NCBI RefSeq assembly: GCF_037902255.1
Contig: NZ_CP147990.1
Coordinates: 674,751 to 738,750 of the forward strand
Direction of reading: 5' to 3'
Source of the DNA: Candidatus Electrothrix sp. GW3-4
GTDB lineage: Bacteria > Desulfobacterota > Desulfobulbia > Desulfobulbales > Desulfobulbaceae
DNA: 64,000 nt
Shown here: positions 1-64,000 of the stretch, in pieces
Layout of the letters: every line of letters begins with the position of its first letter
Numbering within the stretch: the first letter of the stretch is position 1
Made by a program: the position numbers and the translations under genes
The notes under the pieces: generated by a model
Told to the model about the DNA's origin: nothing
The model's input: the letters and a program-made list of their open reading frames with translations, nothing else
Databases searched by the model: none

Positions 1-204
1 TTCGCTCGCCTCCAGTATCGGACGGGTTGTATTGCTTATATAATGAAAGTAGAGGGAAGTGGCTATAGTGTCAAGGTTTTTCTCTCTTTCCTTGTGTCGC
101 TATACTTCCTGCGCATCTTGCCGGAAAACTGTTGCCAAGGCCTGCCGGACAGTGTAGCCTTTCTTTATGAGATACCTAATCAATAGTACTGAGGAGAAAC
201 CGGT

Positions 205-531
205 ATGAAGGCACTCCGCACTCTGAAGCAGGTGCAGAATGGGCAGGTTCACCTGCATCTGCCCAAACAGTTCTGGGGACAGCAGGTTGAAATCATTGTG
301 CTCTCCGGGGCGCAGCAGGAAGGGGGTGAGGAGGCCGGAGCCTCTCTGCGCGGCTGTTTGCGGCAGTACGCGAATCCATCCCTGGCTGCGCAGGAAGAGG
401 GGGCTTGGGGCACTGCGGTGGAGGAAGCAGGATGGCGAGAACTGACTCCGTGCCGCTATGTCTCCTGCGTACCTTGCCGCGCTGCCCGTACCTGTGCCAA
501 TTCCTCGCGCCATTTCTCCAATAAAGGATAG
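205..531 (+). CDS. Small ORF; first ~40 aa resemble a SpoVT/AbrB-type (VapB-like) antitoxin fold (…QVQNGQVHLHLPKQFWGQQVEIIVL…). The C-terminal part is low-complexity and overlaps the convergent STAND gene.
   Basis: ORF track. Loose motif resemblance to VapB/MazE-type swapped-hairpin antitoxins. No PIN/toxin partner downstream. Confidence 0.2.
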   Translation: MKALRTLKQVQNGQVHLHLPKQFWGQQVEIIVLSGAQQEGGEEAGASLRGCLRQYANPSLAAQEEGAWGTAVEEAGWRELTPCRYVSCVPCRAARTCANSSRHFSNKG

Positions 532-2522
532 TCGATCCAATCTGCAATTTGCACAGCTACTGTAAGGTATTTCTCTGCTTGAACAAGGTTAAGTATATCT
601 TTATAGGTAAGCCCAATATTAAAGTATGTCACTGCTTCTCCGACCCTATCACCAGACTGCCGCCGTAGAACCAAGGCTTGTTCTAAATATTCCATGGCCT
701 TGTTATGATTTTCTTGAGAATGGTATATCGCAGCGATGTTGTTCAAGGTTTCTCCTGCTCCAATCTTGTCACCAGCCGCCCATCTGATAGGAAGAGCCTC
801 CTCTAAATATACCAAGGCTATCTCCCATTCATCTTGGTGCATATAAACGTTGGCAATATTATTCAAGGTCGTGCCTTCCCCTTCTTGACTACGGATTTCC
901 CGCCATATTTTTAGACTCTGCTTGAAATGGTGCAAGGCCAAGTCGTATCCTTCTTGAAGGGTGTGACTTTTTGCTATATTATTCAATGTTGCACCTTCTC
1001 CCTGCTTGTCACCTAACTCACGATATATTGGCAGGCTTTTCTCATACCATTCTAAGGCTTTCTTATGATCACCGCATCTCCCACAAGTGTACCCAAGACT
1101 GTTCAAGCACCAAGCTTCATCTCTACGACCGCCTATGTGTCGGGCAGCAGTTAAAGCTATTTTTAAGGCGATTTGTCGATCCACCCAATGTCCCTGCCTG
1201 TCTAAATACCTTGAGATTAAGTAAACAAAATCTGACACTTCATCCCACAGCTCATTATTTAGACAAGCCTCAAGGAAGCGCAAGTGGTGTCCCCGCTCAT
1301 CATTGGTGCAAACATATCCCTTTCTTCCGGGTAGCATATTAGAAACACAGAACCATTTATAATGGTCAGATAGCAATAGCAAGTTCTTCCTGCTCAAAGC
1401 CAGCTCAGTTCGGGCATAGGTATGCACCAACGCATGGCTTATCTGCCAGCGTTCCTCTTGCTTCTCCAGCAAACCATAATTAACCAGCTCACCCAACGCC
1501 TTCCGTGCCCGGCGTTCATCATCCTCAAGCACAGCCGCCACCGGTTCACGGGCTATCGGCGCAAAGGCCAAGGTACCTGCTACGCCCAGCGCAAGGCGGG
1601 CATCCTCGCTCACCTGCGCCACGCTACGCCGCAGCAGCAAGGCGGCATTCTCCTCCTGATGCGTACCGTCACCCAGTTCCTTGAACGGCTCTTTTTCCAA
1701 CCACTTCAAGTAATCTGCCGCGCTCTCACCCGTGCTGCTGAGATACCGGCCCGCAATGCGCAAACCCACGGGCCAGCCATCCAATATCTTGCAGATGCCC
1801 TGCACGCTTGCATCATCCGTCGTTGTAGGGGCACAGCGTGCTGTGCCCTTACTATGTAGCCGGAAGACCTCAGCTGCGGGCTGCTCCTCCAGCGGGGTCA
1901 GGTCAAGCCGGAAGCCCTGGGCATCGTCCCGCTTCCGACTGGTGATCAGCACCCCGCAGGTACTGCGCAGATCAAGCACGGCCTTGAGGTCATCCGCCTC
2001 CTCGGTTCCGTCCAAGATGATCAATGCCTTCCTGCCTGAGAGCACCTGCCGCACTGTGCTGGCAAGGCCCGTCTTTGCCTCCACCTGAAAGGCTACGCAA
2101 ATGGCTTGCAGGGCCTGCTCTGTTTGGGGATGTCCATAGAAGCTATGAAAGACTATGCCGTCCGGGAAGCGGGCTTTCTCCAGCTTATCCACTGCCTGCG
2201 CCGCCAAGGCTGACTTTCCCATGCCGCCCGGCCCGCACACAGCAACGACCTTGCCGGGTTGGAGCTGCTCCAATAAATCGGCAAGCTCCTTATCTCTGCC
2301 GAGGAAGCAGGCATCAAGGGGCTGGAGTTGACGGGGAATAACGGGCGGGGGAGTAGGCGGCGGCTGGTGATAATGAATGCCACCCTCCACATGGGCATGA
2401 TTGCCCAGCACACCAATTTGTGCATTCTGGGCATTTATCTGCTTACCGATAGCCTCATTCCCTTGGCCGATATTCTGCTCACCATCGCCACTGTGGTTGA
2501 AGGTATTGTCAGTCGTTCCCAT
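456..2522 (-). CDS. STAND NTPase of NB-ARC type with C-terminal TPR repeats and a short Q/N/G-rich N-terminal extension.
   Basis: Walker A GPGGMGKS, Walker B ALIILDG, then VLITSR (TTR-like) and GWPVGL (GxP-like) motifs. At least 5 TPR-like repeats (TLNNIAxxY…) in the C-terminal half. Start taken at ATG 2522 (MGTTDNTF…), which has AAGGA 11 nt upstream. The longer ORF start at 2624 is possible. Confidence 0.8.
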   Translation of the reverse strand: MGTTDNTFNHSGDGEQNIGQGNEAIGKQINAQNAQIGVLGNHAHVEGGIHYHQPPPTPPPVIPRQLQPLDACFLGRDKELADLLEQLQPGKVVAVCGPGGMGKSALAAQAVDKLEKARFPDGIVFHSFYGHPQTEQALQAICVAFQVEAKTGLASTVRQVLSGRKALIILDGTEEADDLKAVLDLRSTCGVLITSRKRDDAQGFRLDLTPLEEQPAAEVFRLHSKGTARCAPTTTDDASVQGICKILDGWPVGLRIAGRYLSSTGESAADYLKWLEKEPFKELGDGTHQEENAALLLRRSVAQVSEDARLALGVAGTLAFAPIAREPVAAVLEDDERRARKALGELVNYGLLEKQEERWQISHALVHTYARTELALSRKNLLLLSDHYKWFCVSNMLPGRKGYVCTNDERGHHLRFLEACLNNELWDEVSDFVYLISRYLDRQGHWVDRQIALKIALTAARHIGGRRDEAWCLNSLGYTCGRCGDHKKALEWYEKSLPIYRELGDKQGEGATLNNIAKSHTLQEGYDLALHHFKQSLKIWREIRSQEGEGTTLNNIANVYMHQDEWEIALVYLEEALPIRWAAGDKIGAGETLNNIAAIYHSQENHNKAMEYLEQALVLRRQSGDRVGEAVTYFNIGLTYKDILNLVQAEKYLTVAVQIADWIDYPLLEKWREELAQVRAARQGTQET

Positions 2523-2693
2523 AGATGATCTTGTTTCCTTTGATTGAGACCCCAGGTATCTTTTTATTATCCTAATCGTATAGTCTGTTTTATAAAAAAG
2601 GGCGAATGAAAAGGTTTTTTGCATCCTTGATGTGAATCAGGTAGAGTGATAGCCAGAACGGTTTCTTTGTCAAATTAACTGGACGTAATGTCA

Positions 2694-2848
2694 CTAACAC
2701 CTATGCAGCTTAACTACCCTACGCAGCTTCCCATCACCGACCGCAAGGACGAGATCGTCCAGGCCATTCAGGATAATCAGGTTATCGTTATTGCAGGCGA
2801 TACCGGCTCCGGCAAGACAACCCAGCTCCCCAAGATGTGCCTGGAATA
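2694..2848 (+). pseudogene. Diverged partial duplicate of the hrpA 5' end (MSLTPMQLNYPTQLPITDRKDEIVQAIQDNQVIVIAGDTGSGKTTQLPKMCLE) that breaks off after helicase motif I.
   Basis: About 90% nucleotide identity to 3790-3958 at the start of the intact hrpA. Homology ends abruptly at 2838/2839. Confidence 0.65.
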
Positions 2849-2985
2849 TATAACCAGCCTGGGGTAACACCTTGGGCCGGGGATATCTATACAGCTTGTC
2901 GCACAGACATCTTGACAATATGCATACCGAAAGATATCCTGAAGTATATTAATTATATCCTCAAAACTCAAAACAATACGACCTC

Positions 2986-3294
2986 ATGTTTAATCTGCAA
3001 CTGCAAGTCGATCCAAAAACGGAACAACGCCTGAAAGCAATTCTAGCGCATATGCAAAATGAAGAAACCTTTGCGCAAAACATCATTGCCTACCAAATTG
3101 CTGAACTTCAAAAAAGTCTGCTCAATATCCGGCTTGATTTAAAAGGCTTTGAAAATAAATATAAGCAGTCGAGTGAAAAATTCTACCGCCTGTATGAACA
3201 AGGACAGACCGATGACAGCGAAGATACGATGTTGTGGGCAGGTCTTTACGAAATGCTGCGTAATAATGAAGAGAGGCTGCGGGAACTCGCATGA
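2986..3294 (+). CDS. Hypothetical 102-aa protein, first gene of a 2-gene overlapping cassette.
   Basis: ORF track. Stop/start overlap ATGA with the next gene. Predicted helical/charged. No recognisable motif. Confidence 0.5.
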   Translation: MFNLQLQVDPKTEQRLKAILAHMQNEETFAQNIIAYQIAELQKSLLNIRLDLKGFENKYKQSSEKFYRLYEQGQTDDSEDTMLWAGLYEMLRNNEERLRELA

Positions 3295-3665
3295 TTGACC
3301 TCTACTTCCGGAATGTTGAACATATTATCCAGGAGTTTCCAAATATCCGCAGCTCCGCTCTCAAGAAAAAACAGTATAACGCCAAACAGGGATATATCAG
3401 CGGCTCTGTCCATTTTGACTCTGGAAGCCGTCTTGAGTTTATGGAACTCAAAGACACAGACAGATCAGCAAAGATAAAATATCGCTATCAGTATATGGAT
3501 CAACAGAATACCTGTCTCTTCCGATACGATAATGCACCACATCATCCCGAGATAACAACTCATCCTCACCATAAGCATAATGGGGAGGAGATTATCGCAA
3601 GTTGTGAGCCGACGTTATTTGATATTTTACTTGAGATTGCCGAACAAGAACGTGAAGACGAGTAG
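3291..3665 (+). CDS. Hypothetical 124-aa protein with a His-rich HHPEITTHPHHKH segment, second gene of the cassette.
   Basis: ORF track. Translational coupling to the upstream ORF. Family not recognised. Confidence 0.5.
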   Translation: MIDLYFRNVEHIIQEFPNIRSSALKKKQYNAKQGYISGSVHFDSGSRLEFMELKDTDRSAKIKYRYQYMDQQNTCLFRYDNAPHHPEITTHPHHKHNGEEIIASCEPTLFDILLEIAEQEREDE

Positions 3666-3757
3666 AGAAATCAGGGGGAAATCGCTCTTCTCAAAAGCCT
3701 CTCCTCTCACCCTCAGGTAAGTCCCCACCTTTGCATCCTCCCTGGTAATCGGGTAAA

Positions 3758-6700
3758 GTGGCAACCAGAAACGTTTTCCAAGAAAAACAATTGTGCGTAA
3801 CGCCACTAACACCTATGCAGCTCAACTACCCTACACAGCTCCCCATCACCGACCGCAAGGACGAGATCGTCCAGGCCGTTCGGGAACATCAGGTCATCGT
3901 TATTGCAGGCGATACCGGGTCCGGCAAGACAACCCAGCTCCCCAAGATGTGCCTGGAGGCAGGCCGGGCAGGGGAGGGGACCATGATCGGCTGTACCCAG
4001 CCCCGCCGTATTGCCGCCCTGTCAGTCACCGAGCGGGTGCAGGAGGAGCTGGGGCAGGTCCGGACGGTGGGGTCCAAGATTCGCTTTCAGGATCGCACCG
4101 GCCCGAAAACCCGGATCAAGTTCATGACCGACGGGATTCTTCTGGCCGAGACCCGGGGCGACCGCGATCTGCGGGCCTACGACACCCTGATCATTGACGA
4201 GGCCCATGAGCGCAGCCTGAACATCGACTTTCTGCTCGGCTATCTCCATCAATTGCTGGCCCGCCGTCAGGACCTCAAGCTGATCATTGCCTCGGCCACC
4301 ATTGATACCGAGAAATTCAGTAAGCATTTTCACGATGCCCCGATTATCCAGGTGGAAGGACGCACCTATCCGGTCACGGTGGAATACTGCCCCCCGGACA
4401 ACGATGACGATGAAAGCAATCAGGATATCGACCGGCTGGTTGCTGACCAGATTGTCAGGCTTATGGCGCGGCGCGGTGGGGATATCCTGGCCTTTCTCCC
4501 CACGGAACGGGACATCCTGGATACGGTGGCCTTGCTGCGTAAGGAGCTGGCTGACCGGGCCCTGATTCTGCCCCTGTTCGGACGGCTCCAGGGCGGGGAG
4601 CAGCGGCGTATTTTTCGTTCTGCGCAGCGGCGCAAGATCATTGTGGCCACCAATGTGGCAGAGACCTCCATCACTGTGCCGGGCATAGAATGCGTGGTGG
4701 ACACTGGCTTGGCGCGGATCGCCCATTATAATGTGCGGGCCGGGACCACCCATCTGCCCGTGACCAGGATTGCCAGGGCCAGTTGCGACCAGCGAGCCGG
4801 GCGTTGTGGTCGGGTAGGGCCAGGGCGTTGTATCCGCCTCTACAGCGAGGAGGATTATCTTGCCCGCGATGAGTTCACCCTGCCGGAGATCCAGCGTTCC
4901 AATCTGGCTGAGGTTATTCTCCAGATGCTCAGTCTTCGCCTGCCTGAGCCGCGCAATTTTCCCTTTATCGATCCGCCAGCACCCAGAGCGGTCAATGACG
5001 GCTTTCGTATTCTTCGGGAACTGGGGGCCCTTGACAGCGAGCACCAACTCACCGAGCGGGGCCGGATCATGGCTCGCCTGCCCCTGGACCCGCGCATCTC
5101 CCGGATGATTATCGAAGGCGCGGAACTGGGCGTGCTCCGGGAAACCACGATCATTGCCGCAGCCCTGGCTATTCAGGACCCCCGTGTCCAGCCGCCGGAT
5201 AAGCTGGAAAAGGCCCGGCAGGCCCACCGGGCCTTCAATTATCCCGGCTCGGATGTCATGACCCTGGTGAATATGTGGGATACCTGTCGAGGTGAAGCCC
5301 TGCCTTCGCCCGGTTCGTCTGATAAAGGGCAGAGTCGCCAGGATGATAAAGAGCAGACACGGGAAGCTGCCCCTACACCATCAGCCGGTCAGTTGCGCCG
5401 TTTTTGCGAGGCCAATTTCTGCTCCTGGCAGCGGATGCGGGAATGGTTTGATATTCATGAGCAGATCCTCCGTATCCTCAAGCAGCATAAGGAATTTGTC
5501 TCGGCCTTGGATCGTATGGCCGAATCGTCGTCTTTGCAGAATAATGTAGGGACACGGCATGCCGTGTCCCTACCGGAATCGCAGGATCGTAGGGGCGAAC
5601 CTTGTGATCGCCCGTTACGTTCCCCATCAAACCGTAGGGACGAACCCCTGTGTTCGCCCGGTTTATCTGATAAAGGGCAGACACGGGGATCTGCCCCTAC
5701 AGCACCAACCCTGGTTCATCAGGCCCTGACCGCAGGATTCCTGCGCAACATTGCCCTGCGCAAGGAAAAGAATACCTATCAGATCTCCGGCAACCGGGAG
5801 GCCATGCTCTTTCCCGGTTCCGGCCTGTATAATAAGGGGGGACAGTGGATCGTGGCAGCGGATTTTGTCCATACCTCGCAGCTCTTTGCCCGCATGGCCG
5901 CCACGATTGAGGTGGACTGGCTGGAACGCCTCGGCGGTGATCTCTGCAAACGCTCCTACTCGGACCCGCATTGGCAGAAAAAGTCCGGGCAGGTCATTGC
6001 CCTGGAAAAGGTCTCCCTGTTCGGTTTGGTGATTGCTGCGGATCGGCGGGTGAACTACGGGCGCATCAGCAAGAAAACAGCAGCGGAAGCCAAGGAGATT
6101 TTTATCCGGGAGGCTTTGATCCCCGGTGAACTCAAGGGCAAATATCCCTTTCTTGAGCATAATCTGGCCCTGGCTCGGCAACAGGAAGAGCTGGAGGAAC
6201 GCCTGCGTAGGCGCGGCATCATGACTGATGAGCAGGTTCTGTACGAGTTCTATGATCAGCGGCTGGAACTGGTGTATGACCGCTTCACCCTGAACCGCTT
6301 TTTGAGCAGGAAACGCAAGCAGGCCAAGCCCGGTGAAGAAGCGGACGGCTTTCTCAGGATGACAGAGGAAGATCTTTGCCAAAGCCAACCGGAAAGCGAT
6401 GAGCTGTATCGCTTTCCGAAAACCCTGACCACACCTCAAGGCGAGTTGCGTCTTTCGTATACCTTCCACCCTGGTCAGGATGACGACGGCGTGACTGTGG
6501 ATATCCCGGTCTCCTGCTGTCCGGCCCTGTCACCGAATCTCTTTGAGTGGCTGGTGCCCGGTCTGCTGGAGGACAAGGTGGCGGCCTTGCTCAAGGGGCT
6601 GCCCAAACGCCTGCGCAAGCTCTTTGTCCCTTTGCCGGACACGGCGGCCCTGCTCATGGACGGTATGGATCTCTACCAAGGTTCCCTGTACCCGGCCCTG

Positions 6701-7873
6701 GAGCGTTTTCTTCTCCGTCATTTTCAGGTCAGGGTGACACGGGCGGACTGGCAATTGGAGAATCTCCCCCTCCACCTGCGTATGCGTTTCCGTCTCTGCG
6801 ACGAGCAGGGAAAGGCTCTGTATTACACGCGTGATTTCCATAAGCTTGCTCTACATTGCGGTTCAATGCGGCAGACAATGCAGGGAGGGCAGATGCGGAA
6901 GGTCGAAGACCTGCCAGAAAGAAAGAATATCCAGGTATGGGATTTTGCCGTGGCTCCGCGCCCTCTGCCTGCACGGGACGAGCATAACCGGGTCACGGGC
7001 CTCTACTATCCGGCTTTGTTCCTGGGATTGAGCAAGGGGCAGGAGCAGCAGCTTTGCCTGAGGTATATTGCCGACCCTGAGCAGGCAGTTCGAGAGAACA
7101 GAAAGGGGCTTCGTTTCCTCTATGGGCAGTATTTCAGCAAGGAGTTTAAGGCGGTTGCCAAGGAATGCAAGGCAGCGGTGGCCGGGCATACCGCCTCCTG
7201 GCTCTCTCTTGGGATGAAGGCCGGGGCCGGAGAAACCAGGGACCTGTTGCTCAACTGTATTGTGGACAGCCTGTTTCAGATTAGCGGGGACCTACCGAAC
7301 AAGACTGGCTTTGAGCTGATCCTTGACGATCTCCGGGAGCAGGGAGTGACCCGACTGGCGAGGGAGCAGCTCAATCAGGTGCTGGATCTGCTGGCGGAAC
7401 GCCGCAAGACTCAGGTCGCCCTGACGCAAAGTAAACAACGGGCCGGGAAAAGTCGGAGTGCGGATCAGGCCCGCTTTGCCGAATATGAGGACTTACTTGA
7501 GAGACTGGTACCTGCGGATTTCCTTGATCGATTTTCTCCAGAAGAGGCCGGTGACCGAAAGCGGTACCTTCAGGCCCTGGCCAAGCGGGTAGAACGGGCC
7601 GAGCATAGTCCGCATAAGGATGCGGATAAGGTCAAGAGGGTTCAGCCCTTTGCTGAGCATCTCCGTCAGCTGGATCGGAAAGAGGCGGAGCAGAAAGCAG
7701 GCGGGAGCATTTCGGCTCCCTGCCGGGAGGCTGTGGTCCTGTATCGCCGCATGGTGGAGGAGTTCCGTATATCTGTCTTTGCCCCGGAAATCGGTACAGC
7801 CATGCCAGTCTCAGAAAAACGGCTGAAGCAGCAATGGAAGCTGGTGGAGGAGAGCTGCAGGAGGGTGGAATAA
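3758..7873 (+). CDS. hrpA: ATP-dependent RNA helicase HrpA (DEAH-box), carrying a low-complexity insertion.
   Basis: GDTGSGKTTQLP motif I, DEAHERS motif II, SAT, and the HA2/OB region. An alternative start at ATG 3815 (MQLNYP…) is possible. Residues ~515-650 are encoded by repeat-derived DNA (see the repeat feature). Confidence 0.9.
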   Translation: MATRNVFQEKQLCVTPLTPMQLNYPTQLPITDRKDEIVQAVREHQVIVIAGDTGSGKTTQLPKMCLEAGRAGEGTMIGCTQPRRIAALSVTERVQEELGQVRTVGSKIRFQDRTGPKTRIKFMTDGILLAETRGDRDLRAYDTLIIDEAHERSLNIDFLLGYLHQLLARRQDLKLIIASATIDTEKFSKHFHDAPIIQVEGRTYPVTVEYCPPDNDDDESNQDIDRLVADQIVRLMARRGGDILAFLPTERDILDTVALLRKELADRALILPLFGRLQGGEQRRIFRSAQRRKIIVATNVAETSITVPGIECVVDTGLARIAHYNVRAGTTHLPVTRIARASCDQRAGRCGRVGPGRCIRLYSEEDYLARDEFTLPEIQRSNLAEVILQMLSLRLPEPRNFPFIDPPAPRAVNDGFRILRELGALDSEHQLTERGRIMARLPLDPRISRMIIEGAELGVLRETTIIAAALAIQDPRVQPPDKLEKARQAHRAFNYPGSDVMTLVNMWDTCRGEALPSPGSSDKGQSRQDDKEQTREAAPTPSAGQLRRFCEANFCSWQRMREWFDIHEQILRILKQHKEFVSALDRMAESSSLQNNVGTRHAVSLPESQDRRGEPCDRPLRSPSNRRDEPLCSPGLSDKGQTRGSAPTAPTLVHQALTAGFLRNIALRKEKNTYQISGNREAMLFPGSGLYNKGGQWIVAADFVHTSQLFARMAATIEVDWLERLGGDLCKRSYSDPHWQKKSGQVIALEKVSLFGLVIAADRRVNYGRISKKTAAEAKEIFIREALIPGELKGKYPFLEHNLALARQQEELEERLRRRGIMTDEQVLYEFYDQRLELVYDRFTLNRFLSRKRKQAKPGEEADGFLRMTEEDLCQSQPESDELYRFPKTLTTPQGELRLSYTFHPGQDDDGVTVDIPVSCCPALSPNLFEWLVPGLLEDKVAALLKGLPKRLRKLFVPLPDTAALLMDGMDLYQGSLYPALERFLLRHFQVRVTRADWQLENLPLHLRMRFRLCDEQGKALYYTRDFHKLALHCGSMRQTMQGGQMRKVEDLPERKNIQVWDFAVAPRPLPARDEHNRVTGLYYPALFLGLSKGQEQQLCLRYIADPEQAVRENRKGLRFLYGQYFSKEFKAVAKECKAAVAGHTASWLSLGMKAGAGETRDLLLNCIVDSLFQISGDLPNKTGFELILDDLREQGVTRLAREQLNQVLDLLAERRKTQVALTQSKQRAGKSRSADQARFAEYEDLLERLVPADFLDRFSPEEAGDRKRYLQALAKRVERAEHSPHKDADKVKRVQPFAEHLRQLDRKEAEQKAGGSISAPCREAVVLYRRMVEEFRISVFAPEIGTAMPVSEKRLKQQWKLVEESCRRVE
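5547..5661. repeat. Three tandem REP-like palindromic units inside hrpA, translated in frame: 5547-5573 GTAGGGACACGGCATGCCGTGTCCCTAC (perfect 28-bp palindrome), 5589-5618, and 5634-5660.
   Basis: Palindromes read directly in the sequence. A related unit TGTAGGGGCGAATCCCTGTGTTCGTCC sits intergenically at 43925-43951. Confidence 0.65.
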
Positions 7874-7974
7874 TGGAAAGGAACGACCTGGTAAAACCAG
7901 ATAAAATCAGGAGGATCTATTAAACAGGTCGTTTGATAATGCGGAACCTTTGTACCAAAATAATATTGCTGATT

Positions 7975-8862
7975 TTACAAAAAACCTATTTTTAGCCTTT
8001 CTTTTGGCCATGCCCACGCTGTCAGATTGCTCATAAATGCTCCTGCAAAACACCCGCAATTTGAACAATCGGCATTATTCCCAAAGCATCGTCTCGTGTT
8101 CCATGAAGCATCAAAATGACGTGCCTCATCGCCCCAGTAACACCAGCCTCGATGGTCGGTTTTTTCATACCAGCTGATCATTGAATCATTCAGCAAAAAG
8201 TCGTTCGGATAGCGCGATTTCACTCTTCGAAGCTCCTGAAGAATCTCTCTACGGAGACTCTTTGCAGGAACTATGGGGTCGGTATCTTTGTCATCCCCGG
8301 TTTTAGACATGTAGATATTGCAGACAACGCCTGAAAAATTGTGTTCCTGAGAAGCCCGTACCAGCTGTTCAAGTTCAGTGTAATTTTGGCCGTTGACTGT
8401 CATATTGATGATGATCCGCTTATCACCGGAATAGTTTTTCAGAATTTTAGAAAAAACGCCTTGGCCTCGTATTTTGTCATTGGTTTTCTCGGTGCCCTCA
8501 ACAGATACATACAGAGGATGTTTGAATTCCAGAGGAATTTTTATAGTTCCATTTGTGATAATATACACAAAGGGGAAAATTTTATCCGCCAACATCAACA
8601 CATCTGGTCTTAACGCTGGTTCACCACCTACTAACAAAACGAGGCGAACTCCAGACTGATAGAGATCATGCAACCGTTCTTCCCATTGTGTTATAGGGGT
8701 AACCTCTTTTGAAAAATTTTTTTTCCCATAAAAATGATAACAATGCTCACACCTGAGATTACAGGCATCAGTGACATCAAACTCAGCCATAAACTTGGTT
8801 CCAAATACTTTCCGTTTCAGCTCAAAGAAGCCAAGTTGCGTTAACTTTATGAATTTATCCAC
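7975..8862 (-). CDS. Radical SAM enzyme with a C-terminal Cys-rich auxiliary-cluster (SPASM/twitch-like) region.
   Basis: CNLRCEHCY CxxxCxxC motif near the N-terminus. C-terminal CYWGDE…CFGNNADCSNCGCF. No precursor-peptide ORF found nearby. Confidence 0.8.
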   Translation of the reverse strand: MDKFIKLTQLGFFELKRKVFGTKFMAEFDVTDACNLRCEHCYHFYGKKNFSKEVTPITQWEERLHDLYQSGVRLVLLVGGEPALRPDVLMLADKIFPFVYIITNGTIKIPLEFKHPLYVSVEGTEKTNDKIRGQGVFSKILKNYSGDKRIIINMTVNGQNYTELEQLVRASQEHNFSGVVCNIYMSKTGDDKDTDPIVPAKSLRREILQELRRVKSRYPNDFLLNDSMISWYEKTDHRGWCYWGDEARHFDASWNTRRCFGNNADCSNCGCFAGAFMSNLTAWAWPKERLKIGFL

Positions 8863-9084
8863 TTTTATTTGGTTGTTTTATTGGTTACATTGATGACCAA
8901 GCTTCATGAGCATACCTGTTACTTTGCGTGTGCAGTGCGCGTTTGGTGCAAGCCGCTGCCCCTGTTGATAAAGGGGTGGCGAGTTCATCTCAATACCCGC
9001 ACCTTGTCAAAGGTATAGCTGACTTTTCGACTGATTTCAATTGAATTCATGTAACCTGTATTAACGTTTGACGGAGCAATTTCC

Positions 9085-9190
9085 GGTCTCGCTCTTTGCC
9101 CCGGAAATTGGCACGGCCATGCCTGTCTCTGAGAAACGGCTGAAGGAGCAATGGCAGCAGGTGGAGGAGAGTTGTCGGCGGGTGGAGTGA
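9085..9190 (+). pseudogene. Diverged duplicate of the hrpA 3' end, encoding …LFAPEIGTAMPVSEKRLKEQWQQVEESCRRVE*.
   Basis: About 85% nucleotide identity to 7770-7873. The differences are mostly synonymous. Confidence 0.65.
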
Positions 9191-9304
9191 GGTTGCCCGT
9201 TTGAAAAAAATATCCAGAAACGTGTAGATGTTGATTTGTTTTTTGAAGTATTCTGTTAGCTGCTGTTCAATCCGTCTATAATCTCATCAACGATTACATC
9301 CATC

Positions 9305-10455
9305 ATGATCAAAAAACTCGTTGTTTCCAATTTCCGCAGTCTTGGTCCTGACATTCATTTTGAACCGGGCAAGCTTTCTTTTTTATAGGACCGAACGGAT
9401 CAGGAAAGTCAAACATTCTTGATGTGCTCTCTTTTGTGAGGGATTCGGTTATGCAGGGCCTACCTGCCGCTATCACCCATAGACGTGGTATCGACAGTGT
9501 ACGGAGACGCAGTCATGGTCGTCCTTTTGATGTACACATAGAATTTCAGCTTCTTATTGATCAGCAGCATGTAACGTATGAATTTATTATTACCGGTGAT
9601 CGCCTCGAAGAGTATAGGGTAAAGACAGAAAAGGCGATTATGTACGGACCGAAGGGCGAGGAAAAGGTCTCATTTATCAGAAATGGTCATGAGTGGGATG
9701 GGCCGGAAGGAGTGGCGCCCTTTATGGATGAGCAATCCTTGGCCTTGACGGCACTGGGAGGAACAAAACAGTTCAAACCCTTGGTTGATTTTCTTTCAGG
9801 TCTAACCGTTTATTCTATTTTTCCGGATACCCTTCGGATTCCTCAGCGTTTTGATTCAAGCCATCCACTTAAAGAGCATGGAGAGAACTGGGTATCTATT
9901 TTACGGGAATTGGTGAAAGAAAAGTACGCCAAAGATGATATTGTTACAGGATTGAGGAAGCTCACCGGAGATATTGAGGATGTCCGAGTGGCGAGCGCAG
10001 CAGGATATCTGATAGCTGAGTTTAAGCAGCAGGTCAAAGGACAAAAGGCGAAACGTTGGTTTGACGCAGCTCAGCAGTCGGATGGAACGCTTAGGGTTGC
10101 AGGATTATTGACGGCCTTGGTGCAAACACCGGCTCTTCCGGTCATCGGTGTGGAGGAGCCAGAACTTACCGTTCATCCCGGAGCTCTGCCCATGCTCTAT
10201 GATTATCTGCGGCAGGCCAGCGAGATGTCGCAGGTCTTTGTTACTACGCATAGTCCGATAATCCTTGATGTTGTTGATGTTGAAAACGATGTTGTTTTTG
10301 TCGTCAATCGGGTGGATGGTAAAACAGATGTAAAAAGGATGGCGGATACCCAGCTGGAACCCGTTCGCAAGAGCTTGTTGCGATTAGGGGATCTCTTTAT
10401 GTCAGGTGACTTGCAACTTTCTCTTTTTGACGATGATACCCCCTGGAGGGAATGA
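9305..10455 (+). CDS. AAA family ATPase (OLD/ABC-like, AAA_21-type), interrupted by a -1 frameshift in a T6 homopolymer at 9379-9384.
   Basis: The frame from ATG 9305 gives MIKKLVVSNFRSLGPDIHFEPGKLSFL*. The adjacent frame continues …FFIGPNGSGKSNILD (Walker A) to 10455. One extra T would restore a single ~383-aa ORF. Confidence 0.75.
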
Positions 10456-11072
10456 TTGTGGCTGGCAAAAAGGGGTATCTGCTTGTGGAAGGACACGGGG
10501 AAGTGGAGGCTGCCCAGAATTTTATTACCCGCCTGAGTCACGATATCGGGATATACGACATTCCCTGGAGTAAACCCTTGCGTTGGACCAATCTGCATCA
10601 ATGGCAAGGGCATAAATCGGGAGGGGTAATGGCAGGTGCTGAATTTATTCGCACAAAGCCAGATGCTGGGGCATTGTTGATTCTTCGAGATGAGGATAAT
10701 CAATGTCCCAAGGAGCTTGCGCCGCAGATCGCAAGGCAATTGCGAATGCTTAAACTTCCCTTTCCAACGGCTTATGTGTTGTTGCATCCAGAATATGAAG
10801 TGCTCTTTCTTCCTTGTCTCGAGCAGATGGGGTTTCCGTCTTGGGACAGGGATTCGTGGGAGGCTCGGCGAGGAATTAAAGAATGGCTTTCCGGGAAGTT
10901 GCCCAAAGGACGTTCGTACAAGCCCACTGTGCAGCAGTTTGCTTTAACCCGGAAACTTGACTTCTCGATGCTGCGAGTAGCAGACGTGCCCTGTTTCGGT
11001 AGCTTGGAAAGAGGACTTCGGTTTCTATCAGATCACTCAGGCCAAACCGGTAAAGTATACCCGGTAGAGTGA
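10452..11072 (+). CDS. DUF4276-like protein (TOPRIM-like: LVEGHGE … LRDEDNQ), translationally coupled to the ATPase.
   Basis: ATGA overlap with the ATPase. N-terminal LVEGxxE motif and a downstream DxD-like acidic motif, typical of DUF4276/OLD-TOPRIM proteins. Identified from memory of the family. Confidence 0.6.
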   Translation: MIVAGKKGYLLVEGHGEVEAAQNFITRLSHDIGIYDIPWSKPLRWTNLHQWQGHKSGGVMAGAEFIRTKPDAGALLILRDEDNQCPKELAPQIARQLRMLKLPFPTAYVLLHPEYEVLFLPCLEQMGFPSWDRDSWEARRGIKEWLSGKLPKGRSYKPTVQQFALTRKLDFSMLRVADVPCFGSLERGLRFLSDHSGQTGKVYPVE

Positions 11073-11112
11073 GTCGTTCCCTACACTGCTCGCATAGTGT
11101 GTTTTAAACAAG

Positions 11113-11142
11113 CTGAAATGGCAATGGAAGCTGGTGAAGTGA
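11113..11142 (+). other. Short degraded remnant of the hrpA 3' end (CTGAAATGGCAATGGAAGCTGGTGAAGTGA).
   Basis: Matches hrpA 7829-7855 (…CTGAAGCAGCAATGGAAGCTGGTGGAGGAG…). Confidence 0.4.
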
Positions 11143-11196
11143 GGAATGTCTCCCTCGGTCCAGCTCTCCTATCCTGTGGGTGTTAGTGGGCGAATC

Positions 11197-11949
11197 TCAG
11201 ATACTTTCTATCGCGGCAAACTCCGGTTCATGAAGTGGGATGACATAATCCGCCATGTCCCGAACCTTAAGCATGAGGTCATAGGCGGCATAGGTATCGG
11301 TGCTGGTACCCGGCGGAATGACCTCCATCTCCATTGCCTTGACCTGTAACGGTGGCTCGAAGTTTTCTCGGATGACGCAAAAGCCGGTGATGGCGGTTTT
11401 ACCGCGTTCCGTGTCGATGAATACGGTCATGCCGCCCGGTGTATGGGCCGGGGTGTGCATCACTGAGATGCCTGGAAAAAGCTCCTGATCCGTGCTCACG
11501 GTTCTGATCTGTCCGGCCTCGCGGATTTCATAGATAAAGTCCTCCACATAGCGGTAATCCAGGGGGTGGGGATTATTGATGGTCTCCAGCTCTTTTTCGT
11601 GGATATAGAACACCGCATTACTACATTTATAATCGTTTTCGCAATGGTCAGTATGCAGATGGGTATGGATGACCACGTCAATATCTTCCGGTTTAAGTCC
11701 GTATCTCGCTAACCCCTCCTCAAGGGTGTAAATCTTCCCGCCGATGGCCTTTTCCCGGTCTTCGGAGATGACCGGATGCATTTCACCTGTGTCAATCAGG
11801 ATCTTTTTTTCACCACCTGCAATATACCAGCTGTAGATCGGGATGGTGTAAGGTGTGCCGTAGTCATACTGATAGGTCATCATGCCTTTGTCAAAGACCT
11901 TGGTGCCCACCACAATGGGGTGAATGGTATATTTGTTCATTGTGTTCAT
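11197..11949 (-). CDS. Metallo-beta-lactamase-fold hydrolase, AiiA-like N-acyl-homoserine lactonase type.
   Basis: HTHLHTDHCEN (HxHxDH) zinc motif. Length ~250 aa from MNTMNKY. Confidence 0.7.
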   Translation of the reverse strand: MNTMNKYTIHPIVVGTKVFDKGMMTYQYDYGTPYTIPIYSWYIAGGEKKILIDTGEMHPVISEDREKAIGGKIYTLEEGLARYGLKPEDIDVVIHTHLHTDHCENDYKCSNAVFYIHEKELETINNPHPLDYRYVEDFIYEIREAGQIRTVSTDQELFPGISVMHTPAHTPGGMTVFIDTERGKTAITGFCVIRENFEPPLQVKAMEMEVIPPGTSTDTYAAYDLMLKVRDMADYVIPLHEPEFAAIESI

Positions 11950-12137
11950 TTGGTTTGAAAGAATGGATTTGTAAGTTTGAGTGTCAAGCTTGATATAAAA
12001 AAGGATAAAAAGCAAGCGATTAACCGGAAGCGATCTCTTTTTTTGACTGGGGAGACTATGGGAAAAAGGGAGAACGTGGTATATTATTTGTCAGAAGTCT
12101 TCTTCTGATCGTCAACGTCTTCTCTTGAGGTGATATT

Positions 12138-12491
12138 ATGAAGATCGTTTTTGTCTATAATGCCGACAGCGGCAAGATCAATACGTTGCTTGATATTGGT
12201 CATAAGATCCTCCGTCCCGACAGCTATTCCTGCAACCTTTGCTCGTTGACCCATGGTGCTTTTAGTGAGAAAGAAGAGTGGCGGAAGTACCGGGAAGCGA
12301 GTCAACATGAGCTGGAATTTCTCCATAAGGATGAATTTGTGGAAAAGTATAGAGAGGACAAAGAATACACCTATCCTGTTATACTGAAGATGAGTGAGGG
12401 TGGGAAGAGCCTGGAGGTGTTGCTGGCGACAGAGGAAATTAATGCCCTGGCTGGCCTTGAAGAATTAGTGAGTAGGTTGCCCAAGAAATAA
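12138..12491 (+). CDS. Hypothetical 117-aa protein.
   Basis: ORF track. Followed by a terminator. Confidence 0.45.
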   Translation: MKIVFVYNADSGKINTLLDIGHKILRPDSYSCNLCSLTHGAFSEKEEWRKYREASQHELEFLHKDEFVEKYREDKEYTYPVILKMSEGGKSLEVLLATEEINALAGLEELVSRLPKK

Positions 12492-12550
12492 GAGGCTTCA
12501 GGGAAGAGAGCAGGAAGGAAAAACGCACCCTGCTGAGGAATGAAATTGAA

Positions 12551-12588
12551 CACCCGAGGGAGAGGAAACTTTCTCTCGGGTGTTTTTA
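12551..12588 (+). terminator. Rho-independent terminator: CACCCGAGGGAGAGG…TTTCTCTCGGGTG followed by TTTTTA.
   Basis: GC-rich hairpin plus a T-run after the 12138..12491 ORF. It also lies just downstream of the convergent acs gene. Confidence 0.6.
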
Positions 12589-12679
12589 TTCAAGGATGTT
12601 TTTGTAAAAATACCGGATGACTCCTTGGAGTCATCCGGCCAATTTTCATCCTTTGCTGGCCTTCCCCAGAGGGGTGGGG

Positions 12680-14662
<1,983 letters not shown>

Positions 14663-15180
14663 AATATTCTCTCCTTACAAAAACGAATTGTTGATTTATG
14701 GAGCTAAAAATACCATCGTGTCACTTTAAGAGCGATTAGTCAATAGTTTTACACGTCGAAAAGAGAAAGCTCTTTGTTTTTTTGGGCAAGAGAAAGATTG
14801 TACCCTTCTTTTGAAGGGTTGTTTTTGCTTTAATCCTTTTATTTTAATAGGTTGAGCTGTTTTTCTCTGGAATTTCTTGCGAGATTGCTCTCATCGGCTT
14901 GTAATAAAAACATTTTTTTATGTCAAAGGGATGAAAAAACCCGTTGGAGTCCATTTCCAAGGGAGAGGTAAGGTGGGGAAGGAGGTGACCCTGTTGTGCC
15001 CGAATGGGGTGGGAATGTTTTCAGGAGTGAAATAATAATGTCGCAGAGCTTTCCTTGATGTCGAGTTCTTTTCTTTTTTGTAGGCCCTATGGTGGCTATT
15101 GCCCTCTCGTGGGCTGAGTTTTTCTTTTGCTTCCTCGTTAATCCTTTGAAAGGATATGAGAAAACGTTGGTTGTTGCAAA

Positions 15181-15196
15181 TGGCATAGTCATTGCA
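15181..15196 (+). promoter_or_regulatory. Sigma-54 (-24/-12) promoter TGGCATAGTCATTGCA.
   Basis: GG-N10-GC spacing matches the TGGCAC-N5-TTGCW consensus. It lies 48 bp upstream of the nitrogenase-like gene start. Confidence 0.55.
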
Positions 15197-15243
15197 TTTA
15201 GCTTTAGTGGTGATATCAACTATCCAATAATCTGAGGAGCATC

Positions 15244-16611
15244 ATGGAAGCAGTCGCTTTAAAAGAACGGGAAAATCAGATTCATGTCAAGGGGGAGGCC
15301 CCTTTTAATATTGTCTGCAATAAGGACAGTCTGGCAGGAGCGGTCAGTCAGCGGGCCTGCGTGTTTTGTGGTTCACGAGTTGTCTTGTACCCCATTGCTG
15401 ATGCCCTGCATCTGGTGCATGGTCCCATCGGCTGCGCTGTCTATACCTGGGATATCCGTGGCGCCCTGTCTTCCGGTCCGGAATTGCATCGCCTTTCTTT
15501 TTCCACCGATCTCCAGGAGATCGATGTTATCTTTGGCGGGGAAAAGAAACTGCGTCGGGCCTTGATGGAGCTCATTGCGCGTCACCAGCCCAAGGCGGCC
15601 TTTGTTTATTCCACCTGTATTGTCGGTATTATTGGTGATGACCTTGAGGCAGTCTGTAAAAGTGTGACCGCTGAAACCGGTGTTACTGTGATTCCTGTAC
15701 AGTCGGAAGGCTTTAAGGGGAATAAGCGGGCAGGGTATCAGGCAGCCTGTGATGCCATGTTCCGGCTTATCGGGACCGGAGAAACGGAGGGGATCTCTAA
15801 ATATTCTCTCAATATCCTGGGGGACTTTAATCTCGCTGGCGAGATCTGGATGATTCGTGAATATTATGAAAAGATGGGTATCGAGGTGGTGGCCAATATC
15901 ACTGGCGATGGTCGTGTGGGCGATATTCGGCGGGCCCATGGTGCCGCTCTGAATGTAGTGCAGTGTTCCGGTTCAACTATGCAGCTGGCTAATATGATGG
16001 AAGATAAATATGGGGCTCCTTCCTTGCGGGTATCCTATTTTGGCATTGAGGACATGTCCGAGGCCCTGTACGATATTGCTCGATTCTTCCAGGAAAAATA
16101 TCCCGATGATCCTGAATCCGATCGAATCATGGAGCGGACCAAGGCCCTGGTCCAGGAAAAGGTGGGTGAGCTGGTCCCGAAATTAGAGAAATACCGCAAG
16201 GCCCTGGCCGGGAAAAAGGCTGCTATCTATGTAGGGGGCTCGTTCAAGGCCTTTTCTCTGGTCAAGGCCTTTCGCCTGGTGGATATGGATGTAGTTATGG
16301 TGGGCTCTCAGACCGGTACTGAAGAGGATTATCGGGAGCTGGAGGCCATTACAGATCCAGGCACGGTTATTGTCGATGATGCTAACCCCTTGGAGCTGAA
16401 TAGCTTTTTGAAGGAAAAAGGCGTTGATATCTTTGTCGGCGGAGTCAAGGAACGACCCATTGCCTATAAATTGGGCATTGGTTTCTGTGATCATAATCAT
16501 GAGCGTAAGGAGGCCTTGGCTGGCTTTGAGGGCATGCTCAACTTTGCCAAGGAGGTCTATTCCTCGGTGATGAGTCCGGTCTGGCGCTTTGTCCCCAGGA
16601 ATCAGGCCTGA
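15244..16611 (+). CDS. Nitrogenase component-1-type oxidoreductase family protein (NifE/NifD-like). Orphan gene.
   Basis: 455 aa. Conserved Cys/His region VFCGSRVVLYPIADALHLVHGPIGCA typical of NifD/E/K/N-fold proteins. No nifH/nifK/nifN neighbours. Confidence 0.65.
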   Translation: MEAVALKERENQIHVKGEAPFNIVCNKDSLAGAVSQRACVFCGSRVVLYPIADALHLVHGPIGCAVYTWDIRGALSSGPELHRLSFSTDLQEIDVIFGGEKKLRRALMELIARHQPKAAFVYSTCIVGIIGDDLEAVCKSVTAETGVTVIPVQSEGFKGNKRAGYQAACDAMFRLIGTGETEGISKYSLNILGDFNLAGEIWMIREYYEKMGIEVVANITGDGRVGDIRRAHGAALNVVQCSGSTMQLANMMEDKYGAPSLRVSYFGIEDMSEALYDIARFFQEKYPDDPESDRIMERTKALVQEKVGELVPKLEKYRKALAGKKAAIYVGGSFKAFSLVKAFRLVDMDVVMVGSQTGTEEDYRELEAITDPGTVIVDDANPLELNSFLKEKGVDIFVGGVKERPIAYKLGIGFCDHNHERKEALAGFEGMLNFAKEVYSSVMSPVWRFVPRNQA

Positions 16612-17115
16612 TATTTTATCTGGTAAATCTTTCGTCTTTTCTCTTTTATTTAGAAACGTTTTTGTTGGTTCTGATGCGTTTGGCCAACAGCTATACTGGC
16701 CGAACGCATGAGTCTGTATTTCCCTCGCTCCTTTTATCTCACCTTGTTTTTTTCTGTGTCCTCTCTGTCGTCATCCTGCCATTAAGGGGGGATCCTTTGA
16801 GGATGTACTTGATTGTGCTCTCTTCTTCTCTTTTTTCGTCTGACCTTTTTGAACTCCTCAATATTGCAAGAGAAGGGTGGGGGAAGAGAGGGGAACGATT
16901 CTGTGCGTTTTGGAATTCATAGTTGCATTTTCGTATAATGTGTAGTTAGTTCGGTCAGGTTGATTTATTACGTTATTATACTCGAAACATGTGAGTAACG
17001 TGCTTTTTCTGTTTGCAGAGAGCAGAAAAATATCATCTTGAGTGAGTTAGAGTTCTATCGAAGGTGACGGAGCGTTTTTCCGTACTTCGAGTCTAAGTAT
17101 AAGAAAGAGGAACGA

Positions 17116-18303
17116 ATGACCGTAGCAAAAAAAATGCAGGAGTTTGCCGATAACTCGTCCTGGATTCGTAAGATGTTTGAGCGAGGTGCCAGGATGAAGG
17201 CAGAATTCGGCGCGGAAAATGTGTTCGATTTCAGTCTCGGCAATCCGGATGTCGCACCACCAGCGAAATTTTTTGAGGTGTTGGCTGATCTGGCTGAATG
17301 TGATACTCCAGGAATGCACGCCTATATGCCCAACGGCGGTTATCCTTATGTGCGAGAGGCCGTGGCAGCTCAGTTGTCCGAGGAACAAGGGGCGGAGATT
17401 AGTATGGGCGATGTCCTTATGACCTGTGGAGCAGCAGGTGCCCTGAATGTGGTTATGAAATCCCTGCTGGACCCCGGCGATGAGGTCATTGTCCTGAGTC
17501 CGTTTTTTGTTGAGTATCATTTCTACGTGGATAACCACGGCGGTGTGGTCAAGATTGTGCCGACGGACGATGAGTTTCAACTTGACCTGGCAGCTCTTGA
17601 GGAGGCCTTGACAGAGAAGACCAAGGCCGTGCTGATCAACAGTCCCAATAATCCTACGGGCCAGCTGTACAGTGCCGAGTCCCTGGCTGCTCTTGGTACC
17701 TTGCTGGATCGGGCAGGGGAAAATTTCTGCACCACGATTTATCTGATCTCCGATGAACCGTATAGGAAGATTGTTTTTGATGGGACAGAAGTGCCCTCTA
17801 TTATGGCCACCACGACCAACTCCATCGTGGTCTCTTCCTATTCTAAGGATCTCTCCCTGCCTGGTGAGCGGATTGGTTATATTGCCGTGCATCCGGAAAT
17901 GCACGAAAAAGACCTGTTGCTCAATGCGATGACCTTGGCCAATCGTATCCTCGGTTTTGTCAATGCACCTGCCTTGATGCAGCGGGCAGTTGCTGAGCTG
18001 CAAGAGGAGAGCGTGAATGCGTCTGTTTATGAGGAGAGGCGTAAGGTGTTTTGCGAGGTGCTGGATGAGGCAGGCCTGGAGTATGTCATGCCTAAGGGGG
18101 CCTTTTACCTTTTTCCCAAAGCACCTATTGCCGATGATGTGGAATTTTGCCGCTTGCTTCAGGAGGAAAAGATTCTGGCAGTACCAGGGCGGGGATTCGG
18201 GGTTTCCGGTCATATTCGCTTGGCCTTTTGTGTGGATAAAGAGGTGATTGCCAGGTCGGTGGAAGGATTTAAACGGGCTGTGGCCAAGGCAAAGGGCGTA
18301 TAG
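17116..18303 (+). CDS. Class I/II PLP-dependent aminotransferase (aspartate/alanine aminotransferase family).
   Basis: SYSKDLSLPGERIGY (PLP Lys). 395 aa. Confidence 0.85.
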   Translation: MTVAKKMQEFADNSSWIRKMFERGARMKAEFGAENVFDFSLGNPDVAPPAKFFEVLADLAECDTPGMHAYMPNGGYPYVREAVAAQLSEEQGAEISMGDVLMTCGAAGALNVVMKSLLDPGDEVIVLSPFFVEYHFYVDNHGGVVKIVPTDDEFQLDLAALEEALTEKTKAVLINSPNNPTGQLYSAESLAALGTLLDRAGENFCTTIYLISDEPYRKIVFDGTEVPSIMATTTNSIVVSSYSKDLSLPGERIGYIAVHPEMHEKDLLLNAMTLANRILGFVNAPALMQRAVAELQEESVNASVYEERRKVFCEVLDEAGLEYVMPKGAFYLFPKAPIADDVEFCRLLQEEKILAVPGRGFGVSGHIRLAFCVDKEVIARSVEGFKRAVAKAKGV

Positions 18304-18321
18304 TTGTGTCCTTTTATCACG

Positions 18322-18801
18322 ATGAGAAGCAAGGCTCGAGCGTTCGCTCTTCAGCATCACGGAGAACAGAGGTACGGGGAGCATCCCTATGTTGTCCATC
18401 TTGATGCTGTGGCTGAGCTCGTGCAACAATACGGTGAGACAGCGGTTGTCATTGCCTATCTCCACGATGTTATCGAGGATACCGATGTCAGTATTCGCGA
18501 GCTTGAGGAGGTATTCGGGCCCTTGGTTGCCGATTGTGTCACTGTCCTCACTGATGAGCCTGGAAAGGATCGTCAGGAGCGCAAGGAGAAAACCTACCGC
18601 AAGATGGCTCAAATTAATGGGGCAACAGAGATCGCCTTGGTAGTCAAGGCCGCAGATAGGCTTGCTAATATGCGTGCCTGCCTTACGGGAAGAAAAGAGA
18701 GACTCTTGGCCGTCTATAAGGATGAGCATCCGGTCTTTACAAAGGCCGTGTTCAGGCCAGGGCTCTGTGACGAAATCTGGTCTGAATTTGCTGAATTATA
18801 A
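18322..18801 (+). CDS. HD-domain protein (RelA/SpoT-type small hydrolase-like).
   Basis: H…HD…D pattern (HHGEQRYGEHPY…YLHDVIEDT). Start taken at ATG 18322. Confidence 0.6.
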   Translation: MRSKARAFALQHHGEQRYGEHPYVVHLDAVAELVQQYGETAVVIAYLHDVIEDTDVSIRELEEVFGPLVADCVTVLTDEPGKDRQERKEKTYRKMAQINGATEIALVVKAADRLANMRACLTGRKERLLAVYKDEHPVFTKAVFRPGLCDEIWSEFAEL

Positions 18802-18852
18802 CCTGTTATCCCGTGTGGTTTGCTGCCTCCTGAATGCAGAGGGAGGGCGTGG

Positions 18853-19890
18853 GTGAAATCAATGAAGGAATTCTTCTCCAAGAGAACTCGCATGCTCGCT
18901 GCTCTTGCCTTCTGTTTTCTCCTGCTCTGCATTTCGGCGATCGTGACTATCCGGCAGCCAACCTCGAAGGAAAACCCTTTCCCTTCAGACCTTCGGGCAG
19001 ACCCGGACCGACTTCGTTGGCATGTCGAGTATCTGGCTGAAGAGCTTGCTCCCCGTAATCATAACCACCCTAAAAAACTGGCCGCCACTGTCCGTTACAT
19101 CACAACCGGACTTTCCGTTCCCGGTACCCAGGTCTCTCTTCAATCTTATAGGGCGGAAAATGCCGCTTCAGGCCAGCAAGAACAGGTGAATATTATTGCC
19201 CGCTTCGGTTCAAGGGAAGGACCTGTGGTGATTATTGGAGCACATTATGATGCGTTTGGCGATTTTCCTGGTGCAGACGATAATGCAAGCGGCATAGCTG
19301 GCTTACTGGAGCTGGCTCGGCTGCTGAGTCGGCGAGAGATAACAGGCAATATTGAGTTGGTGGCCTATGGAACGGAAGAAGACCCTTTTTTCGGCACCGA
19401 ACAGATGGGCAGTGCTGTTCATGCCCAGAGGTTAGCTGAGCAGGGGCGGACGGTAAAGGCCATGCTCTGTCTGGAGATGATCGGTTATTTTGTGGAGCAG
19501 CAGGAGTATAACTCATGGGTTCTGCGCTTGATCTACCCTCAGAACGGGCTCTATGCCGCTGTTGTCGGGCGGTGGCAGGATCGTCATCTGGCAAAGACGG
19601 TCAAGCGTTGCTTTGATGGGGCATCTGATCTGCCTACGGTGAGTTACTCTGGTCCTGTTCTCTTTGGTGCGGACCTTTCCGACCATCGCAATTACTGGCA
19701 GCACGGTTATCCTGCCGTAATGATTACCGACACTGCCTTTCTGCGCAATCATAATTATCATGCTGCGGGCGATACCCCTGATACGCTGGACTATCAGCGC
19801 ATGGCCAAGGTGGTTGATGGCGTGCTCAGTACAGCCCTCACCCTTTCCTTATCAACATCTTCTGAGAAAACAGGGGCTATATCGCCCTGA
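18853..19890 (+). CDS. M28 family zinc aminopeptidase, secreted.
   Basis: GAHYDAFGDFPGADDNASGIAGLLELARLL. N-terminal signal/TM. The start is ambiguous (GTG 18853 or ATG 18862). Confidence 0.75.
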   Translation: MKSMKEFFSKRTRMLAALAFCFLLLCISAIVTIRQPTSKENPFPSDLRADPDRLRWHVEYLAEELAPRNHNHPKKLAATVRYITTGLSVPGTQVSLQSYRAENAASGQQEQVNIIARFGSREGPVVIIGAHYDAFGDFPGADDNASGIAGLLELARLLSRREITGNIELVAYGTEEDPFFGTEQMGSAVHAQRLAEQGRTVKAMLCLEMIGYFVEQQEYNSWVLRLIYPQNGLYAAVVGRWQDRHLAKTVKRCFDGASDLPTVSYSGPVLFGADLSDHRNYWQHGYPAVMITDTAFLRNHNYHAAGDTPDTLDYQRMAKVVDGVLSTALTLSLSTSSEKTGAISP

Positions 19891-20229
19891 GAATCTCACA
19901 GAGCATACCGCTTAATTCTCTGGAACTTTCATGTCATGGGTTGCTGGTGCCCCATTGCCCCTTTCTGGATGATCCCTCCAGGATGACTCCTTGATTTTTT
20001 TACAATAAAAAGAAGAGATCTGTGAATAGATGTCGACAGATATCCGAGGTATGATTATTTTTTACTCTATATATATGAAAGTGGTCAGCGTGTTGCCCGC
20101 CATTTTTATTTTTTGTTATCCTGGCCCGCTGGACCGGGATAGGAGTTTAGAAGAGAAGAAAAAGGTGTCTGGCCCCGAAGGGGGAGTTTGCACAGAACAT
20201 GCCGTTAATCGAACCAGCAGGAACAGGGC

Positions 20230-21972
20230 GTGATGTCGAGTAAAGGGGCCTGGGATGAGGTCAAGAACAGGGTCCGCGAGGCAGCGGATATTGTCCAGGT
20301 GATCGGTGAGCATGTGCAGCTGAAAAAGGCTGGGAATGCCTTTACCGGTCTTTGTCCCTTTCACGGAGAGAAAACATCGTCTTTTTCCGTTAATCCACAA
20401 CGGCAGTTTTTTCACTGTTTTGGTTGCCATGAGTCTGGTGACGTCTTCTCTTTTATGATGAAATATCATCATATGGCCTTTCCTGAAGCGCTTAAAGAGC
20501 TTGCCCGGCGCTATCAAATTGATCTTCCTGAGCGTAATCTCACCGATGTCCAGCGGGAGCGCATGCGGCAACGCGAGCAGCTCTATCAGGTCAATCAGGA
20601 GGCTGCTCGCATCTTTCATGAGACTCTTGTCTCGTCGCCCCAGGCTCAGGCGGCTCGGCAATATCTGCAAGAACGCGGGGTGCCGCAGGAGGCGATGGTG
20701 AAATACCAACTCGGCTACGCCCCTCCCCCTGAAAGCGGTGGTTGGCAGTTTCTTATCACTCGCTTGCAAAAGAAGAATTTTTCCGTGGCCGCTATTGAGC
20801 AGGCTGGCCTTGCTGTCCGCAAGGAGCAAGGGCGATACTATGATCGCTTTCGCGATCGTGTTCTCTTTCCTATCTATGATATGAGTGGCCGCGAGGTGGC
20901 CTTTGGCGGACGTATCCTTGGTCAGGGAAAACCCAAGTATATGAACTCCCCAGAGAGCATGGTTTTTGCCAAAGGGAGCCTTCTCTTTGGTCTCTATCAA
21001 CATCGTCAGGCCATTCGCTCTGCTCAACGTGCTATTGTGGTGGAGGGGAATTTTGATCTCCTGCTCTTGGCGGTTCACGGGATTGATAATGTGGTTGCGC
21101 CGCTGGGAACAGCTCTGACTCGGGAACATATTGAGGCCCTACGTCGATACTGTGATGAGGTGGTGCTCCTCTTTGATGGTGATTCCGCCGGGCTCCGAGC
21201 AGCACGGCGTTCCATCCCCTTTTTTCTCAGTGAACGGCTGGAGGCCAAGGTGGCGTTGCTGCCAACGGGACATGATCCTGATAGCCTGGTACGGGAAAAG
21301 GGCGTGGTTGTCGTTCGAAAGTTGATTGAAGAGGCGGATTCCCTTGCTGAGTTTGTTTTTTCCGCGCTCAAGGAAGAGCACGGGTTGACCCTGTCTGGCA
21401 AGAATCGGATTATAGCGGAATTGGCTGACCTGATGGAGCAGGCCACTGATGCAGATCAGCAGGAGTTAATGGCGGCCCATTTCGCTGAGCAACTTGGAGT
21501 CTCTCCTGACCGTTTTCTCATTGAACAAAAAGGGAGCGAGCAAGTTGCTCAAGCTTCTGAACACCCTGCTGATCATTATGCAGAGCAACAATGGGCTTCA
21601 GGGGAGGGAATGGTATTGCCACCCGATGAGGACTGGGGACAGTCGGGACCTCCTCCAGATGTGGAGGAAGAGGGCTGGGATGCGTATTCTCCCTTGGGAG
21701 CGGAGGAAAGATCAGCTTCCTTGTATGAGCTTCCCAAAAAACAGCGACAGTTGCTGGACTTTTTATTGCTGTACCCTGAGTATCTGCCGGATCTGCTTGC
21801 GGGTGGCCTTAAGGAGGCGCTGGATTCATCGCCTGTCATGGGGATTGTCGATGCAATGGAGCAGCTTGCTGCTGCCGGGAGTTATGCACCGGAGCAGTTG
21901 CTCTCCGTTGTTATATCACCTCAGGAGAGACAATATCTTGCTGAGCTGCTTATTCAGGGGGAGATCCTTTGA
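20230..21972 (+). CDS. dnaG: DNA primase DnaG (zinc finger + TOPRIM).
   Basis: CPFHGEKTSSFSVNPQRQFFHCFGCHESGD zinc ribbon and TOPRIM VVEGNFDLL. It appears to lack its extreme C-terminal domain (see the next feature). Confidence 0.9.
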   Translation: MMSSKGAWDEVKNRVREAADIVQVIGEHVQLKKAGNAFTGLCPFHGEKTSSFSVNPQRQFFHCFGCHESGDVFSFMMKYHHMAFPEALKELARRYQIDLPERNLTDVQRERMRQREQLYQVNQEAARIFHETLVSSPQAQAARQYLQERGVPQEAMVKYQLGYAPPPESGGWQFLITRLQKKNFSVAAIEQAGLAVRKEQGRYYDRFRDRVLFPIYDMSGREVAFGGRILGQGKPKYMNSPESMVFAKGSLLFGLYQHRQAIRSAQRAIVVEGNFDLLLLAVHGIDNVVAPLGTALTREHIEALRRYCDEVVLLFDGDSAGLRAARRSIPFFLSERLEAKVALLPTGHDPDSLVREKGVVVVRKLIEEADSLAEFVFSALKEEHGLTLSGKNRIIAELADLMEQATDADQQELMAAHFAEQLGVSPDRFLIEQKGSEQVAQASEHPADHYAEQQWASGEGMVLPPDEDWGQSGPPPDVEEEGWDAYSPLGAEERSASLYELPKKQRQLLDFLLLYPEYLPDLLAGGLKEALDSSPVMGIVDAMEQLAAAGSYAPEQLLSVVISPQERQYLAELLIQGEIL

Positions 21973-22178
21973 AGGATGCGGCAGAAGAGCAGGGCCGGGC
22001 GTTTTGTGACGAACTCCTTGTATGGCTCAAAAATATGCTGCAGCAGAGAGAGGGGGGGGCGTTGCAGAAGCAGATTCTTGCCGCCGAACAGGCAGGAGAT
22101 GACGTTCTTGTCAGTGAGTTGCAGAGAAAAAAGATGCTTGTGCTCCAGGGAAAAAAACGTCATGGGGATGGAGGTTGA
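21969..22178 (+). CDS. Probable C-terminal helicase-interaction tail of DnaG, displaced into the -1 frame.
   Basis: The frame opens at 21945 and overlaps the dnaG stop. A G5 run at 21957-21961 is the likely shift site. The product is helical and charged, like DnaG C-termini. Confidence 0.4.
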   Translation: MKDAAEEQGRAFCDELLVWLKNMLQQREGGALQKQILAAEQAGDDVLVSELQRKKMLVLQGKKRHGDGG

Positions 22179-22775
22179 TGCTCGTTGATATTTTTTTGAT
22201 AGGTGTTGAATTGTGCTACGTTGTGAGCTTAAAGGAAAATTTTTCTTTTGGGAATAAGCGGGTGTTTGCGGGTGTTGATTGTTGTTGATAATTGTTTGAA
22301 AAGTTATTATATTTTTTCTGTTAAATTGATAATGGAATTGTCAATTGTTAGGAAATGATTAGGAGAAAAAAGAGAAAAATTTTTTTTCGTGTAAAAAAAA
22401 CTGTACAAGGGGTGTAGTAAATTGTACATTGCAGAGTGAGGTAATGATGGTACTGCCTGTTTTTGGCAGTATTATGTGATGTTCTGATTTGTTTTTTTCA
22501 GGTTGAAAAGTTTGGTGCAAAATAGAATGGCTGGACGCCATCGGGTCAGGGCGACAAATGAAACGCATTTCGCTTGCCAGATGTCGAGATTTTGTGATGA
22601 ACTTTTTTCAATCTGCCGATCTGTGAAGCACAAGAGAAAGGGTTGAACGCTTTGGGCGGTGCAAAAAAAAATCGCCTTGGGTCGGAATAAACAAAAAGCC
22701 GCTTATGCAGGTCCACGGGGAGAGGGCATTGCTTAAGTGATTTCGGTTTTTTGATGATACGGAGGAGGTATCTAC

Positions 22776-24287
22776 GTGAAGAACCAGACAGGAAAATCTT
22801 CAGAAATCTACGAAGAAGAGGGCGCCAGTTTGTCAACTGATGAGGGTCAGGAAAAAGATGGCAAGGTCGTTGAGAGTGATCATAGGGATGCCTATAGTAT
22901 TGATCCTATGAATATTTATCTTCGTGAAATGGGCAGTCTTGATCTGCTCAGCTACGAGGAAGAAATCAAGCTGGCTCAGAAACTGGAAGAGGGGGAGGCA
23001 AGGATTCAGAATGCTGTTCTGCGTCTGACCCTGGGTATGAAGACCTTGAAAGGCCTGGAAAAAGGCCTGGAAAGGGGGAATATGCGTATCGGATCTGTTC
23101 TGAATGGAATATCCGATAGTGACGAAAAAGAGCTGGCAGCCGTCCGGACATCCTTCTTGAAAGGTATAGAAGAGGCGAAGAGGCTCAATCAGCGCCGGGT
23201 CGCTTTATTTGAAGAACTGCGAGCAACGGCAGGCGAAAGCGAGGAAAAAGCGCTGTGGCGGGAAATTCGGTCAGTCGGTCTACGGATAGTCGAGTTATTT
23301 CAACCGTACCGGATCAGCTCCAAAAAACTCCTTTCAACGGCAAAGGCAGTTGAGGAGTTTAATGAAAAGGTTAAAAAGGTTCGTGTACAAGCGCAAAGGG
23401 AGTCTTTGCTGGCTGCACATAGGGGAGAGGCTGAAAAAAACGCGCCAAGGAGAGTTGATAACGAGCAGCGAATTAACTTGGATTTAGCTGAAACCATCGG
23501 GCTGGACTACCAGAGTTTTGCCGAACTCTTTCAGGAAGTGAAGGCCGGAAAAGAGACTGTCAGAGAAGCGAAAAAGACCCTTGTACGGGCCAATCTGCGG
23601 CTGGTTATCTCTATTTCCAAGAAATTTCTCAATCGAGGGATGTTGCTTCCTGATCTGATTCAGGAGGGCAATATTGGCCTGATGAAGGCTGTTGAGAAAT
23701 ATGACTATAATCGGGGGTATAAATTTTCTACCTACGCTACATGGTGGATACGTCAGTCTATTAATCGCGGCATAGCTGATCAGGGAAGGACCATCAGATT
23801 GCCGGTGCATATGATTGAAGCTATTAATAGGATGCTTCGTTTTACCCGTGATTTTCAGCGGATAGAAAGTAGAGAGCCCAGCCTGGAAGAAATGGCGGAT
23901 CAGCTGGATACGGATGTGGAGTATGTGCATGCCGCATTAAAGACAGCACGTGACGCGATCTCTCTTGATGCACCTGTGGGTGATGAAGAAGACACCATGC
24001 TCAGTGATTTTATTGTTGATGAACTCAATCCTGGACCGCAGGACTTTTCCATTACAGAAAGTCTGAAACGTTGTCTTGCCAAGGTGATGGGTGAGTTGAC
24101 TGAGCGTGAAGAACAGGTGCTTCGCATGCGATATGGTATTGAGGTCGGCTGTGACCATACCCTGGAGGAAGTGGGGCAGCGTTTTGACGTGACCCGCGAA
24201 AGGATTCGTCAGATTGAGGCGCAGGCTATCAAGAAATTGCGCCATCCTTCCCGAAGTAAATACCTCGAACCGTTTATGTCTGACTGA
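22776..24287 (+). CDS. rpoD: RNA polymerase sigma-70 factor RpoD.
   Basis: Regions 1.2-4 present. [29 protein letters not shown] in region 2.4/3. GTG start. A 600-bp AT-rich leader lies upstream. Confidence 0.9.
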
Positions 24288-24302
24288 TATCATCGCTGCC
24301 GA

Positions 24303-25454
24303 ATGGAGGGACGTAATGATATCCAAGACTGGCTGGCATTAATTGCCCTCCCTGGCCTTGGATGCGTCCTTGCCCGGCGCCTGCTTGCAGCCTTCGGAAC
24401 ACCTGGCAAGGTGCTGAAGGCTGGCAAGGCGGTTGCCGAGGTTCCTGGTATTGGCAGAAATCTGGTTGAACTTTTTTCTAGCCCATCCCGGCTGGACAAG
24501 GCCCGCTTCTGGGCTGAACAGGAATGCGTTCGCGTTCATGCACAAGGCATTCAGCTGCTCTGCTGTGATGACCCCCTTTATCCCTCTCTTCTCCTTAATA
24601 TCCACGATTACCCTCTTCTTCTCTATTGCCTAGGGAATATTGATTGTCTTTGTCTTCCGGCGGTTGCGGTGGTTGGGTCCCGTACGCCAACAAATTACGG
24701 GAAAGGCGTGAGTGTTACCCTTGCTCAGCAACTTGTCAGGAAGGGGCTTGTTGTGGTCAGTGGGCTTGCCAAGGGAATTGATGGGCAGGCGCATATCGGT
24801 GCGCTTGAGGCGGGGGGAAAAACAATAGCCGTCCTCGGATGCGGTCTGGATGTTGTCTATCCAGGCGCGCACGGTCCTCTGTATAAACAGATCGGCGAAC
24901 AGGGATTGCTTATGAGTGAGTATCCCCTTGGTAGCCCACCAGAGGGATTCCGCTTTCCTGCCCGTAACCGCATTGTCAGTGGCCTTTCCTTGGGTGTTGT
25001 TATTGTCGAGGCTGCTGTCCGCTCCGGGGCATTGATCACAGCTAGGCTTGCCCTGGAGCAGAATAGGGAGGTCTTTGCTGTGCCAGGCAGAATTGACTCG
25101 CCAAAGAGCTCAGGGCCGCACGGTTTACTGCGACAGGGCGCTACCCTGGTCTGCTCTGTCGAAGATATTCTTGCCGAATTACCACCAGTGCTTCCTTCAC
25201 AAGAAAGTGATCAGGTTCCTGCTCATAACGCCACTCCTCCCGTTGTCCCAAAAGATAAAACCATCGCCCTCCCTGATGATCTTTCTGAAGAAGAAAGGGC
25301 CTTGATGTCTGCCATGAAGGGGGGCTCGATAGATATTGAGCAGTTGTCTGAACTCTCTGCTTTGCCTCTGAATACTCTTCATGTCCTTCTTCTTGGCCTT
25401 GAGCTCCGCGGTTTGATTCGGCAGCTTCCGGGTCAACAGTACGTCCGATCTTAA
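24303..25454 (+). CDS. dprA: DNA-processing protein DprA (Smf).
   Basis: Rossmann-like GSRTPTNYG…GLAKGIDGQAH…GCGLDVVYP. C-terminal wHTH-like tail. Confidence 0.85.
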   Translation: MEGRNDIQDWLALIALPGLGCVLARRLLAAFGTPGKVLKAGKAVAEVPGIGRNLVELFSSPSRLDKARFWAEQECVRVHAQGIQLLCCDDPLYPSLLLNIHDYPLLLYCLGNIDCLCLPAVAVVGSRTPTNYGKGVSVTLAQQLVRKGLVVVSGLAKGIDGQAHIGALEAGGKTIAVLGCGLDVVYPGAHGPLYKQIGEQGLLMSEYPLGSPPEGFRFPARNRIVSGLSLGVVIVEAAVRSGALITARLALEQNREVFAVPGRIDSPKSSGPHGLLRQGATLVCSVEDILAELPPVLPSQESDQVPAHNATPPVVPKDKTIALPDDLSEEERALMSAMKGGSIDIEQLSELSALPLNTLHVLLLGLELRGLIRQLPGQQYVRS

Positions 25455-25660
25455 TAGGAACTGTTTGCATTAGTTGTCGGCGCATGATATTTTTTTAATA
25501 AAGCGCAGTATATTTTTCAGGATATAAGGCGGTTGCCTTGCGGAAACCTATTGTCTATGCTTTAGTACCAAGAGCCCTTTTTATGCCAAGGCGTTGGCTG
25601 GGCACATTGACCGCCGTAAAAGTAGCTGCATTTACTCATTATTACCTGGAGGAAGATTTT

Positions 25661-26449
25661 ATGTATGTTCTCACATTTCGGATTGTCGCTTTGCTGGCAG
25701 TCCTTATGACGATGGCTTTTCCCCCGCACGCGCAGGCTGCGGAAAGTATGTCTGAATTGGTCAACAGAGCAGGGATGCAGCGTATGTTGTCGCAGAGGAT
25801 CGCTAAGGCCTATTTTTATCTCGGCAATGATGTCTCTGTAAAAGAGACCAAGCTCCAGCTGGATATGGCCATTGAGCGATTTCAAAAGAATCATGCCCTG
25901 CTGAAGGCAAACGTGCAGGATGCAGAGACCAAGGAGCTGCTCTCCTTTGTAGAAGATAATTTTTCCCAATATCTTGATTTGGTGACGAAACCCTATAACC
26001 AGGAAAACGCAACTCGCGTTTTGGCCTTAAGCGAAGCCCTGCTGGAGGTCTGTCATTCAGTTGTTCTTAATCTTGAAGATCAGTCAGGTGCCCATGATGA
26101 TCATATTATTAATATTTCAGGTAAACAGCGCATGCTCTCCCAGCGGGTCTCAAAGTTTTATATTGCCTATCAGGCCGGATTCCGGGACGATAACACGGTG
26201 CATAGTTTGAATAATGCTATTGAAGAGTTTGAGTCTGGCCTGAAAAAATTGATGAATGAAGGGCGTAACACTGAGGAAATTGATGCCCTGCTTACGAAGA
26301 TTAAAACAGAGTGGGAGAGGATTTCTCCGTATTTTCTCAAGGTCCGCAAGGGTGGCCTGCTGCTCATGGTACTGACAACGACTGACGATCTTACCAAGAT
26401 GTCAGATCGGCTGACTAAGCTGTATGTTGATAAAATTGTTGCCAAATAG
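25661..26449 (+). CDS. Secreted protein with two PilJ-N/NarX-type periplasmic four-helix-bundle sensor domains (NxAGxQRMLSQR motif x2).
   Basis: Signal peptide. GMQRMLSQRIAKAYFYLG and GKQRMLSQRVSKFYIAYQ P-box-like motifs. No transmitter domain. Confidence 0.7.
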   Translation: MYVLTFRIVALLAVLMTMAFPPHAQAAESMSELVNRAGMQRMLSQRIAKAYFYLGNDVSVKETKLQLDMAIERFQKNHALLKANVQDAETKELLSFVEDNFSQYLDLVTKPYNQENATRVLALSEALLEVCHSVVLNLEDQSGAHDDHIINISGKQRMLSQRVSKFYIAYQAGFRDDNTVHSLNNAIEEFESGLKKLMNEGRNTEEIDALLTKIKTEWERISPYFLKVRKGGLLLMVLTTTDDLTKMSDRLTKLYVDKIVAK

Positions 26450-26585
26450 GAGCGGTAATCCCTCTTTTACTTTGTAACTCCTTTGAACTGGTTGGGCGAT
26501 AGACAATATGATGTCTGCTGGATAATGTGAGCCCATGTCCGTCGCTATATCGCTGCACTATACTTTCCACCTGGAGGAAGATTTT

Positions 26586-27380
26586 ATGTATGTTTTCACA
26601 CTTCGGATTGTCGTTTTGCTGGCAGTCGTTATGACGATGCCTTTTCTCCCGCACGCGCAGGCAGACGAAAATATGTCTGAATTGGTCAATAAATCAGGAA
26701 TGCAACGGATGCTGTCGCAGCGGATTGCCAAGGCCTATTTCTATCTCGGTAATGATATTTCTGCGAGAGAAACGAAGTTGCAATTGAATATGGCAATTGA
26801 GCGGTTTAAAAAGAATCATGCCCTTTTGAAGGAAAAAGTACAAGATAGCGAAACAAAGGATCTTCTCTCTTTTGTTGAGGAGACCCTTTCCGAATACAGT
26901 GATTTGGTCAATAAACCGTATAGTCAAGAGAATGCGGCTCGCGTCTTGGCCTTAAGTGATACCCTGCTGGAGGTCTGTCATTCAGTTGTTCTTAATCTTG
27001 AAGATCAGTCAGGGGAGCATGTGGATCATATCGTTAATATTTCGGGTAAACAACGTATGCTCTCTCAGCGGGTCGCAAAATTTTATATTGCCTATCAGAC
27101 CGGATTCCGGGATGAGGATACTGTTCATAAGTTGAATAATGCTGTTGAGGAGTTTGAGACAGGGTTAAAAGAACTTATGAGTGAAGGTCGTAATGATCGA
27201 GAAATAAACGATCTTCTTGTCAAAGTAGAAAAAGAATGGGAAAGAATCTCCCCGTTTTTTCTCAAGGTTCGGGAAGGTGGCCTACCGATCATGGTGTTGA
27301 CAGCGACTGATGAGATCACCAAACTGGCGGACCGAATTACTTCTCTCTATGTAGAGACTGTTGGCAAAGAGGGCAGGTAG
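26586..27380 (+). CDS. Tandem paralog of the preceding PilJ-N double-domain protein (~75% identity).
   Basis: Same architecture. The duplicated RBS/start context CCTGGAGGAAGATTTTATGTATGTT is also repeated. Confidence 0.7.
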   Translation: MYVFTLRIVVLLAVVMTMPFLPHAQADENMSELVNKSGMQRMLSQRIAKAYFYLGNDISARETKLQLNMAIERFKKNHALLKEKVQDSETKDLLSFVEETLSEYSDLVNKPYSQENAARVLALSDTLLEVCHSVVLNLEDQSGEHVDHIVNISGKQRMLSQRVAKFYIAYQTGFRDEDTVHKLNNAVEEFETGLKELMSEGRNDREINDLLVKVEKEWERISPFFLKVREGGLPIMVLTATDEITKLADRITSLYVETVGKEGR

Positions 27381-27749
27381 CTTAGCTTCTTTTTTGTTCA
27401 GCAACTCCTCTGGGTGATGGGTGATCTGGGTGATTTTTTCCAGTGTAGCCCACTATACAAGGCGTGATTCCTCCCCAGCTTCCTTTGGCGCAGGGGGGCA
27501 TGTCCCTTGGCGTTTTGACAGTTTTTGTTTTCTTTTGTCTTCTGGTTCCCTTCCATGCTGTTTTCCCCACTGACAGCATGGAGCGTGAGAGGTCGCTCCC
27601 ATCCTTTGTTTGGAAAGGATTACAGAATGAGGGAGGGCGCGTAGGGAGCTTGCTGTTGTGCGCGTTATGTAGTATAGGTTGAAAAACTGACTGTCCCATG
27701 ATAATCAGGAGCAAAACGAGATAAAAAACAGATCTAGAGAACAGCACCT

Positions 27750-28784
27750 ATGAAATACTCCCGCGTCTGCCTTCACAGCTTTGGCTATGAATTGCCGCCC
27801 AATATAGTGACCTCGGCTGATCTTGAGCAACAGCTCTCGTCCGTCTATAGACGGTTGAAGCTCCCGGAAGGCCGTCTTGAGTTGATGAGCGGTATCCGCA
27901 GCCGACGATTTTGGAATCCAGAAACCCTCCCCAGTGAAGGAGCTATTCTTGCCGGACGCAAGGCCCTGCTTGCCTCGGGACTCACCGCCTCTGATATTGA
28001 TTTTATGGTCTTCACCTCGGTGAGTCGGGATATGATGGAGCCTGCCACGGCCTCTTTTGTCCATCATGGTCTCGGGTTGGGGAGCCGTTGCCAGATATTT
28101 GATATCTCCAATGCCTGTCTTGGTTTCCTCAACGGTATGCTCATGCTGGCCAATATGATTGAGCTGGGCCAGGTCCGCTACGGTTTGATTGTGGCCTCTG
28201 AGACGGCCGAGGATTTGGTTTGTTCCACTATTGAGCAGCTGCAGACAGATGACACCCTGACCCGCAAGACCATCAAGCCTGCCTTTGCTTCGTTGACTAT
28301 CGGTTCAGGGGCCGTTGCCCTGGTTATGGGCTCAAAGAAGGTTCAAGATACCGGCCACCGGCTGGTTGGCGGCTCCTGGCGGGCCAATACCCGTCATAAT
28401 GATCTTTGCCACGGGGGACAGAATGGAGGGGATGGTACCTTGATGAGCACGGATTCTGAGGTCCTGCTGGAAAAAGGGGTTGAAACAGCGGAGTTCTGCT
28501 GGCAGGATTTTCAAAAAGAAACCGGTTGGAGCAAGGAAAAGGTCGATCGTTTTTTCTGTCATCAGGTCGGACAGGCCCATGCAAAGAAGCTGTTCTCCAC
28601 CCTTGAGCTTGATCCTGAACGGAATTTTGAGACCTTGCCAGTGCTGGGCAATGTGGGATCGGTGTCTGCACCCATCACAATGGCTATGGGGATAGAAAAA
28701 GGTAAGCTTAAACAGGGGCAGCGGGGAGCGTTATTGGGAATCGGTTCCGGGATCAACTCGGTGATGCTGGGGATTGAGTGGTAA
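27750..28784 (+). CDS. oleA: OleA-type thiolase (FabH-like head-to-head condensing enzyme of olefin biosynthesis).
   Basis: FabH fold with IFDISNACLGFLNGM active-site Cys and GIGSGINSVM C-terminus. Strong resemblance to remembered OleA sequences. Overlaps the oleB start. Confidence 0.6.
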   Translation: MKYSRVCLHSFGYELPPNIVTSADLEQQLSSVYRRLKLPEGRLELMSGIRSRRFWNPETLPSEGAILAGRKALLASGLTASDIDFMVFTSVSRDMMEPATASFVHHGLGLGSRCQIFDISNACLGFLNGMLMLANMIELGQVRYGLIVASETAEDLVCSTIEQLQTDDTLTRKTIKPAFASLTIGSGAVALVMGSKKVQDTGHRLVGGSWRANTRHNDLCHGGQNGGDGTLMSTDSEVLLEKGVETAEFCWQDFQKETGWSKEKVDRFFCHQVGQAHAKKLFSTLELDPERNFETLPVLGNVGSVSAPITMAMGIEKGKLKQGQRGALLGIGSGINSVMLGIEW

Positions 28785-29662
28785 TGGAACGTTTTTCCTC
28801 CGGGCTTGCCCAGTATCCTTTTACCCCAAAGACCTTCCAAACAGCTGACGGACATCAGCTTTCCTATCTTGATGAGGGGACTGGGCCGACCGTGGTCATG
28901 GCCCACGGCAATCCCTCCTGGTCCTATCTGTACCGCAATCTGGTGACAGCATTAAAGTCCGATTACCGTTGCCTGGTACCGGATCATCTGGGCTGTGGCC
29001 TTTCTGATAAACCGCAGGACTATCCCTACCTTCTCCAAAATCATATCGATAATTTTACGGCCCTGCTTGATAACCAGGGTATTGAACGCTGTGTCCTGGT
29101 GGTCCATGACTGGGGTGGGGCCATCGGGATGGGCTGGGCCGGACAATATCCTGAACGGGTGGCCGGGCTGGTGGTGCTCAACACGGCGGCTTTCCACTCC
29201 CGTCACATCCCCCTGCGGATCGCGGTGTGCCGTTGGCCCCTCCTTGGTGCCCTGCTCGTCCGGGGTCTGAATGGTTTTGCCCTGCCTGCCACCTTTATGG
29301 CAGTGCGCAAGCGGATGCAGCCCGAGATCAAGGCCAGCTTTCTTGCCCCCTATAATAACTGGGCCAGGCGGGTAGCGGTCCATGGTTTTGTCCAGGATAT
29401 TCCCTTGCAAGCCAGCCATCCCTCTTGGAACAGCCTGAGCCGGGTGGAGGATTCTCTTACGCAGCTTCAGGATAAACCTATGCTCATCTGCTGGGGCGGA
29501 AAAGACTTCTGCTTTAATGATCATTTCTATGCCGAGTGGCGCCGACGTTTTCCACATGCAGAGGCCCATTATTTCCCAGAGGCTGGCCATTATGTGCTGG
29601 AAGATGCCCTGCCCCAGGTGTTGGAACAGCTTCAGCCCTTTCTTCTCCGCTGCCATGTCTAA
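28778..29662 (+). CDS. oleB: OleB-type alpha/beta hydrolase (haloalkane-dehalogenase-like; beta-lactone decarboxylase).
   Basis: HGNPSWSYLYRNLV and VVHDWGGAIG motifs. Translationally coupled to oleA. Confidence 0.6.
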   Translation: MVMERFSSGLAQYPFTPKTFQTADGHQLSYLDEGTGPTVVMAHGNPSWSYLYRNLVTALKSDYRCLVPDHLGCGLSDKPQDYPYLLQNHIDNFTALLDNQGIERCVLVVHDWGGAIGMGWAGQYPERVAGLVVLNTAAFHSRHIPLRIAVCRWPLLGALLVRGLNGFALPATFMAVRKRMQPEIKASFLAPYNNWARRVAVHGFVQDIPLQASHPSWNSLSRVEDSLTQLQDKPMLICWGGKDFCFNDHFYAEWRRRFPHAEAHYFPEAGHYVLEDALPQVLEQLQPFLLRCHV

Positions 29663-29706
29663 CCCCACATGGCGCTCCCTGTTGCCTGCCATGGTGATCG
29701 AAAAAG

Positions 29707-30168
29707 ATGCAGAATAAGTTTCTCGGTACGGGAGAACAGGGCTTTCGCCCGATCCGCAAGATCCGGGTGGCCTTATCAGGTCTCCGTTATGCTGTCCTCT
29801 TTGATTTTGCGGTTGGCTATAAGGTCGTCCTGTCCGCCGTGACCCTGGCAGGCTGCTTTTACTACCGCCAATGGCTGGACTTCAGCATGGTCTTTATGGC
29901 CACTGGCTTTATGCTGGCCTCAGAGATGTTCAACACCACGGTTGAGGCGCTTTGTGATTTTCTGGAGCCCCATGAGAATGAACGGATAGCCATTATTAAG
30001 GATATCTCGGCTGCGGCTGCGGGTGTCAGTATCCTGGTCTGGTGTCTTGTTCTCGGTATTGAAGCTGTGCAGGTATTCCGTCACATTGACAGATCTCCCC
30101 TTGTTTATCTTGATCCTACATTCCGCATACCCCTTACCCATTTTCAGAATATAGTCTCAACTTTCTGA
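29707..30168 (+). CDS. Diacylglycerol kinase (DgkA) family membrane protein.
   Basis: ASEMFNTTVEALCDFLEPHENERIAIIKDISAAAAGV matches the DgkA catalytic motif. Three TM helices. Confidence 0.65.
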   Translation: MQNKFLGTGEQGFRPIRKIRVALSGLRYAVLFDFAVGYKVVLSAVTLAGCFYYRQWLDFSMVFMATGFMLASEMFNTTVEALCDFLEPHENERIAIIKDISAAAAGVSILVWCLVLGIEAVQVFRHIDRSPLVYLDPTFRIPLTHFQNIVSTF

Positions 30169-30556
30169 CTTGATCTATCACGTTGAGTTTGCGGAGGTGA
30201 ATGACAGTAGCAGCCTCGTCAATTATTGATTACACTACGCTCATTTGCAATTGTTTGATGAAGAAGTGCAATGATTTTAAAAGGGTTTTTCTCTGTTAAA
30301 AATGGAGACTTTGCTCTTTTTGATAGTTATAACAGAATATTGATCAGCTCAGAAAGTTGAGATATAGTCTTTCATATCTCCCACCCAACAGCTTGAGCAG
30401 ACGGTGCTCATATTTCGACCAAGTTGTTTGCGTTCCGAATGGTTAGATATCAGCGACTGTCCTCCATTCTCTCTTGACAGAAGAAAGACAGCGTTTTAGT
30501 CTTCAATTTATAGTTTTTCTGTAGTTATCTTTAATATTCAGGAAAGGAGAACTGCT

Positions 30557-30634
30557 ATGGCAACTATCATCGGAGGTACGGTTTCCCCATCAGGATCCCT
30601 ACCTTTTCCTCTCTTCAAGATAAAGGCGGTTTGA
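30557..30634 (+). CDS. Candidate 25-aa peptide MATIIGGTVSPSGSLPFPLFKIKAV with a strong RBS.
   Basis: GGAAAGGAGAACTGCT precedes the ATG. It ends 3 nt before the next ORF's start. Confidence 0.25.
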   Translation: MATIIGGTVSPSGSLPFPLFKIKAV

Positions 30635-30637
30635 GGT

Positions 30638-30847
30638 ATGCAATCGTCTGGTTTCGTTTCTTGGCCCGGCGCTTGCCTCATCATCTTTGTTTTTGTCATC
30701 GGTATCATCTGTGAAACACTGTCGAACAGGATGGATCCAGAGACGGTTCTTCGCTCTATGATGCGGAATGTGATTCCATTATCCTGTCAATGGGCGGGTC
30801 TCTTTCTTACCATTGATTTTATTATCGAGTGGCTGCTCAGTATATAG
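30638..30847 (+). CDS. Small (69 aa) two-TM membrane protein.
   Basis: ORF track. Hydrophobic. Confidence 0.4.
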   Translation: MQSSGFVSWPGACLIIFVFVIGIICETLSNRMDPETVLRSMMRNVIPLSCQWAGLFLTIDFIIEWLLSI

Positions 30848-31007
30848 GCAAGGGCTGGTCAGGAGACGATTTCCATCTGCAAACATAAGCCGATCTGTTA
30901 TGTTCAGGAGATGAGCAAGAGATCCTGGCCTGCAAGGGATGCGATGTGCTGATGGTTGCAGGCTGCGGTGAAGTACCAGGGGATAATCAGGAAGACAAGG
31001 GGGATGC

Positions 31008-32993
31008 ATGAACGTTCAGGTGCGGGAACAGGGAAACAAATTCTGGAAATTCATCCGGATGATCGCTCGGGTTGCCGGAAATGGCGGCAGGAAAAGGGGG
31101 CGCTTGCAACAGACGATCCTCCTCCTCCTGCCGCTGTTCTATGTCATGATCGGCTTTGTCTCCATCGACAAAGGGCAGGTCGGGATTGTCTTTGCCAAAT
31201 TTGGCAGCAAACCGGCGGTGGCTGAACGCTTTATCGTTGAGGAGGGGGAACAGGGCTATCGGCGGGAGGTGCTTATGCCGGGCATGCATTTCTACTGGCT
31301 TCTGGAGCCGCTTTGGAAATATACGATCAAGGAGGAACCCTTCACCACCATCCAGACCGGCATGATCGGGGTGGTCAATGCCAAGGACGGGTATCCCATG
31401 CGACCCGGTCAGATCCTTGCCGACTCAGACAGCTATGAAGAGGTCACTGAGGACGGGCGCAAGATCAAGAAATTTAAGATGGGCCAGAAAGGTCCACGCC
31501 TGGAGGTTCTCAAACCGGGCAGCTACCCGATCAATACCGCTTATCTGGAGATAAAGCCCTTTCCGTCAGTGCAGATCCCCGAGGGGAGTCTCGGCGTGCT
31601 GACCAGGCTGTACGGTGATGAACCGCCCCAGGGGACCATTCTGGTCTCCAAGGAGAGTGAATTCCGGGGGATCATCCGCGAGGTCTTACAGCCGGGTACC
31701 TATTACATCAATCCCCAGGCCTATAAACACGAGATCGTCGAGGCGGTGAAGATTGACAAGGGCCAGGTTGGGGTAGTCACCAAGCGGGTGGGTAAGGTGC
31801 CGCCGGAGGGAACTATCCTGGTGGATGCCAATGATGCGTTTCAGGGTATCCAGAAGCAGGTTCTGCAGCCAGGTATGTATTACATCAATCCCTATGAAAA
31901 ATCTCTGCGCATAGAAGATGCGGTCTTTGTCCCGGATGGGCATGTGGGGGTGCAGATCGCCAAGACCGGGATCGCCAAACCCGTGGATCAGCTCTTGGCC
32001 AAGGAGGGGGAACGGGGCATCCAGGAGGATACCCTGCCACCGGGCCTCTATTATCTCAATCCCTATGCCACCCAGGTGGTGAACATTGATATCCGCCAGC
32101 AGCGTTATGAGATGACCTATCTGGAAGGCCAGGGCGACACCCAGCAGAACGATGCCATTGTTTTTTACTCGGATGACGGCTTTGAGATTGCCATTGACGT
32201 AACCGTGCTCTTTCAGGTCCTGCCCCATGATGCCCCCTATGTGGTGGCCACCATCGGTCGGGATGTCCAGGATATCAAAGAGAAGATTATCCGTCCCCAG
32301 GCCCGTTCCTATGCCCGAATCCTCGGTTCCCGGTACAAGGGCGAGGATTTTGTCCACGGCGCGACCCGGGAGACCTTTCAGAACGACATCCATAAGGAGC
32401 TGAAGGTCAAGACCCTGGAGAGCAGGGTCCAGATGAATCAGGCCCTGGTCCGCCATTTCGAGGTCCCGGCCCAGTTGCGTCAACCTATCACCGATAAGGT
32501 CATTGCCCTGAAGATGCAGGAAAAGTTCGAGCAGGAGCAGAAGACCCAGCAGGCCAATGCTGATCTGGCCCGGGAAAAGGAAAAGGTCAACTTTGAGTCT
32601 GCCAAGGTGGTGGCCGAGACCAAGAAGGTCAAGGCGATCATCAGTGCTGAGGAAGAACGGGCGGTTGAGGAGATCAACGTGGCCAAGAAGGAGTTCATCG
32701 CCCAGGGTGAGGCCAAGAAGATTCAGATCGGTGCGGATGCGGCCCTCTATGAAAAGGAAAAAGAGGCAACCGGTATCCTGGCCTTAGGTAAGGCCAAGGC
32801 AGAGGCTAAGAAATTGGAACTGGCCGCCTATCAGGGGCAGGGCGGACAGCGTTTTGCCGAGGTGGAAAAGGCCAAGGCGCTGGGCAGCGGTATTGAGAAA
32901 ATCTATTATATTCCCTCTGATATGAGCATCAATGCCATTGCCAAGGACTTTGAAAACGCGATTACGGTGGGACTGCCGGATAATAAGAAGTAA
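31008..32993 (+). CDS. SPFH/band-7 (flotillin-like) protein with N-terminal TM, four ~90-aa internal repeats, SPFH core and a Glu/Ala/Lys-rich coiled-coil tail.
   Basis: Repeats of KGQVGxV…GTILV…GIQxxVLQPGxYYINPY, then NDAIVFYSDDGFEIAIDVTVLFQV (SPFH) and a C-terminal EA-rich coil. Confidence 0.75.
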   Translation: MNVQVREQGNKFWKFIRMIARVAGNGGRKRGRLQQTILLLLPLFYVMIGFVSIDKGQVGIVFAKFGSKPAVAERFIVEEGEQGYRREVLMPGMHFYWLLEPLWKYTIKEEPFTTIQTGMIGVVNAKDGYPMRPGQILADSDSYEEVTEDGRKIKKFKMGQKGPRLEVLKPGSYPINTAYLEIKPFPSVQIPEGSLGVLTRLYGDEPPQGTILVSKESEFRGIIREVLQPGTYYINPQAYKHEIVEAVKIDKGQVGVVTKRVGKVPPEGTILVDANDAFQGIQKQVLQPGMYYINPYEKSLRIEDAVFVPDGHVGVQIAKTGIAKPVDQLLAKEGERGIQEDTLPPGLYYLNPYATQVVNIDIRQQRYEMTYLEGQGDTQQNDAIVFYSDDGFEIAIDVTVLFQVLPHDAPYVVATIGRDVQDIKEKIIRPQARSYARILGSRYKGEDFVHGATRETFQNDIHKELKVKTLESRVQMNQALVRHFEVPAQLRQPITDKVIALKMQEKFEQEQKTQQANADLAREKEKVNFESAKVVAETKKVKAIISAEEERAVEEINVAKKEFIAQGEAKKIQIGADAALYEKEKEATGILALGKAKAEAKKLELAAYQGQGGQRFAEVEKAKALGSGIEKIYYIPSDMSINAIAKDFENAITVGLPDNKK

Positions 32994-33009
32994 ATAAAGA
33001 GGTGAAACC

Positions 33010-34281
33010 ATGCTGAACAACAAGGTGTTCTTCTTTCTTCTTGTCCTGGTATGCAGCTTGTCCTTCGCCTTAGCTGCTGTAGCTGCTGCGCCTGAACCTG
33101 CTCCAGCACCGATGAGCTATAAGCAGGTGACCTTTAATGCGGAGAAGTTATCCCAGGAGGTGGCGCAGGTGACCGGGCTGGCCCTGAATCCCATCCTTTG
33201 CATGTCTGCCTTAGGGGCGTACTCTTATTTCTCCGCGCCAGAACAGGACCGCTCCGCGTTGCCTTGGCATCTCTCACCTGTCTTTTGGGGGCCTTTGGCG
33301 CTTGTGTTAGGGATGATCTTTGTCAAAGACACCTTTGGGGTCGCCTTTCCCAAGCTGTTAAAATCTCCTCTGGATGCCTTTGAAATTCTTGTTGAAAAGA
33401 ATGCCAGCGCGGTCATTGCCCTGCCGGTCCTGGTGACCGCTGTCACCCAGGGTGAGTTTCAGCAATTGCAACAGCTGACCCAGTTGGGCTACGATACCCT
33501 CTTTCCGGTGGCCCTCGCAGCGGGTTCCGCAGAACTGGCTGTGAACTCCGGTCTTGATATGCTTTTCATGACCGTGACGTCTCTCACAGCCAGCATGATT
33601 TTCATCGTGGTCTGGGTGCTCTCCCAGGCCTTTAACGTCCTTATCCTGCTCTGTCCTTTTTCCCTTGGCGATGCCCTGTTGGCTGCGGCAAAGAACGCAC
33701 TTGTGGTGCTTATTATCGGCTTATCCGGGACCTATGCTGGAGCGTTTTTATCCCTCGCTGTCATTGCCTTTGCAGTCTACCTTTTTCCGAAGACCCTCCG
33801 CTTGGTGGTGTTCGGCACGGTTATTGCCCATGATCTGGTCTTCTATAAGTTGTTACGGAGCAGAAACGGCTCCTTGCCAAGAGACGGGATCAGGTGCTTT
33901 GCCAGCTGTTATTTGGGGCGAACCCCTCCCTTGACCTATGGAAGACTTATCCTGTACGACGGTGCGTTGCAGTTCTCTTACCGGTCTTGGCTTTTTTTCG
34001 GGAAACGGATTGTCAAGACAGGGATTGAGCCCTCTTCCTGTGAGGTCATCAGGGGGATCATCTCGCCCATTATCGTCTTGGAAGAAGAGGGGGGTGAGCA
34101 GATACAGCTCTTTCGGATTCGACCAAGGTTTTACAGGGATACCCAGCAAGTGGCGGAGCTGCTCGGGGTGCGCTGGAGCGATGAAGCGGTTGTCTCCAAG
34201 AGGTTCAGCGGTGCGGTGCGATGGTATCTGGGCTTGTTGCGAAAGGCGCCGAGATTGGATGTGCCGGGCGCATTAGCCTAA
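33010..34281 (+). CDS. Polytopic membrane protein of unknown function, with signal peptide and AP-rich linker.
   Basis: ORF track. Multiple hydrophobic segments. Lies 17 nt after the SPFH gene. Confidence 0.55.
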   Translation: MLNNKVFFFLLVLVCSLSFALAAVAAAPEPAPAPMSYKQVTFNAEKLSQEVAQVTGLALNPILCMSALGAYSYFSAPEQDRSALPWHLSPVFWGPLALVLGMIFVKDTFGVAFPKLLKSPLDAFEILVEKNASAVIALPVLVTAVTQGEFQQLQQLTQLGYDTLFPVALAAGSAELAVNSGLDMLFMTVTSLTASMIFIVVWVLSQAFNVLILLCPFSLGDALLAAAKNALVVLIIGLSGTYAGAFLSLAVIAFAVYLFPKTLRLVVFGTVIAHDLVFYKLLRSRNGSLPRDGIRCFASCYLGRTPPLTYGRLILYDGALQFSYRSWLFFGKRIVKTGIEPSSCEVIRGIISPIIVLEEEGGEQIQLFRIRPRFYRDTQQVAELLGVRWSDEAVVSKRFSGAVRWYLGLLRKAPRLDVPGALA

Positions 34282-35394
34282 GACCCGAAAATTGAGCACA
34301 TACTTTTTTTCTCCGTCCGGGATGAGCAAGTTTTGCGCGAGGAGTCTTTTGATATCACGTCGTGCTGTCTGGGTGGTCACACCACGGTAGAGGATGGAAA
34401 ATGGTTTCCGCTCCTGGAGATCCTTCAGGGAAAAGCTGACAGGATGGTCCAGTAAAATATCCATGAGTTCAAACTGGCGTGCGGTGAGTCGCTTGTTTTG
34501 TTTTTCTGATCGGTAAAAATCCTTAAGTGTACATTTGGTTATAAAGGCGAGGATGGTTTCTTTGATACGTTCCAGACTGTCCACAGAGGCTTTGAGGGAA
34601 AATGTGAGAAAAGGGCTCGGATCTTTCTTTAATTTGATGCTTTTTGAAAAGGCGATATAGTATTCGTCAACGTTTCTGTAATAATAATTGGAGAGCTCGC
34701 GGGGAGCGTATTTAATATGGACAGACTGGAGGATAAGCGCTTCCAGCAGTCGGGCTGTCCTGCCGTTACCGTCCCAAAAGGGGTGAATGGTGGCAAAATA
34801 ATAATGAGCAAGTGAGGCCCTGATAAAGGGGTTTGTTTGCAGCACTGCCTCGCTGTTTATCCAGCCTGTGTACTCCCTCATCAGATTTTTGATGTCCTCA
34901 AGGATTTTTGGCGGGGTATATACACCTCCGTGGGCCTTGTCGCCAACATAGACAATTCCGTTTCTGTACTTGCCCGGTCTGTTATTCTCATCCGCTACAT
35001 CGTTGGTTATCATTTTGTGGAGTTTGCAAATAATCTCTTCCGTTACAAGAAAAGGCTCAGAAGAGGGCTCAATGCTTGCGAGGAAGTTGTAGGCTGTGAT
35101 AAGATTCCTGATTTCCTGCTGATCTTTTTTGGTATAGACGGCAACTTCTTCCCCTTGGGCAATTTTTTCCACATCTTCTCTTGTGCAGGGATTACCTTCA
35201 ATGGCCGCTGTTCCGGCAATGGAGCTGTACATAATCTCCGGCTCTAACCGCGAGGCCAGTTCCGGTAAAATAGGTAAGTTGACAATGGTTTCATTGAGTA
35301 CGGTGGCTCTGACCAACAGGCTTTCGACTTGAGTCGCGTCATACTCATGATTGAAATAAAATTTGCCTGATTTGAAGGTGAGAAATTCTTTCAT
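34273..35394 (-). CDS. Fic/DOC family protein (AMPylator-type) with C-terminal wHTH.
   Basis: HPFWDGNGRTARLL Fic motif. 373 aa. Confidence 0.85.
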   Translation of the reverse strand: MKEFLTFKSGKFYFNHEYDATQVESLLVRATVLNETIVNLPILPELASRLEPEIMYSSIAGTAAIEGNPCTREDVEKIAQGEEVAVYTKKDQQEIRNLITAYNFLASIEPSSEPFLVTEEIICKLHKMITNDVADENNRPGKYRNGIVYVGDKAHGGVYTPPKILEDIKNLMREYTGWINSEAVLQTNPFIRASLAHYYFATIHPFWDGNGRTARLLEALILQSVHIKYAPRELSNYYYRNVDEYYIAFSKSIKLKKDPSPFLTFSLKASVDSLERIKETILAFITKCTLKDFYRSEKQNKRLTARQFELMDILLDHPVSFSLKDLQERKPFSILYRGVTTQTARRDIKRLLAQNLLIPDGEKKYVLNFRVLG

Positions 35395-35483
35395 TGTTAA
35401 ATGATGCTTTTTGTAATTATAAATGTAAGCATAATTAAGAGTGAAAATATATTATTATATATTTTTCAGATAAATAAATGTCA

Positions 35484-35498
35484 CTGTATATTATACAG
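35484..35498. promoter_or_regulatory. 15-bp palindrome CTGTATATTATACAG in the AT-rich region upstream of fic (candidate operator).
   Basis: Perfect inverted halves CTGTATA/TATACAG, ~90 bp upstream of the fic start. Confidence 0.3.
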
Positions 35499-35840
35499 GG
35501 TTTCAACGAAGATTCGAGTGAAATAATCAAGCGGAGCTTTTGTGGAGCGATTGTGTTCGTTCTTGAATAAGAATAATACTGAGGGATTGAATGCTGAAGG
35601 TGTGGAGCAGGGGCTCTTCGCCCCGTGGTGGGGTGAGATGGTGACGGATTTTATAGAAACGCCTGCTTTTTGTGAACCTGATGAATCGCCGGAACAGGTT
35701 CTTGAGTATGCAAAAACGTGGTTTCGGATTATGTTCGTAAACGGGTTTCGCTGAATGGCGCGTAGAGAGGAGGATTTCCTCCTGAGTCGGGCAGGTCGTT
35801 GCTCAAGTGCAATGAAAGCGGACAGCTCTTTGCTCGGATT

Positions 35841-35870
35841 GTCTGATTTCGCTTTACGCAATCAAGACCT
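35841..35870 (+). repeat. Repeat GTCTGATTTCGCTTTACGCAATCAAGACCT. It has a near-identical copy at 45819-45849 and degenerate relatives at ~36909-36933 and ~43980-44005.
   Basis: Direct sequence comparison. Contains an internal imperfect inverted repeat GGTCTGAT…ATCAAGACC. Confidence 0.6.
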
Positions 35871-35934
35871 CTGTGACTGAAGGCTGCTTGATCAGGTCGA
35901 TGGAACGGGAACTAAGAAAAGAAAGGAAAATAAA

Positions 35935-36123
35935 ATGGATGGCAATAATCGTTCAGATATTGAGCCAGGTTTAGCAGTGAAGATTGTTCTTAAGAAAGAC
36001 CAAAGATCTGGTCGTCTCACAGAAGGGGTTGTCAAAGATATATTGACCAATTCCTCATTTCATCCGCATGGCATCAAAGTTCGGCTGGAAAGCGGAGACG
36101 TTGGAAGAGTAAAGGAAATATGA
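35935..36123 (+). CDS. YwbE family (DUF2196) small protein.
   Basis: MDGNNRSDIEPGLAVKIVLKKDQRSGRLTEGVVKDILTNSSFHPHGIKVRLESGDVGRV matches the YwbE family pattern. Confidence 0.7.
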   Translation: MDGNNRSDIEPGLAVKIVLKKDQRSGRLTEGVVKDILTNSSFHPHGIKVRLESGDVGRVKEI

Positions 36124-36163
36124 GATTAAATAAATCAAGAACAATTTATTACAGTCATTGTAG

Positions 36164-36799
36164 TTGATAAGCTATGAAGGCATGAACGTAGCTTCAGAAA
36201 TGGGAGAAAGGTATTTGCAGCGTCCAACCAAAGAGCAGATGAGGGACTTACCGTTATTTAGAGGTATCAGCCTTGATAATATTGTTGTTGTGCAAGACGG
36301 AGAAGGTGCGGAACAGGCGATAAAAGAACTTAAAGAGGCTCCATGTCTCGGGTTTGATACGGAAAGTAAGCCATGTTTTCGTAAAGGAGAAGTGAGTAAA
36401 GGTCCGCATCTTATTCAACTTGCCAATGAATCAAAGGCCTTTTTGTTTCCGACAAGGTTTTTGCCCGCAATTACATTATTAGACAAAATATTGAGTGATC
36501 CTCATATAAAGAAAGTTGGTTTTGGTCTTGCTGGTGATGCTAAGATCCTGCAAAGAAAGTTTGGTATCAACTTGTTCAATACACAGGATTTGTCTGTAAA
36601 ATTAAAAAGTCACTTTCGATTAAAACAACGCGTCGGTATCAAGGCAGCTGTCGCAATGGTCTTTCAGCAACGTTTAGCAAAAAGTGCTCAAACCTCAAAC
36701 TGGGCCGCATTTCCGCTTCAGGAGCATCAACTGAAATATGCTGCAAATGATGCCTATGCTTCGTTATGTATTGATTTGGAAATTAATAAGAAATTGTAG
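36164..36799 (+). CDS. 3'-5' exonuclease domain protein (RNase D/DnaQ-like DEDDy).
   Basis: LGFDTESKP (Exo I) and YAANDAYASL (Exo III) motifs. Confidence 0.7.
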   Translation: MISYEGMNVASEMGERYLQRPTKEQMRDLPLFRGISLDNIVVVQDGEGAEQAIKELKEAPCLGFDTESKPCFRKGEVSKGPHLIQLANESKAFLFPTRFLPAITLLDKILSDPHIKKVGFGLAGDAKILQRKFGINLFNTQDLSVKLKSHFRLKQRVGIKAAVAMVFQQRLAKSAQTSNWAAFPLQEHQLKYAANDAYASLCIDLEINKKL

Positions 36800-36946
36800 T
36801 TGCGTAGGTCCGATTGAGCTCCGCGAAATCAGACAGTTCGAGCTGAAATTTTGCAGACACTGAGTGCAAAATTGAGCTGAACTCACTTTAAGACGATCAT
36901 CAATATCCTGTCCGCTTTCGCTGCACTCAAGCCGTGCCCCTACGGC

Positions 36947-39805
36947 ATGTTCCCCCTAAAAAACAACGAGCGCAATATGGTGCCCAATAAAACCCCGGAA
37001 CAGGTCGCCCGCGACAACATCGACGACCTGCTCAAGGCCGCAGGCTGGCAGGTCCAGGATAAAAACAGGATCAATCTGCATGAGGGCAAAGGCCAGGCTG
37101 TCAGGGAATATCAAACCGCAGCTGGTCCAGCTGACTATGTCCTGTTCGTGAACAAAAAGCCTGTCGCGGTTATTGAGGCCAAGCGGGCCAGCAAGGCTGA
37201 GAATATCACCACGGTAGAAGAACAGAGCGCAGGCTACGCCAGTGGCCAACTCAAATGGGTCGGCAAAAACGAGCCCTTGCCCTTCCTCTACCAGAGCACT
37301 GGCATCATTACCCGTTTCACTGATAATCGAGATCCGAAACCGCGTTCCCGCGAGGTCTTCACCTTTCATCGTCCTGAAACCCTCCAGGAATGGGCTGAGC
37401 AGGGAGAGGGCCTCAGAGCCCGTCTGACCCAGATCCCCTTGCTCAATCCCTTCCAACTTCCACCCAAGGAGCTGGATCTGCGCGACTGTCAGGAATCGGC
37501 GATCAGCAACCTTGAGGAATCCTTCAAACTGGATAAACCCAGGGCTCTGATCCAGATGGCCACCGGCGCAGGCAAGACCTATACCGCTATCACGGCCATG
37601 TACCGGATCCTCAAGCATGCCAAAGGCAAGCGCATCCTCTTTCTGGTGGATACCAAGAATCTGGGCGAACAGGCCGAGCAGGAAATGCTCACCTTCACCC
37701 CGCAGGATGACAACCGCAAGTTCACCGAGCTTTACGCAGTACAGCGCCTGAAAAGTGGCAATGTGCCCAAGGATGCCCAGGTCTGTATCAGCACTATTCA
37801 GCGTATGTACTCCATCCTCAGAGGTGAAGAGCTGGATGAGGCCCTGGAGGAACGCAATCCGGCCGAACAGCAGACCAAGCCCAAAGAGCCCATGCCGGTT
37901 GCCTATAATCCCAAGGTGCCGATCGAGTTTTTCGACTTCATCTTTATCGATGAATGCCACCGCTCCATCTACAACCTCTGGCAGCAGGTGCTGGATTATT
38001 TTGACGCCTACCTGATCGGCTTGACCGCCACCCCGGATAATCGTACCTACGGCTTTTTCAAGCAAAATGTGGTCAGTGAGTACACCCATGAAAAGGCCGT
38101 GGCTGATGGGGTTAACGTGGGTAATGAGGTCTATTTCATCGACACCAGGATCTCACAACAGGGCGCACAGCTGCGAGCCAGGCAGCAGGTAGAGCTGCGG
38201 GAAAAGAGGACCCGCAAGGGGCGTTGGCAGGAACAGGACGAAGACGAGGCCTATTCTGCCAAGCAGTTGGACCGGGATATTGTCAATCCAAGCCAGATCA
38301 GAACGGTGATCCGGGCCTTTAAAAACAGCCTGCCGGAGATCTTTCCCGGTCGTGATGAGGTTCCCAAGACCCTGATCTTTGCCAAGACCGACAGCCATGC
38401 CGATGATATTATTCAGACCCTGCGGGATGAATTTGGGGAAGGCAATGCCTTTTGCAAGAAGGTCACCTATAAGGCGGCTCAGGATAGGAAAGACAAAGCG
38501 GGCAAGATCATCCAGCAAGGCGAAGCAGCGAAATCCATCCTTTCCCAGTTCCGCAACGACTATAATCCCCGCATCGCGGTGACCGTGGACATGATCGCCA
38601 CCGGCACTGATGTCAAGCCGCTGGAGTGTCTGCTCTTTATGCGGGATGTTAAGAGCAAAAACTACTTTGAGCAGATGAAAGGCCGGGGAACCCGGACCCT
38701 GGAGCATGACGACCTGCGTAAGGTCACGCCCTCGGCCAGGAGTGCCAAGACCCACTATGTTATTGTCGATGCCATTGGTGTCACCAAGTCCCTCAAGACT
38801 GCCAGTCAGCCGCTCATCACCAAGCCCTCGGTTCCTCTCAAGGATCTGGCAATGGGCGTGATGATGGGCACCAGCGATACGGACACGGTCAGTTCTCTGG
38901 CTGGTCGTCTGGCACGTTTAAATAAGCAACTGGATGCAGAGGATCAGGCCAGAATCGAAAAGGCCGCCGGAGGTGTGGAGCTGCCCCGGATTATCAACGA
39001 CCTGTTTGATGCCATTGACGCGGATCGGGTCGAAGCCAAGGCCCTGGATCTGGCCAGGCAGCCTGCGGGAACAGATCCTGGAGATGAGAAGCGGCAAGAG
39101 GCCCAGGCAGAGCTCGTCAGTGCGGCAGCCGATGTCTTTACCGGCGATTTGATAGAGCTGATTGACTCCATCAGGAGAGAAAAGGAGCAGAAAATCGACC
39201 ACGATAACCTGGATGAAGTGCTCCGGGCTGAGTGGGGCAAGGATTCGGCAGAGAACGCCCAGCACTTGGTTGAGGATTTTGCCGCGTATATTGAGGAGCA
39301 GAAAGATACCCTGGATGCTCTGGAGATCTTTTATGATCAGCCCCAGCGTCGAAGAAAGATCACTTACGACATGATCCAGGAGGTGCTGGATACGCTCAAG
39401 GCGGACAGGCCCGCCCTTGCGCCCCTGCGCATCTGGAATGCCTACAGCCAGCTGGATGATTATCAGGGCAAGCAACCCATAAATGAGTTGACCGCACTGG
39501 TTGCCTTAATCCGCCGAGTCTGTCATATTGATTCGTCTTTATCACCCTATGATGGAACGGTGCGCAGGAATTTTCAGGATTGGGTGATGAAGCACCATGC
39601 TGGTGCTGGTGAGAAGTTCAATGAGGAGCAGATGCAGTGGTTGCAGATGATCCGGGATCATATTATCAGCTCGTTTCATTTTGAGCGGGATGATCTGGAG
39701 ATGGCACCGTTTGATAGTCAGGGAGGGTTGGGGAAGATGTATCAGTTGTTTGGGGATGGGATGGATGGGTTGATTGATGAGATGAATGAGGGGCTTGCCG
39801 CTTGA
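36947..39805 (+). CDS. hsdR: Type I restriction enzyme R subunit (HsdR).
   Basis: N-terminal nuclease domain (VIEAKRAS). Helicase motifs QMATGAGKTYTAI, FIDECHRS, LTATP. Confidence 0.85.
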   Translation: MFPLKNNERNMVPNKTPEQVARDNIDDLLKAAGWQVQDKNRINLHEGKGQAVREYQTAAGPADYVLFVNKKPVAVIEAKRASKAENITTVEEQSAGYASGQLKWVGKNEPLPFLYQSTGIITRFTDNRDPKPRSREVFTFHRPETLQEWAEQGEGLRARLTQIPLLNPFQLPPKELDLRDCQESAISNLEESFKLDKPRALIQMATGAGKTYTAITAMYRILKHAKGKRILFLVDTKNLGEQAEQEMLTFTPQDDNRKFTELYAVQRLKSGNVPKDAQVCISTIQRMYSILRGEELDEALEERNPAEQQTKPKEPMPVAYNPKVPIEFFDFIFIDECHRSIYNLWQQVLDYFDAYLIGLTATPDNRTYGFFKQNVVSEYTHEKAVADGVNVGNEVYFIDTRISQQGAQLRARQQVELREKRTRKGRWQEQDEDEAYSAKQLDRDIVNPSQIRTVIRAFKNSLPEIFPGRDEVPKTLIFAKTDSHADDIIQTLRDEFGEGNAFCKKVTYKAAQDRKDKAGKIIQQGEAAKSILSQFRNDYNPRIAVTVDMIATGTDVKPLECLLFMRDVKSKNYFEQMKGRGTRTLEHDDLRKVTPSARSAKTHYVIVDAIGVTKSLKTASQPLITKPSVPLKDLAMGVMMGTSDTDTVSSLAGRLARLNKQLDAEDQARIEKAAGGVELPRIINDLFDAIDADRVEAKALDLARQPAGTDPGDEKRQEAQAELVSAAADVFTGDLIELIDSIRREKEQKIDHDNLDEVLRAEWGKDSAENAQHLVEDFAAYIEEQKDTLDALEIFYDQPQRRRKITYDMIQEVLDTLKADRPALAPLRIWNAYSQLDDYQGKQPINELTALVALIRRVCHIDSSLSPYDGTVRRNFQDWVMKHHAGAGEKFNEEQMQWLQMIRDHIISSFHFERDDLEMAPFDSQGGLGKMYQLFGDGMDGLIDEMNEGLAA

Positions 39806-39807
39806 TA

Positions 39808-40203
39808 ATGGAAGAAGGTAGAGGGAAGAAGGAAGAATTTGTCGATCTTCGCCAGCGAACCAAAGCGTTTGCCCTTCGAGTTATTCGTTTATACGTCAGC
39901 TTGCCCAAAAGGACAGAAGCGCAAGTCATTGGCAAACAGTTATTGCGTTCAGGGACTTCCGTTGGTGCGAATTATCGGGAAGCTTATCGCGCAAGAAGTA
40001 AGGCGGAATATATTTCTACTGTTGGAATTTCGTTGAGAGAAGTTGAAGAGACCGGGTATTGGTTTGAGCTGCTGGTTGAGGCAGGTATTGTTCCTGAAAA
40101 TAAATTACGTTCTTTGCAGCAGGAGTGCGGGGAGCTAACGGCAATTTTTGTTTCTTCGATTAAAAAGGCGAAAAGAAGTAGCAGCCGGGGTGGAGCTGAA
40201 TGA
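39808..40203 (+). CDS. Four-helix-bundle protein (23S rRNA intervening-sequence protein family), commonly embedded in type I RM loci.
   Basis: Family pattern …ALRVIRLYVSLPKRTEAQVIGKQLLRSGTSVGANYREA…. Confidence 0.7.
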   Translation: MEEGRGKKEEFVDLRQRTKAFALRVIRLYVSLPKRTEAQVIGKQLLRSGTSVGANYREAYRARSKAEYISTVGISLREVEETGYWFELLVEAGIVPENKLRSLQQECGELTAIFVSSIKKAKRSSSRGGAE

Positions 40204-40216
40204 AGAAGGTAGAAGG

Positions 40217-41770
40217 ATGAAGGATAAGAATATTACCTTGGGCGATATTTCCGATACTGATATTAATCGCAGCGGGCCTTCTGGTGCCGAGTTTGTTTAT
40301 GTCGATATTAGCAGTGTAGATCGATCTTCTAAAACTATTATCAACCCAAAAAAATTAAAAACTTCAAAAGCTCCAAGTCGAGCAAAACAGCACTTGAAAA
40401 GTGGCGATGTTCTAGTTTCTATGACTCGTCCGAATCTCAATGCTGTCGCTCTGGTTCCCCCAACGTTAACCGGTGCAATTGGCTCAACAGGCTTTCATGT
40501 TTTACGCTCAAAATGGGTAGAACCTAAATTCATATTTTATCTTGTTCAGTCCCGTGAATTCATTGATGACATGAGTCTGAGAGTTCAGGGTGCATTGTAT
40601 CCAGCAGTACGACCAGCCGACATTTCTTCCTTCTTCCTTCCTCCTTTTTCCTTGAGCTATCAGCGAAGCGTAGTAGCTCGCCTCGAAGAACTCTTCTCCG
40701 AGCTGGATAAAGGCATCGAAAGCCTGAAGACCGCGCGGGAGCAACTCAAGGTCTATCGTCAGGCATTGCTTAAACATGCCTTTGAAGGCAAACTCACCGA
40801 ACAATGGCGGAAAGACAACGCGGATAAGCTGAAAACAGCGGACCAGCTTTTGGAACGCATCAAGCAAGAGCGCGAAGCTCGCTATCAGCAACAACTGGAA
40901 GCATGGAAAGTAGCGGTTAAGCTGTGGGAGGTTGGTGGGAAGGAGGGGAAGAAGCCGAGGAAACCAGCCGGTTTCAAGGAGCTTCCACCAATTGACGAAA
41001 CTGAGCTTGATGTTTTGCCAGAGTTACCTCAAACTTGGATATATCGTCGTTTGGCAGAAATTGCGCAAATTGGCTCTGGCATGTCAGTCAGCAGGAACAG
41101 AAAACTCAATAAGCCTGTGGAGGTTCCATATTTACGAGTAGCGAATGTTCAGCGGGGTAGCCTTGCACTTGATGAAGTGAAGACCATGCTGATAGAAGAA
41201 GGACAACTTGAAGCTCTCTTACTGGAAAAGTGGGATGTACTTTTTAATGAGGGCGGAGATAGAGACAAATTAGGTAGAGGCTGGATCTGGGAATCACAAA
41301 TTGAGAGATGTATCACTCAGAATCATGTGTTCAGAGCCACTACCTATCTTGGTGGTGAGGTTCATTCAAAATTTGTTTCTCATTGGGGAAACACTTATGG
41401 TCAGAACTATTTTGATAAAGGTGGTAAGCAAACCACTAATCTGGCGTCTATCAACAAGACTGTCTTGAGCATGTTTCCGATTCCAGTTCCTTCAGAAGAG
41501 GAACAGGAGCAAATCATTAAAGAGCTTGAAGAAAAGATGTCTACACTGGATTCATTCGAGATGGATATAGATACATCTCTCACAAAATCCGAAGCCCTTC
41601 GCCAATCCATCCTCAAAAAAGCCTTCTCCGGCCAACTGGTCCCCCAAGACCCCAACGACGAACCCGCCTCCGTCCTGCTAGAACGCATCGCCAAAGAAAA
41701 GGAAGCAGCCGCAGTCAAGGCCAAAAAAGCCAAGACCGTGAAGAAGAGAACGAAAAAAGGATGTACATGA
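40217..41770 (+). CDS. hsdS: Type I RM specificity subunit (HsdS) with two target-recognition domains and central/terminal coiled-coil repeats.
   Basis: Start at ATG 40217 (MKDKNITLGDISD…). Conserved LPPxxEQxxI spacer motifs. Repeated EALRQSILKKAF-type helix. Confidence 0.8.
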   Translation: MKDKNITLGDISDTDINRSGPSGAEFVYVDISSVDRSSKTIINPKKLKTSKAPSRAKQHLKSGDVLVSMTRPNLNAVALVPPTLTGAIGSTGFHVLRSKWVEPKFIFYLVQSREFIDDMSLRVQGALYPAVRPADISSFFLPPFSLSYQRSVVARLEELFSELDKGIESLKTAREQLKVYRQALLKHAFEGKLTEQWRKDNADKLKTADQLLERIKQEREARYQQQLEAWKVAVKLWEVGGKEGKKPRKPAGFKELPPIDETELDVLPELPQTWIYRRLAEIAQIGSGMSVSRNRKLNKPVEVPYLRVANVQRGSLALDEVKTMLIEEGQLEALLLEKWDVLFNEGGDRDKLGRGWIWESQIERCITQNHVFRATTYLGGEVHSKFVSHWGNTYGQNYFDKGGKQTTNLASINKTVLSMFPIPVPSEEEQEQIIKELEEKMSTLDSFEMDIDTSLTKSEALRQSILKKAFSGQLVPQDPNDEPASVLLERIAKEKEAAAVKAKKAKTVKKRTKKGCT

Positions 41771-42421
41771 TGGCTGTGCCTGGCGTTGAAACACCCTTTC
41801 GGCAGTCCCTCCGGGACGGGTTGAGTTTTCGGCAGGGAATGCATCAAAAAGACGTACAGCGTCCCGGAGGGACAGCCCGGTAATAGCCCCGTGATTTATC
41901 GCGGGGTGTTGTGTGTCCGACATCCTGTTGTATAAATAAATCCCCAGGGTTAAAACCCTGGGCTATGTTCGTTCGTCCCTTCGGGATGCTGTTTCCCGGA
42001 AATCCCCGCCCTGGAGGGGCGATCTATAATAGCCCACCGTTTTAACGGTGGGTGGCCCTGAATCAGTTATTCGAAATTTTCGAATAACTGCTGCCGATTG
42101 AGTTGAATGGAAATCAGTTATCCGAAATTTTCGGATAACTGCCGCCGATGGAAAAAATCACACCAGAATCATTCATGATCGTCTGTATACGTCCGATTTT
42201 TACTGGTGCCCAAGCTCTGCTTGGGTATCTCTGAATACAGAAGCTCCGGCTTCGGGAAATGAAGCGGAGCTTCAGAAAATGCAGTTCCCAAGCCGGAGCT
42301 TGGGAACCAGAGAAATAACTGCCGCTGATGGAAAAAACACACCAGAATCATTCAGAATCGTCTGGAGACGTCCGGTTTTGACCTTCTGATACAATAAACA
42401 AGCAGAGAGCGAAAAGAAAAA
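41771..42421. repeat. 650-bp non-coding, highly structured insert between hsdS and hsdM. It contains the following.
- 14-bp long-range inverted repeat at 41805-41818 / 41860-41873.
- Perfect palindromes at 42033-42052, 42064-42091 (28 bp CAGTTATTCGAAAATTTTCGAATAACTG) and 42116-42142 (27 bp).
- About 70-bp direct repeats at ~42135-42200 and ~42315-42380.
- Several GC hairpins at 42200-42310.
   Basis: Read directly from the sequence. No ORF over 40 aa. Confidence 0.7.
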
Positions 42422-43921
42422 ATGAACGCCGAAACCCTTATTTCCAAAGTCTGGAGTTTCTGTACCACCCTCAGGGATGATGGCGTCGGCTATGGCGACT
42501 ACCTGGAACAACTGACCTATCTCATCTTCCTGAAAATGGCGGATGAATACCGCAGGCCCCCCTATAAGCGCGATGTCGGTATCCCGGAGGAGTTCACCTG
42601 GAACAGCCTGCGCAGCAAAAAGGGCGCAGAGCTGGAAGGGCATTATATTACCCTGCTCCGGGAGCTGGGCATGAAGAAGGGCATGCTCGGCCAGATCTTC
42701 ACCAAATCCCAGAACAAGATTCAGGACCCGGCCAAGCTCTCCCGCCTGGTGGAGATGGTCAATGACACCGATTGGGTCATGCTGGATGCCGATACCAAGG
42801 GCACCATCTACGAAGGGCTTCTGGAAAAGAACGCCGAAGACACCAAGTCCGGCGCTGGTCAGTATTTCACCCCGCGCTCCCTGATCAAGGCCATGGTCGC
42901 CTGTATGCGCCCGGAACCCATGCAGACCATTGCCGACCCTGCCTGCGGTACCGGCGGCTTTTTCCTTTCTGCCTATGATCACCTGATCGGCAATCATAAG
43001 CTCGATAAAAAGCAGAAGGCCTTTCTCAAGTTTGCAACCTTTAGCGGCAATGAGATCGTCTCCAATACCCGCCGCATGTGCCTGATGAACATGTTTCTCC
43101 ACAACATCGGCGAAATTGATGGCGAGAGTGCGGTGAGCGCCAACGACGCCCTGATTGCTCCTCCCGCCTACACCGTGGATATGGTGCTGGCCAATCCGCC
43201 CTTTGGTAAAAAGAGCAGCATGACCTTTACCAACCAGGAAGGGGAACAGGAGAAAGACGACCTGACCTATAACCGCCAGGATTTCTGGGCCACCACCTCC
43301 AACAAGCAGGTCAACTTTGTCCAGCACATCCGCTCCATGCTCAAATCCACAGGTCGGGCCGCTGTGGTGGTCCCTGATAACGTCCTCTTTGAAGGCGGGG
43401 CTGGGGAAACCGTGCGCAAGAAGCTCATGGAGACCACAGAACTCCACACCATTTTGCGGCTGCCCACTGGTATCTTTTACGCCAACGGGGTCAAGGCCAA
43501 TGTCCTCTTTTTCGATAACCGCCCGGCCCAGAAAGAGCCCTGGACCAAGGAGGTGTGGTTCTACGATTACCGCACTAATATTCACCACACCCTGAAGAAA
43601 AAGCCCCTGCGCCTGGAGCATCTTCAGGACTTTATTGCCTGCTATAGCCCGGAAAACCGTCATAAGCGAGAAGCAACCTGGGATGCTGCAACCAACCCCG
43701 AGGGGCGGTGGCGGAAGTACGTCTATAATGATATCATCGCCAGAGACAAAATCAGCCTGGATATCTTCTGGCTCAAGGATAAATCCCTGGCCGACCTGGA
43801 CAACCTGCCTGAGCCGGAAGATCTGGCCGCAGAGATTATCGAAAACATTGAAGCAGGGTTGCAGAGTTTCCGGGAAGTTGCTGTTGGTTTAAGCGTAATT
43901 AGCACATCCACAGAGGGGTAG
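42422..43921 (+). CDS. hsdM: Type I RM N6-adenine DNA methyltransferase (HsdM).
   Basis: N-terminal HsdM_N (DYLEQLTYLIFLKMADE), NPPFG catalytic motif, AdoMet motif I DPACGTGGF. Confidence 0.9.
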   Translation: MNAETLISKVWSFCTTLRDDGVGYGDYLEQLTYLIFLKMADEYRRPPYKRDVGIPEEFTWNSLRSKKGAELEGHYITLLRELGMKKGMLGQIFTKSQNKIQDPAKLSRLVEMVNDTDWVMLDADTKGTIYEGLLEKNAEDTKSGAGQYFTPRSLIKAMVACMRPEPMQTIADPACGTGGFFLSAYDHLIGNHKLDKKQKAFLKFATFSGNEIVSNTRRMCLMNMFLHNIGEIDGESAVSANDALIAPPAYTVDMVLANPPFGKKSSMTFTNQEGEQEKDDLTYNRQDFWATTSNKQVNFVQHIRSMLKSTGRAAVVVPDNVLFEGGAGETVRKKLMETTELHTILRLPTGIFYANGVKANVLFFDNRPAQKEPWTKEVWFYDYRTNIHHTLKKKPLRLEHLQDFIACYSPENRHKREATWDAATNPEGRWRKYVYNDIIARDKISLDIFWLKDKSLADLDNLPEPEDLAAEIIENIEAGLQSFREVAVGLSVISTSTEG

Positions 43922-43924
43922 CAC

Positions 43925-43951
43925 TGTAGGGGCGAATCCCTGTGTTCGTCC
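43925..43951. repeat. REP-like palindromic unit TGTAGGGGCGAATCCCTGTGTTCGTCC immediately after hsdM.
   Basis: Same family as the intragenic hrpA repeats at 5589-5660. Confidence 0.55.
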
Positions 43952-44062
43952 TTGTATATCAGACGGTTTGAGCAATGCGTTGTCCGCTTTCGTTTTGTTC
44001 AAGCAGATCTATCCGACTGTTTCGTTATTTCATATTATTTTTTTACCCAAGGGAGAAAAACA

Positions 44063-44389
44063 ATGGCATCTATTGAGCACAATGGTATCACCTATGAGGT
44101 TGATTATGACGGTTTCCTGTTGAACGGTTCTGAGGAATGGGACGATAACTGGGTTGATTACGTAAAGGGTATTGAAGGTATCAACGACATAACCGATGAG
44201 CATCAGAAAGTTATTGTCGCTCTGCAGGAATACTACAAGAAGAATGGTATTCCCCCCATGCACGATATTATTTGTTCCAAGGTTACAGGGTTCCCGTTGA
44301 AGAAAATCTACGAGCTGTTCCCGTCAGGGCCTATTAAAGGAGCCCGTAAAATGGCTGGGTTACCCCAAATTAATCCCTCTACTATCTGA
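44063..44389 (+). CDS. DsrC/TusE-family protein lacking both conserved C-terminal cysteines.
   Basis: MASIEHNGITYEVDYDGFLLNGSEEWDDNW…YELFPSGPIKGARKMAGLPQINPSTI follows the DsrC fold pattern. The tail is …AGLPQINPSTI instead of …CxxAGLPKPxGCV. Confidence 0.65.
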   Translation: MASIEHNGITYEVDYDGFLLNGSEEWDDNWVDYVKGIEGINDITDEHQKVIVALQEYYKKNGIPPMHDIICSKVTGFPLKKIYELFPSGPIKGARKMAGLPQINPSTI

Positions 44390-44419
44390 CTTGAATTAAC
44401 TGAAGCTCAAAAAGTTCCG

Positions 44420-45801
<1,382 letters not shown>

Positions 45802-45858
45802 TCAATTTCATAATACAAGGTCTGATTTCGCTTTACTCAATCAAGACCTACACAGTTC

Positions 45859-46497
45859 ATGTGGACCGCCATGTTCCACCAAGATAACCTTACCCGCAGC
45901 TTAGCCAAAATAGGAGCACAACCCTCTTTTTCCATTTTCGATAAACTCAAACAAGTCTATACGGAGCCGGGACGCTACTATCATACGGATAAGCATATTA
46001 CCGACTGCCTGACTCATGTACAACCCCTCCGCCATCAAGCAACGCATCCAGCGGAGATTGCAATCGCGCTCTGGTTTCACGACGCAATCTACGACACCCG
46101 CAGGGAAGACAACGAAGAGCAAAGTGCGGAATGGGCAGTCAACTTTCTTGGAGCATCTGAGGTCAAACAGGCAGTCATAGACCGGATAGCCCGTCTGATC
46201 ATGGTGACCAAAATCCATGATCCCTTTGATGCCGATACCGCTCTCATGACAGATATTGACCTCAGCATCTTAGGTGCGCAGCCCCAGCTGTTTGAGCAAT
46301 ATGATGCTGATATTCGCCGTGAATACGCTTGGGTTCCAGACGAACAATTTCGACAAGGGCGTGTACAGGTTCTGAAGAGCTTTCTGGAGCGAGCAAGAAT
46401 CTACACAACAGCCTATTTTTCAGAGCAATACGAAGAGCAGGCCCGAGTGAATCTCAAGCGCAAAATTAAGCAGCTTTCCTCTGGTTTGTTGCTGTAA
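45859..46497 (+). CDS. Predicted HD-superfamily metal-dependent phosphohydrolase.
   Basis: RYYHTDKHI … WFHDAIYD (H…HD…D pattern). 212 aa. Confidence 0.5.
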   Translation: MWTAMFHQDNLTRSLAKIGAQPSFSIFDKLKQVYTEPGRYYHTDKHITDCLTHVQPLRHQATHPAEIAIALWFHDAIYDTRREDNEEQSAEWAVNFLGASEVKQAVIDRIARLIMVTKIHDPFDADTALMTDIDLSILGAQPQLFEQYDADIRREYAWVPDEQFRQGRVQVLKSFLERARIYTTAYFSEQYEEQARVNLKRKIKQLSSGLLL

Positions 46498-46538
46498 TAC
46501 CGAGAGATGAAAGATGGATAGAGACAAAGGAGGGCAGT

Positions 46539-47180
46539 ATGCGTAGCTTTCGAGAATGGACCTTGGCGGAACTGGACAGAGCGTTTAAACTAACTGTTCT
46601 TGATACCAGCCCGGTGCTGGAAAATTGGCTCAATGGCCAAGCGGAAATATCCTCCTATGAACAGCAAGCCTTAGGCTCTTTTCAAACCCTGTTAAAGACC
46701 CATGTCTATGACTGGAACGAGACCGAGCTCGCCTATAATTTCATTGGCCCGCTCATGACCCTGGTTCGTTTCAGCACAAAAGAATTTAATTTTTTTGCGG
46801 AACGTCCCTTATCTGGTGTTGTAGATGAGGTCGAAATGACAGGCAGGCCTGACGGCATTATTGCCTCTGGTTTTCGGGAGCCGCAACAGCCCTATTTTTG
46901 CCTCCAGGAATATAAGAAAGAAAAAGACCCAGAGGGCGATCCCGCAGCCCAGGTACTTGCAGCCATGCTGGTGGCCCAGGAGCTGAATCAGCATAAATTA
47001 CCAGTGTATGGTTGTTATGTGAAAGGGGAGGTCTGGCATTTTCTCACCCTGGAAGAGCGATCCTATGCAATCAGTCAGGGATATCTGGCCTCCCGGCAGG
47101 CGGATCTCAATGAAATTTTCACCATCCTGAAGCGTCTCAAAGTAATCATTACCGCTTTTACAAGCAGAACAGACACATGA
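46539..47180 (+). CDS. Hypothetical 213-aa protein translationally coupled to oleC.
   Basis: ATGA overlap with the oleC start. No recognisable motif. Confidence 0.5.
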   Translation: MRSFREWTLAELDRAFKLTVLDTSPVLENWLNGQAEISSYEQQALGSFQTLLKTHVYDWNETELAYNFIGPLMTLVRFSTKEFNFFAERPLSGVVDEVEMTGRPDGIIASGFREPQQPYFCLQEYKKEKDPEGDPAAQVLAAMLVAQELNQHKLPVYGCYVKGEVWHFLTLEERSYAISQGYLASRQADLNEIFTILKRLKVIITAFTSRTDT

Positions 47181-48817
47181 ATAACTGCAACATCGGTGCG
47201 GCTCTGCATAAGGCCGCCGCAGAACGGAAAGACGCCGTTGCCCTGGTCACGGGCAAGAACGGCAAATATCAACAATGGACCTTCCGGCAGGTGGTGGAAA
47301 ACAGCAATAGCTTCGCCAATGCCCTGCGGAAAAGAGGTGTACAGCGCGGCGACCGGATCATGCTCATGGTGCGGCCGTCCATGGAGTTCATCTGTCTGAC
47401 CTATGCCCTGTTCCAACTGGGCGCCGTGGTGATCCTCATAGATCCGGGCATGGGCTATAAGAACCTGCTCCGCTGTATCGGTTCGGTCCAGCCCAAGGTG
47501 CTAATCGCCATTCCCCAGGTGCATCTTTTTTCCCGTTTATTTCGCCAGCCCTTTAAATCGGTGAAGCAACGCTTCTGCATTGGCCAACCCTTTTTCGGGT
47601 TGTGCGGCGTCTATCTGCAAGGCGCAGCCCAGAAGGCTGGCCAGTATTTCAGTCCGGTGCAGACGGACGAGGATGAACTGGCCGCGATTATTTTCACCAC
47701 CGGTTCCACCGGTCCGCCTAAAGGAGTGCAGTACACCCACGGCATCTTTTATCACCAACTGCAACAGATCCGGGAGTATTACGGCATCGGTCCCCAGGAT
47801 ATCGACCAGCCCGGCTTTCCCCTGTTCGGGCTTTTTGCCACCGCCCTGGGTGCGGCGGCGGTGATTCCGGATATGGACCCCACTCGCCCTGCCGAGGTTG
47901 ACCCGGTCAAGTTCATCCGCTCCATCCAGGATAAGCAGGTCACCTATTCCTTTGGCTCCCCTGCCATCTGGAACGTGGTGAGCCGCTACTGCATTGACCA
48001 GGATATCACCCTGCCGGTACGGAAGATCCTCATGGCCGGGGCCCCGGTGCCGGGCGAGCTGATTGAACGAGTCCAGCGGATCATGCCTGAGGAGGGGGAG
48101 GTCTACACCCCCTACGGTGCCACCGAGAGCCTGCCCTCCACCTCCATCACCGGGCGGGAGATCCTCCAGGAGACCTGGGCCCAGACCCGGCTTGGTAAAG
48201 GTACCTGTGTTGGTCGCCCTTTGCCAGGGATGCGGGTTGCAATTATCCGACCGGTTGATGGTCCGCTGGCTCATTGGAACGAGGCCGAGGTCCTGCCCTT
48301 CGGGACCATCGGCGAGATCGCGGTCAAAGGTCCGGTGGTGACCCCGGCCTATGATCATAATGAGCAGGAAACCCAGCTGGCCAAGATCGCGGATCAGGAG
48401 GGGCTCTGGCATCGTATGGGCGATATGGGCTACCAGGATGAGCAGGGACGGCTCTGGTTTTGCGGTCGTAAGGCCCACCGGGTCCTGACTGAAGATGGTC
48501 CCATGTACACGATTTGCTGCGAGGCCATCTTTAACGAACACCCTGAGGTCTTTTGTTCTGCCCTGGTTGGTCTGGGTGAGCCAGGCAAGCAGGAGCCTGT
48601 GTTGACGGTGGAGTTGCACGCGAAAAAGGCCAAGGATGAAGAGCGTCTTTGCGCGGAACTGCATGAGCTGGCCCGTGCCAATCCCCTGACCAGCAAGATT
48701 GAGACCTTTATGATCTTTGCGGCCTTTCCGGTGGATATTCGTCATAATGCGAAGATCTTCCGGGAAAAGCTGGCGGTTTGGGCCCAGCAGCGCATGGAGT
48801 GCCGCCAGGGGCTCTGA
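47177..48817 (+). CDS. oleC: OleC-type AMP-dependent ligase (olefin beta-lactone synthetase).
   Basis: IIFTTGSTGPPKGV, VIPDMDPTRPA, HRMGDMGYQDEQGRLWFCGRK and C-terminal FPVDIRHNAKIFREKLAVWA closely match remembered OleC signatures. Confidence 0.6.
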   Translation: MNNCNIGAALHKAAAERKDAVALVTGKNGKYQQWTFRQVVENSNSFANALRKRGVQRGDRIMLMVRPSMEFICLTYALFQLGAVVILIDPGMGYKNLLRCIGSVQPKVLIAIPQVHLFSRLFRQPFKSVKQRFCIGQPFFGLCGVYLQGAAQKAGQYFSPVQTDEDELAAIIFTTGSTGPPKGVQYTHGIFYHQLQQIREYYGIGPQDIDQPGFPLFGLFATALGAAAVIPDMDPTRPAEVDPVKFIRSIQDKQVTYSFGSPAIWNVVSRYCIDQDITLPVRKILMAGAPVPGELIERVQRIMPEEGEVYTPYGATESLPSTSITGREILQETWAQTRLGKGTCVGRPLPGMRVAIIRPVDGPLAHWNEAEVLPFGTIGEIAVKGPVVTPAYDHNEQETQLAKIADQEGLWHRMGDMGYQDEQGRLWFCGRKAHRVLTEDGPMYTICCEAIFNEHPEVFCSALVGLGEPGKQEPVLTVELHAKKAKDEERLCAELHELARANPLTSKIETFMIFAAFPVDIRHNAKIFREKLAVWAQQRMECRQGL

Positions 48818-48910
48818 AAATAAGGCGAGCGCGGAGGTTCCGCGCATCCATGTTGATCAGGTAGTTTCTTGTTCTTTTTGTATCCCACTCATGAGAAAGG
48901 AGGCAATGCG

Positions 48911-49879
48911 ATGAAGTGTCTGGAGTTTGTAAATGGTGACCAAATGCCTATGTTGGGGTTGGGCACCTGGAAATCCGCACCCGGTGATGTCTACAAGGCA
49001 GTCAAGGAGGCCTTGAAGCTGGGCTATCGTCATATTGATTGTGCACCGATCTACGGGAATGAAGTCGAGGTCGGTCGAGCCCTGGCAGAGTCGATTGCTG
49101 AGGGGGTGGTGGCCCGGGAAGAGCTCTGGCTCACCTCCAAGCTCTGGAATGATTGCCATGCACCAGAAGACGTACAGCCTGCCTTGGAAAAGACTCTGGC
49201 TGATTTGCAGATAGCGTATCTGGATCTCTATCTCATTCATTGGCCCGTGGCCTTGAAGAAGGGCTCGCTTTTTCCCAATACCGGTGCTGATATGCTCTCC
49301 CTGGAGGAAATGCCGCTCGCCCAGACCTGGAGCGGTATGGAGGCGGTGCTGGCAAAGAAGCTCTGCCGTCATATTGGGGTGAGTAACTTCAGCCTGCCCA
49401 AGCTCCAGGGCCTGCTTGAGGTTGCTCAAGTGCGACCGGAGATGAACCAAGTGGAGTTGCACCCCTATTTGCAGCAGCCGGAACTGCTCGATTTTTGCCG
49501 GAAGAATGCGGTGCATATGACGGCCTATTCTCCTCTGGGCTCCCCTGATAGGCCCCTGGCCTTAAAGGCAGAGAATGAACCTCTGCTGATGGCCGATCCT
49601 GTGATCGGTCAGATTGCCCAACAGCATGGCTGTACCCCTGCCCAGGTCTTGATCAGCTGGGCTGTGCAGCGTGAGACGGTTGTTATTCCCAAGTCAATCA
49701 ACCCCGCACGAATGGAGGCGAACCTTGCTGCTGCCTCGCTGGCACTCAGAGTTGATGATATGGAGAAGATCGCGGCCCTTGATCGGCATCGTCGCTATGT
49801 CAGCGGGGATTTTTGGGTCCTTGCAGATGGTCCCTACACTGTAGGGAACCTCTGGGATGAAAAAAAGGAAGAAGGTTGA
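48911..49879 (+). CDS. Aldo/keto reductase (NADPH-dependent oxidoreductase).
   Basis: LGLGTWKS…GYRHIDCAPIYGNE AKR catalytic-tetrad context. Start at ATG 48911, with GGAGG upstream. Confidence 0.8.
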   Translation: MKCLEFVNGDQMPMLGLGTWKSAPGDVYKAVKEALKLGYRHIDCAPIYGNEVEVGRALAESIAEGVVAREELWLTSKLWNDCHAPEDVQPALEKTLADLQIAYLDLYLIHWPVALKKGSLFPNTGADMLSLEEMPLAQTWSGMEAVLAKKLCRHIGVSNFSLPKLQGLLEVAQVRPEMNQVELHPYLQQPELLDFCRKNAVHMTAYSPLGSPDRPLALKAENEPLLMADPVIGQIAQQHGCTPAQVLISWAVQRETVVIPKSINPARMEANLAAASLALRVDDMEKIAALDRHRRYVSGDFWVLADGPYTVGNLWDEKKEEG

Positions 49880-49900
49880 ACAATATGAAGAAGGAAAAGT

Positions 49901-50509
49901 ATGAAAGCAGTTGTTGTTGAACAGATTGGCGGGTTTCGTCTTGCAGATATCCCCTGTCCTGAGCCTGGTCCGGGTGAGGTCCTGATCAAAACCGCTGTCA
50001 CCGGTATGTGTCGAACCGACCTCAAGATCATCGAGGTCGGGCATCGGGACCTGGTCTTGCCCCGGGTCCCTGGGGAAGAGGTGGTGGGCACGGTCTGCGC
50101 AGTGGGGCCGGATGTTGCTCCCCAATATATGGGGCAACGGGTCTATGTCTATCCCGGGACAAGTTGCGGGCACTGTAAGGCCTGTCTGCAGGGGGCAGGC
50201 AACCTCTGCTCCGGGATGCAGATCATGGGCTTCCACCGTGACGGCGGTTTTGCCGACTATGTCGCAGCGCCAGTGGCAAGCATTATGGCGATCCCGGAGA
50301 GCTGTTCCTTTGAGCAGGCAGTAACTGCGGAGCCGCTTTCCTGCTGTCTCAATGCCCTGGAGTTATCCGAGCTGCAGGCCGGGGAACGGATCGGTATCTG
50401 GGGCGGTGGGCCTGCTGGTGCCTTTCTTGCCCGGGCTGCCCAGGCGATGGGTGCCGAGCCCATAGTCATTGAACCCCATGAAGCACGGCATTGCTATCAC
50501 GAATCCTGA
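49901..50509 (+). pseudogene. Truncated zinc-dependent MDR alcohol dehydrogenase. It has the catalytic domain plus the start of the Rossmann fold, then terminates.
   Basis: CGHCKACLQGAGNLC structural-Zn motif and GGGPAGAF, then premature end at ~200 of the expected ~340 aa. Confidence 0.6.
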
Positions 50510-51093
50510 GCCAGATCCGTTTCGGTACCACCCTGAATATTGCTGCCTCCCTGGCCAATCCAGCCCGGCCCACCCATGGTCTGCGCGGTGTTTATGCCGA
50601 GTCCCTGCTCAAGCCGGTGGCTGAGGTCATGGCCTCTATCGGCTACCAACGCGGCTTGGTGGTGCATGGCAAAGCAGACGGACAGGAAGGGGGTATGGAT
50701 GAGTTGTCGGTCTGCGGTCCTTCCACAGTGTGTGAATTTTCGGACAATGGGGAAAGGGAAGAGTACAGCCTGGCTCCAGAAGATGTCGGCTTAAAGACAG
50801 TACCGTTTGGTGAGATTGCGACCACCGGGGATCTGGATAAGGAGCGAAGACGTTTTCTCAGTGTTCTTGCGGGTAAAGGAGAGCAGGGCTGTGTGGATTT
50901 TACTTGTCTCAATGCCGGTGCGACCCTCTATGCGGGAGGACGGGCCGAGGGTATTAGAGAAGGAGTTCAGCTGGCCTCAGAAGCCATTGCCGATGGGTCG
51001 GCTCTTGCTAAGCTGAAAGGTTGGGTTGCAGTACAGAGTAACGATGGCACCGATGCTGCCGCACATCTTGCCGAGGAACTCGCTGCGTTATAA
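50491..51093 (+). pseudogene. C-terminal ~60% of anthranilate phosphoribosyltransferase (TrpD) without its N-terminus, in a different frame from the ADH fragment.
   Basis: …NIAASLANPARP…GLVVHGKADGQEGGMDELS…LNAGATLYAGG matches the TrpD C-terminal half. No other trp genes nearby. Confidence 0.55.
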
Positions 51094-51103
51094 GAGGAGA
51101 GAA

Positions 51104-51146
51104 GAGGGGAAAAAACAAGGGCAAGACGAACAACCGCTCGTCTTGC
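51104..51146 (-). terminator. Rho-independent terminator (hairpin GCAAGACGA…TCGTCTTGC with a T-run on the minus strand) after the cytochrome operon.
   Basis: 9-bp stem. The plus-strand A6 run at 51110-51116 provides the minus-strand T-tract. Confidence 0.5.
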
Positions 51147-51283
51147 CCTCCACAGAGTTCAGCAGCTTAATAACTCCCGTCCCTCCCCCTTGGGGGAGGG
51201 GCAATAGTAGATGAAAGTTGAGTAGGACGACTCAAAGGAGTCGACCGGTACTTTCATATAAGCCTCTCTGCTGAAGAAAAGGA

Positions 51284-51598
51284 TCAGTCAATCTCGTAGG
51301 TGAATTGTTTTTTCTCCGTAAAGATGACATCACCTTTTCCGCCACTGATAAAGTAGGACAGTTTAACTTCGATCTCAACCTCTTCGGTATCGGTATCAAA
51401 GTGCATCAGGTGTTCTACCTTCTGGGTCTGGCTCGGGGGCAGGGTGAGGTCGATGATCTCTTTGATCTGCCAGGCTCCATAGCGCATATCCCGGTCCATA
51501 TCAACACCGATCTCGAACCAGGTCTTCTGCGCAGAGTAGAGGATTTGTTTTTCAGGGTCTTTTTCTTCCAGATTTCGTGCGGTCACATCCAGGACCAC
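51284..51598 (-). CDS. 104-aa ORF in the same frame as the upstream cytochrome gene. It is separated from it only by a single TGA.
   Basis: Frame arithmetic (52591-51598 is a multiple of 3). Starts at GTG 5 codons after the TGA. Confidence 0.35.
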   Translation of the reverse strand: MVLDVTARNLEEKDPEKQILYSAQKTWFEIGVDMDRDMRYGAWQIKEIIDLTLPPSQTQKVEHLMHFDTDTEEVEIEVKLSYFISGGKGDVIFTEKKQFTYEID

Positions 51599-51613
51599 TT
51601 TGCCTGACCACAG

Positions 51614-52591
51614 TCAGCCGTCCGGGATACGATGTCCCGCCTTGTTCTCAACAAAGGCGGTGACCACAGCGCTGGGGACCCAGGCCTTATCGTTTTTCAC
51701 GCCTTTGATTTTGCCGGGCAGGTGGCGATACTGAGCGAAATTGACCTTGAGGCCAAGCCCTTTTTTCACCATGTCCAGGTCATGACCACCGGGGAAGAGA
51801 TGGCTCTTCTTGCCGTTCTTGCCGCCCTTTTCCATATGGCAGTCCTGACAGGTTTCGGTGCCGCCGTTGTTGGCGTAGGCGTTCTGGAAGCTGCCGGAAA
51901 GGGTGTTGCATTGGATGGTCTCTCCGTCCGGTGCCTTGTATTTGCCGTGGCACTGCATACAGAAAACTGAACGGGTGATATCAACGGTCTCAATGGTCTC
52001 ATGGGCACCGCCGCTGTCAGCTCCTGTGGGACCGTAAATGGCGCCTTTCTTGGGGTCTCCGCGCAGACCACGGGCAACCGTGATCGCCTTTAGATTATGA
52101 CAGGAAACACAGCCGACACTCAGCTTGGATAGCTCTTCTTTCGCCTTCTTGCCAGCTGGTTTGTCTTTTTCCTTATGGGCCGTAATAACCTTCTCGGCTA
52201 TTTCTACGGCTAATTTTTCAGATGCATACTGGATTACCGGGGCGTGACAGTCATAACACTTCATCACCTCGGCCTTGGTTATCGGTTTATTCCACTCTTT
52301 GGGAAGACCGATGGCAAAGAAATTATGAATACCTTTTATAGCACCGGGAGAGACAACCGACTGGGCATGCCAGGACTGCTGCCACTCATCATGAATTTCG
52401 GTATGGCATTCACCGCATTTTTTCTCGCCCAGCATTTCGACGAGTTCGTCAATGGTGTTTGCCTCCTTGGTGACAATGGAGTGCGGGTTCTTGTCGGCTT
52501 TTTTGCTTTCTTTTGCCGCAAGAGGTTGAGTGAACAGCATGATACAGCCCAGTATCAAGCATGTTCGAAACAGCACGGTAACTGCTTTCAT
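51614..52591 (-). CDS. Periplasmic multiheme c-type cytochrome with five CxxCH motifs.
   Basis: Signal peptide. CGECH, CYDCH, CVSCH, CMQCH, CQDCH. Confidence 0.8.
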   Translation of the reverse strand: MKAVTVLFRTCLILGCIMLFTQPLAAKESKKADKNPHSIVTKEANTIDELVEMLGEKKCGECHTEIHDEWQQSWHAQSVVSPGAIKGIHNFFAIGLPKEWNKPITKAEVMKCYDCHAPVIQYASEKLAVEIAEKVITAHKEKDKPAGKKAKEELSKLSVGCVSCHNLKAITVARGLRGDPKKGAIYGPTGADSGGAHETIETVDITRSVFCMQCHGKYKAPDGETIQCNTLSGSFQNAYANNGGTETCQDCHMEKGGKNGKKSHLFPGGHDLDMVKKGLGLKVNFAQYRHLPGKIKGVKNDKAWVPSAVVTAFVENKAGHRIPDG

Positions 52592-53119
52592 ACGTGTTTT
52601 CCTCCGAATAAAGAAAAGTTTTTACCTCAATCCTGATGGTTTCGTAAAAAGTCCAAAATTGCGAAAAATCGTGTTGTAACTCGCTGAGTAGCCGTTAGCG
52701 AATTGCTGTTTTCTGACTTTTTAGCAGGCCATCAATCCTGCTTGATCATAGCGCGTTCAACACCACCTCCTTTTCTTCAGAGCATTTTTTCTCTTTTTGG
52801 GACGTTAGATTAAGCTGTTGGACGATAACGACTTAATCTGAGCCTTTGTTTAAAATATATATAATACATTGTGGTATGGTTGGATAGGAAGCAAAAAATG
52901 ATGGAAAAGAGAAAATGTTCGATGAATATTAATGGGCTTCGGGATGAGGTTGATTGATTTTAATATGAAATAAGCAGGTTATATGGTGAGTCTTGACGGG
53001 GAAAAGAGAGGGGCAGGTTGGTTCTTCTCCATGCCCTTGGTTCATCTCTGTTGATAATTTTTTGAGGACGTGGGGGCGACTATGATGGATGATATCCAGA
53101 AGCACGAAAAGAGGACCTT

Positions 53120-53962
53120 ATGATTTCAGTTATTATTCCGACCTGTAATCGGGCCGGATTTCTTGAACAGGCAATTGCTTCAGTGGTGGATCAGACTCTT
53201 GCCTGCGGAGAAATTCTGGTGGTCGATGACGGTTCCACTGATGCAACCTCAGAGGTCGTCAGGCAGATTAGTGAGGGCAGCAAGGTGCCGCCGATTCGTT
53301 ATCTCTATCAGGAGAATAAAGGGGCCTCAGCAGCACGGAATAAGGGGGTTGTGGAAGCCCGCTATGATCTCCTCTCTTTTCTGGACTCCGACGATCGTTG
53401 GGCCCCACAAAAGCTGGAGATGCAGCTGCAAGCGATGGAGCGGCAACCGCAATATCTTATCTCTCATACCCGGGAGATTTGGTATCGGCGAGGCGTGCGG
53501 GTAAACCAGAAAAAGAAACATGCGCCACCACATGGCGAGATATTCAAACGTGCTTTGCGGATGTGTGTGGTCGGGATGTCCACGGTCATGGCGCGGCGGG
53601 AGCTCTTTACCCGTTACGGCCTGTTTGACGAGGAGATGCTCTGCTGTGAAGATTATGATCTTTGGTTGCGAGTGAGCAGGAAGGCGGAGTTTCTTCTGGT
53701 TGATGAGGCCCTGACTCTGAAGGACGGTGGGCGACCGGATCAGCTCTCAGTCCTTCATCGTCTGGGAATGGATACCTGGCGTATCCGTTCTCTTTGCCAT
53801 CTGTTGGAGAATGCTCCATTGACTTCGGAGCAATATACCCAGGCCCTTGCAGAACTGGAGAGGAAATGCAGGATTTACGGGAAAGGATGCATAAAGCATG
53901 GCAGGGTGGAGGAGGGGCGACGCTACCTTGCTTTGCCGGGGCAGTTCCGGTTTGAAGGGTAA
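53120..53962 (+). CDS. Family 2 glycosyltransferase (GT-A fold).
   Basis: ISVIIPTCNRAGFL…VVDDGSTD…ARNKG…LDSDD (DxD) motifs. Confidence 0.8.
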   Translation: MISVIIPTCNRAGFLEQAIASVVDQTLACGEILVVDDGSTDATSEVVRQISEGSKVPPIRYLYQENKGASAARNKGVVEARYDLLSFLDSDDRWAPQKLEMQLQAMERQPQYLISHTREIWYRRGVRVNQKKKHAPPHGEIFKRALRMCVVGMSTVMARRELFTRYGLFDEEMLCCEDYDLWLRVSRKAEFLLVDEALTLKDGGRPDQLSVLHRLGMDTWRIRSLCHLLENAPLTSEQYTQALAELERKCRIYGKGCIKHGRVEEGRRYLALPGQFRFEG

Positions 53963-54116
53963 TTTTTTAATATGAATAGTTTTTGCAATATTAAGCCCTG
54001 GGGTGAGTTTATCTGCTGTTTGGCCTTGATTAATATATTGAATTTGAGTAGTGTATTTTATACTCTAGTGTAATAAATTGTACCTTTTGTTCTGTTGACC
54101 ACGGGGTGGTGGTAAA

Positions 54117-54746
54117 ATGGCTATAATATCAAAAAGTCTCCTTTTATTCCTGTTTCAAGGGACCTTGTATTGGATCTGCTGGCAACCAGAAGAGATGGAG
54201 CCTTATCTTGCTTTTTTCGTATTGTTTTTTGTCCTTTTTTTCGTTTATGCAGGAAGTTGTGGGGCTATGCCGGATTTACGGATTACCTCTCTTCGGTTAA
54301 AAAAAATGGAACCAGGCAGGATGCCAGCTGTCTGCTATGAGATTGAAAATATCGGTGATGGCGAAGCAAGAAATGTGCAGATTGAAACGCGGATTACTGT
54401 AATTAAGAAAAAAAAAGCGGGTGAGATGTTTTCTCTTCTGATCCCTTCCCAGGCCCCCAAGGCATTTTTGTCCCACGGCAAAACCATGCATAAGAATTTT
54501 TCTTTTATGAAAAGGTTCGCTGCTGATGAGATGAATAAGGTTGAGAAGGGAGAACTGATCCTCTCTGCCTCTTCAATTATTCGGTATAAGGATGAACGAC
54601 GAAAAGTGCATAGGGAGTTGAGGGTATGGAGTGTTTATAATCCCAAAACGCAATGTTTTGAAAAGACCTTTGGATTGTGGGGTGGTGAAGACGGGCTAGA
54701 CATAGGGGTGAATCAACCCGTTTCGAGCAATTATGTGAGTTGTTAG
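54117..54746 (+). CDS. Membrane-anchored protein with a CARDB-like beta-sandwich domain.
   Basis: N-terminal TM segments, then PDLRITSLRLKKMEPGRMPAVCYEIENIGDGEARNVQIE. Confidence 0.45.
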   Translation: MAIISKSLLLFLFQGTLYWICWQPEEMEPYLAFFVLFFVLFFVYAGSCGAMPDLRITSLRLKKMEPGRMPAVCYEIENIGDGEARNVQIETRITVIKKKKAGEMFSLLIPSQAPKAFLSHGKTMHKNFSFMKRFAADEMNKVEKGELILSASSIIRYKDERRKVHRELRVWSVYNPKTQCFEKTFGLWGGEDGLDIGVNQPVSSNYVSC

Positions 54747-55108
54747 TCTGCTTATATTTCTTGGGCTCCTCCTCGGTGTTTTTTTAAGAGAGGTTATTTT
54801 TCAGGAAGTGAGTGCGTGGGGAAATTGCTGATGCAGGAGAGGGGGGCTACCTCTTTTTTATGCTTATTTATACGCACAGGAGGCGTAAGGTATATAGCCT
54901 TTTGCGGTAAAAAAAGGTATACTGTTTTGCTTTCTACTGGCGAAAAATCAAGGATAAGGTGAAGTTTGCTGCCTGTTAGAGAGAAAAGAAAATCTTGGTG
55001 TGGGATTGATGTTTCGGCAGGAAAGAGGCGTGCTTGAATGCGCAGTAAGCAGTAGAGTTGCGGGCTCTGGAGTTTCGCAATAATTTTTTTTCAGGAGAAG
55101 AGAGATAC

Positions 55109-57520
55109 GTGAGCGAGCAGGAAAAGACGTCCTACGGGGCGGAACAGATAAAGGTCCTTGACGGGCTGGAGGCCGTGCGCAAGCGTCCGGCTATGTACAT
55201 CGGCAATACTGCCGAAGAAGGACTGCACCATCTGATTTACGAGGTGGTGGATAACTCCATTGATGAGGCCTTGGCGGGCCATTGTGATCGGATCCGGGTG
55301 GTGATCCGTGAGGATGGCGGTGTCTCGGTTGAGGATAACGGACGTGGTATTCCGGTGGAGAAGCATCCGACGGAAGACATGACTGCCTTGGAACTGGTTA
55401 TGACGACCCTGCACGCCGGAGGTAAGTTCGATCACTCTTCCTACAAGGTATCTGGTGGGCTGCATGGGGTTGGTGTTTCGGTGGTTAACGCCCTGAGCAC
55501 GGCAGTCACTGCCGAGATCAAACGGAACGGAAAGGTCTACCGTCAGTCCTATGAGTACGGCGATAAAACCAGTGATATGGAGATCATCGGGACCAGCGAT
55601 CATACCGGAACAACTATCACCTTTAAGCCGGACCCCTCAATCTTCAGGGAAACTACCATCTTTAAGTACGATACGGTGCGTAACCGGCTGCGTGAGCTTG
55701 CCTTCCTCAATCGAGGCATCAGGATTTCTCTTAAGGATGAGCGCAGCGGGGCGGAAGACGAGTTCCATTTTGAAGGCGGGATTGTTGAGTATGTGGAATA
55801 CCTGAACCGTAAACGTACTTCGATTCATCCTGACCCTATTTTTATTGAAGGGGAAAAGGATCAGGTGCAGGTGGAGATCTCCCTCCAGTATTTTGATGGC
55901 TATTCTGAGCGCCTATCCTCCTTTGTTAATAATATCAATACCCGTGAGGGTGGGTCTCATGTAGCTGGTTTTCGGGCTGCATTGACCAAATGTATCAATA
56001 AATACGCCACAGATGATATTGTTCCGAAAAAAATGAAGGCCAAGATGGGCGGTGATGATGTCCGTGAAGGCCTGACTGCTATTGTCTCGGTTCGGGTGCC
56101 TAACCCCCAGTTTGAGGGACAGACCAAGACCAAGTTGGGAAATGCTGAGGTTAAATCCATTGTCTCTACCATCTGTCATGAGAAACTCAGCGCCTATTTG
56201 GAAGAGAATCCCCAGATTGCCAAGTTGATTCTGAGCAAGGCCGTTGATGCGGCCCGGGCCAGAGAGGCGGCAAAAAGGGCTCGGGATCTGTCCCGTAAAA
56301 AGGGTGGCACCTCGGTGATGATGGCGGGCAAACTGGCTGAGTGCCAGTCCAAGAAGCCGGAAGAGCGGGAGTTGTTTATCGTGGAGGGTGATTCTGCGGG
56401 TGGTTCTGCAAAACAAGGCAGAGATCGTTCTGTCCAGGCTATTCTGCCCCTGCGCGGTAAGATTATGAACGTGGAAAAGGCTCGTTTTGATAAGATCCTT
56501 GATTCCGAGGAGATCAAACAGCTGATCGCTTCCTTAGGGACCGGTATTGGTCGGGAAGAGTTTGACCAGGAGAAACTCCGCTACCATAAAATCATCATTA
56601 TGACGGATGCTGATGTGGATGGAGCGCATATCAGGACCTTGCTCCTTACTTTTTTCTACCGCCAGATGTTACCCTTGGTGGAAAACGGTTATGTCTATAT
56701 CGGTCAGCCACCCTTGTACCGGTTAGGACGGGGGAAAAAGGAACAGTATTTTATTGATGACGATGCCCTGAATAACTACCTTTATGACCAGGCCGCTCAA
56801 TTCATCCGGGTTCGTCGGGAGGACGGTGCAGAGATTGAGGGGCAGGCTATGGTCAACATGCTCAAGAAGTTGACTTTTTTTGGACGGGTTAACAGCTTTC
56901 TGGAACGGATGAATATTCAGGAAAGGTTGGCCTTCTTTCTTCTGGAAAACGACGTGCATTCCGCAGATCAGTTCCAAGATAAGGCCTTCCTGGAAGGATT
57001 GCTGGAAAAACTGGCTACCTTGGATTCGGTTGCCAGCAATATCCGCGTTTGCCGCTGGCGCCCGAGCTGTTACGAGGTAGATGTTTCCTTTCGTGGTCAA
57101 GCTCATACCCGGACTACTATGGGACCCAATATTCCGCTCATCCCGGAATATCGGCACGCCCTCGACCTGTACCCTGAAATTCGAGACTATGCCTCCGGTA
57201 CTTTTACGATTATCAAGACCTCGAGTTCAGGGCAGGAAAAGGAATTTTTGGCAGAGGACTGGCATGGATTGATTCGCTTGGTGCGTGAGGAAACTTTTAA
57301 GGGCAGTCATCTGCAACGCTATAAAGGTCTTGGTGAAATGAATCCGGAACAGCTGTGGGATACCACCATGAATCCGGAAAATCGCACGCTCCTTCAGGTA
57401 AAGATTGAGGATGCTGAGGCAGCTGATGATCTTTTTGTTACCCTGATGGGGGATAAGGTCGAGCCGAGACGTGAGTTTATCCAGAACCATGCGTTAGAAG
57501 TTGCCGAGCTGGATGTGTGA
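55109..57520 (+). CDS. gyrB: DNA gyrase subunit B.
   Basis: GHKL ATPase (LHHLIYEVVDNSIDEA, EDNGRGIP), TOPRIM EGDSAGGSA, C-terminal GyrB tail. Start at GTG 55109 after AGGAG. The longer ORF from 55058 is possible. Confidence 0.9.
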   Translation: MSEQEKTSYGAEQIKVLDGLEAVRKRPAMYIGNTAEEGLHHLIYEVVDNSIDEALAGHCDRIRVVIREDGGVSVEDNGRGIPVEKHPTEDMTALELVMTTLHAGGKFDHSSYKVSGGLHGVGVSVVNALSTAVTAEIKRNGKVYRQSYEYGDKTSDMEIIGTSDHTGTTITFKPDPSIFRETTIFKYDTVRNRLRELAFLNRGIRISLKDERSGAEDEFHFEGGIVEYVEYLNRKRTSIHPDPIFIEGEKDQVQVEISLQYFDGYSERLSSFVNNINTREGGSHVAGFRAALTKCINKYATDDIVPKKMKAKMGGDDVREGLTAIVSVRVPNPQFEGQTKTKLGNAEVKSIVSTICHEKLSAYLEENPQIAKLILSKAVDAARAREAAKRARDLSRKKGGTSVMMAGKLAECQSKKPEERELFIVEGDSAGGSAKQGRDRSVQAILPLRGKIMNVEKARFDKILDSEEIKQLIASLGTGIGREEFDQEKLRYHKIIIMTDADVDGAHIRTLLLTFFYRQMLPLVENGYVYIGQPPLYRLGRGKKEQYFIDDDALNNYLYDQAAQFIRVRREDGAEIEGQAMVNMLKKLTFFGRVNSFLERMNIQERLAFFLLENDVHSADQFQDKAFLEGLLEKLATLDSVASNIRVCRWRPSCYEVDVSFRGQAHTRTTMGPNIPLIPEYRHALDLYPEIRDYASGTFTIIKTSSSGQEKEFLAEDWHGLIRLVREETFKGSHLQRYKGLGEMNPEQLWDTTMNPENRTLLQVKIEDAEAADDLFVTLMGDKVEPRREFIQNHALEVAELDV

Positions 57521-57791
57521 AGAGGTAAGAGGGCAACGCCTCGTGTATCTCTTGTGTTGTCCTTGTTTTAAAACTCTGGGTGTTGTTCAATTTTTATTTT
57601 TTTCTACCTTTATTTTAAGTTGTTATAGAGGGGGTTGTCTTCTGTATCTCTAACTATCAATAAAATTTAATGGTATGTGTGTTTATTATGCATGAGCAAA
57701 GAACAAAACAGGATCGCATTAATGAGTTGAGAAACAAAATCTACTATGCTGAATCTGCACGAGATGCCTACAGAGAAATAAATTTAAATCT

Positions 57792-60095
57792 TTATGAAAC
57801 GAATTCTGTGTATGCAGAGGCCTTGAAACGCGAGTTGAGAGATTTGGAAGAATCATAAGTACGTCGATTGGATAAAAAGGGGCCGTCTTCTCCAGCGGCC
57901 CTGTCCCACCTCTTTATTTCCTTCTTTTTACCTGGCTGCTCGGGTTTGCCCCTCCTAACAGTTTGAAGGACAACACATCCCATAGCAACTACCTTGAGTT
58001 GGTCTCCTATCGCGACGCAAGGGGCTTTGTCAGGAGCAAGAATATCTGCTGGAGGCTCTTGCCGGGTATCAATGATCTTTTTCCAGACGCAGAGGCCCGT
58101 TTCAGCATCAGGCTCTGGAACGGTAAACAGCGCCTCCTCTCCAGGATGGCCGTTGAGCATAATAAAGAAGTTCGGATCGTCCTTATCTTCAATTGTACAG
58201 CCTTTGAGAAGAAAAGAGAGGGTGTGGATATGCTCGGACCAATCTTCTGTGCCTGGTTCCAGGGCCTGCCAGAGGATTGTTTGGCCAACAGGTGGCATAT
58301 CAGGCCTGTTGACCTCAAAGAAGTCCACCCGGCGGAAGATGGCATGTTGCTGGCGGAGCTGGATGAGTTTTCTGAAAAAACGGACCTGTCCTTTATTTTT
58401 TTCCACAAGATCCCAGTTAAGCCAGCTGATTGCATTATCCTGACACCAGGCATTATTGTTTCCCAGCTGGGTCTGGCCAAATTCATCCCCAGCCACCAGC
58501 ATGGGAACCCCTTGAGAAAGGAAGAGGATAACGGCCATTGTCTTAATGCGGCGTCGACGGAGAGTAAGGACTGCTGGTTTATTGGTTGGTCCTGGGGCTC
58601 CTGAATCCCAGCTCAGGTTATTATTATCCCCGTCCCGGTTCTTTTCACCGTTGGCCAGGTTCTGTTTTTCATTGTAACTGACGAGATCCGCCAAGGTAAA
58701 TCCGTCGTGGCTGGTAATGAAGTTGATGGAGTTACAGGGTCTACGGCCATTATGCTGATAGAGATCCGAGCTGCCTGCAATCCGGGTCGCCAAGGCCGAA
58801 ACCATGCCCGGATCCCCCTTCATGAACATCCGTACATCATCCCGGAACTTGCCATTCCACTCCGCCCAGCGGTGATGGGAGGAAAAATGGCCGACCTGAT
58901 ACAGGCCAGCCGCATCCCATGCCTCAGCAATGATCTTTGTGCTTGCCAAGATAGGGTCTTCGGCAATCATCTCTACGACCGGTGGATTGCTGAGAACATT
59001 GCCGTCCTGATCGCGTCCGAGGATTGAGGCAAGATCAAAACGGAAGCCATCCACATGCATCTCTATGACCCACCAGTGCAGGGCATCCATGATCAGGTTG
59101 CGGACTATAGGATGATTGCAGTTGCAGGTATTGCCGCAGCCAGAAAAATTGAGATACTCTCTGGTCTTTGGATCAAGCAGGTAATAGATCGGGTTGTCAA
59201 TGCCGCGAAAAGAGGTGGTCGGCCCGTCCCAACCTCCCTCGGAGGTGTGGTTGAAGACGATATCAAGGATAACCTCAATACCGGCTCGATGCAGGGTCTT
59301 GACCATGTCACGAAATTCCCACAAAGGGTGAGCACTGTCTGAAGAGTAGGAGGCCTTGGGCGCAAAAAAGGAGAGCGGGTTGTATCCCCAGAAGTTGCGG
59401 AGCTTTTCGTCGGTTTTCGGATTACGAAATTGGCATTCCGTTTCATCGAATTCTGTAACCGGCATGAGTTCTACCGCAGTGATCCCCAGCGCCTTCAGGT
59501 AATCGATTTTTTCGCAGATCCCTTTAAAGGTGCCTGGAAAACTGCAGCCCGATGAAGGGTGCTGGGTAAAACCGCGTACGTGCATCTCATAGATGATTGT
59601 ATCCTGTAAGGGGATGTTGAGTGGGCGGTCTCCTTCCCAGTCATAGTTGTCAAGAGGGGGGATCAGGCCGCAGGTTTGGTGATTGATGCAGGAGCGATCT
59701 TCACTCCAGCGTGGAGAACGTATCTCTTTGGCATAAGGGTCAAGTATAATCAGGCTATCATCAAAGGCCAGACCACTGGTCCGGGGCTCCATAGGGCCTG
59801 AAATCCTGTACCCGTAACGCAGATAGGTAGGAAGACCGCTGATTTGAATATGCCATATATCACCGGTTTTGTTAGTTTTTGGATCCAGGGGGATTTCAAG
59901 GCGGGAGGATTCGCAGGCATCCTTTACACCCAGGACTAAGGTGATTTTCTCTGCATGGCGGGAAAAAAGAGCGAAATTGATACCTACCGGTGTGACGGTT
60001 ACTCCGAGTGGCTGTGGTGAACCGGAAAATGTAGGGAAATTGATTTTCATGTTGACTTGGGAATTATTCCTATTGTATCCTTTTGTGTAGGACAA
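57792..60095 (-). CDS. glgX: Glycogen debranching enzyme GlgX (isoamylase, GH13).
   Basis: VILDIVFNHTSEG, GFRFDLASIL, and the N-terminal CBM48-like region. The true start may be the internal ATG at 60050 (MKINFPTF…). Confidence 0.85.
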   Translation of the reverse strand: MSYTKGYNRNNSQVNMKINFPTFSGSPQPLGVTVTPVGINFALFSRHAEKITLVLGVKDACESSRLEIPLDPKTNKTGDIWHIQISGLPTYLRYGYRISGPMEPRTSGLAFDDSLIILDPYAKEIRSPRWSEDRSCINHQTCGLIPPLDNYDWEGDRPLNIPLQDTIIYEMHVRGFTQHPSSGCSFPGTFKGICEKIDYLKALGITAVELMPVTEFDETECQFRNPKTDEKLRNFWGYNPLSFFAPKASYSSDSAHPLWEFRDMVKTLHRAGIEVILDIVFNHTSEGGWDGPTTSFRGIDNPIYYLLDPKTREYLNFSGCGNTCNCNHPIVRNLIMDALHWWVIEMHVDGFRFDLASILGRDQDGNVLSNPPVVEMIAEDPILASTKIIAEAWDAAGLYQVGHFSSHHRWAEWNGKFRDDVRMFMKGDPGMVSALATRIAGSSDLYQHNGRRPCNSINFITSHDGFTLADLVSYNEKQNLANGEKNRDGDNNNLSWDSGAPGPTNKPAVLTLRRRRIKTMAVILFLSQGVPMLVAGDEFGQTQLGNNNAWCQDNAISWLNWDLVEKNKGQVRFFRKLIQLRQQHAIFRRVDFFEVNRPDMPPVGQTILWQALEPGTEDWSEHIHTLSFLLKGCTIEDKDDPNFFIMLNGHPGEEALFTVPEPDAETGLCVWKKIIDTRQEPPADILAPDKAPCVAIGDQLKVVAMGCVVLQTVRRGKPEQPGKKKEIKRWDRAAGEDGPFLSNRRTYDSSKSLNSRFKASAYTEFVS

Positions 60096-60275
60096 GGAGC
60101 TGAGTAATTTGTTCGGGTTGTAGAGCGTTAGGGCCGTTACCTTATTCCTGCGCTCTTTCCCCTGTGAACCAGTGCTTTTTTGCCCCCCACACTTGTTGTG
60201 TGGAGTCGTTTATTTTAACCGTAGTAATATTATACTCTACTTTGAGAAATTTCTAAAAAATAATGGAGGCGCTCT

Positions 60276-61220
60276 ATGGGGCTTTTCAATGCATTGAATC
60301 TGAACGGTAATCCGACAACCGTAGACTGGGAAATGACCCCGGAATACAGCTTCGGTACCTTTGAGAGTTGGGGTGGTCGGGAGAGAGTTCGCAGTAGCAA
60401 TGAGCGGATCTATTATTTTTTTGTCGACGCCTGGGGAGAGCAGCCTAAGCTCTGTTTAATGGAGCGCGGTATTAAACATGCCAGGATCGTCGCGGAAATC
60501 AAGGCCCCGCCTGAAATGATGCAACGCTGTGTGCAGAAACAAGGGAAGGTGGCCCTTTTTGAGCGGACTCATGCCATTAACGGAGAACTCAAACAGTGGT
60601 TGATTGATAATATAATGGACACTGATGATACCTCACGGGTTATTCCTCTGAAGGAGGAAGATCAGCGGGACCATCTGGGGGCCACAGGTCTTCCTGGGAG
60701 TGAGGAGCCGCTCCCTGAGAATCTTCCGGCGCATATTAGCTTGCCTTCCACAACCCTTGAGTTTGTCGAGGAAGAGGCGGACAAGATGATCAAAGAGTAT
60801 AATTTCACTGATCAGAAGCGTAACCCCGATGGTCTGTTCAAGAATTATTTAGTAGATAACGGTGATGGCTTAACAGTGACCGATGTGGTCACTGGCCTGA
60901 TGTGGCAACGGGCTGGACTGGATATCATGAGCCACCGTATGCTCCGTAAAGAGATAGAGGCCATCAATAATAAGGGCCTTGCTGGTCATAACGACTGGAG
61001 AATGCCGACCCTGCCAGAGGCCATGTCTCTTTTGGACAACGAGTTGAACAGTAAAAAACTCTACCTCCATCCTGCATTTTCTGCTGATCAGCCCTTTATT
61101 ATGGTGGATACTGAACGGAGACCAGGGGGGCAGTGGTTTGTTGATTACAAACAGGGCAGTGCCTATTGGGCATCAGCAACTATCCCCGGAGGGTTTGGGC
61201 GACTTTGTCGTAACGTTTAA
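60276..61220 (+). CDS. DUF1566 (Lcl C-terminal-like) domain protein.
   Basis: TGLMWQRAG and HNDWRMPTLPEAMSL motifs characteristic of DUF1566. Confidence 0.55.
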   Translation: MGLFNALNLNGNPTTVDWEMTPEYSFGTFESWGGRERVRSSNERIYYFFVDAWGEQPKLCLMERGIKHARIVAEIKAPPEMMQRCVQKQGKVALFERTHAINGELKQWLIDNIMDTDDTSRVIPLKEEDQRDHLGATGLPGSEEPLPENLPAHISLPSTTLEFVEEEADKMIKEYNFTDQKRNPDGLFKNYLVDNGDGLTVTDVVTGLMWQRAGLDIMSHRMLRKEIEAINNKGLAGHNDWRMPTLPEAMSLLDNELNSKKLYLHPAFSADQPFIMVDTERRPGGQWFVDYKQGSAYWASATIPGGFGRLCRNV

Positions 61221-61246
61221 GTGAAAAAAAACAGTGCATGAAAAAA

Positions 61247-61278
61247 CCGCTTATGTCTATTGATATAAGCGGTTTTTT
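61247..61278. terminator. Bidirectional rho-independent terminator (CCGCTTATGTCTATTGATATAAGCGG flanked by A6/T6) between convergent genes.
   Basis: 8-bp perfect stem with an A-run upstream and a T-run downstream. Confidence 0.7.
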
Positions 61279-61309
61279 GGTGCCAAAGGGCCGTCTCAGA
61301 TGAATTGTA

Positions 61310-62401
61310 TCAGCTCTCTTTTTCGGTCTTGGCAAGTTGTGCCAACCTGATTTGCTCTTTTTTCTGAAAGCCGTACTCAACCAGTCGCTTAATATCCCGC
61401 CACATGGTTTCACTGCCCATGATGGCGACAACAATAGTATCATCTCCCCGTTGAAATTGGCCCACATAGGTTTGCCGAGCGAGATTGGTGTAACCGGTTT
61501 TACCTGCCAGAGTGCCCTTCACCTGCCAAAGCGCCCTGTTATGATTGCGGAGGAGTTTGCCATAGGAGGTTTTGATCTTTGTCCGTTTCATGCGGTGGGC
61601 AAATTCCTTATCCTGCATAGCGTGTCGGAAAATCTGAGCGAGATCCCGGGCCGTGGATTGCTGTCCCTTGGCAGTCAATCCAGATGCTGTGCGGCAGATG
61701 GTATTTTTTGCCCCCCAGAGCCGCGCATGCAGGGTCATTAACTTGGCAAAATCGGCCTCACTGCCAGCAATTTTTTCTGCCAGAGCAACGCTGGCGTCGT
61801 TTGCTGAAGCGAGGAGGACGGCGTTGATCAGATCGTTAGCCTTGTATTTTTTCCTGGTGCTCAAGTAGACCTTGGACCTTGGCATTTTTTCCGCATGCCG
61901 ACTTATCCCGATTTTTTCGTTATCCTTTAGACGTTTTATGGCGATCATGCCGGTCAGTACCTTGATGGTGGATGCCGGTTGACGGGGATTATCCGGGGCC
62001 TTGGCAAAGATGGTCTCGCCCGTTTTCGCATCCAGGATAATAGCGCTTTTTGAGGTGATATGCCGGTTAATGCCGGTCACACGTTTCCTCTTCTTCTCTC
62101 GGGAGCGTTTGGGCGTTGTGGTGCAAGAAACCCGCGTGACTCTTTCTTTGACCGAGGAAATACTCCCTTTGCTGCCGAGAATCACGGGTACACTGGAGTC
62201 TACAGAACAAGTCGATTCAACGGCTACCTTGTCATTTACGAGAGAAGATGATATGGAAGGAAGCTGTTTTTCAGCTTGGGGAGATTTTTTGGCTGTATTA
62301 CTTAAGACGGGGACAGCGGCTTGTGCTTGCAGCTGACCGGAAGAAAAGGTAAATATGCACGGAGCCAAGAGGGTGATGAATAAAAAAGAGCATCGATTCA
62401 T
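61310..62401 (-). CDS. Serine-type D-Ala-D-Ala carboxypeptidase (low-MW PBP, DacA/DacC family).
   Basis: Signal peptide. SxxK (PASTIKV), SAND(=SxN) and KTGYT motifs. Confidence 0.8.
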   Translation of the reverse strand: MNRCSFLFITLLAPCIFTFSSGQLQAQAAVPVLSNTAKKSPQAEKQLPSISSSLVNDKVAVESTCSVDSSVPVILGSKGSISSVKERVTRVSCTTTPKRSREKKRKRVTGINRHITSKSAIILDAKTGETIFAKAPDNPRQPASTIKVLTGMIAIKRLKDNEKIGISRHAEKMPRSKVYLSTRKKYKANDLINAVLLASANDASVALAEKIAGSEADFAKLMTLHARLWGAKNTICRTASGLTAKGQQSTARDLAQIFRHAMQDKEFAHRMKRTKIKTSYGKLLRNHNRALWQVKGTLAGKTGYTNLARQTYVGQFQRGDDTIVVAIMGSETMWRDIKRLVEYGFQKKEQIRLAQLAKTEKES

Positions 62402-62683
62402 AGAAGGTATCCTTTTTATGTCTCAGGTTCGGGGGAAATTTGCGAAACAGAAGCATGAGAAGGTATGGGCTTTCGTTTGCAGAAAAGCCGCTCTGTTTTC
62501 GCATTGAAAATTACAAATTTATTATAACTGATAAAAATTGACTTTGCATCTTTTTAGGGTAAAAATATTCTTTAGATGGATTGGCGCGACGCATCATTTG
62601 TCAGCACCGTCTTTTTTGTGGTTCAATTCTTCTCTATCGCAATATTCCTTTCCCTGAACATCGGATTTTTACAACTCGAATTT

Positions 62684-64000
62684 ATGAAAAAAATATTTTT
62701 TTGGCTTTGTTTTCTCTGCATCGTCGGAGTCCTTTCTTATTTTTTGCTCCGTCCTGCTCCGCCAGAACCTGGGCAAGCTGATTATGCCGATTTTCTCTCT
62801 GAGGAGGAGACCGTGGCTGCTGTCAGTCTTTATGACCTGGAGGGGGTGTCTGAGGCATTTCCAGAAACACCCTTGGGGCGTTTCCTCTCCAAACCGGTTA
62901 TGCATGAGATGATGAAAGAGCTTGGGGCTACGGAAGAGGATTTTGGGGGATATGATGCCTTTTATGAGAGTGTTGCCGATATCATGACGAGCCCGGTCTT
63001 TCGCCAGGTCTTTGGTGATGATGTGAGCATTGCCCTCTGTTCGCCGGATCTGGAAGGGGTACAGGCCAACCCGGAGCAGGAATTGAAGAATTCCCTTTTG
63101 GCCTTTGGTACCTCAGCTTCGGCAGGGCCTATCAGCCGATTTGCCCGCATGGTGATGCGGAAGGATGTGACCAACACGAAGATAGCTGGCCTGGATATGA
63201 CCCGGATCAGGGTGGATGAGCATGAGATGCTCTACGGGTATGATGTCCAGGGGGTTATTGTGCTGGCCTATGATCCCAGGAGGATCGTCAGGGCTGTTCA
63301 GCAAAAAACAGCAGGGAACGCCCTGCGGCATTCTCCGTCATTTACTGCAACAGAGGCATTCTGGAAAGAGGAGGGCCAGGGACGTGTCTATGCGCGTTTA
63401 CATTTCAATGCGATCTTGCTGCAAGACCTTCTCCGTGCTTTTGACCAACAAAAAACAGAGGATGTGGCAGAAGGGCTGGCAGGGGTGAAGAGCATAGGGG
63501 GGCTGATTGTTGAAACCCAGGGAGAGGTTCATGCACGAATCCAAGGGGAACGTGACCCTGAGCTGCTGCCTGAGGAGGTTCGGGCGAGAGAGGCCTTATT
63601 GGGTCGTGAGGGGGGGGCTGCCTCACCCCTCTTACAAAAAAAGACCTTGTTGCATTATCGATTGGCTCAGTTTGATAAGGCGTTTTTTCGCAAATTTTTA
63701 TCCTCTGCTGAGACGGAACAGCAGTACAGCGAGCTGGAAAAGACGGTTCAGGAAGAGGTCGGTTTCTCTCTGGATAAATTTTTGGAAGCAGTAGGGCCTC
63801 AGGCCGGGATATCGGTCCATGAAATTGTCAATGCAGGCATATTTCCCCTCCCGAAAACGGTGTTGGCTCTCCAGGTTCGGAATAAAAAGGCTGTGGGCTG
63901 GGCATTGAGAAAATTACGTGATGCTCTTAAAAAACAGGGGATTGCCAATGAACATCAGGAGAAAATACATGGTCATCGTATCTATTACTGGACGCTCATG
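62684..64000 (+). CDS. Partial (3'-truncated by the window end) membrane-anchored protein of unknown function, at least 439 aa. Not in the ORF track because it has no stop in the window.
   Basis: Uninterrupted reading frame from ATG 62684 (MKKIFFWLCFLCIVGVLSYFLL…) to the last base. N-terminal TM helix. Confidence 0.55.
   Translation, partial: MKKIFFWLCFLCIVGVLSYFLLRPAPPEPGQADYADFLSEEETVAAVSLYDLEGVSEAFPETPLGRFLSKPVMHEMMKELGATEEDFGGYDAFYESVADIMTSPVFRQVFGDDVSIALCSPDLEGVQANPEQELKNSLLAFGTSASAGPISRFARMVMRKDVTNTKIAGLDMTRIRVDEHEMLYGYDVQGVIVLAYDPRRIVRAVQQKTAGNALRHSPSFTATEAFWKEEGQGRVYARLHFNAILLQDLLRAFDQQKTEDVAEGLAGVKSIGGLIVETQGEVHARIQGERDPELLPEEVRAREALLGREGGAASPLLQKKTLLHYRLAQFDKAFFRKFLSSAETEQQYSELEKTVQEEVGFSLDKFLEAVGPQAGISVHEIVNAGIFPLPKTVLALQVRNKKAVGWALRKLRDALKKQGIANEHQEKIHGHRIYYWTLM

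Follow-up and report, generated by a model that had tools for sequence, protein, structure and literature searches.

Two loci of what is most probably an ordinary OleABCD olefin pathway, dispersed by break-up of an ancestral operon in cable bacteria

In the known Ole pathway, OleA forms a 2-alkyl-3-keto acid by condensation of a pair of fatty acyl thioesters, and this product is reduced by OleD with NADPH; OleC then closes the hydroxy acid to a beta-lactone in an ATP-driven reaction, and decarboxylation of the lactone by OleB yields a cis-olefin; where OleBCD are missing, OleA alone gives ketones (PMC6463001). Known ole genes are clustered with 0–3 intervening genes, and OleBCD form a complex (PMC7064751, PMC6463001). 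Published contexts also include oleBC fusions and oleACD clusters without oleB, and the lipstatin and nocardiolactone clusters are of the oleACD type, with homologues of OleA, OleC and OleD (PMC7064751). Here we analyzed a 64,000-nt stretch of DNA from Candidatus Electrothrix sp. GW3-4 (hereafter, the window), in which an earlier note had recognized an oleA-oleB pair and a distant oleC. Our best reading is that the Ole system of GW3-4 is an ordinary four-enzyme pathway of known type, with its genes intact and under purifying selection. The window most probably holds two of the three pieces of this pathway, whose ancestral operon would have been split in cable bacteria.

The thiolase for head-to-head condensation between a pair of fatty acyl chains is encoded by oleA (27750–28784, plus strand, 344 aa), and oleB (28784–29662, plus strand, 292 aa counted from ATG) encodes the beta-lactone decarboxylase, an enzyme whose alpha/beta-hydrolase fold resembles that of haloalkane dehalogenases. 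Both genes lie downstream of dnaG-rpoD-dprA and two PilJ-like genes, and the TAA stop of oleA has one base in common with the ATG of oleB, at 28784 (TAATG). An in-frame GTG for oleB was also seen at 28778. OleA carried the Pfam domains ACP_syn_III and ACP_syn_III_C, corresponding to a FabH-like thiolase fold, and scored 452 bits with NCBIfam PRK09258 (cutoff 285) and 220 bits against the Xanthomonas OleA structures 3fk5/3row, whereas the best FabH reached only 86 bits. Its residues E97, C123, H271 and N301 aligned with E117, C143, H285 and N315 of X. campestris OleA, in which Cys143, His285 and Asn315 are catalytic and Glu117 is OleA-specific according to papers cited in PMC7064751. OleB matched Pfam Abhydrolase_1 at 99.7 bits and the NCBIfam haloalkane dehalogenase models at ~152 bits, the latter under their cutoffs, as expected of a non-dehalogenase; its best solved-structure matches were 8ckp/8ooh, followed by haloalkane dehalogenases. 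Alignment to 8ckp showed conservation of HDWGG (Asp109) and GHY (His269); in X. campestris OleB the nucleophilic Asp is Asp114 and the catalytic His is His277.

The AMP-dependent beta-lactone synthetase gene oleC (47177–48817, plus strand, 546 aa) is located downstream of a type I restriction-modification system, 17,514 bp from oleB with ~14 ORFs between them. OleC scored 660 bits with NCBIfam PRK09274 (cutoff 478), and 540 and 496 bits with the olefin beta-lactone synthetase models NF045786 (cutoff 900) and NF045785 (cutoff 850), respectively, while the next family was at 200 bits; the adenylation motifs TTGSTGPPKG, YGATE and GRK were found. Compared with proteins of intact oleABCD operons, OleA, OleB and OleC were 70%, 64% and 65% identical to those of an uncultured Desulfobulbus (L005) and 81%, 70% and 71% identical to those of GCA_054019615.1 (L008), the match of OleC being full length in both cases; over the operon-encoded proteins, identities ranged over 70–81% for OleA and 64–71% for OleB. 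By these profile and structure scores and this orthology, the earlier assignments were borne out, and OleA, OleB and OleC of the window are orthologues of the operon-encoded Ole enzymes. A search for oleC or oleD remnants 3' of oleB found none, the sole other match being an acetyl-CoA-synthetase-like gene at 12680–14662. Promoter and terminator scans around the oleAB and oleC loci gave counts only at background level and are thus uninformative on transcription units.

The earlier note had also seen no SDR-type OleD within the window, and both of our searches agreed: tblastn with operon-encoded OleD gave no match at E<0.01 in the 64 kb, and no Epimerase or 3Beta_HSD domain was seen when 38 of the larger ORFs were scanned with Pfam. 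However, a standard OleD (P0152) is encoded elsewhere in the GW3-4 genome, on a 4,642,691-bp contig. Sequencing run SRR28154588 yielded both this contig and the one carrying oleC of the window. The oleD gene stands in the order oleD-PPK2-CvpA, apart from the oleAB and oleC loci. Its product bears the motifs TGGGGFIG and YALTK, and its top NCBIfam models were the two 2-alkyl-3-oxoalkanoate reductase models (349 and 341 bits, under NCBI's narrow equivalog cutoffs), with the next family at 129 bits. Among named genomes of Electrothrix and Electronema, at least 14 encode an orthologue. The cable-bacterial OleDs were 66–71% identical to the oleD product of an intact Desulfobulbaceae oleABCD operon (71% between GW3-4 and L008), a divergence similar to that of OleA, OleB and OleC. 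Since a standard OleD is encoded elsewhere in the genome, no new reductase or pathway component is required.

Contiguous oleABCD operons, in the order DUF1232-oleA-oleB-oleC-oleD, were found at six loci of non-cable Desulfobulbaceae, whereas the operon was broken in every cable bacterium examined. Among complete genomes, oleD and oleC of E. scaldis lie at 2.17 and 4.23 Mb (~2 Mb apart), oleA, oleC and oleD of Electronema halotolerans at 0.56, 0.75 and 2.08 Mb, and oleC and oleAB of Electrothrix YB6 at 2.61 and 2.92 Mb; in some Electronema, oleA is apart even from oleB. All four genes were nevertheless kept, at full length and with catalytic and cofactor motifs intact, through the divergence of Electrothrix and Electronema, and dN/dS was 0.04–0.11 across both genera (within cable bacteria, 0.04–0.05 for oleA, 0.08–0.11 for oleB and 0.10 for oleC), values that are rough for the more distant pairs because dS exceeds 1 there.

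We propose that the ancestral DUF1232-oleABCD operon was cut by rearrangements after oleB and after oleC in Electrothrix and Electronema, which would have left separate oleAB, oleC and oleD loci, each with lineage-specific neighbours. At the ends of the inversion (~29.65 and ~52.9 kb), no repeats of at least 30 nt were detected. The DgkA-family gene, the aldo/keto reductase gene and the IS110/HD/PD-(D/E)xK insertion would then have become neighbours through rearrangement and not as parts of the pathway. The DgkA-family lipid kinase gene (29707–30168, plus strand, 153 aa), whose family was assigned correctly in the earlier note (Pfam DAGK_prokar, 63.6 bits), starts after a 44-nt gap behind oleB, in which no terminator-like site was found. 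Its place behind oleB is confined to the window, E. marina and E. aarhusensis; L011, the closest relative, lacks it there, as do E. laxa, E. gigas, YB6 and every Electronema examined. We considered it as an ole partner and rejected it as a mere neighbour, because it follows oleB in just these three closely related species, and the genes downstream of oleB are different in each of the other lineages.

The aldo/keto reductase (AKR) encoded directly 3' of oleC (48911–49879, plus strand, 322 aa; Pfam Aldo_ket_red, 174 bits) had been given a larger part: in a lineage without OleD, it would reduce the 2-alkyl-3-keto acid, and the 213-aa protein encoded upstream of oleC would be a new pathway component. 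Its family and position were found to be as described (DkgA/DkgB-like by NCBIfam, yet under cutoff), and the proposal was tempting, given that the window has no OleD homologue, that the AKR gene lies on the same strand 93 nt after oleC, an adjacency kept in E. scaldis, and that it is under purifying selection (dN/dS 0.105). Against this stands the OleD described above, under purifying selection in the same genome, whose AKR shares 100% identity with the one in the window, and in the other cable bacteria. Moreover, among the genomes compared the AKR gene adjoins oleC only in GW3-4 and E. scaldis, and no such neighbour was found in Electrothrix YB6 or Electronema halotolerans; the nearest organism-named matches of AKR outside Electrothrix are mostly cyanobacterial (66–69% identity), whereas the nearest relatives of the ole genes are Desulfobulbaceae. 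As for the 213-aa ORF (46539–47180, plus strand), its TGA overlaps the ATG of oleC by 4 nt (ATGA), but its product is, by its profile match, a PD-(D/E)xK nuclease-fold protein (PADLOC PDLC01472, PD_DExK, E=1.4e-15) encoded beside a transposase gene. It belongs to a strain-specific 3.3-kb insertion (43952–47180) directly upstream of oleC, together with a DsrC-like gene (43952–44389, plus strand; Pfam DsrC), an IS110 transposase gene (44638–45609, minus strand; Pfam DEDD_Tnp_IS110 and Transposase_20) and an HD phosphohydrolase gene (45859–46497, plus strand; phrog_19425 phosphohydrolase, E=5e-35). E. scaldis has 0.9 kb with two small unrelated ORFs in place of 43883–47177, its homology picks up exactly at the ATG of oleC, and the 213-aa ORF was not found at its oleC locus. 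The earlier note had looked for evidence against its proposal in an oleD forming an operon with other ole genes elsewhere and in a lack of co-conservation of the AKR and 213-aa genes with oleC; oleD does lie elsewhere and neither gene is co-conserved, although oleD stands alone and not in an ole operon. We therefore regard substitution of OleD by AKR as barely conceivable, a false lead that is now removed, and the 213-aa protein not as a new Ole component.

It could also be argued that the dispersed genes are relics of a pathway that died when the operon broke up, and that they are decaying or drifting, which would fit the break-up in all cable bacteria examined, the separation of oleA from oleB in some Electronema, and the frequency of insertion sequences and deletions nearby (such as IS110 in the window, the three copies of IS66 that Electronema has upstream of oleC, and the loss of ADH/TrpD beside AKR). 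The low dN/dS in both genera, the conserved catalytic residues of four full-length genes and their joint retention speak against decay, and we consider this reading highly improbable. Alternatively, the enzymes may have taken up separate roles, OleAB or OleA producing ketones or another condensation product and OleC acting as a general fatty-acid adenylating enzyme with its AKR and ADH neighbours. The ole genes are indeed physically, and probably transcriptionally, uncoupled, and the ketones formed by OleA without OleBCD (PMC6463001), as well as OleA homologues without neighbouring oleBCD at Desulfofustis and Planctomycetota loci, show some precedent. This explanation is nonetheless unlikely: in the three cable-bacterial genomes for which each gene was located, those of Electronema halotolerans, Electrothrix YB6 and (in part by synteny) E. 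scaldis, none of OleA to OleD is missing, all four proteins have diverged to a similar degree from their operon orthologues (70–81%), and none shows accelerated evolution.

Returning to the reading of a split but ordinary OleABCD pathway, we infer from the sequences that the four dispersed genes still cooperate and that the cell produces olefins. Coordinated expression from three loci is an assumption of this reading, as known ole genes are clustered and OleBCD form a complex. Because of the 4-nt overlap with the PD-(D/E)xK gene, oleC in GW3-4 is probably transcribed from the foreign upstream unit. A literature search for olefins in cable bacteria, or for their ole genes, retrieved no relevant report and no expression, lipid or enzyme data. 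Since the four genes occur at three loci and under purifying selection in the cable genomes checked, long-chain olefins are predicted in the lipids of Electrothrix and Electronema. That they serve the shared envelope, e.g. as hydrophobic or insulating material around the periplasmic conductive fibres, seems decidedly unlikely. The same holds for the idea that, in the Electrothrix subclade with the oleC-AKR arrangement, AKR could be co-transcribed with oleC and might process a side product, for instance the ketone from spontaneous decarboxylation of the OleA product. Olefin synthesis itself is not specific to cable bacteria, as non-cable relatives also carry oleABCD. Our findings leave the understanding of the Ole pathway itself unchanged, and provide an example of an operon with complex-forming products (OleBCD) surviving fragmentation in rearrangement-prone genomes.

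Compared with the OleABCD systems of Xanthomonas campestris, Stenotrophomonas and Shewanella, GW3-4 has four enzymes of the same families, and OleA of the window shares with Xanthomonas OleA the catalytic set Glu/Cys/His/Asn. The Xanthomonas and Shewanella models were the best specific NCBIfam matches for OleC and OleD of GW3-4, with their genus-level equivalog cutoffs not being reached. The overlap of oleA and oleB is likewise as in operons. On the other hand, the GW3-4 genes are unclustered: against the 0–3 intervening genes of known clusters, oleB and oleC are 17.5 kb apart, and oleD lies at another locus outside the 64 kb. Much closer are the Desulfobulbaceae operons of the uncultured Desulfobulbus and GCA_054019615.1, which encode direct orthologues of equal lengths (64–81% identity) and in which oleA and oleB are as tightly juxtaposed as in the window; they differ from it in keeping all four genes contiguous, flanked by a KAS-ACP-desaturase-KR-dehydratase cluster on one side and by the ATP synthase operon on the other. 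In contrast to the lipstatin and nocardiolactone clusters, which are without oleB and end at the beta-lactone, the window has oleB, and since this gene shows both an overlap with oleA and purifying selection, an olefin is the end product to be expected in GW3-4.

The oleA (27750-28784, 344 aa) and oleB (28784-29662, 292 aa) genes have one base in common, where the oleA TAA stop meets the oleB ATG at 28784, and a DgkA-family ORF (29707-30168, 153 aa; Pfam DAGK_prokar, 63.6 bits) begins 44 nt past oleB. oleC (47177-48817, 546 aa) lies 17,514 bp from oleB; its ATG overlaps the TGA stop of a 213-aa ORF (46539-47180) as ATGA, and a gap of 93 nt separates it from an aldo/keto reductase (AKR) gene (48911-49879). 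Every ORF was found where the earlier note had placed it. The interval between oleAB and oleC holds the DgkA-family gene and genes for an SPFH/Band 7 protein, a 423-aa ORF, Fic and a 3'-5' exonuclease, followed toward oleC by a type I restriction-modification system (HsdR/S/M), a DsrC-like gene, an IS110 transposase, an HD phosphohydrolase and the 213-aa PD-(D/E)xK ORF. The SPFH/Band 7 protein (31008-32993, 661 aa) contains four internal repeats of about 59 aa (177-nt period, 31504-32063), and E. marina and E. aarhusensis lack its gene at the corresponding place. Directly 5' of oleA are tandem paralogous genes with a PilJ domain (NarX/PilJ-type sensor N-terminus; 25538-26449 and 26535-27380), of which other Electrothrix (L011-L013, L016 and L017) apparently have a single copy.

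OleA scored 452 bits against NCBIfam PRK09258 (cutoff 285) and 220 bits against the Xanthomonas OleA crystal structures, whereas the best FabH reached only 86 bits; its E97, C123, H271 and N301 aligned to the catalytic set Glu117, Cys143, His285 and Asn315. OleB is an alpha/beta hydrolase of the haloalkane dehalogenase-like type, scoring under the dehalogenase cutoffs and keeping the Asp of HDWGG and the His of GHY. OleC scored 660 bits against PRK09274 (cutoff 478), and its top specific models were two olefin beta-lactone synthetase models (540 and 496 bits, under their narrow cutoffs), with the next family far lower at 200 bits. Its best relatives belong to Candidatus Electrothrix species (85-87% identity), and the AKR of the window is 100% identical to that of Candidatus Electrothrix sp. 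GW3-4; the window thus comes from a cable bacterium, either GW3-4 or a strain nearly identical to it. Compared with the proteins of intact oleABCD operons, OleA, OleB and OleC were 70, 64 and 65% identical to those of an uncultured Desulfobulbus (L005) and 81, 70 and 71% identical to those of a Desulfobulbaceae genome (L008, GCA_054019615.1). The window enzymes are ordinary members of their Ole families, and the assignments proposed from the sequence are supported.

As the earlier note had observed, the window has no oleD: tblastn with an operon-encoded OleD gave zero matches in the 64 kb at E<0.01, and Pfam scans of 38 of the larger ORFs detected no SDR/epimerase domain. The note had suggested that the AKR stands in for OleD, and also that the genome be searched for a 3-beta-HSD-like SDR. 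When the L008 OleD was used as query, a database search retrieved orthologues at 66-71% identity in at least 14 named cable-bacterial genomes, including Electrothrix (among others scaldis, aarhusensis, laxa, YB6, AR3, AR5, AUS4, ATG2, AW3_4 and GW3-4 itself) and Electronema (among others halotolerans, aureum and JC). The top NCBIfam models of the GW3-4 protein, P0152, were two 2-alkyl-3-oxoalkanoate reductase (OleD) models (349 and 341 bits, HpnA being next at 129 bits), a profile almost equal to that of the L008 OleD (369 and 359 bits on the same models), and it carries the dinucleotide-binding motif TGGGGFIG and the catalytic motif YALTK. Contigs identical to the window oleAB and oleC are present in runs SRR28154589 and SRR28154588, the latter being the source of both the P0152 contig and the oleC contig. 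The P0152 gene stands in the order oleD-PPK2-CvpA-Era-RNase II, and the oleD-PPK2 pairing is kept in E. scaldis (L009) and other Electrothrix contigs (L062, L063). OleD is lacking in the window, not in the genome, and replacement by the AKR was not borne out.

Nor did the neighbours of oleC behave as pathway partners. The AKR gene is located 3' of oleC in GW3-4 and E. scaldis; in Electrothrix YB6 oleC is followed by a DUF4469 gene and in Electronema halotolerans by a C_GCAxxG gene, both on the other strand, so co-conservation of the AKR with oleC did not hold. The closest named relatives of the AKR outside Electrothrix were mostly cyanobacterial (66-69%), unlike those of the ole genes, whose next relatives are Desulfobulbaceae, and the best 120 named matches included no Electronema or Desulfobulbus AKR beyond the Electrothrix-level matches. 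E. scaldis is colinear with the window from 34.1 to 59.5 kb apart from 43,883-47,177, which is swapped there for 0.9 kb of unrelated small ORFs, with homology restarting precisely at the oleC ATG. The 213-aa ORF, which matched the PADLOC PD_DExK model (E=1.4e-15), and the preceding 212-aa ORF, which matched a phage phosphohydrolase family (E=5e-35), both lie inside this strain-specific IS110-bearing insertion and are absent from E. scaldis; these results speak against the 213-aa protein as a new pathway component. The ATGA overlap is best read as a by-product of the insertion ending at the oleC start, through which oleC is probably transcribed with the insertion genes (HD, PD-(D/E)xK) in the window strain. 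Only the window, E. marina and E. aarhusensis have the DgkA-family gene 3' of oleB, and the gene downstream of oleB varies among all other lineages examined.

The segment missing from E. scaldis also includes a DsrC/TusE-like gene (43952-44389; Pfam DsrC, 77 bits) between the restriction-modification methylase and IS110 transposase genes, possibly a mobile, additional copy of a protein of sulfur metabolism. A 30-nt repeat, GTCTGATTTCGCTTTAC[G/T]CAATCAAGACCT, occurs as direct copies (29/30 identical) at 35841-35870, upstream of the exonuclease gene, and 9,979 nt downstream at 45820-45849, just upstream of the HD/PD-(D/E)xK/oleC unit, with an inverted partner at 36812-36843. The two direct copies enclose the exonuclease gene, the restriction-modification system, the DsrC-like gene and IS110; the repeat could be an attachment/recombination site or a common regulatory site.

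The separation of the ole genes extends across the cable bacteria examined. In non-cable Desulfobulbaceae DUF1232-oleABCD forms one block, with all four genes in L005, L008, L024, L026, L031 and L034 and oleA to oleC visible on the truncated contig L027; in L005 and L008 oleA-oleB-oleC-oleD are contiguous and OleD is of the 3Beta_HSD/Epimerase type. In all cable bacteria examined (L011-L023, L028, L029, L032), neither oleC nor oleD was found beside oleA-oleB or oleA. The genes map to oleC 4.23 Mb and oleD 2.17 Mb in E. scaldis, to oleA alone 0.56 Mb, oleC 0.75 Mb and oleD 2.08 Mb in Electronema halotolerans, and to oleAB 2.92 Mb and oleC 2.61 Mb in Electrothrix YB6, where oleD is also present (P0164). 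Some Electronema (halotolerans, sp. KV and sp. JM; L020, L021, L023) have oleA without an adjoining oleB, indicating further fragmentation of the operon there; oleA-oleB is kept in Electronema PJ, nielsenii, aureum and JC. Immediately upstream of oleABCD, L005 (1135-8032) and L008 (1145-7953) share a conserved cluster of a ketoacyl synthase, an ACP, two amine-oxidase/CrtI-like flavoproteins, a KR-type SDR, a FabA/ApeI-like dehydratase, a second SDR and DUF1232, which may supply a special, perhaps unsaturated, acyl substrate to OleA, like Pfa synthase in Shewanella. None of these genes adjoins oleAB in the cable-bacterial loci examined, DUF1232 alone having been searched for explicitly.

Rearrangement was also seen between close strains. 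In the closest relative, an uncultured Electrothrix sp. (L011, OleA 95% identical), colinearity ends past oleB at 29,644 and homology returns inverted, starting at 52,915 and running backward at least as far as 49,813, the limit of the fetched locus; this inverted return indicates that a segment of about 23 kb (29.65-52.9 kb, with oleC), whose far end lies beyond the fetched locus, was flipped. Repeats of at least 30 nt were sought at the breakpoints (about 29,650 and 52,900) and none was found. On the L011 contig (CBFDDU010000033.1), oleB is followed by a multihaem cytochrome gene (window 51614-52591) and then by TrpD and ADH genes in opposite orientation. At window 49901-51093 a Zn-dependent alcohol dehydrogenase (ADH) is cut to its N-terminal 202 aa and continues into what is left of a TrpD-like (Glycos_transf_3) gene, its C-terminal 200 aa. 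E. scaldis has whole copies of the two genes (322 and 369 aa), and match spacing suggests that they are also intact in L011; the approximately 913 bp missing in the window look like a strain-specific deletion that destroyed ADH and TrpD beside the AKR.

All four ole genes are full length with intact motifs, and pairwise dN/dS within cable bacteria was low (oleA 0.04-0.05, oleB 0.08-0.11 and oleC 0.10, with dS 0.67-0.9 against the closest Electrothrix relatives; oleD 0.07, a rough value as for the more distant pairs, since dS is >1), which together argue against decay. In the established pathway OleA first carries out the condensation, then OleD the reduction, OleC the closure of the lactone and OleB the decarboxylation, with OleBCD as a complex (PMC6463001). 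The dispersed enzymes would act in this order, and from that pathway we infer olefin production by the cell, including chain length. A literature search found no paper on cable bacteria that deals with olefins or with ole genes.

It is of modest interest that the Ole pathway is fragmented yet maintained in cable bacteria, with olefins predicted in their lipids. Candidate OleA homologues without neighbouring oleBCD were found in Desulfofustis and Planctomycetota loci, so non-contiguity is probably not limited to cable bacteria. Contexts described in the literature are oleABCD clusters in which 0-3 other genes intervene, oleBC fusions, and oleACD clusters that lack oleB (PMC7064751). Compared with these clusters, the same four enzyme families are present here, but the gene order differs, the genes being distributed over three separate loci.

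Follow-up and report, generated by a model that had tools for sequence, protein, structure and literature searches.

The window analyzed here is a 64,000-nucleotide stretch of the genome of the cable bacterium Candidatus Electrothrix sp. GW3-4 (Desulfobulbaceae; RefSeq assembly GCF_037902255.1, contig NZ_CP147990.1, positions 674,751 to 738,750 of the forward strand), and all coordinates below are positions within it. It carries a type I restriction-modification (RM) operon on the plus strand. The first gene, hsdR (36947 to 39805), encodes a restriction subunit of 952 amino acids (Pfam ResIII, 7.5e-39; EcoEI_R_C, 2.3e-37; HSDR_N, 3e-11) and shares 91% DNA identity with positions 5116 to 7992 of L002, a stretch from E. 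scaldis. It is followed by a four-helix-bundle gene (39802 to 40203; PF05635, 23S_rRNA_IVP, the 23S rRNA-intervening-sequence protein family; 2.6e-21), by the specificity subunit gene hsdS (40148 to 41770; Methylase_S, 1.4e-08), whose real start codon may lie downstream of 40148, and, after a gap, by an intact hsdM of 499 amino acids (42422 to 43921; N6_Mtase, 5.2e-69; HsdM_N, 4.5e-12). The signature domains of hsdR, hsdS, and hsdM are all present and the reading frames are all intact; the Pfam domains thus bear out the order R-(four-helix bundle)-S-M given in a preliminary description of this DNA. The gap, put there at 650 bp, measures 651 bp (41771 to 42421) and is non-coding.

Immediately 5′ of the hsdM ATG lies a conserved translation-initiation region, ACAAGCAGAGAGCGAAAAGAAAAA (42398 to 42421, plus strand), with 97% identity both to L002 9970 to 10000 and to the related operon L005. 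The hsdS gene aligns with that of E. scaldis in conserved segments only, as expected where target-recognition domains differ. The syntenic E. scaldis operon and the related operon L004 have no PF05635 gene, and in both the hsdS start abuts the hsdR stop; by this comparison, the four-helix-bundle gene is best read as an insertion between hsdR and hsdS. The preliminary description had reported no recombinase at the locus, which does not hold: an IS110-family DEDD transposase gene lies on the minus strand about 700 bp downstream of hsdM (44638 to 45609). We found no link between this gene and the spacer, and no copies of either repeat family described below flank it.

Structure and expression signals of the hsdS-hsdM gap

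The dense structure previously seen in the spacer is beyond chance, with a minimum free energy of −267 kcal/mol against −194 ± 5.6 for shuffled sequences (z = −12.9); the minus strand also folds strongly (z = −10.0). The long-range inverted repeat was confirmed and extends a little beyond the 14 bp first reported, pairing 41801 to 41818 with 41860 to 41877 (18 nt, 94% complementary). All three palindromes are present, at 42033 to 42052 (an 8-bp stem), 42064 to 42090, and 42115 to 42141, the last two having been placed 1 to 2 nt off; these two are 27 bp each, with 13-nt arms around one central base, and differ from each other by a compensating pair of substitutions. Direct repeats of about 70 bp (42135 to 42203 and 42315 to 42382, about 86 to 96% identical) and the further GC hairpins (41886 to 41907, 41943 to 41962, 42206 to 42228, 42241 to 42273, and 42284 to 42307) were likewise recovered. 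The gap contains one weak terminator-like site on the plus strand, no sigma-70-like promoter was found in it, and it shares no 12-mers beyond chance with hsdS or with the rest of the window. From similarity searches, we read it as a composite of copies of one two-hairpin repeat (REP-1), relics of a rhuM gene, and one element of a second repeat family (REP-2).

Repeats and rhuM relics in the gap

Positions 41781 to 42052 hold three and a half copies of the 46-nt REP-1 unit, arranged as convergent doublets, so that each strand carries copies within a span of 300 bp. Copies A (41943 to 41989, plus strand; 59.9 bits with the R1 model) and B (42006 to 42052, minus strand; 59.8 bits) form a REPIN-like doublet with a 16-nt linker, and both exceed the gathering score (37 bits) of the Rfam covariance model RF01687, Acido-Lenti-1, with 42.0 bits at 41943 to 41988 and 46.3 bits at 42007 to 42052. 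Copy C (41859 to 41906, minus strand) reaches 60.5 bits with R1 and 23.2 bits with RF01687, below the threshold, and converges with a degenerate copy D (41781 to 41818, plus strand; R1 13.2 bits, with 41797 to 41817 matching model positions 25 to 45). In copy D, hairpin 1 keeps its 5′ arm and loop and has lost its 3′ arm, whereas hairpin 2, GTCCCTCCGGGAC, is intact; read against soil seed sequences, L002, L005, and L006 show the unit in the equivalent position. The long-range inverted repeat consists of two copies of this one self-complementary hairpin, each in a separate REP-1 unit, and the 20-bp palindrome at 42033 to 42052 is hairpin 1 of copy B. REP-1 has the architecture of RF01687 (an 8-bp hairpin, GCUA, a 12-nt linker, and a 5-bp hairpin). 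Rfam, however, types that family as an sRNA gene of Acidobacteria and Lentisphaerae only, whereas these copies lie in a desulfobulbacean genome, in a context that favors a mobile DNA repeat over an RNA gene.

By similarity, 42060 to 42202 and 42312 to 42397 are three rhuM pseudogene relics, all in plus-strand orientation. Relic a (42060 to 42111; direct-repeat family D3) reads ESVIRNFRITAAD followed by a stop, contains the palindrome at 42064 to 42090, and matches residues 76 to 89 of the RhuM protein of L007 with 79% identity (tblastn); over 51 bp it repeats the start of relic b in tandem, and the unit is also present in L005 (92% identity over 51 nt). Relic b (42112 to 42202) contains the palindrome at 42115 to 42141 and joins codons ~74 to 93 (VEWKSVIRNFRITAADGKNH) to C-terminal codons ~324 to 335 (RIIHDRLYTSDF); it is identical at 30 of 30 nt to L007 1413 to 1442, within an intact rhuM coding sequence, and matches rhuM by blastn (88% over 52 nt, E = 1e-14) and tblastn (75% over 20 amino acids, E = 1e-6). 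Relic c (42312 to 42397), which belongs to direct-repeat families D1 and D2 and supplies the second member of the ~70-bp direct-repeat pair, starts at the palindrome center and comprises the right palindrome half (EITAADGKN), a frameshift, the C terminus RIIQNRLETSGFDLLIQ, and a stop, with 50% identity to RhuM residues 324 to 349 (tblastn). The two 27-bp palindromes are therefore rhuM codons (SVIRNFRIT), and similarity to the RhuM family (PF13310), found at the same operon position as in relatives, extends beyond the palindrome to the C terminus. The reading frame is not intact: stops follow 13 and 34 codons, a frameshift intervenes, and ~230 codons are deleted.

Between relics b and c lies REP-2, a 109-bp element (42203 to 42311) of two inverted two-hairpin units (CTGGTKCCCAAGC-loop-GCTTGGG ... 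GAAGC-loop-GCTTC) in which the family pattern is matched at both ends in opposite orientation. It sits inside the rhuM relic region and is absent from E. scaldis, and a copy with 92% identity over 118 nt occurs in an unrelated metagenomic context (L207, 452 to 567), both signs of mobility. At least 120 metagenome stretches match the family. Genes passing the NCBIfam model for REP-associated tyrosine transposases (RAYTs; NF047646, REP_Tyr_transpos, cut-off 80 bits) stand beside REP-2 in L144 (191 bits) and in L176 (116 bits), where inverted copies flank the gene; in L248, such a gene (97 bits) lies ~1.8 kb from a copy. Since its copies are dispersed, form inverted doublets, and bracket a canonical RAYT gene in inverted orientation, REP-2 belongs to the REP/REPIN-RAYT systems. 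The 70-bp direct repeats around it were considered as a target-site duplication and rejected as far too long.

The junction in related operons

We compared operons whose HsdM proteins are 89 to 95% identical to that of the window. The junction is 37 bp in L004 and 381 bp in E. scaldis (L002); L007 and L008 (HsdM 90% identical) carry an intact rhuM and a GIY-YIG gene between hsdS and hsdM, and L005 and L006 hold other mixtures. E. scaldis matches 41771 to 42052 at 94% and lacks 42060 to 42394. The comparison of strains proposed in the preliminary description thus gives a spacer that varies between relatives, and these differing contents point to an insertion hot spot. The distribution is not that of a conserved hsdM leader or riboswitch, the spacer structure being absent from L004 and L007 and only partly common to E. 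scaldis, L005, and L006. The earlier suggestion of decayed remains of an inserted element proves correct for 42060 to 42397, which comprises rhuM pseudogene pieces and an inserted REPIN. Insertion of rhuM and GIY-YIG accessory genes between the core genes of type I RM systems has been published (PMC9881135), and the relics resemble this arrangement in operon position (as in L007 and L008) and in DNA and protein similarity; they differ in being just three fragments of ~50 to 90 bp with stops, duplications, and a deletion inside the gene. In the spacer, no trace of a GIY-YIG gene was detected.

REP-1 in other genomes

A loop-specific pattern places REP-1 in at least 120 genome stretches from many phyla. 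Counting the genome matches listed, two viral contigs, the loci of the relatives, and the window, there are 152 matches, 149 of which form the hairpin, and hairpin 1 shows compensatory change in unconstrained columns. Its neighbors are unrelated genes, with hits to 146 and 147 different Pfam families, and its orientation relative to them is not fixed (18, 26, 18, and 13 cases over the four arrangements); several Electrothrix species carry REP-1 at loci without RM genes. Close inverted pairs make up 13 of the 20 two-copy loci elsewhere, and inverted doublets occur in the window (A/B and D/C), in L019, L070, and L121, and at L002 15008 to 15112, the last being absent at the syntenic window site (49879 to 49884), a sign of mobility.

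All five Y1 transposase open reading frames in the ~0.8 Mb examined lie within ~125 bp of a REP-1 copy, and inverted copies bracket each of the four complete genes (L047, L037, L095, and L040); the fifth, in L118, is cut by the contig end. These genes come from Verrucomicrobiota, Acidobacteriota, and Planctomycetota, not from Electrothrix. The best match of their proteins is the IS200/IS605 model NF033573 (four at 56 to 81 bits, L040 at 38; cut-off 55), and they score only 21 to 24 bits against the RAYT model; REP-1 would therefore work like a REP, with an IS200-like enzyme. Found in many phyla between unrelated genes, and in inverted pairs around IS200-like Y1 genes, REP-1, filed in Rfam as an sRNA, behaves, as judged from its distribution, as a REP/REPIN-type dispersed DNA repeat.

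REP/REPIN sequences and their RAYTs have been described in E. coli and Pseudomonas (PMC3116915, PMC3337134, PMC5581495). The elements described here share with them short GC-rich intergenic hairpin units, often in inverted doublets, presence that varies between close relatives, and Y1 (HUH) genes bracketed by inverted copies, the REP-2 neighbors even passing the NCBIfam RAYT model. They differ in that REP-1 is a two-hairpin 46-nt unit with IS200-like partners rather than canonical RAYTs, and in their low density within the window. The preliminary description had allowed that the array might be merely a cluster of generic REPs with hundreds of copies genome-wide. This was right in kind, the GC hairpins belonging to two widely dispersed REP-type families; as to number, no REP-1 or REP-2 copies were found in the window outside the spacer, and abundance here may thus be low.

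A palindrome within the rhuM coding sequence

The stand-out side finding of this work is a palindrome within the rhuM coding sequence that is maintained through compensatory substitutions, including ones that alter amino acids. A perfect palindrome with 10- to 14-bp arms occurs at the same codon position in 31 of 35 distinct rhuM genes, and the observed stem length is reached in only 0 to 7 of 1,000 synonymous resamplings. Palindrome-bearing relics persist ahead of hsdM in E. scaldis, in L005, and in GW3-4, which has two and a half copies.

Proposed history and alternative readings

Taken together, the sequence comparisons make it likely that the hsdS-hsdM gap consists of mobile hairpin repeats and rhuM debris at a recurrent insertion hot spot of a type I operon. 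The order of events that we propose is a reconstruction. Two convergent REP-1 doublets directly after the hsdS stop would already have been in the ancestor common with E. scaldis, and a rhuM-type accessory gene would formerly have stood at the junction, where a relative still has one. The decay of this gene would have involved loss of the 5′ portion, tandem duplication of 51 bp, a deletion joining codon ~93 to codon ~324, and a further duplication, leaving AT-rich palindromes inherited from the one within the intact coding sequence; the 109-bp REP-2 doublet would then have landed in the relic in the GW3-4 lineage only. REP elements presumably moved in single-stranded hairpin form, mobilized in trans by Y1 (HUH) transposases. 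Transcription from the operon promoter probably continues into hsdM, whose translation would start at the conserved initiation region. In E. coli operons, REP/BIME elements (e.g., at malE-malF) stabilize upstream mRNA. There, as here, hairpin repeats lie between cistrons of one operon, and by this analogy the hairpins might at most modulate mRNA processing or stability.

Two perfect palindromes surviving in a pseudogene, with compensating differences, could remain under selection. The palindrome might then be a functional nucleic-acid element, conserved more strictly than the residues it encodes, with the relics still acting upstream of hsdM; putative roles include, for example, an operator, a processing or cleavage site, or an entry site for rhuM cassettes into type I operons. 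Its conservation in rhuM genes, the resampling result, the persistence of relics in three operons, and the compensating pair that separates the two full window copies are all consistent with such a role. The L006 relic, however, has no palindrome, and in L004 there is no relic. Palindromes are, moreover, fragile sites where rearrangement end-points may accumulate, and the center of one is where relic c begins; intrastrand repair can also homogenize palindromes without selection. On balance, we consider a function that still acts on this operon unlikely.

Quite unlikely, in our assessment, is the suggestion in the preliminary description that the spacer is a structured regulatory RNA gating hsdM, whether a cis-acting element or Acido-Lenti-1 sRNA(s), that sets the ratio of HsdR and HsdS to HsdM. 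The very strong fold would fit, as would the two copies above the gathering threshold of a family typed "Gene; sRNA," the covarying structure, the 94% conservation of 41771 to 42052 with E. scaldis, and the fact that hsdM, with no promoter found in the gap, must be read through the hairpins. Yet the spacer is not conserved among operons with HsdM 89 to 95% identical, the close orthologous operons L004 and L007 lacking the element, and its hairpins are dispersed repeats that stand between unrelated genes in either orientation, on both strands of this one spacer, and in inverted pairs around Y1 transposase genes. Covariation is equally expected of DNA hairpins recognized by a transposase. Weinberg et al. 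(2010) gave no function for Acido-Lenti-1 and reported many copies per genome, some as tandem arrays (PMC2864571).

Highly improbable is the reading of the palindromes and repeats as recombination sites at which a phase-variation or shuffling system would act, perhaps through the IS110-family recombinase: the spacer is rich in inverted and direct repeats, the transposase gene is nearby, and RhuM-family genes are enriched beside predicted programmed inversions of hsdS (PMC9881135), but there are no hsdS fragments or alternative half-genes and no common 12-mers beyond chance, rhuM codons account for the palindromes, the repeats belong to dispersed families, and neither REP family flanks the IS110 gene. 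A phase-variable hsdS shufflon in particular is not supported, the spacer having no hsdS similarity (as the preliminary description said in finding no inverted half-genes), no invertase being present, and the IS110 gene being unrelated to the repeats.

Implications

For the RM locus, the result is mostly deflationary: the hairpin array would be copies of mobile repeats plus pseudogene debris, and it cautions against reading dense structure as regulation. If Acido-Lenti-1 is treated as a mobile DNA repeat of the REP type, associated with IS200-like Y1 transposases in several phyla, the annotation of hits to this family would change. Since rhuM is a common passenger of type I RM operons and prophages, the palindrome within its coding sequence may offer a concrete handle for experiments on its function.

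Composition of the hsdS-hsdM spacer

Between hsdS and hsdM, the type I restriction-modification (RM) operon of Candidatus Electrothrix sp. GW3-4 carries a repeat array that is real and ordinary in kind: an insertion hot spot that holds two families of REP/REPIN elements and a decayed accessory gene. Pfam assignments bear out the gene order previously read from the sequence, with hsdR (36947-39805), a PF05635 four-helix-bundle gene (39802-40203), hsdS (40148-41770), and hsdM (42422-43921), and a gap of 651 bp (41771-42421) separates the last two. Every repeat and palindrome claimed for the gap was found, with slight corrections to coordinates, and the gap folds far more strongly than shuffled sequence on both strands (z = -12.9 and -10.0). 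The preliminary description had considered the decayed remains of an inserted element, which account for half of the spacer in the form of rhuM relics; the other half consists of REPs, generic in kind as that description had also envisaged, with the REP-1 copies of the 64-kb window confined to the spacer.

The hsdS-hsdM junction in related operons

The proposed comparison of the RM locus among relatives, taken as operons with HsdM 89-95% identical to that of the window, revealed widely differing hsdS-hsdM junctions. One operon with the R-S-M order of the window (L004) has a spacing of only 37 bp, and in two others (L007 and L008) rhuM (PF13310), here intact, occupies the junction together with a small GIY-YIG gene, an arrangement already described for type I loci (PMC9881135). 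The syntenic operon of Ca. E. scaldis (L002), which shares Fic and exonuclease neighbors with the window, has no four-helix-bundle gene, and its gap, 381 bp long, matches 41771-42052 at 94% identity and contains no counterpart of 42060-42394. Junctions in L005 and L006 are further mixtures of the same modules. Because junctions differ so strongly among close relatives, the spacer is not a conserved hsdM leader, and the junction is a site that collects insertions. Separately, the L006 spacer (1480-1660) holds other tandem hairpin repeats, namely units of the AAAAGGGTACCCTTTT type and TTGATTCACAAAACCTACGCC in four copies, as well as a duplicated piece of the hsdS 3' end.

Relics of rhuM and a palindrome conserved within the gene

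Read in frame, the spacer yields three pieces of rhuM, here aligned to the protein of the intact gene in L007 (RhuM_L007). The first (42060-42101) encodes ESVIRNFRITAAD*, corresponding to residues ~76-89; the second (42102-42203) encodes VEWKSVIRNFRITAADGKNH and TRIIHDRLYTSDFY, in which residues 74-93 are joined directly to C-terminal residues ~324-335; and the third (42312-42338, then 42344-42397) encodes EITAADGKN and, after a frameshift, RIIQNRLETSGFDLLIQ*, corresponding to the C-terminus. The 27-bp palindrome at 42115-42141 lies with its flanks in 30 nt identical to L007 1413-1442, which fall inside the intact rhuM and code for SVIRNFRIT. Thus, the last two palindromes of the preliminary description, variants of each other 51 bp apart, are present and represent a tandem duplication of rhuM codons, and a rhuM remnant with an internal deletion, present twice, accounts for its ~70-bp direct repeats. 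Relics of rhuM were found in L005 and L006 too; no credible match to a GIY-YIG remnant was found in the spacer of the window.

The palindrome occurs at 42064-42090 and 42115-42141 in the window, at 1414-1440 in L007, and in rhuM genes drawn from viral contigs (L262-L309) that were chosen without regard to it; at the same codons (~77-87), 31 of 35 distinct rhuM (PF13310) sequences form a perfect palindrome whose arms measure 10-14 bp. Its arms are CAGTTATCCGAAA / TTTCGGATAACTG where the peptide is VIRKFRIT, AACTATCCGGAA / TTCCGGATAGTT for TIRNFRIV, AACTATTAGAAA / TTTCTAATAGTT for TIRKFLIV, AACTATTAAG / CTTAATAGTT for TIKKYLIV, and CAGTATGTGCAA / TTGCACATACTG for VCAIFAHT. Since only 0-7 of 1,000 resamplings of synonymous codons produced a stem as long as that observed, the palindrome is more strictly conserved than the encoded peptide; compensatory substitutions, some changing amino acids, maintain it. 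A TIKKYLIV-type relic, AACTATTAAGAAATACTTAATAGTT, is present both in the spacer of E. scaldis and in the tail of L005. Persistence of the relics may reflect either retained function or the action of palindromes as fragile points of rearrangement. We rejected a LexA box as the identity of the palindrome: the LexA site that has been published for a rhuM gene differs in sequence (TCGAACAAATGTTCGA) and lies upstream, 96 bp from the gene. Our literature search found no paper that describes the palindrome.

A REP-2 doublet inserted into the relic

The direct repeats enclose three GC hairpins (42203-42311), which form an inverted doublet (REPIN) of a second REP family, REP-2, with a unit that runs CTGGTKCCCAAGC-loop-GCTTGGG, then GAAGC-loop-GCTTC. 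An Rfam search assigned neither these hairpins nor the AT-rich palindromes to a family and gave only miRNA noise below threshold. The REP-2 pattern matched at least 120 metagenome stretches, a lower bound for the collection as a whole, as is the REP-1 count for the reference genomes. Proteins passing the NCBIfam model of REP-associated tyrosine transposases (RAYTs) are encoded beside a REP-2 copy in L144 (191 bits), between inverted copies in L176 (116 bits), and about 1.8 kb from the nearest copy in L248 (97 bits). A 118-bp stretch of the window (42197-42314) is 92% identical to one in L207 with unrelated flanks, and the element was not found in E. scaldis. Taken together, these sequence data argue that the element is a discrete mobile unit that entered the rhuM relic within the GW3-4 lineage.

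Expression of hsdM and neighborhood of the operon

These comparisons establish what the spacer is made of and where its parts came from; its function we infer from the features around hsdM. A consensus scan, whose consensus may not fit this organism, found no promoter-like site for hsdM in the gap; the single terminator-like hairpin is weak and on the plus strand, and sequence conservation among relatives covers the final 30 nt upstream of the hsdM start codon. The hsdM transcript would most likely arise by read-through from the operon promoter. REPs in E. coli operons affect mRNA processing or stability, and by analogy the REP hairpins would at most influence these steps here. Type I RM systems have R2M2S1 stoichiometry; because low HsdM would reduce methylation and restriction alike, the arrangement should not be self-toxic.

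HsdM is 455 aa long in E. scaldis (L002 10001-11368) versus 499 aa in the window, and the E. scaldis methylase may be impaired because about 110 bp of hsdM (window 43390-43499) are missing there. A DsrC/TusE-like gene (43952-44389) starts 30 bp past the hsdM stop codon, as though in the same transcription unit. About 700 bp downstream of hsdM is an IS110-family transposase gene (44638-45609, minus strand; DEDD_Tnp_IS110 and Transposase_20), which is missing from the syntenic place in E. scaldis and is flanked by no REP copy; its non-coding flanks (44390-44637 and 45610-45858) could encode a bridge-type RNA. Two genes (45883-47155; L002 1-1047) differ in place through a local rearrangement adjoining IS110: in E. 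scaldis they are upstream of Fic, and in GW3-4 downstream of hsdM and the IS110 gene.

REP-1 and the Acido-Lenti-1 motif

The covariance-model search suggested earlier placed two matches to Rfam RF01687 (Acido-Lenti-1) above the gathering score in the whole window, both in the spacer, where a third, weaker match adjoins them. The corresponding repeat, REP-1, is a 46-nt unit of an 8-bp hairpin, GCTAT, a linker, and a 5-bp hairpin. With a covariance model built in this analysis, we found three full copies, A (41943..41989, plus strand), B (42006..42052, minus), and C (41859..41906, minus), and one degenerate copy, D (41781..41818, plus), all within the spacer block 41781-42052, and none in the rest of the 64 kb. 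They pair as two convergent doublets, D/C and A/B. The 14-bp long-range inverted repeat noted previously exists as the second hairpin of D and C, and the 20-bp palindrome at 42033-42052 as the first hairpin of B.

Weinberg et al. went no further than to call Acido-Lenti-1 a likely non-coding RNA whose function was unknown; in their seed alignment, Lentisphaera araneosa contributes dozens of copies, part of them in short-period tandem arrays (PMC2864571). A loop-type-specific REP-1 pattern matched at least 120 stretches in reference genomes, those listed being from Acidobacteriota, Planctomycetota, Verrucomicrobiota, Bacteroidota, and four other Electrothrix species. The hairpin is formed by 149 of 152 matches (the genome stretches listed, relatives' loci, two viral contigs, and the window), with compensatory changes in columns left free by the pattern; pairing statistics for the second hairpin are circular, as it was preselected for pairing. 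Among the matches listed, no partner recurred in the flanking open reading frames (ORFs), which matched 146 and 147 different Pfam families, and orientation relative to adjacent genes was mixed. A tie to type I RM or the four-helix-bundle gene was rejected: when every ORF from 120 motif-bearing loci was searched by phmmer with the HsdR, four-helix-bundle, HsdS, HsdM, and DsrC proteins of the window, only one HsdR-like match resulted, single-sequence queries being weak for the divergent four-helix-bundle family.

In Electrothrix, REP-1 doublets occur at further loci without RM genes. One convergent doublet (L002 15008-15112) lies between two E. scaldis genes, and the syntenic GW3-4 site (49879-49884), with an intergenic space of only about 4-20 bp, has no copy, a presence/absence polymorphism that points to gain or loss. 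Most doublets in Electrothrix are convergent; paired copies outside the genus are mostly divergent, with first hairpins face to face (13 of 20 two-copy loci among the matches listed, L012-L131).

Within about 0.8 Mb of fetched sequence, all five IS200-like Y1 transposase ORFs lie within about 125 bp of a REP-1 copy (L047 621-1289, L037 1665-2319, L095 2868-3495, L040 6299-7192, and L118 3-518; Planctomycetota, Acidobacteriota, and Verrucomicrobiota), and inverted copies bracket the four complete genes (all except that of L118). An additional inner hairpin, similar to hairpin 2, lies between each REP-1 copy and the Y1 gene. A Y1 gene bracketed by inverted copies is the defining architecture of REP-RAYT systems (PMC3116915, PMC5581495); unlike in those systems, the Y1 enzymes adjacent to REP-1 pass the IS200 model and not the RAYT model. 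Our literature search found no paper connecting Acido-Lenti-1 with REPs, and this motif, typed in Rfam as an sRNA, may need to be re-annotated as a REP-type DNA repeat.
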